A stretch of DNA of 29,184 nucleotides from a virus (taxonomy: Duplodnaviria; Caudoviricetes), in IMG/VR virus record IMGVR_UViG_3300020042_013168, positions 1 through 29,184 of that record; one strand, 5' to 3'. Every line of letters begins with the position of its first letter. The stretch's first letter is position 1. A program made the translations under genes and the position numbers. Shown here one piece after another: positions 1-29,184 of the stretch. Under the pieces are notes generated by a model. That model had not been told where the DNA came from and did not search any database. It saw nothing but the letters and a program-made list of their open reading frames with translations.

Positions 1-1
1 C

Positions 2-139
2 TCCTTCGTTATGAATTTCATATTGCTTTTCGTATCCTACTCCGGCTGTTGTTTTTGCTGAGAAGTCTTTTTTTACTAGATTCCTAACTCTTTCTACGTC
101 TTTTGACTTGAATTCTTTCTTAAGTAAGCTCTCGCCCAT
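2..139 (-). CDS. hypothetical phage protein, N-terminal part (runs off the window edge)
   Basis: Read by hand: ATG at 139 (context ggttATGG) opens MGESLLKKEFKSKDVERVRNLVKKDFSAKTTAGVGYEKQYEIHNEG..., open to the edge. It overlaps the end of the 194-aa gene. Not in the ORF track. Confidence 0.75.
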   Translation of the reverse strand, partial: MGESLLKKEFKSKDVERVRNLVKKDFSAKTTAGVGYEKQYEIHNEG

Positions 140-704
140 AACCTAACTCTTTTAGTTTGTTTATAACTGATTGGATTTCTCCATCTTTTACCTCTAATGC
201 AATTCCTCCTTTACCTGCAAATGCAGATAAGTTGGAAGGCTTATCATCTATTAATATAGCATTTTCATTTGCAAAATCCGACTTAGCTTCTCCGAATCTA
301 AATTCCATAGGCGGTGCAGGAACTAGATGTTCTTTTACCCAAAGTCTTTTTCCTAATCTTGAAGCATTGTGTTTTGAAGGTGAAGTAAGTATTATTGGAT
401 TGTATGGCTCTATAAAAGACCATAATGCTCTTCCATTTTGCATCCATTCCATTCCTGACCAGAAATCAGGACCTAATTCATCTATGAAACGCCAGAATTC
501 TGTTTCTCCTTCTAGTTTTTCAAAATGCTTTGGTCTTGTTACTTGATTTATTACTTCTTTTGAGTAGTATTTAGGACCTTCTCTTCTTAGTTCATCAACA
601 AATCTCTTTTCAAAATCTGTTAATACTCCGTCCATATCACAATAGATTTGGTATTTTGGTATGAAGTCTGATTCTTCTAATAGTAAGTCTGCTAAATTTC
701 CCAT
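120..704 (-). CDS. HAD-superfamily 5'(3')-nucleotidase-like phosphatase (NT5C-like)
   Basis: HAD motif I IYCDMDGVLTDF, motif II ILTSP, motif IV ILIDD preceded by Lys (AKSDFA). Confidence 0.85.
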   Translation of the reverse strand: MGNLADLLLEESDFIPKYQIYCDMDGVLTDFEKRFVDELRREGPKYYSKEVINQVTRPKHFEKLEGETEFWRFIDELGPDFWSGMEWMQNGRALWSFIEPYNPIILTSPSKHNASRLGKRLWVKEHLVPAPPMEFRFGEAKSDFANENAILIDDKPSNLSAFAGKGGIALEVKDGEIQSVINKLKELGYGRELT

Positions 705-718
705 AACCTTTTTTTAAT

Positions 719-3529
719 TTATAGTGATTGTCTTATTCCTAAAGCTGGCATTCTCTTACGCCATAGTGCTAATATTTCTTCTTTTTCTTGAGGTTTAATT
801 TTTTGAGCGTCTAAGTATGTATTCACAACATCTGCAAATGGTCTTCTTTCTTTTTTAGCTCTAAGATACATTCCTTGTAGATTTGCATCTACTTCTTTTG
901 GTAGTAGAAAATATTCTTTATTTTTTAATAACTTTAATTTAATTAAATCTCGTATATATTGATCATCTTCCATGTACTTACCTAGATTTAGATTATCTGA
1001 GTTACCATGGGTTAGGTGTTCTATTTCGTGTCTAATAACATCTTTTAGATTCATAGAAATTTCTTCCCAAAATTCAGGTAGCATTGTAGGATCAATTTGG
1101 AAGGTTACCATAATAGCATCATCATATTCTCCTTCTGGTGAATAGTCTGCTCCTCCGTCTACTTTAAGTTTTTTAGTTCCTTGTCTTAAACCTAAGGTAG
1201 CTCGCACATCAAAACTTACATCATCCGATTCAAAAAAATCGCTAAAGCTAGAAGTTTTTTTTCCTGCTTCTACTTCTCTTTTCCAATGATTAAAAATAGC
1301 ACTGCTAACTCGATTTGTTATTGTATCGTATCTTCCTTCCGCCATAACCTTTTTTTTTGAATCACCATTTTTACTCTGTTTATCTGTCCACTCTCTAAAT
1401 GTAATGTTTCCTAATAGGTAAGCTTCTTTTTCTATTTCCTTAAGGTAATCATCCTCATTTACATTACTGGTGTTGATTTTACCACCTCCTATTCTTCCTT
1501 CTAGATTCTGAATATGATGAATCATTTCATGAGTAAAAGATCTACAAACATCTTTAGGATGTCTTCCTAGAGTGTATAGCATTACTTCCATACTGTCTGG
1601 TCTGTAGTAAGCAGTTTTTCCAAAAAAGTCATTTGCTTGTTCTGGATCTTTTTTAATTTTAATATCCGGAAGTGGTAATATATTCATTCTCTTATCAAGC
1701 ATGTATCCTAATATAGATGCAAGATACGGTGTATAATCAAAGCTATCTCCTTGCATTTCTGTTAACTTACCTTGGAATGGTGTATAGTCAAAACTTATAG
1801 GATTCTCAACTTTATTAGTTATAACTATTCTATCTTGTTGAAAGTCTACTTTAAATCTTTCATTAGGTACATATTGCTTTAGGTCGTCGTATAGTTTATT
1901 TAATTCTGCTCTATCGGCAGAAGGAATTGCAGATGATGCTGCAATAGGTGTTCCTGAAGATCCTTCTTTTACTACCTTCTTTGGGAAAAAACTTGCAAGT
2001 ACTTCATCAATTGTATCTAACATTTTATCTTCTATTGATTTTCCTACAATAATATCTCTATATTTCTGCTGATCTACTCCATCTGGTAGGTATGGTGTTA
2101 GGTCTCCTCCGGTTTTTAACGCTATTCTCACATCAGTAGCACTCAGATTCCCAGCTGCATTATCATAGTTTTTTACTTGAACATTTTCTGGTACTTCACC
2201 AAATCTACGTAGATCTTCTTCTTTACCAAAGACAGCTATATATTGCTGGTTTGGATTGGCTTTAAATATTTCGTATGCTGATACAACTGGACTTGCTGCA
2301 GGAACCGGTAGTGATGAATCGTCTGATCTAAATACTTTAACATTTGATGGTAGGTTAAGTAGTTTAAAAATCTGCAACGTCTGATCTGCAGTAACTGACT
2401 GCTCATCTTGTAACCTATCCTGTATTTTCTGTTGTTCTTTCTTACTTTTTGGATTACCTCCTGGTTCTGTTTTTGGTGATACTAAAACAATTACCTCGTC
2501 TGCATCTGCTGCTGCTGCTTTAATTCTAGCTATGTGATCTTTATGTGGTGGTTTGAATTTACCAGGAAATACTGCTATTACTTTTTGTGGTGACCCTTCT
2601 ATTGCCTCTGCTATTTGTTTGTTGGGTTCTTTTTCCGGTATGTCACTTACTGTTTTTTTGGCTTGTTGTTTCAAATTACCTTTTTCTGTACCTATTTCGG
2701 CATCACCAACATTGATGTTTTTATTAAATAATCCCTTGAAGCGTCTTATAGATCTCCCGTCTCTATCTTTAAAATTTTTTACTTTTTCTATAATTTTTTC
2801 AAAAGCATCTATAGAGTTATCGTATATGTCTATTCCTAATGTAGTTAAGATTGTAACTACATCTTTCATATTTGTAGATCTCCAAATTTGCCTTTCCTTA
2901 CCTGTCTTTCCAGGTTGTGGTGCTATATTTAAAGATAGTTCTGTTGGGTTTAAATTAAAATCATACTCCTGATCTTCCCCTGGTTGTTCTGGGTTATTTA
3001 TTCCTAGTTTTTCAAATAGGCTTTGTACCTCTTTGTCATCTAGTTCACTAAATACTGTTTTAATTAGTGCTATTGCTAATGTCTGTTTCTCGGCTGTTAA
3101 ATCTAGCATGCCATGTGTAAACTTACCCTCTTCCTTACCAATAGACACAATATTATCTATTTGTACATATTCACCATCTCTATTTGCTATTGGATATAGT
3201 GTTGATACTATATTACCATGAATAAAATACTTTTTATTACCTTTGTGTGGCATAGTTGGTATCTCATCAAGTTGTGATAAGAATTTAGCAAGCTCTTGTT
3301 TTAACTCTGTTCTGTACTTTTTGATATCACCTCCTTGTGGTGTATCCCCTTTGAATGCTAATACAATATCAATATCACCATAACTGTATTTATCTTTTCT
3401 ATTTCGTACACCAGTAATGTTATATGAGCCATCTAATCCTAGTGGCTTTAGTACATTATCTCGATAATTACGAATTGTTTGCTTTAGATTTTCTCTATTA
3501 ATTCGTGATCCTCCTGCTGCTCCGCTCAT
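719..3529 (-). CDS. 936-aa polyvalent protein: Pol-beta-fold nucleotidyltransferase + HIGH/cytidylyltransferase-like domain + two zincin-like (HExxH) domains
   Basis: ITG...SYGDIDIV plus VQIDN (NTase triad); IAVFPGKFKPPHKDH and LSATDVR (HIGH/KMSKS-like); HEMIHHIQ...EKEAY; HEIEHLTH...EVDANLQG. Confidence 0.75.
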   Translation of the reverse strand: MSGAAGGSRINRENLKQTIRNYRDNVLKPLGLDGSYNITGVRNRKDKYSYGDIDIVLAFKGDTPQGGDIKKYRTELKQELAKFLSQLDEIPTMPHKGNKKYFIHGNIVSTLYPIANRDGEYVQIDNIVSIGKEEGKFTHGMLDLTAEKQTLAIALIKTVFSELDDKEVQSLFEKLGINNPEQPGEDQEYDFNLNPTELSLNIAPQPGKTGKERQIWRSTNMKDVVTILTTLGIDIYDNSIDAFEKIIEKVKNFKDRDGRSIRRFKGLFNKNINVGDAEIGTEKGNLKQQAKKTVSDIPEKEPNKQIAEAIEGSPQKVIAVFPGKFKPPHKDHIARIKAAAADADEVIVLVSPKTEPGGNPKSKKEQQKIQDRLQDEQSVTADQTLQIFKLLNLPSNVKVFRSDDSSLPVPAASPVVSAYEIFKANPNQQYIAVFGKEEDLRRFGEVPENVQVKNYDNAAGNLSATDVRIALKTGGDLTPYLPDGVDQQKYRDIIVGKSIEDKMLDTIDEVLASFFPKKVVKEGSSGTPIAASSAIPSADRAELNKLYDDLKQYVPNERFKVDFQQDRIVITNKVENPISFDYTPFQGKLTEMQGDSFDYTPYLASILGYMLDKRMNILPLPDIKIKKDPEQANDFFGKTAYYRPDSMEVMLYTLGRHPKDVCRSFTHEMIHHIQNLEGRIGGGKINTSNVNEDDYLKEIEKEAYLLGNITFREWTDKQSKNGDSKKKVMAEGRYDTITNRVSSAIFNHWKREVEAGKKTSSFSDFFESDDVSFDVRATLGLRQGTKKLKVDGGADYSPEGEYDDAIMVTFQIDPTMLPEFWEEISMNLKDVIRHEIEHLTHGNSDNLNLGKYMEDDQYIRDLIKLKLLKNKEYFLLPKEVDANLQGMYLRAKKERRPFADVVNTYLDAQKIKPQEKEEILALWRKRMPALGIRQSL

Positions 3530-3538
3530 AGTTATATT

Positions 3539-4657
3539 TTATGTATTAACATTATCTGGTTCATATGCTTTTGCATTTTTTAATTGCTGCTTAAACATGC
3601 TTATTGCTATTTCTTTTTCTTCGTTAGTTAAGTTGTCCTTAACGTACTGCATTAGTCTATCATAGTTACGCACTATGTCCATTGTTAGTGGTTGCTTTGG
3701 TTTGTACTCTGCATTAAACACTTTTATTGTTTCTTCTGGTGTTGCTGCTACGATTTCATTATCAGCTTTTCGTATAAATCCTTTTCCACTTTTAAAAGTA
3801 TATCCTGCTGCAGCAAACATTGCTAGCATTAGTTGCCCTCTATGTAATCCTTTTATTAGTGCTTTCTTTAGATCCTCAATATTTTTTATCCCATATTTAC
3901 TAACTAGCTTATTTATATCTCTACTATCAGGATCATTTGGATTTCCATAATACTCTTTAGATGCGGCTTCTAATGTTCTTAAATACTTCTCATCTTCACT
4001 ATCGATTTTAGGTAATTCTGAGTTGTATCTGAATTTTAACCAGTCCATATCTCCGATGTCTAGATCTAGTTGAGCTCTTCCACCTGTTCCTCCTGACTTT
4101 AGGTATTGGGGGAATGAGAAGTGTATTGATCCCGCTCCTGATGCTTTATCGCTAGCGTATAGTGTTTTTGATTGTGAGTTTACTTTTTCTACTATTAGTG
4201 CTATTACTGTTCTTAGTTGCAGTTGTTCATCACTAGCAGTTTTTGCTGCTAGTCTGTATTTTGTATATAGGTCTACAAAGCTATCTTTATCGATACCCCA
4301 TCCATCTAGGTCTGCTAGTATTTGTACCTCTGTCTCATTACCTTGTTTATCTGTAAAGATGAAAGATTCTTTTGGTGTATTTAGATCAACAAAAAAATGC
4401 TTTACAGAATATGCTATATCTATGTCTCCAGATTTGAATGCTGTACCTGTTGATCCTAACCAATTATCTTTGCTATTAATAGCTTGAATTGATTCTTTCT
4501 TTTGTTTAAAAATGTTAGTTAACTCTTGTGTAAATTTTTCAATTGTGAGTTCAATATCATTTCTATCTATATCGTTTGTTTGGTATTCTGGATTATCTTT
4601 AAAGACTCCTCCACCTTCTAATACTATACTTCTTAATATTTGTGTTATTTTTATCAT
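3539..4657 (-). CDS. Pol-beta-superfamily nucleotidyltransferase
   Basis: WLGSTGTAFKSGDIDIA (GS...DxD) and distal AQLDL third aspartate; N-terminal leader MIKITQILRSIVLE. Confidence 0.72.
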   Translation of the reverse strand: MIKITQILRSIVLEGGGVFKDNPEYQTNDIDRNDIELTIEKFTQELTNIFKQKKESIQAINSKDNWLGSTGTAFKSGDIDIAYSVKHFFVDLNTPKESFIFTDKQGNETEVQILADLDGWGIDKDSFVDLYTKYRLAAKTASDEQLQLRTVIALIVEKVNSQSKTLYASDKASGAGSIHFSFPQYLKSGGTGGRAQLDLDIGDMDWLKFRYNSELPKIDSEDEKYLRTLEAASKEYYGNPNDPDSRDINKLVSKYGIKNIEDLKKALIKGLHRGQLMLAMFAAAGYTFKSGKGFIRKADNEIVAATPEETIKVFNAEYKPKQPLTMDIVRNYDRLMQYVKDNLTNEEKEIAISMFKQQLKNAKAYEPDNVNT

Positions 4658-4672
4658 GCTTTTTTATTTACC

Positions 4673-4703
4673 TAAATATAAGAATATTACTTCAAATATC
4701 CAA
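4673..4703 (-). promoter_or_regulatory. putative Bacteroidota-type housekeeping promoter TTG-N20-TATATTTA
   Basis: Minus strand TTG (4703-4701), 20-nt spacer, TATATTTA (4680-4673). Resembles -33 TTG / -7 TAnnTTTG, and has the same spacing as the site at 6435-6465. Confidence 0.55.
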
Positions 4704-4715
4704 CGATTATATTAA

Positions 4716-4723
4716 ATAAATAG
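4716..4723 (-). promoter_or_regulatory. TATTTAT motif, putative late promoter
   Basis: CTATTTAT on the coding strand in the intergenic gap; recurs upstream of four other genes. Confidence 0.45.
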
Positions 4724-4725
4724 TA

Positions 4726-5508
4726 TTAAAGTTTGATAGTAGTTGGATATGAACTAAAGATTGGTTCTGTGGTTGGGTTTTCCATTTCGTATAATCTATA
4801 GATCAATTTGAATAATTCAAAATTCTCTTCTATCTTATCTACGACTTTTAATTCCCATCCTTTTCCTTGGAATTTCTTACCGTTTTTATCTTCTCCTCTT
4901 GTAGTTGCTTTTAACCAAAGAATACCTGTTCTATCTATTTTAATTCCTTTTGCTTCTTCAATTGATTTAGCATAAGCTGCCAATTGAAGTTCATAAGATT
5001 TATGTAATGAATTTGATGTTTTAAAATCAATTAACCAAGTCTCTCCATTTATCTTACAAACGCAATCGGCTGTTCCAGCATACTTATGTATATCTGAATA
5101 AGTAAACTCTTCTGCAAAGATTAATTCCGGTTTTGCTTGTAGCCAGAATTGCTGGAATTTAATAATCATTCCCCATACAAGTTCATTGTATCTTGCATTA
5201 CCGAAATCATCCATCCAACTAATCTCTTTTCCTTCTAATAATTCTTCAATTGCATTATGGACTTGTGTACCTTCATCTCCGGCTCTTCTCATAATGATAT
5301 CGGCATTATGACCTACATCTTTTAACCAAGATTCAAAGAATCTATTCTTTGGTACATATTGTAAGATTGAGGTAACTGAAGGATAAAATACTCCTTCTGA
5401 TCTTTGGTAAACCCTTCTATCTAGAAAATTAATTTGCTTTAGTTCTGGTTTAAAATCCAGTCTCTTTTTTGCATGCTCTGTTAGGATGTTTGCTCCTTTT
5501 TGTATCAT
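4726..5508 (-). CDS. PD-(D/E)XK exonuclease (Cas4/RecB-like phage exonuclease)
   Basis: YPSVTSIL, GTQVHNAIE, YAGTADC, IDFKTS, QLAAY motifs. Confidence 0.88.
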   Translation of the reverse strand: MIQKGANILTEHAKKRLDFKPELKQINFLDRRVYQRSEGVFYPSVTSILQYVPKNRFFESWLKDVGHNADIIMRRAGDEGTQVHNAIEELLEGKEISWMDDFGNARYNELVWGMIIKFQQFWLQAKPELIFAEEFTYSDIHKYAGTADCVCKINGETWLIDFKTSNSLHKSYELQLAAYAKSIEEAKGIKIDRTGILWLKATTRGEDKNGKKFQGKGWELKVVDKIEENFELFKLIYRLYEMENPTTEPIFSSYPTTIKL

Positions 5509-5509
5509 G

Positions 5510-6436
5510 TTATGATAGTTTATAGCGAAGAAGCTTTCCTAAGTCCATTTCTTCAGCCTGTTGTACATATTGAGTGAAATTTTTAAATCCCATCTCACTT
5601 GGATCTTTGTCTTCCATATCAACTAGGTAGACCCTTTTACCCATGTTTAAAAACCTTTCTGTGTACTCTAATGCTTTTTTAAAAGCATCTTTATCAAGTG
5701 CTATGTAAATATCTTCCACCCTACTATCGACTATTTTCTTTAGTAATGATTTTGATAGTGATTTTCCTAATATCGGAACTGCATTTCTTTTAACTGCTAT
5801 TGCATCAAACACACCTTCTACCAATACAATTGGTCTATCCCAATTGATTAGATTCTCGAAGCCTATAATGTCTTTTGATGTTTCTGGATTGCGGTATTTA
5901 TTGAAAGCATTCTCATATGTTCTTCCTATAAAGAAGTTTAATTGTCCAGATTCATTATAAGAAGGTACTATTATTCTTCCTTCATAATCCCCGGAGGTAC
6001 AGTATCCTATATTATATTTTAGGAAATCTCTATCTGTAAATCCTCTCTTATATAAATAGCTTCTAACCTTGTTTGCTATAACGGAAGTATGTGATGCCGA
6101 GTGGAGTGGTTTGAATTCTTTTGGTAGTTCAACTGTATTTTCTACTTTATATCCTATCTCATCTCCCTTTCTAACATACCGTAGAATTTCATAAGCCTGT
6201 TCGGCAGGTACTTGTAATTGCTTTAGTAATGATTTAACTGTCTTTCCTTTAAATCCACATACCCAACAGGCAAAGGTATTTTCTCCTTTTTCGTTTGTAT
6301 GAAGGTTTATTTCTAGTTTTGGTTTATGATGATTGCATTTTGGACATGCAAATGCGTAGTTCTCCCTAGCTTTTTTGTGGGATTTCCCGAGTATGTTTTC
6401 TAAATAACCAAGTAGTATAGGACTTTCCATACTCAT
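5510..6436 (-). CDS. DNA primase (zinc-binding + TOPRIM); true start possibly the second Met at 6430
   Basis: CPKCNHH...CWVC zinc finger, GRIIVP, FFIGR, KYRNP, VEGVFDA, LDKDA (DxD), KDPSEM. Confidence 0.92.
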   Translation of the reverse strand: MSMESPILLGYLENILGKSHKKARENYAFACPKCNHHKPKLEINLHTNEKGENTFACWVCGFKGKTVKSLLKQLQVPAEQAYEILRYVRKGDEIGYKVENTVELPKEFKPLHSASHTSVIANKVRSYLYKRGFTDRDFLKYNIGYCTSGDYEGRIIVPSYNESGQLNFFIGRTYENAFNKYRNPETSKDIIGFENLINWDRPIVLVEGVFDAIAVKRNAVPILGKSLSKSLLKKIVDSRVEDIYIALDKDAFKKALEYTERFLNMGKRVYLVDMEDKDPSEMGFKNFTQYVQQAEEMDLGKLLRYKLS

Positions 6437-6465
6437 AATATATGAAAAAAGGCCTGTAAAAACAA
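6435..6465 (-). promoter_or_regulatory. putative Bacteroidota-type promoter TTG-N20-TATATTAT for primase/exonuclease
   Basis: TTG at 6465-6463, 20-nt spacer, TATATTAT at 6442-6435; embedded in the terminator hairpin. Confidence 0.5.
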
Positions 6466-6471
6466 GCCTTT
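6445..6471 (-). terminator. intrinsic terminator
   Basis: Minus strand AAAGGCTTGT-TTTT-ACAGGCCTTT followed by a U run (one G-U pair), just downstream of the 274-aa gene. Confidence 0.7.
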
Positions 6472-6493
6472 CTTTTATTATTTTTTACTTAAT

Positions 6494-7318
6494 TTAAACA
6501 GTATAGTCTATTACTACCATTTCCTGTTCTGTATCATATGCACTATACAATCTTCCTTTATTTGATGGAACGTAGTTGACTGTTATATTAGGGTATTTTT
6601 CCTGAATCTCCGTCTCAGCACGTTGGCTAACTATTCTTCCAATTATTTCTTCTTCATCAGATTCTTCAGTAGCATCTTCTTCATGTCTATCTATTATTTC
6701 TTCAAATTCTTGAGGAGAAATACTTTCATTTATATAATTTAAAGCACCCTCTTGTTGTTGCTCTCCACCTGGGATAATTACTGCAAACTTGCCTCCCCAT
6801 TCAGATGCTCTTGGAATATCTGGATCTCCAGGGAATGCTGATAATACTATGTATTCGTTTGGAATTACTGCTCCTGCTTCATCTTTTTTAGGTCTAACAA
6901 TTACTGTTAATTCGTTAGATGCAAATTGAGATAGTGGAGCTGTTGTTGTTACAGATGGTACTTTTATTTTATTTGGTCCTTCAACTTTTTCTACTTCTCC
7001 TTGTTTTGCTCCAGGAAGCTTTAATGCTTTATCTAATGGTAGTACTAAGTTGTATCCAATACCTGGTGATGAAACTGTTAAGGTTCCTGTTGAGTTTGCT
7101 ACTTGATCTATATTTTTAGCTCCATCTACAATCTGCTGCACAGTTTTCATAACTGTGTCAATAGGTTTTGCAAAGATTGATCCTTGACCTGGTTTACCAT
7201 GAACATCTGCTAGTTTACCTTTTAACCATTCAGGTACTTCTACTGCTTCTGCTAATAGTCTAGAGTTGTATGTTAATTTATTCTCTACTAAGAATTTTTT
7301 TAAATTAAAATTATCCAT
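6494..7318 (-). CDS. leader-bearing hypothetical protein (possible toxin-type nuclease domain + acidic module)
   Basis: Shared leader MDNFNLKKFLVENKLTYNSRLLAE; body with H..PGQGSIF, GIG and YIVLSAFPG; acidic tail after YINES. Confidence 0.7.
   Translation of the reverse strand: MDNFNLKKFLVENKLTYNSRLLAEAVEVPEWLKGKLADVHGKPGQGSIFAKPIDTVMKTVQQIVDGAKNIDQVANSTGTLTVSSPGIGYNLVLPLDKALKLPGAKQGEVEKVEGPNKIKVPSVTTTAPLSQFASNELTVIVRPKKDEAGAVIPNEYIVLSAFPGDPDIPRASEWGGKFAVIIPGGEQQQEGALNYINESISPQEFEEIIDRHEEDATEESDEEEIIGRIVSQRAETEIQEKYPNITVNYVPSNKGRLYSAYDTEQEMVVIDYTV
7247..7318 (-). repeat. shared 24-codon N-terminal leader, copy 1
   Basis: Encodes MDNFNLKKFLVENKLTYNSRLLAE. Confidence 0.95.
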
Positions 7319-7343
7319 TTTGTAATTATTTTTACTAGTTATC

Positions 7344-7907
7344 TTAATACCCGTATGACATATCCTGTTGGTTCATACTTTCAAAACCTCTTTGATCTTC
7401 TATATTATCTATCCAATCTTCTGCGTACTGATTGAATTCACTTTCTTCAATTTCTGGGTGTTGATCTAAAAATCTTTGCTTATCTTTTTCAATATAATCT
7501 TTTACTTTATCCCAATCATCTTCATCACAAGTTTCAAAAGAAGTTACTCCTGTGTACTGTCTTAGATCGTAGAAGTAATCTGCTAAAGTATCTGAGTTGT
7601 CTTCTGCTAGTGTTTCTGGATTGCTTCTTTTTAATTCTGCCAGTACAAGTTTAAATTCATCACCTTGAGGTACTACTTTATACTCTTGTCCGCCAATATT
7701 ATATACCGATCCAGCTTTGAAGTCTTGTCCATCCATTGATCCTTGTCCTAGTGCTTCTAAATCATCTGCTAGATCTCTATCATCGTAGTTGATAATTTGA
7801 TTTCCTTCTGCTCCGTTGTGGAAGTATTGCATTCCTTCTTGTAGTAGTCTAGAGTTGTAGGTTAGTTTATTCTCTACTAAGAATTTTTTTAAATTAAAAT
7901 TATCCAT
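7344..7907 (-). CDS. leader-bearing acidic hypothetical protein
   Basis: Shared leader; body is very D/E-rich with no recognisable catalytic motif. Confidence 0.7.
   Translation of the reverse strand: MDNFNLKKFLVENKLTYNSRLLQEGMQYFHNGAEGNQIINYDDRDLADDLEALGQGSMDGQDFKAGSVYNIGGQEYKVVPQGDEFKLVLAELKRSNPETLAEDNSDTLADYFYDLRQYTGVTSFETCDEDDWDKVKDYIEKDKQRFLDQHPEIEESEFNQYAEDWIDNIEDQRGFESMNQQDMSYGY
7836..7907 (-). repeat. shared 24-codon N-terminal leader, copy 2
   Basis: Encodes MDNFNLKKFLVENKLTYNSRLLQE. Confidence 0.95.
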
Positions 7908-7922
7908 TACGCTCTTACTTTA

Positions 7923-8516
7923 TTATTTATTATTGATTATTGATTCTTGCATATTAGTTCCTCCACCATCTAGTTTATCTGTGAATCCTGTAAGTTTGTT
8001 AAATGCAGGATGTGACTTGATTGGTTCTTTCTTGGTATCTTTCATTTGATCCCAGGTACTTGGTTTAATTTTCATATGATTTTTAACTAAATACTTAATC
8101 TCCTCAACATCAGTTCCATCAAATGTCTCAATCCAACTCTTAAATTGATCAATATACTTTGTTGATTCCTCTTCGTGACCGTAAGCTGTTGGTTGATTTG
8201 TTTTTGGATTAATTGCATATGTATCCATTTTACCTAAATCATGAAACAATGCTGCCATAATCATATTTGGGTCATTTGGATAATGGTGGTACGCTCTTTT
8301 TATAACAACAAGAATATGCTTTAACGTATTTCCTTCAGGATGCCATTGTGGATTCTGTTTTGCGTTCCATTGGTCAAATAGTAGTTTTTTTAGCTCTTGT
8401 GGTAGGCTCCTAATTAATTGTTCGGGTGTTGCATGGAGTTTCTCTTCACTTATTATTCTTGAATTATAAGTCAGTTTATTTTCTACCAAGAATTTTTTTA
8501 AATTAAAGTTATCCAT
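7923..8516 (-). CDS. HD-domain phosphohydrolase of the CCA-adding-enzyme type, with shared leader
   Basis: QNPQWHPEGNTLKH...AALFHDLGK...AYGHE...LVKNHM matches the WHPE..H / HDLGK / GH pattern of Cca HD domains. Confidence 0.82.
   Translation of the reverse strand: MDNFNLKKFLVENKLTYNSRIISEEKLHATPEQLIRSLPQELKKLLFDQWNAKQNPQWHPEGNTLKHILVVIKRAYHHYPNDPNMIMAALFHDLGKMDTYAINPKTNQPTAYGHEEESTKYIDQFKSWIETFDGTDVEEIKYLVKNHMKIKPSTWDQMKDTKKEPIKSHPAFNKLTGFTDKLDGGGTNMQESIINNK
8445..8516 (-). repeat. shared 24-codon N-terminal leader, copy 3
   Basis: Encodes MDNFNLKKFLVENKLTYNSRIISE. Confidence 0.95.
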
Positions 8517-8517
8517 C

Positions 8518-8634
8518 TTACAAATTTTTTAATGCTGCTTCGTTTTGTTTTAGTAACTTAGCTGTCTTTAACTGAGATTTTCTTCTTTTTGTGTGATCTG
8601 TTCTTTGTGGAGAACTGTGTTTACCTCTTGCCAT
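8518..8634 (-). CDS. 38-aa basic small protein
   Basis: Read by hand: MARGKHSSPQRTDHTKRRKSQLKTAKLLKQNEAALKNL*. Fills the gap, with its stop 1 nt before the next ATG. Confidence 0.7.
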   Translation of the reverse strand: MARGKHSSPQRTDHTKRRKSQLKTAKLLKQNEAALKNL

Positions 8635-8651
8635 TATACGTCTATTACTTG

Positions 8652-9209
8652 TTATTTATACATATCTCTTTTTACTCCAGATACCATTTCTCTACCTACA
8701 TAAATATTACCACTAACATTTGTTGGGTTCCATCCTTTTTCGATCTCAACGAAACCACTAAACTTTAGATTTCCTCCTACTGTTGGATTAAATTCTTTAG
8801 GTACAAAGGTTACATTGGTGAGGTATAAATTTCCTCCTACTGTTGGATTAAATCCCTTAGGTATTGACGGTACGTGACTAAGGTCTAAAGCACCTCCTAC
8901 TGTTGGATTAAACCCCTCCGGTAATGGTGTTTTTACATTGTTAGCATAAAAATAGCCCTTCACTGTTGGACTAAATCCTTCAGGGATTGATTTTAAATAC
9001 CTAAGATCTAAATTACCATCTACTTTTTTCAAATCTCTTAGAATAGGTAAAGGTTCGGTTAGATCTAACATTAAAATATTTCCTTTACTTCCATTTTCAA
9101 TATACTGCTTGATTTCTCTTGTAAGTACTATTGCATGGTTCTTTTTACGTTCTTTAATACGTCTTGGAATTAGTATTTCATTTTCGAGAAGGTCTAGTAG
9201 CTTAATCAT
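8652..9209 (-). CDS. LRR-like solenoid repeat protein
   Basis: About five 20-21-aa repeats of (I/L)PxGFNPTVGGxLxL; leader MIKLLDLLENE. Confidence 0.75.
   Translation of the reverse strand: MIKLLDLLENEILIPRRIKERKKNHAIVLTREIKQYIENGSKGNILMLDLTEPLPILRDLKKVDGNLDLRYLKSIPEGFSPTVKGYFYANNVKTPLPEGFNPTVGGALDLSHVPSIPKGFNPTVGGNLYLTNVTFVPKEFNPTVGGNLKFSGFVEIEKGWNPTNVSGNIYVGREMVSGVKRDMYK
8715..9010 (-). repeat. 60-bp-period coding tandem repeat
   Basis: cctcctactgttggattaaa at 8773, 8833 and 8893, with degenerate flanking copies. Confidence 0.9.
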
Positions 9210-9952
9210 TATGAAATTCCTATAATATTTGTAAATGTTTGAATATCTGCTTTTTTTATTTGTTTATCAAGTCCATCATATCCATCTATCTTGCCATTAG
9301 GTAAAACCGCTAAAGCAACCACTACCATACTTTGCCATGTTTTTGGAAAAGCTTGCTTGAGTTGTTCGATCATTCTTTCGGACTTTACCTTAATATAGTA
9401 AAATGTTACTTTACGTGCATAGTAATAGTCATTAAAGTTATTCGGTGCTTTGTAGGTTGTACACCAAGCTGAATCCTTGCCTCCTTCACAGTCTCTGAAT
9501 GCAAAGTGGGATAGTCCTAGTTTCCTTGACGCTTCGTGAGTGTGCGGAGACGCTATTAATAAATCGGAGCTATCAATTACCACGTCGTAATCCGATTCCA
9601 AATCTCTTACAGATACTCCTTCTCCTGACTGATTTATGTCATCTACTTCTGATTGAAGTTCTTTAAATGTTTTAAATTGGTAGATATCTTTTATCTTAGC
9701 TTTTCCTTTTTCTAAGAAAGTGTTGTATTTCTCGACTGTATTTACTAAATCATCCAAGTCAGGATGTTCAGTAATCCAAATCTTAGCCATCCATCCTACA
9801 AATTTTCTAGTTGGAGTTGGATCTATTTCAATTAATGTTTTTAAATCATCGTTAGATAATTTACCACTTTGTACATACTGCTTCGCTTGCTTTACATTCT
9901 CTAGTATGTACTCCCTATTTTTTTTTAGTAGTGGTATATTACTTACTTTCAT
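9209..9952 (-). CDS. hypothetical protein with WCT...F..Y motif (possibly PcfJ-like)
   Basis: DPTPTRKFVGW and SAWCTTYKAPNNFNDYY motifs; TAATG-coupled on both sides. Family assignment is tentative. Confidence 0.55.
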   Translation of the reverse strand: MKVSNIPLLKKNREYILENVKQAKQYVQSGKLSNDDLKTLIEIDPTPTRKFVGWMAKIWITEHPDLDDLVNTVEKYNTFLEKGKAKIKDIYQFKTFKELQSEVDDINQSGEGVSVRDLESDYDVVIDSSDLLIASPHTHEASRKLGLSHFAFRDCEGGKDSAWCTTYKAPNNFNDYYYARKVTFYYIKVKSERMIEQLKQAFPKTWQSMVVVALAVLPNGKIDGYDGLDKQIKKADIQTFTNIIGIS

Positions 9953-10389
9953 TATACATCTATTATTTTAACATTTCCGTTAGCGTCTTGCATTACGTTA
10001 TCCATTCTAATTGAACCTCCAGGTCCTTCTAGATCTGGTGAGATGCCTAACTCGTCTGCTTCATCGTAAATATCGTCAATTGGAACTCTGTCAGGATCTG
10101 CTGTGTAAGGTTGTAAATTTTGCATTGTAATTATTCCTAACAATTCGTTTACAATCTCTACTTCGTATATGTAGGCAAAGTACTTTGTTGTAAGTCCTTT
10201 TATTTTCTGTGCATCCTCTAACTCCTGTGAGTCAGTAGTTACTTTTACCACTCTGTCTCCTATCAAATAAGCTGCTCCATAGTCACCCGATCCTAAGAAC
10301 TTACCTCCTTGTTGTTTTATTTTATCAACTAGGTTGTAGTAGTCTTCTGAAGGTTGAACAATTTCTTTTAATATAGACAGTATTTTCAT
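9952..10389 (-). CDS. minimal protein-kinase-fold enzyme
   Basis: Gly loop FLGSGDYGAAY, VVKVT Lys, helix-C Glu (QELE), catalytic loop DL...DNVM, terminal KIIDV (DFG position). Confidence 0.75.
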   Translation of the reverse strand: MKILSILKEIVQPSEDYYNLVDKIKQQGGKFLGSGDYGAAYLIGDRVVKVTTDSQELEDAQKIKGLTTKYFAYIYEVEIVNELLGIITMQNLQPYTADPDRVPIDDIYDEADELGISPDLEGPGGSIRMDNVMQDANGNVKIIDV

Positions 10390-10919
10390 TAGTCTAGCTT
10401 ACCTGCTCCTTTTACTGTTTTTTCCATTTTCTCTTGATCTTGCTTAGATTGTACTAAGGCAAACTTACTAAAATCTTTTCCACTATTGTACTGCTTGAAG
10501 TTGCCTTCTTCTTTAGCACTTTTGATTTTGCTTATTGCTTCTTTAGCTGTTGTTTGCTGACCTGCATGTGAGTCAAATGTTCCAGACATGGTTACTGTTG
10601 GAATAGTTACTTCAAAGTTTGGATCTAGTTGTTTTAGTTTGTCTATTAGTTGTTGTTTAGTTAAAATAGCACCTTTGTCTTCATTCATTTGGCCACTATC
10701 ACCCATTTCTAATTCACTATGTAGTACTTTCATAAATGGATCAAAGTTGTGTTTACCATAAAAATCAACTAATACAGTTGCAACTGCTTTAGCAAATTCA
10801 CTATACGAGGTATTGTCTGGTACCATTGAGCTTATGTCTCCTGCTAGTTTGTTTTCTTTTATTAGCTTAGTTTTGCCAATTTGTTCTTTTACTAATTTAA
10901 TTAGTGTTGATTTTTTCAT
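10389..10919 (-). CDS. hypothetical protein with MKKSTLIKLVKE leader
   Basis: ORF with coupled start and stop; no recognised domain. Confidence 0.7.
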   Translation of the reverse strand: MKKSTLIKLVKEQIGKTKLIKENKLAGDISSMVPDNTSYSEFAKAVATVLVDFYGKHNFDPFMKVLHSELEMGDSGQMNEDKGAILTKQQLIDKLKQLDPNFEVTIPTVTMSGTFDSHAGQQTTAKEAISKIKSAKEEGNFKQYNSGKDFSKFALVQSKQDQEKMEKTVKGAGKLD

Positions 10920-11002
10920 TGTATGTCTTTATCTCGTTTATATTCTATTATGAAAAGTATTATGCTAAATACTACTATTCCAACCATTAAAACTTGTCCC
11001 AC
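10916..11002 (-). CDS. 28-aa single-pass membrane peptide
   Basis: Read by hand: GTG directly after the cupin TAA gives MGQVLMVGIVVFSIILFIIEYKRDKDIQ*; its TGA overlaps the next ATG (ATGA). Confidence 0.65.
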   Translation of the reverse strand: MGQVLMVGIVVFSIILFIIEYKRDKDIQ

Positions 11003-11281
11003 TTAGTATTCGAGTATTCTCACGTTTAAGTTACCGCTTCCTTTAATTAATCTGTGATACGTTTCTTTTGGTATAAATATGGTATCTTTTAGTTGTTGTG
11101 GGATACAGTCATCAAACTGAAATTGCCAGTCTGTTGGTTCTAGTACCTCTACTTGTCTGTCGTTTTTATCTCTGTGCCAAACTAATTCACTCTCATCTAC
11201 ATCGTCGGCAAACTTTCTATAAATGTAATCAAATGCTCTTACTTCTTGGTAGGGGCTATCGTTTAAAGTATTTGTTTTCAA
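11003..11281 (-). CDS. small cupin-fold protein
   Basis: ELVWHRD...VEVL (motif 1) and IFIPKETYHRLIKG (motif 2). Confidence 0.7.
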   Translation of the reverse strand: MKTNTLNDSPYQEVRAFDYIYRKFADDVDESELVWHRDKNDRQVEVLEPTDWQFQFDDCIPQQLKDTIFIPKETYHRLIKGSGNLNVRILEY

Positions 11282-11816
11282 AATATAGTACTTCGAAATT
11301 GTTTGAAACGTTAATTAATTGGGCTGCGTTTAATAAGTCAGAATATTCTGCTACTGACTGTCTTTGTCCTATTCTCAATTCTTGTAAGAAATCAAATGTA
11401 GCTAAACAGATTGGGAATACTTGAGTTGAGTTTACATTATATGCTGCAAATAGATCATACTCTAATTCATATGCTTTATTTACAATGTCAATTAAACTTG
11501 TAAAAGATGGTATCATTTTTACTGGTGGAATGAATGGTAGTACGTTCCAATCTACTAAGTACTTTTGTACTAAGTCTGCATGCTCTAATTCATTTGCAGC
11601 TTCTGCTTCAAAAAATGTTGCTGCTTTAAAGTATGCTTTTTCTCTACACCAGTTAGCTGCATTCTTATAAAAGTAGTGTGCTTTGTATTCATCACCAATT
11701 CTATCGGTAAGCAAGCCTACTATTTCAGGTAGTAGTTGATGTGGAGTTATAATCTCGGTTTGTTGTGCTATTTGCATTCCGTTTATTTCACCTAATTGTG
11801 TTTGTAATTTTTCCAT
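11256..11816 (-). CDS. ferritin-like protein (non-haem ferritin type)
   Basis: E..AH..Y...A.W, AATFF..A.NELEHA, AYELE, FDFLQ...Q match the FtnA-type four-helix ferroxidase pattern. Confidence 0.85.
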   Translation of the reverse strand: MEKLQTQLGEINGMQIAQQTEIITPHQLLPEIVGLLTDRIGDEYKAHYFYKNAANWCREKAYFKAATFFEAEAANELEHADLVQKYLVDWNVLPFIPPVKMIPSFTSLIDIVNKAYELEYDLFAAYNVNSTQVFPICLATFDFLQELRIGQRQSVAEYSDLLNAAQLINVSNNFEVLYFENKYFKR

Positions 11817-11825
11817 TTGTTTTTA

Positions 11826-11833
11826 TATAAATA
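11826..11833 (-). promoter_or_regulatory. TATTTATA motif, putative late promoter
   Basis: Lies in the 17-nt gap upstream of the ferritin ATG. Confidence 0.5.
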
Positions 11834-12535
11834 TTACCAATACCCGCTAAAGTTTTTACTTCCTCCTAGGGACTTCCAGTACCTTCCTATGTTGCATCCC
11901 CAATAGTTTGCAGATAGCTTGTTTTTTTCTTTATCGCATTTATGACGAGCAGCAAACGAACGTCTAGCTTTTGGATTATTTACTTTGGTTGATAATCCTG
12001 TTGTGTCTCCAAAACTAACTTTCTTTATGTTTTTAGTTTTTGGATCTTTTACGTAAACAAAAAACTTCTTAGAACCACCTCTTTTAGGTTTACCTAATTC
12101 TACATCTTTTCCTTGATACTCAGCCTCTTGTAATTTTTTCCAAGCATTAAGTGCTTCTAGATCGTATACTTGTTTTTGGTTGTCGTATCCACAGTTGTGA
12201 CATAGGGCTGGGTGATTGTCTTGGGGCTCGGGAGTCCAGTCATGTTTGCACTTTTTGCAAACTATCTCATGTTGTCCCTCATCAACCATTGGAAGATCTA
12301 AAGGTACTTTCTCTCCTTCATACATTCCGTATTCTCCAATATCAGTTGTTTCTAACAACTCAACATCTTGTTCGTTTAATTGTATTTTACCGTCTCTTAA
12401 GGCCTGTCTAGCCTCAGCGAATAGTTGGACAAAACTCTTTGAAGAGTATCGGTAGATACACTCAGACAAAGTGAGTTTGTTATCTAAGTGGTACTGTAGT
12501 GTTGGTAAACCAACTATCTCTTGTAGTTTTATCAT
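11834..12535 (-). CDS. modular hypothetical protein: acidic N-domain, zinc ribbon, basic DUF5754-like C-domain
   Basis: CKKC...CHNC; KKFFVYV...KKVSFGD...RRSFAARHKC...SANYW. Confidence 0.65.
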   Translation of the reverse strand: MIKLQEIVGLPTLQYHLDNKLTLSECIYRYSSKSFVQLFAEARQALRDGKIQLNEQDVELLETTDIGEYGMYEGEKVPLDLPMVDEGQHEIVCKKCKHDWTPEPQDNHPALCHNCGYDNQKQVYDLEALNAWKKLQEAEYQGKDVELGKPKRGGSKKFFVYVKDPKTKNIKKVSFGDTTGLSTKVNNPKARRSFAARHKCDKEKNKLSANYWGCNIGRYWKSLGGSKNFSGYW

Positions 12536-12969
12536 GCAAAGTCTTTTTTAAAATACCTTCCCTCTATATTATCGTTAATATAGTTGGTATGTGGTTCAAT
12601 CACTTCGTTAATAAATAGATACTTATTCTCGTAGTAGGTAAGTAGCTTTTTACTAGGTACAAAGGTAAGAATTTCTCTTGTGAATTCCGACTGCTTTCCT
12701 TCTTTTATTAGTTGTTTTATTTCTGGGTTGGATCCATGGTATGTTTTCCAATCTCCTTCTTTCTTAACTATCTTATATGTTTTAGCTCTTTTGTCTGTTA
12801 GCAATGCTAATTCCTTTTTGCCTAATGCTTTTTTTGTGACAGAAATAAGTTGCTTTTTACCTAAGTATTTTCTACCGGTTGGTACGTGTGTTACTTCATA
12901 GATAAACCCGAAGCTGTCTTCGGGCATATCTGTAAGTTCGTTTATTTCTCTATTTTGATATAACCACAT
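12532..12969 (-). CDS. GIY-YIG-like nuclease (T4-like conserved protein)
   Basis: FGFIYEVT...TGRKYLGKK, W.TYHGS, FTREIL, YYE, YINDNI. Confidence 0.72.
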   Translation of the reverse strand: MWLYQNREINELTDMPEDSFGFIYEVTHVPTGRKYLGKKQLISVTKKALGKKELALLTDKRAKTYKIVKKEGDWKTYHGSNPEIKQLIKEGKQSEFTREILTFVPSKKLLTYYENKYLFINEVIEPHTNYINDNIEGRYFKKDFA

Positions 12970-12981
12970 TTAGCTTATGTT

Positions 12982-14625
12982 TTAGTATAGTGGATTCCAA
13001 GCTGATCCATCCCAGAAGTATGGTTTAACTGTTGAGCCTGATCCTGATACTATAAATGATCCTGATGCTATGCCTGTTGGTGTTGTGGTTCTTGGTTGTA
13101 GTGTTAGTATGTCTTTAATTAGTAACGAACCTGTTACTTGAAAGGTTGATCCTGATGCAAATACTAAGTTACTTCTTGATCCGTCTGAGGTTCCATTTCC
13201 TATTATAAAAACTGAGTCTGCTAATGAGGATATGTTATACTGTCCTTGTACATGTTGGTAATTGGCTGACGCTGTTGTACTTAATCCCTCTGCATGGGAG
13301 TATTGACCTAGTGCTAGTGTTAGGTGTCCTTCTGCGTGTGAAAATGAACCTGATGCTGTTGTACTTCCTTCAGCGTGAGCTGCTTGTCCTGATGTTAAAG
13401 TACTTTGGCCTTCTGCGTGAGAATATGTGCCTAGTGCTTGAGTTAATCTACCTTCGGCATGTGAGTATGATCCTGATGATATTGCGTTCCATCCCTCTGC
13501 ATGAGAGTAGTCTCCTGAGGCTGTTGTAAGTCTGCCTTCAGCATGTGATTCTGCTCCTATTGTTAAGGTAAACAATCCTTCTGCATGTGATCGAACTCCT
13601 GTTGCTCTTGTACTGTTTCCTTCTGCGTGAGAATGTGCTCCTGATGCAGTTGCATAGTAACCTTCAGCATGTGCTCCAGTAGCTGTTATAGTTGTTGTTG
13701 TACCTTCTCCTTCTGTATGTGATGCTTGACCACTTGCTACTGTTACCGTACCTTCTGCATGGGCAAATACGTTTGTCGTTATAGTGGCTTCTCCTTCTGT
13801 ATGTGATGCATCACCTCTTGCTGAGGTTCCTGATCCTTCTGCATGTGAGCCATCACCGATAGCAATTGAGCTTTCACCTTCTGCGTGGGAATATGATCCT
13901 GATGATATTGTTGCGTATCCTTCTGCATGAGAGTAGGTTGCTTTTGCAGTAGTGTTATACCCCTCGGCATGTGAGTAGGATCCAGATGCTAAGGTTAAGT
14001 ATCCTTCTGCGTGTGATGAGTTACCTTGTGCTATAGCACTTGCTCCCTCTGCGTGAGAATTGCTGCCTAATGCATTTGTTCCAGATCCTTCGGCATGTGA
14101 GTAGCTACCTACTGCTTGTGCTGTGTTTCCTTCAGCATGTGAATAAGAGCCTGTAGCTGTGGTTTGGTTTCCTTCTGCATGTGAGTATATTCCAGAAGCT
14201 GATGTAAAGTATCCTTCTGAGTGTGCTCCAGTACCTCCTGCATGTGTTGTAAATCCTTCTGCATGTGCGTTTATACCTACACCAGTTATTGATATTCCAT
14301 TAACAAGGCTTCCAGTTATTGCTACACTTCCCGAGATTCTTGTATTTCCTGCTACCGTAGTGTTTCCTATTACTCCAAATGATCCTGTTACACTAACGTC
14401 ACTTACTCTTCTTATGTTTGCTCCTACATCCGTCCATTGAAGTAATGATGAAGTTAGTGGAATTACTGTTGTGCTTGGTGATTGACCAATTGTTGCACTT
14501 CCTGTTGTAAACAACACTAAGTTACTTCCCGATAGTGATGCCGAGTAGAAAAATGATGAGAAGTTGACGTCTGCTTGAGTGTGGGTGAGGGCTGACCCTG
14601 TTACTGTTCTTAATGTAATTGCCAT
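12982..14625 (-). CDS. tail fibre / adhesin with YadA-head-like repeats
   Basis: N-terminal LR..TGS.LT....D.NF fibre attachment motif; 24 H(A/S/T)EG repeats of mostly 14 aa; C-terminal FIIGNGT...RSN. Confidence 0.82.
   Translation of the reverse strand: MAITLRTVTGSALTHTQADVNFSSFFYSASLSGSNLVLFTTGSATIGQSPSTTVIPLTSSLLQWTDVGANIRRVSDVSVTGSFGVIGNTTVAGNTRISGSVAITGSLVNGISITGVGINAHAEGFTTHAGGTGAHSEGYFTSASGIYSHAEGNQTTATGSYSHAEGNTAQAVGSYSHAEGSGTNALGSNSHAEGASAIAQGNSSHAEGYLTLASGSYSHAEGYNTTAKATYSHAEGYATISSGSYSHAEGESSIAIGDGSHAEGSGTSARGDASHTEGEATITTNVFAHAEGTVTVASGQASHTEGEGTTTTITATGAHAEGYYATASGAHSHAEGNSTRATGVRSHAEGLFTLTIGAESHAEGRLTTASGDYSHAEGWNAISSGSYSHAEGRLTQALGTYSHAEGQSTLTSGQAAHAEGSTTASGSFSHAEGHLTLALGQYSHAEGLSTTASANYQHVQGQYNISSLADSVFIIGNGTSDGSRSNLVFASGSTFQVTGSLLIKDILTLQPRTTTPTGIASGSFIVSGSGSTVKPYFWDGSAWNPLY
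13240..14275 (-). repeat. 42-bp-period coding repeat (SHAEG x24)
   Basis: Recurring ccttc(t/a/g)gc(a/g)tg(t/a)ga on the plus strand; units degenerate at synonymous and variable positions. Confidence 0.92.
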
Positions 14626-14626
14626 T

Positions 14627-15568
14627 TTATATGTCTATTTTTACTATTATTGTCATGTCTGTGTTAGCAGATTTTGGTACTGGTTGTGACATTTTTCCAA
14701 CTGCTATTAACTCGTTTGCATCGTTATATAGTCCAACCGATGTAATATATGGTTGAAAAGCACTTCCAGTTACATTGTCATTCAGGTATCCGTTTGATAC
14801 ACTACTTGATATATTATAAATATCACTGTTGTTATCGTATGTAGATTTAAGTGAACTTGATAACGCAGATGGATTGTATGTAAAGTTGTACTCAGACTCT
14901 CTTAACTTACAATGATAGTTGTGAGTAAATATAGGTTGGCTTGATTGCCAGCTAACTACAAGATTATCTATTGTTGCGCCTCTTCCTCCAACTAGATATG
15001 AATTCCAAGCATTGCTCAATACAGTTGCATAGCTACTATCTGTAATAATAATCATACCATGTGGATAAATAATATCTCCTACATACTGCTTTGGATTGCT
15101 TCCACTCACATATAGTCCTCCTTCTCCATCATCGTAAATCCTTAGTATATTTACTGTTGAAACTATACTTGGATCATTAAAGTACGATTCCGATACATAA
15201 GAAGCGCTTACATACCTAATTTGCTGTACATTATTTATTGTAAAATTTATGTCTACTCCTGGTTTTAGGTTGGTACCAGTTAGCTCTCTTGGTATTGATA
15301 CAACAAAAGAACCTGTTATAAGGTTTCTTGTGTTTGGATTGTTGAGTGTGGTTTGATCGTAGTAATCAAAGGAGTGTGTAACAATACTTCCTGATATTTT
15401 ACTAGGATAGTATAGTTGTTGTAGACTGCGTAGGTAGTTGTTATCGAGTGTAGGTATTACTTGTATTCCATATGCACCAAATGAACTACCTGATACTGTC
15501 CACGATTTGTGAGCAGTATAGGTAGTTATATAGGCATCTTGTTTGTTTAACTTTTTGTAAGCACTCAT
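14627..15568 (-). CDS. baseplate/tail-fibre attachment structural protein
   Basis: C-terminal EYNFTYNPS...YITSVGLYNDANELIAVGKMSQP (DUF3751/tail-collar-like); paralog of the neighbouring gene. Confidence 0.65.
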   Translation of the reverse strand: MSAYKKLNKQDAYITTYTAHKSWTVSGSSFGAYGIQVIPTLDNNYLRSLQQLYYPSKISGSIVTHSFDYYDQTTLNNPNTRNLITGSFVVSIPRELTGTNLKPGVDINFTINNVQQIRYVSASYVSESYFNDPSIVSTVNILRIYDDGEGGLYVSGSNPKQYVGDIIYPHGMIIITDSSYATVLSNAWNSYLVGGRGATIDNLVVSWQSSQPIFTHNYHCKLRESEYNFTYNPSALSSSLKSTYDNNSDIYNISSSVSNGYLNDNVTGSAFQPYITSVGLYNDANELIAVGKMSQPVPKSANTDMTIIVKIDI

Positions 15569-15571
15569 TCA

Positions 15572-16588
15572 TTAATAATCAAGCTTGATTCTTACTAACG
15601 CTTCTTTTGTAAAATCTTTTAATAAAGGTCGTGATAATTTAGCAACTCCCAATAGGTCGTTATTATCATTATAAAGTCCAACTGTTGTAATGTATGTTTG
15701 TGGAGTGTTTACCATTACATCCCATCTTAGCTCACCTGAACCTGAGATGTTTGATGGATTCATTGAGTAGTTATATTCACTATTTCTTACTCGAACAAAT
15801 ACGTAGTTTGATGTAATTGTTTCTTCCGATTGTAGTGTGAAGTTAGCTCCTTGTTTAACAGCATTATATATTAGACTAAGGTTTTGTGTTGTTGCTGAGC
15901 TTGTTTGGTCAAAGTTTAGGGCTAATCCTCCTGAGACTGCTGGTGCTCTTAGTGCATCTCCATTTAGTACTAGAATACCAACGTCTGGATATAGTTTGCC
16001 ATATGAACCTGAATTGAAGGTATATCCTGATGTATTGAAGGATGTTACGGCTGTTCCTGCTGATCCACTAATTAAGTTATAAACTCGACCTGCATCAATA
16101 AAGGATACTGTGTTACTAATTTTACTATCGTCAGTAATTGTAATACTGTTACTTCCTGATGAAAGTGTTAATGTAAAAGTACCTGGTAGTAGTTTTTCTT
16201 TGAATCGAGATCTATTAACCGATATTGTATAAATTGAATTTGGAGTAGCAGTACCAAAGGTGAAATCAGTATTCTCATCTCCATTAATTAATGTTCGATA
16301 CTGTCCATAAGTAATTGCTGAGGGAGATTTGCCAGTCTCATTTACATTTAATGGTGCTGATCCACTTCCAAGTCTGTTACCAAACGCTACAGAGAATTGA
16401 ACTGCTGCTCCAGTACTTCCAAATGGTAGTTGGTATATATCGTAGTAATACAAACCACTTGTTGTAGCTACTTGGTTTGATGCAGTGTTAAAGCTAGTCA
16501 GTGTTGTTACTTGCCCTGTCCAGGCTGGTGCTACGATTGATTCTGCTGAGATTGAAACATCTTCTGGGTCTAATCTTTTGAATGACAT
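15572..16588 (-). CDS. baseplate/tail-fibre attachment structural protein
   Basis: EYNYSMNPS...YITTVGLYNDNNDLLGVAKLSRP; position in the baseplate operon. Confidence 0.65.
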   Translation of the reverse strand: MSFKRLDPEDVSISAESIVAPAWTGQVTTLTSFNTASNQVATTSGLYYYDIYQLPFGSTGAAVQFSVAFGNRLGSGSAPLNVNETGKSPSAITYGQYRTLINGDENTDFTFGTATPNSIYTISVNRSRFKEKLLPGTFTLTLSSGSNSITITDDSKISNTVSFIDAGRVYNLISGSAGTAVTSFNTSGYTFNSGSYGKLYPDVGILVLNGDALRAPAVSGGLALNFDQTSSATTQNLSLIYNAVKQGANFTLQSEETITSNYVFVRVRNSEYNYSMNPSNISGSGELRWDVMVNTPQTYITTVGLYNDNNDLLGVAKLSRPLLKDFTKEALVRIKLDY

Positions 16589-16594
16589 ATCTTA

Positions 16595-17254
16595 TTATTG
16601 GTTTACTTTAATGATTGTTACGGGAATTGTTAATCTAGCTCCTGAATCTCTTCCAATTACTGTGATTGTTGTTTGAAGTGAATCGCTGGTTCCATATAGT
16701 GTATTAACAGTTGTTCCTGTTAAGTTAATTGAGGTTCCAATTACTGTTTTAGAAACGTTTGTTCCTAAAGTAGTTGTTGAATTTAAAGTTGCAGCTTCTG
16801 TTGTATTAACTCCTACTCCATTAAACGTATTTAAAACTCGAGCATCAGCAATCGTTGCTACATATCCTCCTGCTTCAAATGTTTGTGTTGAACCTAAGTA
16901 GTTTAGTGTTTGTGGAGTAATAGCTAATGATGCTCCTTGTTTTAATCTAATTGCTGCAAATCCTAAATCTAAAATTGGAAGTTTTGCAGTACCTCTCGGT
17001 AGAGTTGTTAGCTTATACTTCATAATTTGAGTTTCGTCAGGAAATGCCTCTAACAATGGCATAGCTTCAATAGCTTCACCATAATAAGCCGATCCAGAAA
17101 CGTGGCTAGGATTGTATAGTGTGTAATCTATCTCATCATCTGCTAAAGCAAATTGTGTAATTTTAAAGGTTCCGTCTCCTTTTGCAAGAAGCTCTCTTCC
17201 TTTCTTTGTAAGAATTGCATCAACTGTTACTACTTGATTGCTTAAATATCCCAT
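16595..17254 (-). CDS. baseplate-associated structural protein (DUF3751 N-terminal-like)
   Basis: AILTKKGRELLA...ITQFALAD resembles the ILTxxG...LA...I...A.G start of tail-collar proteins. Confidence 0.6.
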   Translation of the reverse strand: MGYLSNQVVTVDAILTKKGRELLAKGDGTFKITQFALADDEIDYTLYNPSHVSGSAYYGEAIEAMPLLEAFPDETQIMKYKLTTLPRGTAKLPILDLGFAAIRLKQGASLAITPQTLNYLGSTQTFEAGGYVATIADARVLNTFNGVGVNTTEAATLNSTTTLGTNVSKTVIGTSINLTGTTVNTLYGTSDSLQTTITVIGRDSGARLTIPVTIIKVNQ

Positions 17255-17271
17255 TTCAATATGTTTTTATT

Positions 17272-17280
17272 AATAAATAT
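17272..17280 (-). promoter_or_regulatory. ATATTTATT motif, putative late promoter
   Basis: Intergenic, 17 nt upstream of the ATG at 17254. Confidence 0.5.
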
Positions 17281-17310
17281 ATGTTTTTTAAGTTTACTAT
17301 GCAACTACTG

Positions 17311-18528
17311 TTACTCTATTATAGTTGGTACAGGGTTATCGGAACTGCCTCCTACTGCTCCAATTACGAAGCCATTTACATCTATATATAGCACATCATC
17401 TGTTCCTTTTACAATCAGTTTTCCTTGTCTTACTGGCTGTACTAGGTTGTTTGCTAATTTGTATATCTTAGTAGGAGTTATTTTATATAAATTAACACCG
17501 GCACCTCCATATATATTATTATCTCTTGGACTGTTATTATACCCTCTCTGTACTCCTAACCACAGATCGAAAGTAGTATTCTCTCTGTACAAATATGGAT
17601 CATCTGAGGATGCTGGTTGGCGGATCATTTTATAAAATTCACCTATAGCTCCAGGTTCTGGGGTGATGGTAAGTATATCTCCTGGTTTTGGCCAAAGATT
17701 TATATTTAGTGGATACGAGTTTAGTTTTAGTACATAATCGTTGTTGCTTGTAAAGTCTACAGTGGTCTCAAGGTATGTGTTTATTAGTTTGCACTTTGGT
17801 ATATCACCAGTACCTGTGCCTGAGAAGAATAGCTCTTCATAGGTAACGGCTCCTACACTAGCTAATTGTTGGATTGTACTATCATCAGCATTTATGCTAA
17901 ATAATACTCCTTCAAAAAACGTTCCTTGTAGTGCAGGATCTGCTCCTAGATTTGTTGATGAGTCAAGTTTTGTTCCTTCATACCTTGCTGAAATCCACCC
18001 CGTGCTACTGTACATACTGTCTTGTATCCTAGCTCTGGTTGCGTTATTTGCTTCTAGCTGGTTTATGTTGGTTGGTAATCCTGCTCCAGTATTTATGTAG
18101 CTAATTCTGTCAGCTTGCATGATATAGTCTGATTGTCTAATATTTTCTGCTAAACCTTGAAGTGCGTTATACCCACCTTGTTGGAAGCCTGCTCCATTTA
18201 TACCTGGTGTAAATATTAGTTGGCCTGGTGATACTTGGCTATTTCCTACATCTTGTATAACTTCTGGTGATGTTATAAAGTAGTAATACTGTGTTGGTAC
18301 GTCTCCTAACAAGCTTCTTTGTAGTAGGTTTAACGTAACAAAACTATCCTCGTTAACTTCTAGTGTCATTTGAGTAGCTTCTTGTAGGTACCCTATTATA
18401 TTTTCACCAGCAGGATTTGTAGTTGGCACAGTTACTCCTAGTATCGTATATGGTACTGTTTGCGTATACCATACGTTCACTTGAGTTGGATTAAGGGCTG
18501 CTATTGCTAAAAACTCTTCTTGTATCAT
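17311..18528 (-). CDS. putative virion structural protein
   Basis: G/T/N-rich beta-type composition; lies inside the baseplate operon. Confidence 0.6.
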   Translation of the reverse strand: MIQEEFLAIAALNPTQVNVWYTQTVPYTILGVTVPTTNPAGENIIGYLQEATQMTLEVNEDSFVTLNLLQRSLLGDVPTQYYYFITSPEVIQDVGNSQVSPGQLIFTPGINGAGFQQGGYNALQGLAENIRQSDYIMQADRISYINTGAGLPTNINQLEANNATRARIQDSMYSSTGWISARYEGTKLDSSTNLGADPALQGTFFEGVLFSINADDSTIQQLASVGAVTYEELFFSGTGTGDIPKCKLINTYLETTVDFTSNNDYVLKLNSYPLNINLWPKPGDILTITPEPGAIGEFYKMIRQPASSDDPYLYRENTTFDLWLGVQRGYNNSPRDNNIYGGAGVNLYKITPTKIYKLANNLVQPVRQGKLIVKGTDDVLYIDVNGFVIGAVGGSSDNPVPTIIE

Positions 18529-18534
18529 TTATCT

Positions 18535-21500
18535 TTAATTATTAAAATCCAAACCCTGGTAATTTCCTACAATTTTTAGTGTACTTGGTGAAAATCTAAA
18601 AGTATCAGGATCAACACTATAGTTTGGGAATGGGTTTCTTACTATACCTGCTCCTACTATTCCGTTAGTTATTGTCAGTGTGTTATCTTCGTCAAATGGT
18701 GTACCACCATCTCTCGTACCTCGAAGTACTACTGCTACCGGAAGTGTGTTTTGTGAGTTGTCGCAAGTAACTTGGTATAAATCAAATCCTATATGAGATA
18801 TATCAAGATATGGTTGAAGTATGTCGGTTGGTTCACTTTGGTCATAGTACTGTGTACCACCACCGTTGACTTGTAAAGTGATTCGTAATGTTCCTTCTTT
18901 AGCTAATATTACCCCTGTACTATATGGAGGTGCAAATAGGTCTGTGTTTTGGTATGTAGCCCAGCTAGGACCGGGTTGCAAGTATCCACTACTTTCGGTG
19001 TCTTGTGGATCAAAGTAGTAGACTGCTTGTTGCTCTGTACCCTGTGCAGTGTATGTTGTATATTCAACCATTGCACGTGCAGCTTGTATGCCTGCTGCAC
19101 CCCAACTGGGGTTATTCATTCTAGTTATAAACCAATAGTTGTATGTGTCTGGTTCTGGTATTTGGTAGATTACTTGAGCGTTCACAGTTGCCGAGCATAA
19201 TCCTCCTAGTCCAGTATCGGAGAGTGTTATAGGAATAGTGAAGTCTGCTAGGTCTTGCCCAAAAAAGTAGTTTGTTGGATTTGTAACTGTGTTGCCATTT
19301 ACTGTATATTGAATTTGTGTATTAGCTCCACTGCCTGTGTTAAAATATTGTGTTAAGTCTGTTTGTTGGTTTACTATTATTATTGGCGTTAGTGTTGGGC
19401 TGTTTGCTGTTATCTCACATACTCCATACGTAGTATTTAGTGTGGTTCTTATACAGGTAGGGTCACTTGTAGCAGCTACATTATCAGCGGTTATTGTTAC
19501 TGTTTCGTACTGCGTAAGTCCAGTAAAGATATATGGAAAGTTTATGGGTACTGTTGTTGTTCCGCGTGTTAATGTGTATTGGGTTGTTGTTGGATTTCCT
19601 GCAAAGAAGCTTGATGCAGGGTATGGTGTTCCACCAAATACATATCGAGGGGCAGATGGTACTACGTTAAGTACACATATACCCTCTGCTGTATTAAATA
19701 GCTGTATATTATAGTCGGATACGTTATAGAGCAATTGCTTGTATATGTTTGCTTCGTTTAGCTCCCCGTTTGAAACTTGTACGTTTGATCCTGAGAATTC
19801 TCCATTAAATTTAGGCTCTTCATGGGAGTGTTGTGGTCCATTAGTTAGCCCTAGCGGAGTTTGCTCTACCCCAGTCCAAGATGTTGTATATCTATCATCC
19901 CTACCAAAACTATTGCCATGTGATCCAGAAATAAAAGCTGTGTCAACTGATCCGCTGTATTCAGGTTGTGTTACTGATACTGCTACTGATTTTGCTTTTG
20001 ATCTGTTTAGTAGGTTTGGTTTAATAATGATACCTGTATCTGCTACAACTCTAGCAGGTATAAAGTCTTTAATAGTTTTAAAGATAGTGTTATCAAAGAA
20101 CTTAATAAGTCTTACATAATCTTGTAAATCGTAAGAACCTGATACTACTGATCCACTTGTTACTGTTTGGGCAAGATCATATAAACCTGAGTAGCTTCCT
20201 GATGTTTGGTCTCTTGGATCACCTATGTAATCATCAATGTTAAACGTAGCTGCTGATCGTGAAATAATGTAAGCATCTATGTTATCTGTGGGTGAGAAAC
20301 CTACTTCAATGTTATGTAAATCATCGGTATATTTCGGATCTCTCTTAACGATTGATGTGTTGCCTGACAAGGTACTTCCTGTTACAATACTACCTGTGTG
20401 ATCAAGTCTGATCTTGTCTAGTGAGCTTGTGTAGTACTGGTAGTCCCCAAAGAAAGGTCTTTCGTTTACATTCCTTCCTCCGTAGATTTTTATTTTTAAT
20501 ATGTCTGAGGGAATACCAAAGCAGTTTATTAATGCTCGCAATCCTTTCTCTGTTCCTTTTGATTTTAAAAGAAATGGTAAATTGTGATATAATCTTTTCT
20601 GAACTTCTTTCTGATAGTCGTCGTAAGAAGTTGGTTGAATGGGTGTATTAGACCCTGTTAAAGAACCTGTTATGTAGTAGTTAATTACTTCACTTCCTGA
20701 TTGATATGGTTGTCCTACATATGTTGTAAATAAATCCTCTATTGACTTATTTGATGTATACAATTTAACTCCAAAATTCTTTAAAGCTTCACCTACTAAA
20801 TCTTTTGATATACCATGATCAAGTCTGTTGTCTCCATCATACTTATCGGTTACAGCTTTTGAATACAACCATAGGTTGTCAAAGTGTTGACCTACCATAT
20901 AGATGAATGTTGAATAATTGTCATTATTCGCATCGTCTCTAATAAACGTTGGTATTGAATATACTAGTGAGTTGTAATTTGTTTGATCATACTTTAATGC
21001 TGTTGTAATTTCATCTGCATACCAAGTAATTGATTCTGCTGTGTTGCTTGGTTTGTTTATGTATGGCTTAGTTGTATTTGATTTTGGCCAACTAGCACTT
21101 CCTGATTCATAGTATAGAAATCTTTCGTAGTGATCAAAATTATTTACAATTCCAGTTATTAGATTCTCATAATACGTTCTACTTCCTGACACCCCTAATG
21201 ATCCCGAAATCGTACTTGTTCCTATAGATGCTAGACTTCCGGAATATGATGTGATTAAGTCTAGTTTATATTTAAAGTTAATCAACCTCTCTTGTGCTGA
21301 TGAGAAGTGTACGAAGTTGCTAAAATTACTGTGGTCAATACTTAGCTCAACTCCTTTTTCGTTAAATAGTGAATATACTTGACTATTTGTGTTATTTACT
21401 GGATAGCTAAACAGCTCGTCATAGTTAAAGTATTGGGTTGGTATTACGTGTTCGTCTGTTATTTCTAAATTAAAGTTAGCAGGACGTAGTGTTGGTTGCA

Positions 21501-22200
21501 CTTCTTCGGGAAGTACTACTACTGAATCTACCTCATATGCAACTGAATCTGATACTACCTCAACTACACTTACTTGACTTTTTAAATCGTAGATGTCTGG
21601 TAAAGGTTCATATAGTTTTACAACTACAACCTTCCCCCCAATGTAGTCTAATGTATCTATGTTGATTCCTATGAATAGATCGTTATCCTTGAAATTTAAT
21701 CTAAACTCAGTAAAATACGATGTATTTTGTAGCTTATCCTTTACTGCTGTTGTGTAGCTTACTACATCCTCTGTTGATAGTACTAGTGATTGTAATTTTA
21801 ATTCAGTTCTATCTTCTGAGATGTCTTGTACAAAAAACATGTTTGATGTTGCATCTTTTGTATACAAGTCATTTAAGAAATGGTACAGAAGCTTAATTCC
21901 TCCACCATCATATCCATATGCCTTACTATCTGCTATTGGATCTACAGTTAATATACTAGCACCCTCTCTACCTGCAGATTGTGCATTTACCGATTCCCTG
22001 TAGCTTGTGTAGTTGTAGTCGCTCTCTATTAGTTCGTCTGAGAGTGATATAATGTGTATTTCTGAGTAGTGCTTGGTTGGATCAAATACACTATTAACCT
22101 CAAACGACGTTAGAATATCCTTGTCGTTTTGAGAATATTTTTCGAAGCCTGGTATACTTTCTGGTGAGTCTTGGTTAACTGTGTATACTATGTCTGCCAT
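18535..22200 (-). CDS. large baseplate wedge protein (gp7/P2 gpI-like) with variable Ig-like C-terminus
   Basis: LLKSKGTEKGLRALINCFGIP motif and IKDFIPAR wedge-like motif; downstream of the gp6-like gene. Confidence 0.65.
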   Translation of the reverse strand: MADIVYTVNQDSPESIPGFEKYSQNDKDILTSFEVNSVFDPTKHYSEIHIISLSDELIESDYNYTSYRESVNAQSAGREGASILTVDPIADSKAYGYDGGGIKLLYHFLNDLYTKDATSNMFFVQDISEDRTELKLQSLVLSTEDVVSYTTAVKDKLQNTSYFTEFRLNFKDNDLFIGINIDTLDYIGGKVVVVKLYEPLPDIYDLKSQVSVVEVVSDSVAYEVDSVVVLPEEVQPTLRPANFNLEITDEHVIPTQYFNYDELFSYPVNNTNSQVYSLFNEKGVELSIDHSNFSNFVHFSSAQERLINFKYKLDLITSYSGSLASIGTSTISGSLGVSGSRTYYENLITGIVNNFDHYERFLYYESGSASWPKSNTTKPYINKPSNTAESITWYADEITTALKYDQTNYNSLVYSIPTFIRDDANNDNYSTFIYMVGQHFDNLWLYSKAVTDKYDGDNRLDHGISKDLVGEALKNFGVKLYTSNKSIEDLFTTYVGQPYQSGSEVINYYITGSLTGSNTPIQPTSYDDYQKEVQKRLYHNLPFLLKSKGTEKGLRALINCFGIPSDILKIKIYGGRNVNERPFFGDYQYYTSSLDKIRLDHTGSIVTGSTLSGNTSIVKRDPKYTDDLHNIEVGFSPTDNIDAYIISRSAATFNIDDYIGDPRDQTSGSYSGLYDLAQTVTSGSVVSGSYDLQDYVRLIKFFDNTIFKTIKDFIPARVVADTGIIIKPNLLNRSKAKSVAVSVTQPEYSGSVDTAFISGSHGNSFGRDDRYTTSWTGVEQTPLGLTNGPQHSHEEPKFNGEFSGSNVQVSNGELNEANIYKQLLYNVSDYNIQLFNTAEGICVLNVVPSAPRYVFGGTPYPASSFFAGNPTTTQYTLTRGTTTVPINFPYIFTGLTQYETVTITADNVAATSDPTCIRTTLNTTYGVCEITANSPTLTPIIIVNQQTDLTQYFNTGSGANTQIQYTVNGNTVTNPTNYFFGQDLADFTIPITLSDTGLGGLCSATVNAQVIYQIPEPDTYNYWFITRMNNPSWGAAGIQAARAMVEYTTYTAQGTEQQAVYYFDPQDTESSGYLQPGPSWATYQNTDLFAPPYSTGVILAKEGTLRITLQVNGGGTQYYDQSEPTDILQPYLDISHIGFDLYQVTCDNSQNTLPVAVVLRGTRDGGTPFDEDNTLTITNGIVGAGIVRNPFPNYSVDPDTFRFSPSTLKIVGNYQGLDFNN

Positions 22201-22203
22201 TTA

Positions 22204-22539
22204 TTATATTTTTGTTTGTAAATCTAACAGTTGTTGATTTAGTGCTAAATTCTGCTGTCTTAATTGTGAAATCTCATCCAGTAGTGGTTGAATTTCTTCT
22301 GTTGTTTTGTCAAACGATATTAGCTCTGAGCTCTTTTTAACTAGGTATTCATGTGAATCGGTTTCTCCTTCTACATCAATTACAAAGTACAACTTATCAT
22401 ATAATCTAAATAATTCTTCTGGTGTGTCTGTGTCTTCAGCAGCAGTGGGTTGAGTAAATGTCTTAAAGGATGTGTCAACTACTTTAAGAAATTGCGACGT
22501 ACTAAATACTGTTTTTTTTATTTTAACATCGTTAGCCAT
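22204..22539 (-). CDS. hypothetical protein with C-terminal coiled coil
   Basis: IQPLLDEISQLRQQNLALNQQLLDL heptads; overlaps the upstream gene. Confidence 0.7.
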   Translation of the reverse strand: MANDVKIKKTVFSTSQFLKVVDTSFKTFTQPTAAEDTDTPEELFRLYDKLYFVIDVEGETDSHEYLVKKSSELISFDKTTEEIQPLLDEISQLRQQNLALNQQLLDLQTKI

Positions 22540-23623
22540 TTCTTACTACCTTAAATATATTTTGATTATCAACAACCGTTGTACTTCCCTCTAACGTAGT
22601 TTTTATTAATATACGATAATATCTCTCAGGTTGCAAGCCATCCATGTATACATCAAAAAATGCTCCATTTGAATCACAGCTTACCTTTGTAAAAGTTGTG
22701 TCAAAATTAACAACCATTTCTTCAGTGTACTCATCTCTCAATCCCCAGTATGAAGCTGAAGGTAGTGCGTAATTTGTTAAGTATGCTGAGGATGTTGTGA
22801 AGGATCTTACTGGGTATTTTGGTCTTGCTGATACTCTAAATCTCTGTTTTCCTACATCTGTGTACTTACCTTTGTTATTAGTTAAATTAACTATAGAAAT
22901 ACTATTTGATAGTACCGTTAATGATCCGGTAACGTACGAGCTGTCATCCCACTTAAACTCTAGGTATGGAGGATAAATCGTATTTGTATCTGCTCCAAAA
23001 TACTTTAGTCTGATTGATGAAGTCGTGTTAAATTCTAGATCAGGTTGTAATCTTATTATAAATCCATCATTAGGTCTTGTAGCGTTTACTATGCTCTGAA
23101 CCGCTGCTGTTACTGGTATAGATAGGTCGTATGTTGTTGAATTTATTGAGTAGGACTGTGTTGTTTCGTTAGAAGTATACCAAGTGCCTCCTCCTACTTG
23201 AGTGCGGTATGATCCCGTTGAACCTGCTGTAAATGCTGTCGTTCTCCAAGCACTTGTTTCTCCTGCTTGTCGGTATATCCAGGAAACTCCTGATGTGTTG
23301 GTTGGAGTATCTCCAAACTTACCTGTTCCATTATCCCAAGATTGCGATACGGCATTTGCGTATACTGTTATGTCACTAGGAAGTGCAGATGCATCAGCAA
23401 TATACATTCCTAAAGATGCACTATAGCCAGCTCCTCCAATAGTTGCAATGGCTGTGTTTATGTCATCGTTACTATACTTAACTAGTATGCGATTAGCTTC
23501 ACCTGTCCCTGATATGTCAAAATAACCTCCTATCTCAACAATTTCATCCTTTCCAGCATTACCTGTTGGAACTTCTGTTGAAATGAATGCATCTTTTTCG
23601 GGAAATATTCTATATACTGCCAT
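22532..23623 (-). CDS. virion structural protein (DNRLRE/CBM96-like beta-sandwich possible)
   Basis: PEKDAFI, RILVKY, V.QSW..G...VSW, NDGFII, F.GADT...PPYLE pattern. Confidence 0.55.
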   Translation of the reverse strand: MAVYRIFPEKDAFISTEVPTGNAGKDEIVEIGGYFDISGTGEANRILVKYSNDDINTAIATIGGAGYSASLGMYIADASALPSDITVYANAVSQSWDNGTGKFGDTPTNTSGVSWIYRQAGETSAWRTTAFTAGSTGSYRTQVGGGTWYTSNETTQSYSINSTTYDLSIPVTAAVQSIVNATRPNDGFIIRLQPDLEFNTTSSIRLKYFGADTNTIYPPYLEFKWDDSSYVTGSLTVLSNSISIVNLTNNKGKYTDVGKQRFRVSARPKYPVRSFTTSSAYLTNYALPSASYWGLRDEYTEEMVVNFDTTFTKVSCDSNGAFFDVYMDGLQPERYYRILIKTTLEGSTTVVDNQNIFKVVRNG

Positions 23624-23624
23624 C

Positions 23625-25442
23625 TTATAGTGTTGTTATTCTTCCTTTAATATCTGTGTCTGGGAATTTTACTTCGAAGATCATTGGATCGTATGACGGA
23701 TATACTATATTGTTTCTAGTTGCTCCATCAATATCATATGCATATTGTGAGTAAATTCCTCCTGCTTTATTCAATAATCTCACTTTTTGTACTGTCTGCA
23801 CTCCCTTCTCTTGATCGAGAAGTGTATATATGCTAGATAGGTTAATAGGTTGGTTTATGTTCCATTTAGTAATGTCAAAGTAATCTTTTAACCGATTAGT
23901 ACATGCAAGTAGTACATCCCTTCCTTGGAAGTTAGGTCTTACTATTATATCAAAATTAATTTCAAGATTTACAACAAACGCATCTTTTATATTGATTGCA
24001 TCTGTTAGTAACATGTATTGTGATAAATAGGTCTTTAGGTTATTCTTAAGATTGGTTGTTGGTACTATTAAACCTTTATTACTATCGTATGCCAAAGTGT
24101 ACATTGATAGTGATAGTGGGTTACTATCAATAATACTGTCTGTGGCAGAGTTTGGATTTGTTAGTTGGTCTTGTGTAACGTACACTTTTGCAATTGATCC
24201 AAACTTAGGTGGTATTGATAAAGCTCTAACTGTATAGTCTTGTAGTGTTACAGCTCTTGACTGTTCATTAAAAGCTCTTAGTGAATTTTGTCTTAACTCT
24301 TCTACAGTATCACCATCTCTCCCTCCATCGGCAGCTTTAGGGTTGTTGAAAGATAAGCTACTTGTGTCTCCTGCTACAGTGTCTCCAAATCCTACAAACG
24401 TAATTAGTGTGTTTGCTGGAATGTTTGCACCAACTCCTCCTCCTACTATATACCTAATTGTCAATGTCGTATTTGATGGTGCTAATCCATAGGACTTAGT
24501 TGATAAGAAGTTTGAAGGATCATAGGCGTAGTCAATTCTTGAAATACCTTGATTTGATCCAAATCCTACATTGGTTGGGTCTGGTGTTAGTATTGAATCA
24601 TCTTGGCCTGTTATGCCTGCTCCAAACTGAATTTGTAATTGTCCTGTTGATGTAAATCTGGTTACAAATCTTCTTGGAACTCTTTGTAGTGATAGATTAT
24701 ATGGAACCAATCCACTGTCTGATGATGTGTTTTCATCTTCTAGAAAAATCGTATCTTGTCCTAGAAATGGAACTTCATACCAAATAGTGCTTCCGTTATT
24801 TTGTGTTATAGATAAAATACCTACAATATTAGTGTCATCAATTGTAATTGTTTTAAATTTTTCAACTGATGTTATTGTCTCTGTTACTGTTTTTACTTCT
24901 CCTGAGAAAGCTTTTGCTGTTTTTGTTAACCTAAACTCATCAGGTTGACCTCCTGCATCTAGAGTTTCTACGGTGACTATAGTGTTGTCATATGAACTTG
25001 AAAAGGTAAAATCCACTTGCTTGTCTATGTAAAAATTTACTTGACCTGCAGAAGTTGATTTTAATCTTGTGCCTGCTGGGATCTGTAGTGCCTGACTCCA
25101 GTCTGGTTGTCCTGTTCCTATTGCATTAACAAGTTGTGATACTTCAACTTCAACCTCAGCTACAGTTGTTACTTTTGGTTTATAACCCATCATGTATGCT
25201 AGGTTGTATAGGTTAGCGGGGTTCTTGGCATACTGCAGGTAAGTCTCTTGTAGTTGGGTGTCTTGGTAAAATGACAATACGTCACCTACGTAGGCAGCCA
25301 TTTCAATAAACATTATACCTGGTGATGTCGGAGAGAAGTCGTTGTAGGAGTCTGGGAAGTAGTTTTTGGCGTACTCAATTAGCTGTGATCTAAAATCACT
25401 AAAGTCTCTGTTTACGTATTTTATATCTCTATCTTGAGCCAT
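23625..25442 (-). CDS. baseplate wedge subunit (T4 gp6 / baseplate J-like)
   Basis: RDFSDFRSQLIEY...FIEMAAYVGDVLSFY, LAYMMGYKP, IQFGAG, GGRDGDTVEELR, RAVTLQDY. Confidence 0.9.
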   Translation of the reverse strand: MAQDRDIKYVNRDFSDFRSQLIEYAKNYFPDSYNDFSPTSPGIMFIEMAAYVGDVLSFYQDTQLQETYLQYAKNPANLYNLAYMMGYKPKVTTVAEVEVEVSQLVNAIGTGQPDWSQALQIPAGTRLKSTSAGQVNFYIDKQVDFTFSSSYDNTIVTVETLDAGGQPDEFRLTKTAKAFSGEVKTVTETITSVEKFKTITIDDTNIVGILSITQNNGSTIWYEVPFLGQDTIFLEDENTSSDSGLVPYNLSLQRVPRRFVTRFTSTGQLQIQFGAGITGQDDSILTPDPTNVGFGSNQGISRIDYAYDPSNFLSTKSYGLAPSNTTLTIRYIVGGGVGANIPANTLITFVGFGDTVAGDTSSLSFNNPKAADGGRDGDTVEELRQNSLRAFNEQSRAVTLQDYTVRALSIPPKFGSIAKVYVTQDQLTNPNSATDSIIDSNPLSLSMYTLAYDSNKGLIVPTTNLKNNLKTYLSQYMLLTDAINIKDAFVVNLEINFDIIVRPNFQGRDVLLACTNRLKDYFDITKWNINQPINLSSIYTLLDQEKGVQTVQKVRLLNKAGGIYSQYAYDIDGATRNNIVYPSYDPMIFEVKFPDTDIKGRITTL

Positions 25443-25852
25443 TATTGTTCAAAATTAATTACTAATTGGTCTTGTATGTTTGTAAATTTTACACTGTAGG
25501 TCATGAAGACTGTTACTGTATTTGTGTCGGGAGATGCTTGTACTTGTATGGTTTTTATTTGTACGTTTGGAAACCACATAGAGATTCCTGATCGTATTAC
25601 GCCCTCTATTTCTCCTCTTTTATCCTCTGTCATTTGATCGAATAGCAACGCTCTAAGCCCTGCTCCTAAATCTAAATTCAAAAATCGTTCACTTTTTTCA
25701 GTTAATAAAAAGTTAATTAAATTGGATTTTAGTGCGTCTTGAGTTGTGTATGTAGAGTTAAATACAGATGTAGAAGAGAATGGTAATCCCACTCCTACTG
25801 CTTTTCTTGGTTGTAAATCTAATGGATGTATTCTCTCTACTTGAAATGCCAT
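25442..25852 (-). CDS. baseplate gp25/GPW-like sheath initiator
   Basis: LKSNLINFLLTEKSERF...GAGLRALLF...WFP; directly upstream of the gp6-like gene. Confidence 0.88.
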   Translation of the reverse strand: MAFQVERIHPLDLQPRKAVGVGLPFSSTSVFNSTYTTQDALKSNLINFLLTEKSERFLNLDLGAGLRALLFDQMTEDKRGEIEGVIRSGISMWFPNVQIKTIQVQASPDTNTVTVFMTYSVKFTNIQDQLVINFEQ

Positions 25853-26316
25853 TATCCTCCGAATTTCTGTTTATCCTTCTCTACTGATGCTTTGTATACT
25901 GATGCTGCTTTTTTAACAAAATCAAATTGTGATATGTCTAATCCTGGTTCTGGTCTTGCAAAATTTTCTTCCATCATTGTTGGTTGATCATATGATTGCA
26001 TGCCTAATCCTGGTGCTTGTACCATTTGTGACATGTCGGGTCGGTATCCACCACCTCCCTGATTTACCATTTGTGCTCTTGTTTCTTGCAGTAAATCAGC
26101 AATTGGATCTCCTGTTGAGATAGGTGCTTTATATGTACTTACAACTGGTTTGTGTTCCTCGTGTTTAGTGAAGCTTCTATTTGGTACTCCATATCCTCCC
26201 TCACCTATTGCTGTCTTAGTGGGTTTAGTTGGTTCCGATAAAATCTCATCTAAGGCATCTTTTACTGCTTCTTGGACGGCTTCTTTTATTAATTTTTTTA
26301 AAAGTTCTACTTTCAT
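25852..26316 (-). CDS. hypothetical protein with MKVELLKKLIKEAV leader
   Basis: Coupled ORF; amphipathic N-terminal helix, low-complexity middle, DPIADLLQET motif. Confidence 0.7.
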   Translation of the reverse strand: MKVELLKKLIKEAVQEAVKDALDEILSEPTKPTKTAIGEGGYGVPNRSFTKHEEHKPVVSTYKAPISTGDPIADLLQETRAQMVNQGGGGYRPDMSQMVQAPGLGMQSYDQPTMMEENFARPEPGLDISQFDFVKKAASVYKASVEKDKQKFGG

Positions 26317-26328
26317 ATAAATAAATAG
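26316..26328 (-). promoter_or_regulatory. tandem TATTTAT motif, putative late promoter
   Basis: Coding strand CTATTTATTTAT directly before the ATG. Confidence 0.5.
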
Positions 26329-26333
26329 TTATG

Positions 26334-27332
26334 TTATGCTAATTGATTATCTATTCTAAATTTAATTTCATCTAAAAGAACTTGTGTATCTGCACTAAAC
26401 GATGATGGCCCTTGTAAGACCACTATTCCTCTTCTATCTCTCGCTATTGCAAATCTTTTTGGAGCTACGGATGGTGAGTTTAGATCTTCTACTATTTCTA
26501 GCTTATATCCTCCATATTCAAAAGCAGGATTTGTTTGGCCTGTGTCTGGTCCGGTTGCTATGGTAGAGTTTCCGCTGTTTGGTGGTTGTATTGCTGCTAG
26601 TACTGCGTCAATATTTTGAATGTCGGTTGTATCTGTTAGGTTGTTTAAGAAACATCTCTCAATATATGCATCTAAAGAATCTAACTTACTTGTAATTCCT
26701 TGTGTAACTCCTCCTATTGATTCGACTATTGATGTTATTGCTTTTGATTCTTGTTGTAAAGTGTCTAATTGTTTATTCAGCTTTACTAGTGAATTACTGT
26801 ATTTTGTTAGTACATTTATTGGAATACCCACTCCTCCTGTTTGCGGAGGTATTATTGCAGTTGGTGCAGGAATGGATGTTATCACTTGTATTGCCAACTT
26901 TATGATACTTACCGCAGTATCTATATTTGCTGCTACTGGGCGAAACGTGTTAACTCTTTTATCTAGGCCTGTTACTGCTTTTTTTAAATTATTTTTTATT
27001 TTAATAATTCGCTGTAGCTCTTTTTCTGGAGGGCATTTGTTTATAAATTTAGAGATTGCTTCATTAACTCTCGTGTTTACTTCTGCTACCAGCTTGCCCC
27101 TAATAGCTCCTACTTGAGATGCTATTACTGCTGATATTCCTCCTTTTAGGCCACCTGCTTTATATGCGTTGTTTATTGTTCGTGCTAATGCTCTTGCTTT
27201 TTCAAATTTTGCAATAGTAGCTTCAATTTTAGCTTTTGCTTGTGCAACGGCTACCTTTGCAGCTTCAATTTTAGCTTTGGTTGCCTCTACTTCTGCTTTT
27301 GCTTGTGCTAAACTCTGCTCTGTTGTTGCCAT
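26334..27332 (-). CDS. helical/coiled-coil putative virion protein
   Basis: Ala/Lys heptad N-terminus, IPAPTAIIPP..GIP hinge; lies between the spike-like and gp25-like genes. Confidence 0.6.
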   Translation of the reverse strand: MATTEQSLAQAKAEVEATKAKIEAAKVAVAQAKAKIEATIAKFEKARALARTINNAYKAGGLKGGISAVIASQVGAIRGKLVAEVNTRVNEAISKFINKCPPEKELQRIIKIKNNLKKAVTGLDKRVNTFRPVAANIDTAVSIIKLAIQVITSIPAPTAIIPPQTGGVGIPINVLTKYSNSLVKLNKQLDTLQQESKAITSIVESIGGVTQGITSKLDSLDAYIERCFLNNLTDTTDIQNIDAVLAAIQPPNSGNSTIATGPDTGQTNPAFEYGGYKLEIVEDLNSPSVAPKRFAIARDRRGIVVLQGPSSFSADTQVLLDEIKFRIDNQLA

Positions 27333-28474
27333 TATTCTGTAAACACTTTTTTAGATTTAAACTGATTTATCTGTGTTTTTAGTGAACCTACTACTGCATT
27401 TAATTCAGGGCCTACCATGTTAAGTTGTATTACTGGTCCTCCACTTACTGATGTTGCTGATGTCATTGCAGTTGCTACGTGTTGTAGTGTATCCAACAAT
27501 GTATTCATCCAGATTTCAAACTGGCCTCCTAGTATTACTGGCTGTTTTGTAACACTTGCTGTTCTTGCTCCTACTCCTAAGTATATCTTTTTTGCATCTA
27601 CACAAAAATAATCGCTAGCGTCGAGGTTTATTGTAGTTGCGTTTAATCCTACAGATTCCTTTGCAGATAGTAGTATACTCTCTTCTTTTGCATTAAAAAA
27701 TAGCCTTCCTCCATTTACCAGTACTTGATTACCTCTGTATTGGTTAGCTGATTGTGGAGCAAGATCATAGGAATCTCTTTTATTATTTACTTGAGTTAGT
27801 GCTATTTTGTGGTCTGATACTAGGTATATTGAATTATAATCCTTATCAATGTTCTCTTCAATTAGATCTGAACCGTTGTCCGTTGTGATTTGTCCGTTGC
27901 TAAGTACTACAATGGGTTTACCGTTATTTACAGTATCAATGATAGTTGAGGTGCTTCCTTTAAATCCCCCAAACCGCATTGATTGTCCTAATCTACCCTC
28001 TAACAGCATATCTCCTGGGTTAGCTTGTAATGGGTTTATTGTTGCCGAGTCTTCTAAACCTCCTAGTATACTATCTTGCCACTCCTGCTGCTTAGTATCA
28101 GGTGATGCATTGTGTTGTGGATGATTCCATATATTTATTATATCAGTCCAGTACTTTGTATTTGGACCTATTTTACCTCCTTGACCTGATGCCGGTCTTG
28201 CTTCAATCTTTACAAGTTCTCCTGGTAGTGGTATGGTTCGTATGTTTGCAGTTCCTTGGTAAGCTGTTCCTAGTCCTTGTGTGTTTGCTTCGTCTGTAGC
28301 TACTTTAGGAATTCGGTATATTACAGCATTAATCATAGAAGCATCTTTACAGTCAGGATCGTCTAGGGAAAGTATAGTCTTAACAACCCTAACATACTGT
28401 GATGTGTTTGATTTTTTACTTGTTGCAGACCCTTTAGTAGGCTTTCCTGCTGTAAAATGTGAAGTAAATGCCAT
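27332..28474 (-). CDS. baseplate central spike (gp5/VgrG-like)
   Basis: OB-fold-like IPLPGELV, GDMLLEGRLGQSMRFG, beta-helix-like repeats, QPVILG; synteny with gp25/gp6. Confidence 0.68.
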   Translation of the reverse strand: MAFTSHFTAGKPTKGSATSKKSNTSQYVRVVKTILSLDDPDCKDASMINAVIYRIPKVATDEANTQGLGTAYQGTANIRTIPLPGELVKIEARPASGQGGKIGPNTKYWTDIINIWNHPQHNASPDTKQQEWQDSILGGLEDSATINPLQANPGDMLLEGRLGQSMRFGGFKGSTSTIIDTVNNGKPIVVLSNGQITTDNGSDLIEENIDKDYNSIYLVSDHKIALTQVNNKRDSYDLAPQSANQYRGNQVLVNGGRLFFNAKEESILLSAKESVGLNATTINLDASDYFCVDAKKIYLGVGARTASVTKQPVILGGQFEIWMNTLLDTLQHVATAMTSATSVSGGPVIQLNMVGPELNAVVGSLKTQINQFKSKKVFTE

Positions 28475-28824
28475 TATCTTTCTTCGTTATTATCTAGGTT
28501 TTTTCCCAACTCCTCACTTTGCTCCATTAGTTTTGCAAGTTCTTCTGGATTGAAAAAGTCTGCTTCTGTTGATTTACCTGATCCTTCTATTCGTTGAACT
28601 ATTGCTAACATCTTAATTAAGTGTTCATCATTCTTAACTCCTACTTCTAAGTACTCCTTAATCATAGGTACAACAAGTGATGCATCCCCTATGTTCTCAA
28701 CAAGAGGTTTCAGCTCACCAATAAGAGCATTAATCTGCTTTTCCTTATTTCTCGAATTATCATACACCTCCTTTAATACATCGGAGACTGTCTTTTTTCC
28801 AAAGATTACTGTATCTAGTGCCAT
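28474..28824 (-). CDS. helical hypothetical phage protein
   Basis: VVPMIKEYLEVGVKNDEHLIK; TAATG-coupled to the spike gene. Confidence 0.7.
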   Translation of the reverse strand: MALDTVIFGKKTVSDVLKEVYDNSRNKEKQINALIGELKPLVENIGDASLVVPMIKEYLEVGVKNDEHLIKMLAIVQRIEGSGKSTEADFFNPEELAKLMEQSEELGKNLDNNEER

Positions 28825-28836
28825 AAGTGTTTTGTA

Positions 28837-28844
28837 TATAAATA
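28837..28844 (-). promoter_or_regulatory. TATTTATA motif, putative late promoter
   Basis: Lies in the 22-nt gap at the head of the structural operon. Confidence 0.55.
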
Positions 28845-28846
28845 TC

Positions 28847-29182
28847 TTACCTAGTTGTATATTCTACTAAAAAGCCGTTTGTAGTATATGTACTGTAGAT
28901 TTCTCGAAACTCATCCCTTAGTCTGTTTACAACTCTAGTTAAGGTTGGTGTTTCACACTCAGTCATCTCCCTGATGTATATGTACAGTGCTTTCTTTTTA
29001 AAAATATCTAAATCGTATCGAGTTTTGAAAAGTGTTAATATTGCATCTGCTACTTGCTGCTCTGATTCTTTTGTGAATAGCTCTTCTAGGTTTGTGTAGC
29101 AATGCTCTACAAAATTATCAACAATCGTTTTAAGCTCTATAGATCTTTGTGATTCGTAAATCGATCCTGCCTCATATGAATC
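28847..29182 (-). CDS. C-terminal part of a probable phage sigma-factor-like protein (partial)
   Basis: Read by hand: ...VADAILTLFKTRYDLDIFKKKALYIYIREMTECETPTLTRVVNRLR...EYTTR*, with an HTH-like end. The ORF is clear, but the sigma call rests on recalled similarity and the diagnostic region lies outside the window. Confidence 0.5.
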   Translation of the reverse strand, partial: DSYEAGSIYESQRSIELKTIVDNFVEHCYTNLEELFTKESEQQVADAILTLFKTRYDLDIFKKKALYIYIREMTECETPTLTRVVNRLRDEFREIYSTYTTNGFLVEYTTR

Positions 29183-29184
29183 TT

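Follow-up and report, generated by a model that had tools for sequence, protein, structure and literature searches.

Results

Three tandem genes share one leader

The window, by which we mean the whole 29,184-nt stretch of DNA that was analysed, belongs to an uncultured freshwater phage, and this 29 kb contig is the whole record. All genes of the stretch lie on the minus strand, in the order baseplate genes, a variable stretch ending C-B-A, a terminator-like hairpin, and then primase and exonuclease. The features at the C-B-A end are the following:

6445..6474, minus strand: terminator-like hairpin 3' of gene A (a consensus match only), closing the co-oriented run from the baseplate genes
6494-7318, minus strand: gene A ORF, 274 aa (leader, A1, INE198, A2)
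7247..7318, minus strand: gene A leader, 24 codons, with aliphatic-x-Glu sites at E12 and E24
6761..7246, minus strand: module A1, residues 25-186, predicted BECR/RNase-toxin-like or DUF3228-like fold
6497..6724, minus strand: module A2, residues 199-274, acidic, after the junction INE198 (6725-6727)
7344-7907, minus strand: gene B ORF, 187 aa (leader, B1, LAE91/LAE102, B2)
7836..7907, minus strand: gene B leader, 24 codons
7635..7835, minus strand: module B1, residues 25-91, ending in LAE91
7347..7601, minus strand: module B2, residues 103-187, acidic, after LAE102 (7602-7604)
7923-8516, minus strand: gene C ORF, 197 aa (leader, C1, MQE191)
8445..8516, minus strand: gene C leader, 24 codons
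7956..8444, minus strand: module C1, residues 25-187, predicted HD-domain metal-dependent phosphohydrolase, then MQE191 (7944-7946)

The 20-residue N-terminus MDNFNLKKFLVENKLTYNSR is identical in genes A, B and C, as an earlier note on this DNA had claimed, and is followed by LLAE, LLQE and IISE, respectively; a second aliphatic-x-Glu site, LVE12, lies within the leader. Also as that note had it, the A and C leaders differ in 8 of 20 codons (9 nt) with every change synonymous, and the same holds for B and C (8 codons, 8 nt). With approximately 10 synonymous and 47 non-synonymous sites, and ignoring transition bias, the probability of all 8-9 changes being silent is about 1e-6 to 1e-7. Between the leaders of A and B just 2 of the 60 nt differ, so that the stretch offers one independent comparison rather than three. 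On this sequence evidence, the leader is conserved as a peptide. The bodies behind it appear unrelated, with best pairwise BLASTP E values of 1.1 and 0.84 and one B-C match of 36 residues (E 0.003) that spans the border between two modules and that we attribute to chance.

Promoter-like sites in the stretch number 14 against 29.7 expected by chance, i.e., below chance, and an Rfam search of the stretch returned no match.

Source phage and relatives

The closest cultured phage to this stretch is Flavobacterium phage immuto (vB_FspM_immuto), which has a T4-type head; identity to immuto is 72.8% for the baseplate wedge and 88.6% for a neighbouring gene, which points to a Flavobacteria-type bacterium as the host. 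The nine sequencing runs that hold at least half of the sampled words are all freshwater metagenomes, and in the single RNA run 0.05 of the sampled words were present. After immuto, the cultured phage nearest in baseplate and scaffold is Microcystis phage Mel-JY01 (PP395634.1), an odd host assignment for a lineage otherwise tied to Flavobacterium.

Since the 29 kb contig itself has no head module, head genes were read from relatives. A gp21-type protease is found in immuto (E 5e-30) and in 47 relative loci, and the site IVSE/A of the immuto capsid protein aligns with Glu65 (E65) of T4 gp23, for which the available part of one source gives a propeptide of 65 residues (PMC5694885). All 41 capsid proteins in the alignment, out of 67 available, keep the Glu of this site. 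Elsewhere in immuto, the region L127:18607-37015 carries queuosine/7-deazaguanine DNA-modification genes together with a phage GroEL/GroES pair; modified immuto DNA would plausibly make Type IV restriction a target for injected cargo.

Spread of the leader and its Glu site

The leader was searched for as a DNA pattern for 14 codons. Viral contigs hold at least 130 leader stretches (55 of 64 parts scanned; ~140 estimated in all) and metagenome contigs at least 127 (26 of 64 parts scanned; ~320 estimated in all), with 1-4 matches in each of five large viral records. Among 185,579 prokaryote genomes there is one match, on a 7-kb contig with immuto-like genes; a cellular origin was set aside, this sole prokaryote match being taken as a mis-binned phage contig. 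This contig (PBPJ01000018.1, our L210), filed in a Woesearchaeota MAG, also carries several leader variants and is probably a mis-binned phage fragment. Compared by tblastn with 50,697 phage records, the leader matched only the four immuto records.

The leader extends well beyond the three bodies at this locus, as the proposal of a portable tag had anticipated: viral loci and this stretch together hold at least 123 distinct proteins (140 ORFs) in ~68 body clusters, although many of the viral loci in the clustering reach only 114 residues and cluster 1 looks chained. The suggestion of a protease site also gains from this set, as [ILMV]xE ends at residues 15-26, a position not fixed by the scan, in 121 of 123 leader proteins, compared with 21/122, 25/121 and 30/115 (17-26%) in control windows. 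Site positions are mostly residue 17-18 or 23-24. No Pfam family was matched by any of 45 leader proteins picked across clusters. The bodies are on average acidic (D+E 0.18, K+R 0.12), the D+E/K+R values being 0.16/0.10 for gene A, 0.23/0.09 for B and 0.13/0.14 for C. In immuto, 10 of the 84 late-region ORFs carry a leader against 2 of the remaining 136, twelve in all, and its leader-bearing proteins include gp003, gp076, gp083, gp092 and gp095. None of the 326 proteins of tail, baseplate, portal and replication that were surveyed has any of the five leader patterns; these patterns were derived from the same data in which they were counted.

Leader classes match the ends of head-module proteins

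Domain starts respect the Glu site closely. All of the best 120 of 271 A1 homologs start exactly after an aliphatic-x-Glu, and among the best 120 of 248 C1 homologs, 20 of which were dropped for missing upstream residues, 71/100 do so exactly and 87 within 3 residues against a background of 9%. The distant A1 homologs (118, with 23 dropped) are at background, with 9/95 starting right after a site and 13 within 3 residues (background 10%), which limits the rule to the near family. Some of these distant homologs (P0263-P0357) have other leader-like ends, in part K/R-x-A-S-like, which suggests that the A1 domain has reached phages whose protease recognises other sites.

The leader type varies over a single domain family. 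Across 116 rows of the A1 tree, 83 leaders are of the RMQKLAG (scaffold-tail) type, 20 of the same type as genes A-C, 2 of the IKL type and 11 other; the genes A-C type needs 6 changes on this quick tree, of which at least 3 are forced by strong branches. The tail that this most common type copies belongs to a scaffold-like acidic protein, encoded by the gene before the capsid gene, that ends in R[MWF][QK]xLA[GN]I in 69 of 70 cases (79 loci gave 71 rows, one of them a mis-assigned capsid ORF). An HMM built from the scaffold tails only matches the N-terminus of 70/120 A1 homologs and 2/120 C1 homologs, with 0 matches in reversed sequences. The core motif of the genes A-C leader, in turn, is found in all 28 distinct proteins of the gp077 family (50 loci), whose gene lies just before terminase and portal; the motif is N-terminal in 26 of these, occurs twice in 17 and forms the last residues in 11. 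Both main leader classes thus resemble the ends of conserved head-module proteins, and leader variants are also found between the protease and scaffold genes.

The description of the leader as a unit about twice the T4 length does not survive these observations, with 32 of 121 leaders ending at residue 17-18 and the core alone standing at the C-terminus in those 11 gp077 proteins. From the sequences, the functional core of the leader seems to span ~10-12 residues, whose register matches that of the T4 tag.

Two neighbouring genes of the window have leaders of different classes:

9952..10389, minus strand: IKL-type leader, ending in LKE9
10389..10919, minus strand: KKS-type leader, with sites VKE12 and IKE22

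Several further genes (120-704, 3539-4657, 8652-9209, 9209-9952, 11834-12535 and 25852-26316, minus strand) begin with 6-20 hydrophobic or basic residues ending in aliphatic-x-Glu; this set includes a 5'-nucleotidase (NT5C), and its members are candidates for further tagged cargo. A 936-aa protein (719-3529, minus strand) has an NMN adenylyltransferase-like middle (PHROG E 8.5e-7) and is polyprotein-like, with aliphatic-x-Glu between apparent domains, and immuto gp088 is laid out alike.

Two head-region proteins of immuto also deserve mention. One, gp067 (L129:37626-38867), bears the annotation 'DNA polymerase phi-like', but its position, charge and site density make it the likely prohead scaffold. 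A conserved, unannotated 284-aa protein encoded right after the portal (L131:5318-6172 / immuto gp073) may be part of the core and act as the receptor of the leader. When the leader was modelled in complex with the capsid protein and gp073 of L131, the score was 0.00, which favours no reading.

Modules are the unit of exchange

The swapping of cargo proposed in the earlier note gains support, but the unit of exchange is the module, of which the three genes contain five, and not the gene. In relatives, the fusions A1-B1 (17), A1-B2 (12), B1-A1 (11), A1-A2 (6) and C1-A1 (5) occur, with other orders once each. No more than 6 residues separate a site from the module start in 31/31 cases for B1, 18/18 for B2 and 6/6 for A2, and the two coincide in 16, 4 and 6 of these, respectively. 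Of four freshwater or crustacean runs, three have contigs that join the A1 end to the B1 start, and one has a B1-A1 joint; at a likeness of 85 these contigs may be from relatives rather than the same strain. A joint skipping exactly gene B is not among the joints listed (15 of 27). Contig depth over leaders in three runs is ~600-1900 vs. 20-60, a value that sums many organisms and is not a copy number.

The observed/expected ratio of internal sites is 0.22 in A1, 0.15 in B1, 0.72 in C1 and 0.89 in B2, while head proteins give 2.62 for the capsid propeptide (mature part 0.79), 2.11 for gp073 and 1.48 for the scaffold. Since terminase (1.44) and GIY-YIG (1.7) are also enriched and the tail protein gp106 (0.27) is depleted, this density test is unspecific, and the homologs are moreover non-independent.

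Cargo identity

C1 matches Pfam PF01966 with 28.4 bits (cut-off 22), and its metal-binding set H43, H68-D69, H90, H123 and D159 is invariant in 33 rows, so that by sequence C1 is predicted to be an HD-domain metal-dependent phosphohydrolase; against PDB sequences it has no match at E 0.01. The A1 fold is predicted with a pLDDT of 95, and its best structural match is 5e3e_B, an RNase-type CdiA-CT (Z 6.8, rmsd 3.5, 95 aligned), followed by 2pd0 (Z 5.9) and then CdiA, YxiD, MafB and RelE-ParE chains; a Z below 8 may reflect a common arrangement. Foldseek gives DUF3228-type structures with a best E of 5e-3, and the Atlas leads (PF11539 in 11% and PF18431 in 49% of cluster members) agree with the structural matches. 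From the modelled fold, A1 is predicted to be an RNase-toxin-like (BECR) domain. Its residues H16, S23 and F25 are invariant. The single match of the A1 profile to PDB sequences (E 0.99) was discarded as chance, and A1 has no match in the 50,697 phage records. Genes A and B have no match in Pfam or PHROGs, and the Atlas search with gene B gave no usable match, all TM values being <0.5.

A variable slot and a possible recombination anchor

Between gp099/GIY-YIG and the primase lies a slot that, across 15 loci, holds 45 genes of 26 families; the loci were fetched by their leader and are biased accordingly. A gene for a ferritin-like domain (11256-11816, minus strand; Pfam E 4e-15) sits in this slot and is absent at that place in immuto. 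One relative, L044, is 98.4% identical over 5478-7319 and has gene C directly followed by gene A, without gene B. What it lacks is

7271..7859, minus strand: ~589-bp segment (gene B body and spacer) absent from L044, both ends inside leader repeats

Gene A of L044 has the upstream DNA of B (11/12 nt vs. 7/12), a leader that is 64-65/66 nt identical to that of A or B, and the body of A (297/300). The C region of L044 is only 87.5% identical. Gain and loss are alike possible, and one codon misfits a single crossover. Because this indel ends in leader repeats, it lends weight to the suggestion of the earlier note that the leader DNA also acts as an anchor for swapping.

Discussion

Proposed function of the leader

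Judged by its distribution, the leader is phage-restricted, stands on many unrelated bodies, is interchangeable with other leaders and marks module junctions. We consider it probable that it serves as a capsid-targeting propeptide and belongs to a combinatorial, larger-scale version of the T4 internal-protein system. During head assembly the leader would dock onto the protein core and carry the attached modules in, and a T4 gp21-type prohead protease would then cut it off after the aliphatic-x-Glu (the cleavage consensus of gp21 is I/L-x-E) and would also split the fused modules apart. The freed modules would probably be injected into the next host and may act there against host defences, with A1 as an RNase-like domain and C1 as a phosphohydrolase. 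As the cargo genes all share leader DNA, recombination between leader copies likely gains, loses and swaps cargo.

The leader could also direct proteins to the prohead without these being injected effectors: its bearers might be core or filler material, as gp67/gp68 are in T4, or passengers that get broken down or stay behind in the head. The bodies are acidic, the motif is native to the conserved, acidic and site-rich gp077 family, many leader genes lie inside the head module, and the lack of a Pfam match in 45 leader proteins is in line with this as well. A1 and C1, however, are well-conserved globular enzyme-like domains with invariant His and few internal sites, and a slot as polymorphic as 26 families in 45 genes at 15 loci suits conflict better than assembly, so that we regard this alternative as unlikely. 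Distinctly less probable still is an address to a target outside the head, for instance the phage-encoded GroEL/GroES chaperonin or a protease of the host, with the Glu sites reflecting helix composition. It is true that immuto encodes both GroEL and GroES, that the N-terminus of a T4 head protein reportedly directs proteins to GroEL (according to the title of one study in the reference list of PMC10052503), and that aliphatic-x-Glu is common in helices, as the terminase ratio of 1.44 illustrates. Such an address leaves unexplained the exact Glu register at module starts and junctions and the interchange with the scaffold-tail copy, and tail and replication proteins also need folding, yet none of the 326 proteins surveyed has a leader.

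It is very improbable, in our estimation, that the repeat is a DNA-level cassette end, i.e., a translation start or recombination site spread by duplication, and that the peptide is functionless. The near identity of the A and B leaders (2 of 60 nt), the one indel ending in the repeat, and the higher nucleotide identity of leader copies within a locus than between loci (0.85 for 12 pairs vs. 0.79 for 1203 pairs) would all be expected of such a cassette; the A/C and B/C differences, though, are all silent, and over codons 15-24 of 50 leaders pS is 0.55 vs. a pN of 0.23 (biased low by three pattern-fixed positions). Moreover, the DNA upstream of 73 leaders has no conserved motif beyond A-richness, Rfam has no match in the stretch, and the motif also occurs internally and C-terminally in proteins. 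To the last alternative, that genes A, B and C are diverged paralogs of one family, we give next to no weight. The earlier note had raised this as one of the outcomes that would undo its reading, and the tandem position and the weak local B-C match (E 0.003) speak for it, but the bodies are without credible BLASTP similarity, the predicted folds differ (HD domain in C1 vs. a beta-rich, BECR-like A1), and the modules occur apart and in reversed orders.

Relation to known systems

The nearest comparison for a capsid-targeting leader is the CTS of T-even phages. In the available parts of the sources, these phages are described as having diverse internal proteins whose only common part is the CTS, at variable loci and working as restriction inhibitors (PMC3012670, PMC12373910), and the CTS of IPI-IPIII is removed by the prohead protease gp21 (PMC9026906, PMC3012670, PMC12373910, PMC9958956, PMC5694885). 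As far as one of these accounts goes, residues 4 and 7 of the T4 CTS are important in targeting and residues 8 and 10 in its processing, LIE-9 is an example of a T4 site, and T4-type internal proteins are basic (PMC9026906). The leader described here is likewise a short N-terminal peptide on unrelated bodies that ends in aliphatic-x-Glu and is found in polymorphic gene slots, in a lineage with a T4-type protease and capsid cleavage site (as read from relatives), and it has the same hydrophobic-x-x-aromatic-aliphatic-x-Glu register (Y4, F7, I8 and E10 in MKTYQEFIAE of T4 vs. L6, F9, L10 and E12). This six-residue hydrophobic pattern is the sole resemblance in sequence, with no homology. Unlike the T-even CTS, the leader has two sites (E12 and E17-25) and comes in several interchangeable classes, one identical in motif to a scaffold tail, while the genes A-C class is native to a conserved head-adjacent protein; the motif is also internal and C-terminal, and the cargo consists of shuffled polyproteins. 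The bodies are acidic and enzyme-like, and where T4 has three IPs, immuto has 12 or more tagged ORFs. By analogy, then, the leader system would work like the T-even CTS, and is not a member of it by sequence or charge; what it would add is a set of leader classes that copy the ends of core proteins and can replace one another, together with shuffled polyproteins and cargo resembling enzymes.

Other systems share single aspects. For SPN3US gp53/gp54 and phiKZ-like propeptides, the accessible text describes an identical N-terminus on diverged head proteins that is cleaved after Glu by the prohead protease (PMC5694885, PMC10052503), with paralogous bodies, long propeptides and A-x-E sites in place of the unrelated, swapped bodies seen here. 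In P22, according to the portion available, a C-terminal segment of the scaffold carries foreign protein into the capsid (PMC9962691); these fusions are engineered and place the scaffold piece at the cargo C-terminus, whereas here the copy is natural, N-terminal and probably cleavable, the analogue being the scaffold-tail leader, a sister class of the genes A-C leader. Phage polyvalent proteins and MuF-fused effectors are, in what is available of their description, variable multi-domain proteins proposed to be head-packaged and including BECR RNase domains (PMC5512222). The modules here differ: they are small, meet at sites of the prohead-protease type and carry short peptide tags, and Pfam finds no MuF or metallopeptidase domain in genes A-C or the 45 leader proteins.

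Implications

The papers covered by our search, mostly from outside the subscription journals, contain no description of a leader system for this phage group, nor any virion proteomics or data on cleavage or binding for the members of the leader family. A cultured pair is available in immuto and Flavobacterium sp. LMO8. The mechanism that localises proteins to the T4 core is called mysterious in the accessible text of a 2023 review (PMC9958956), and tags that copy the ends of scaffold and core proteins would explain it in a way open to direct test. The head, proposed here as the place of the leader proteins, is where the anti-restriction proteins of T4 are kept.

The broadest form of the proposal, to which we attach somewhat less than even confidence, is that Flavobacteria-type myophages possess a combinatorial library of injected effectors, in which helices from core-protein ends would serve as tag, protease site and recombination anchor, and RNase-like, phosphohydrolase and dozens of other modules would be shuffled into polyproteins, loaded into the head, cut to single domains and delivered at infection. 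If the capsid-targeting reading is right, a short tag would pick out by sequence many unannotated head-carried proteins of an abundant aquatic phage group and would constitute a natural peptide toolkit to load proteins into capsids.
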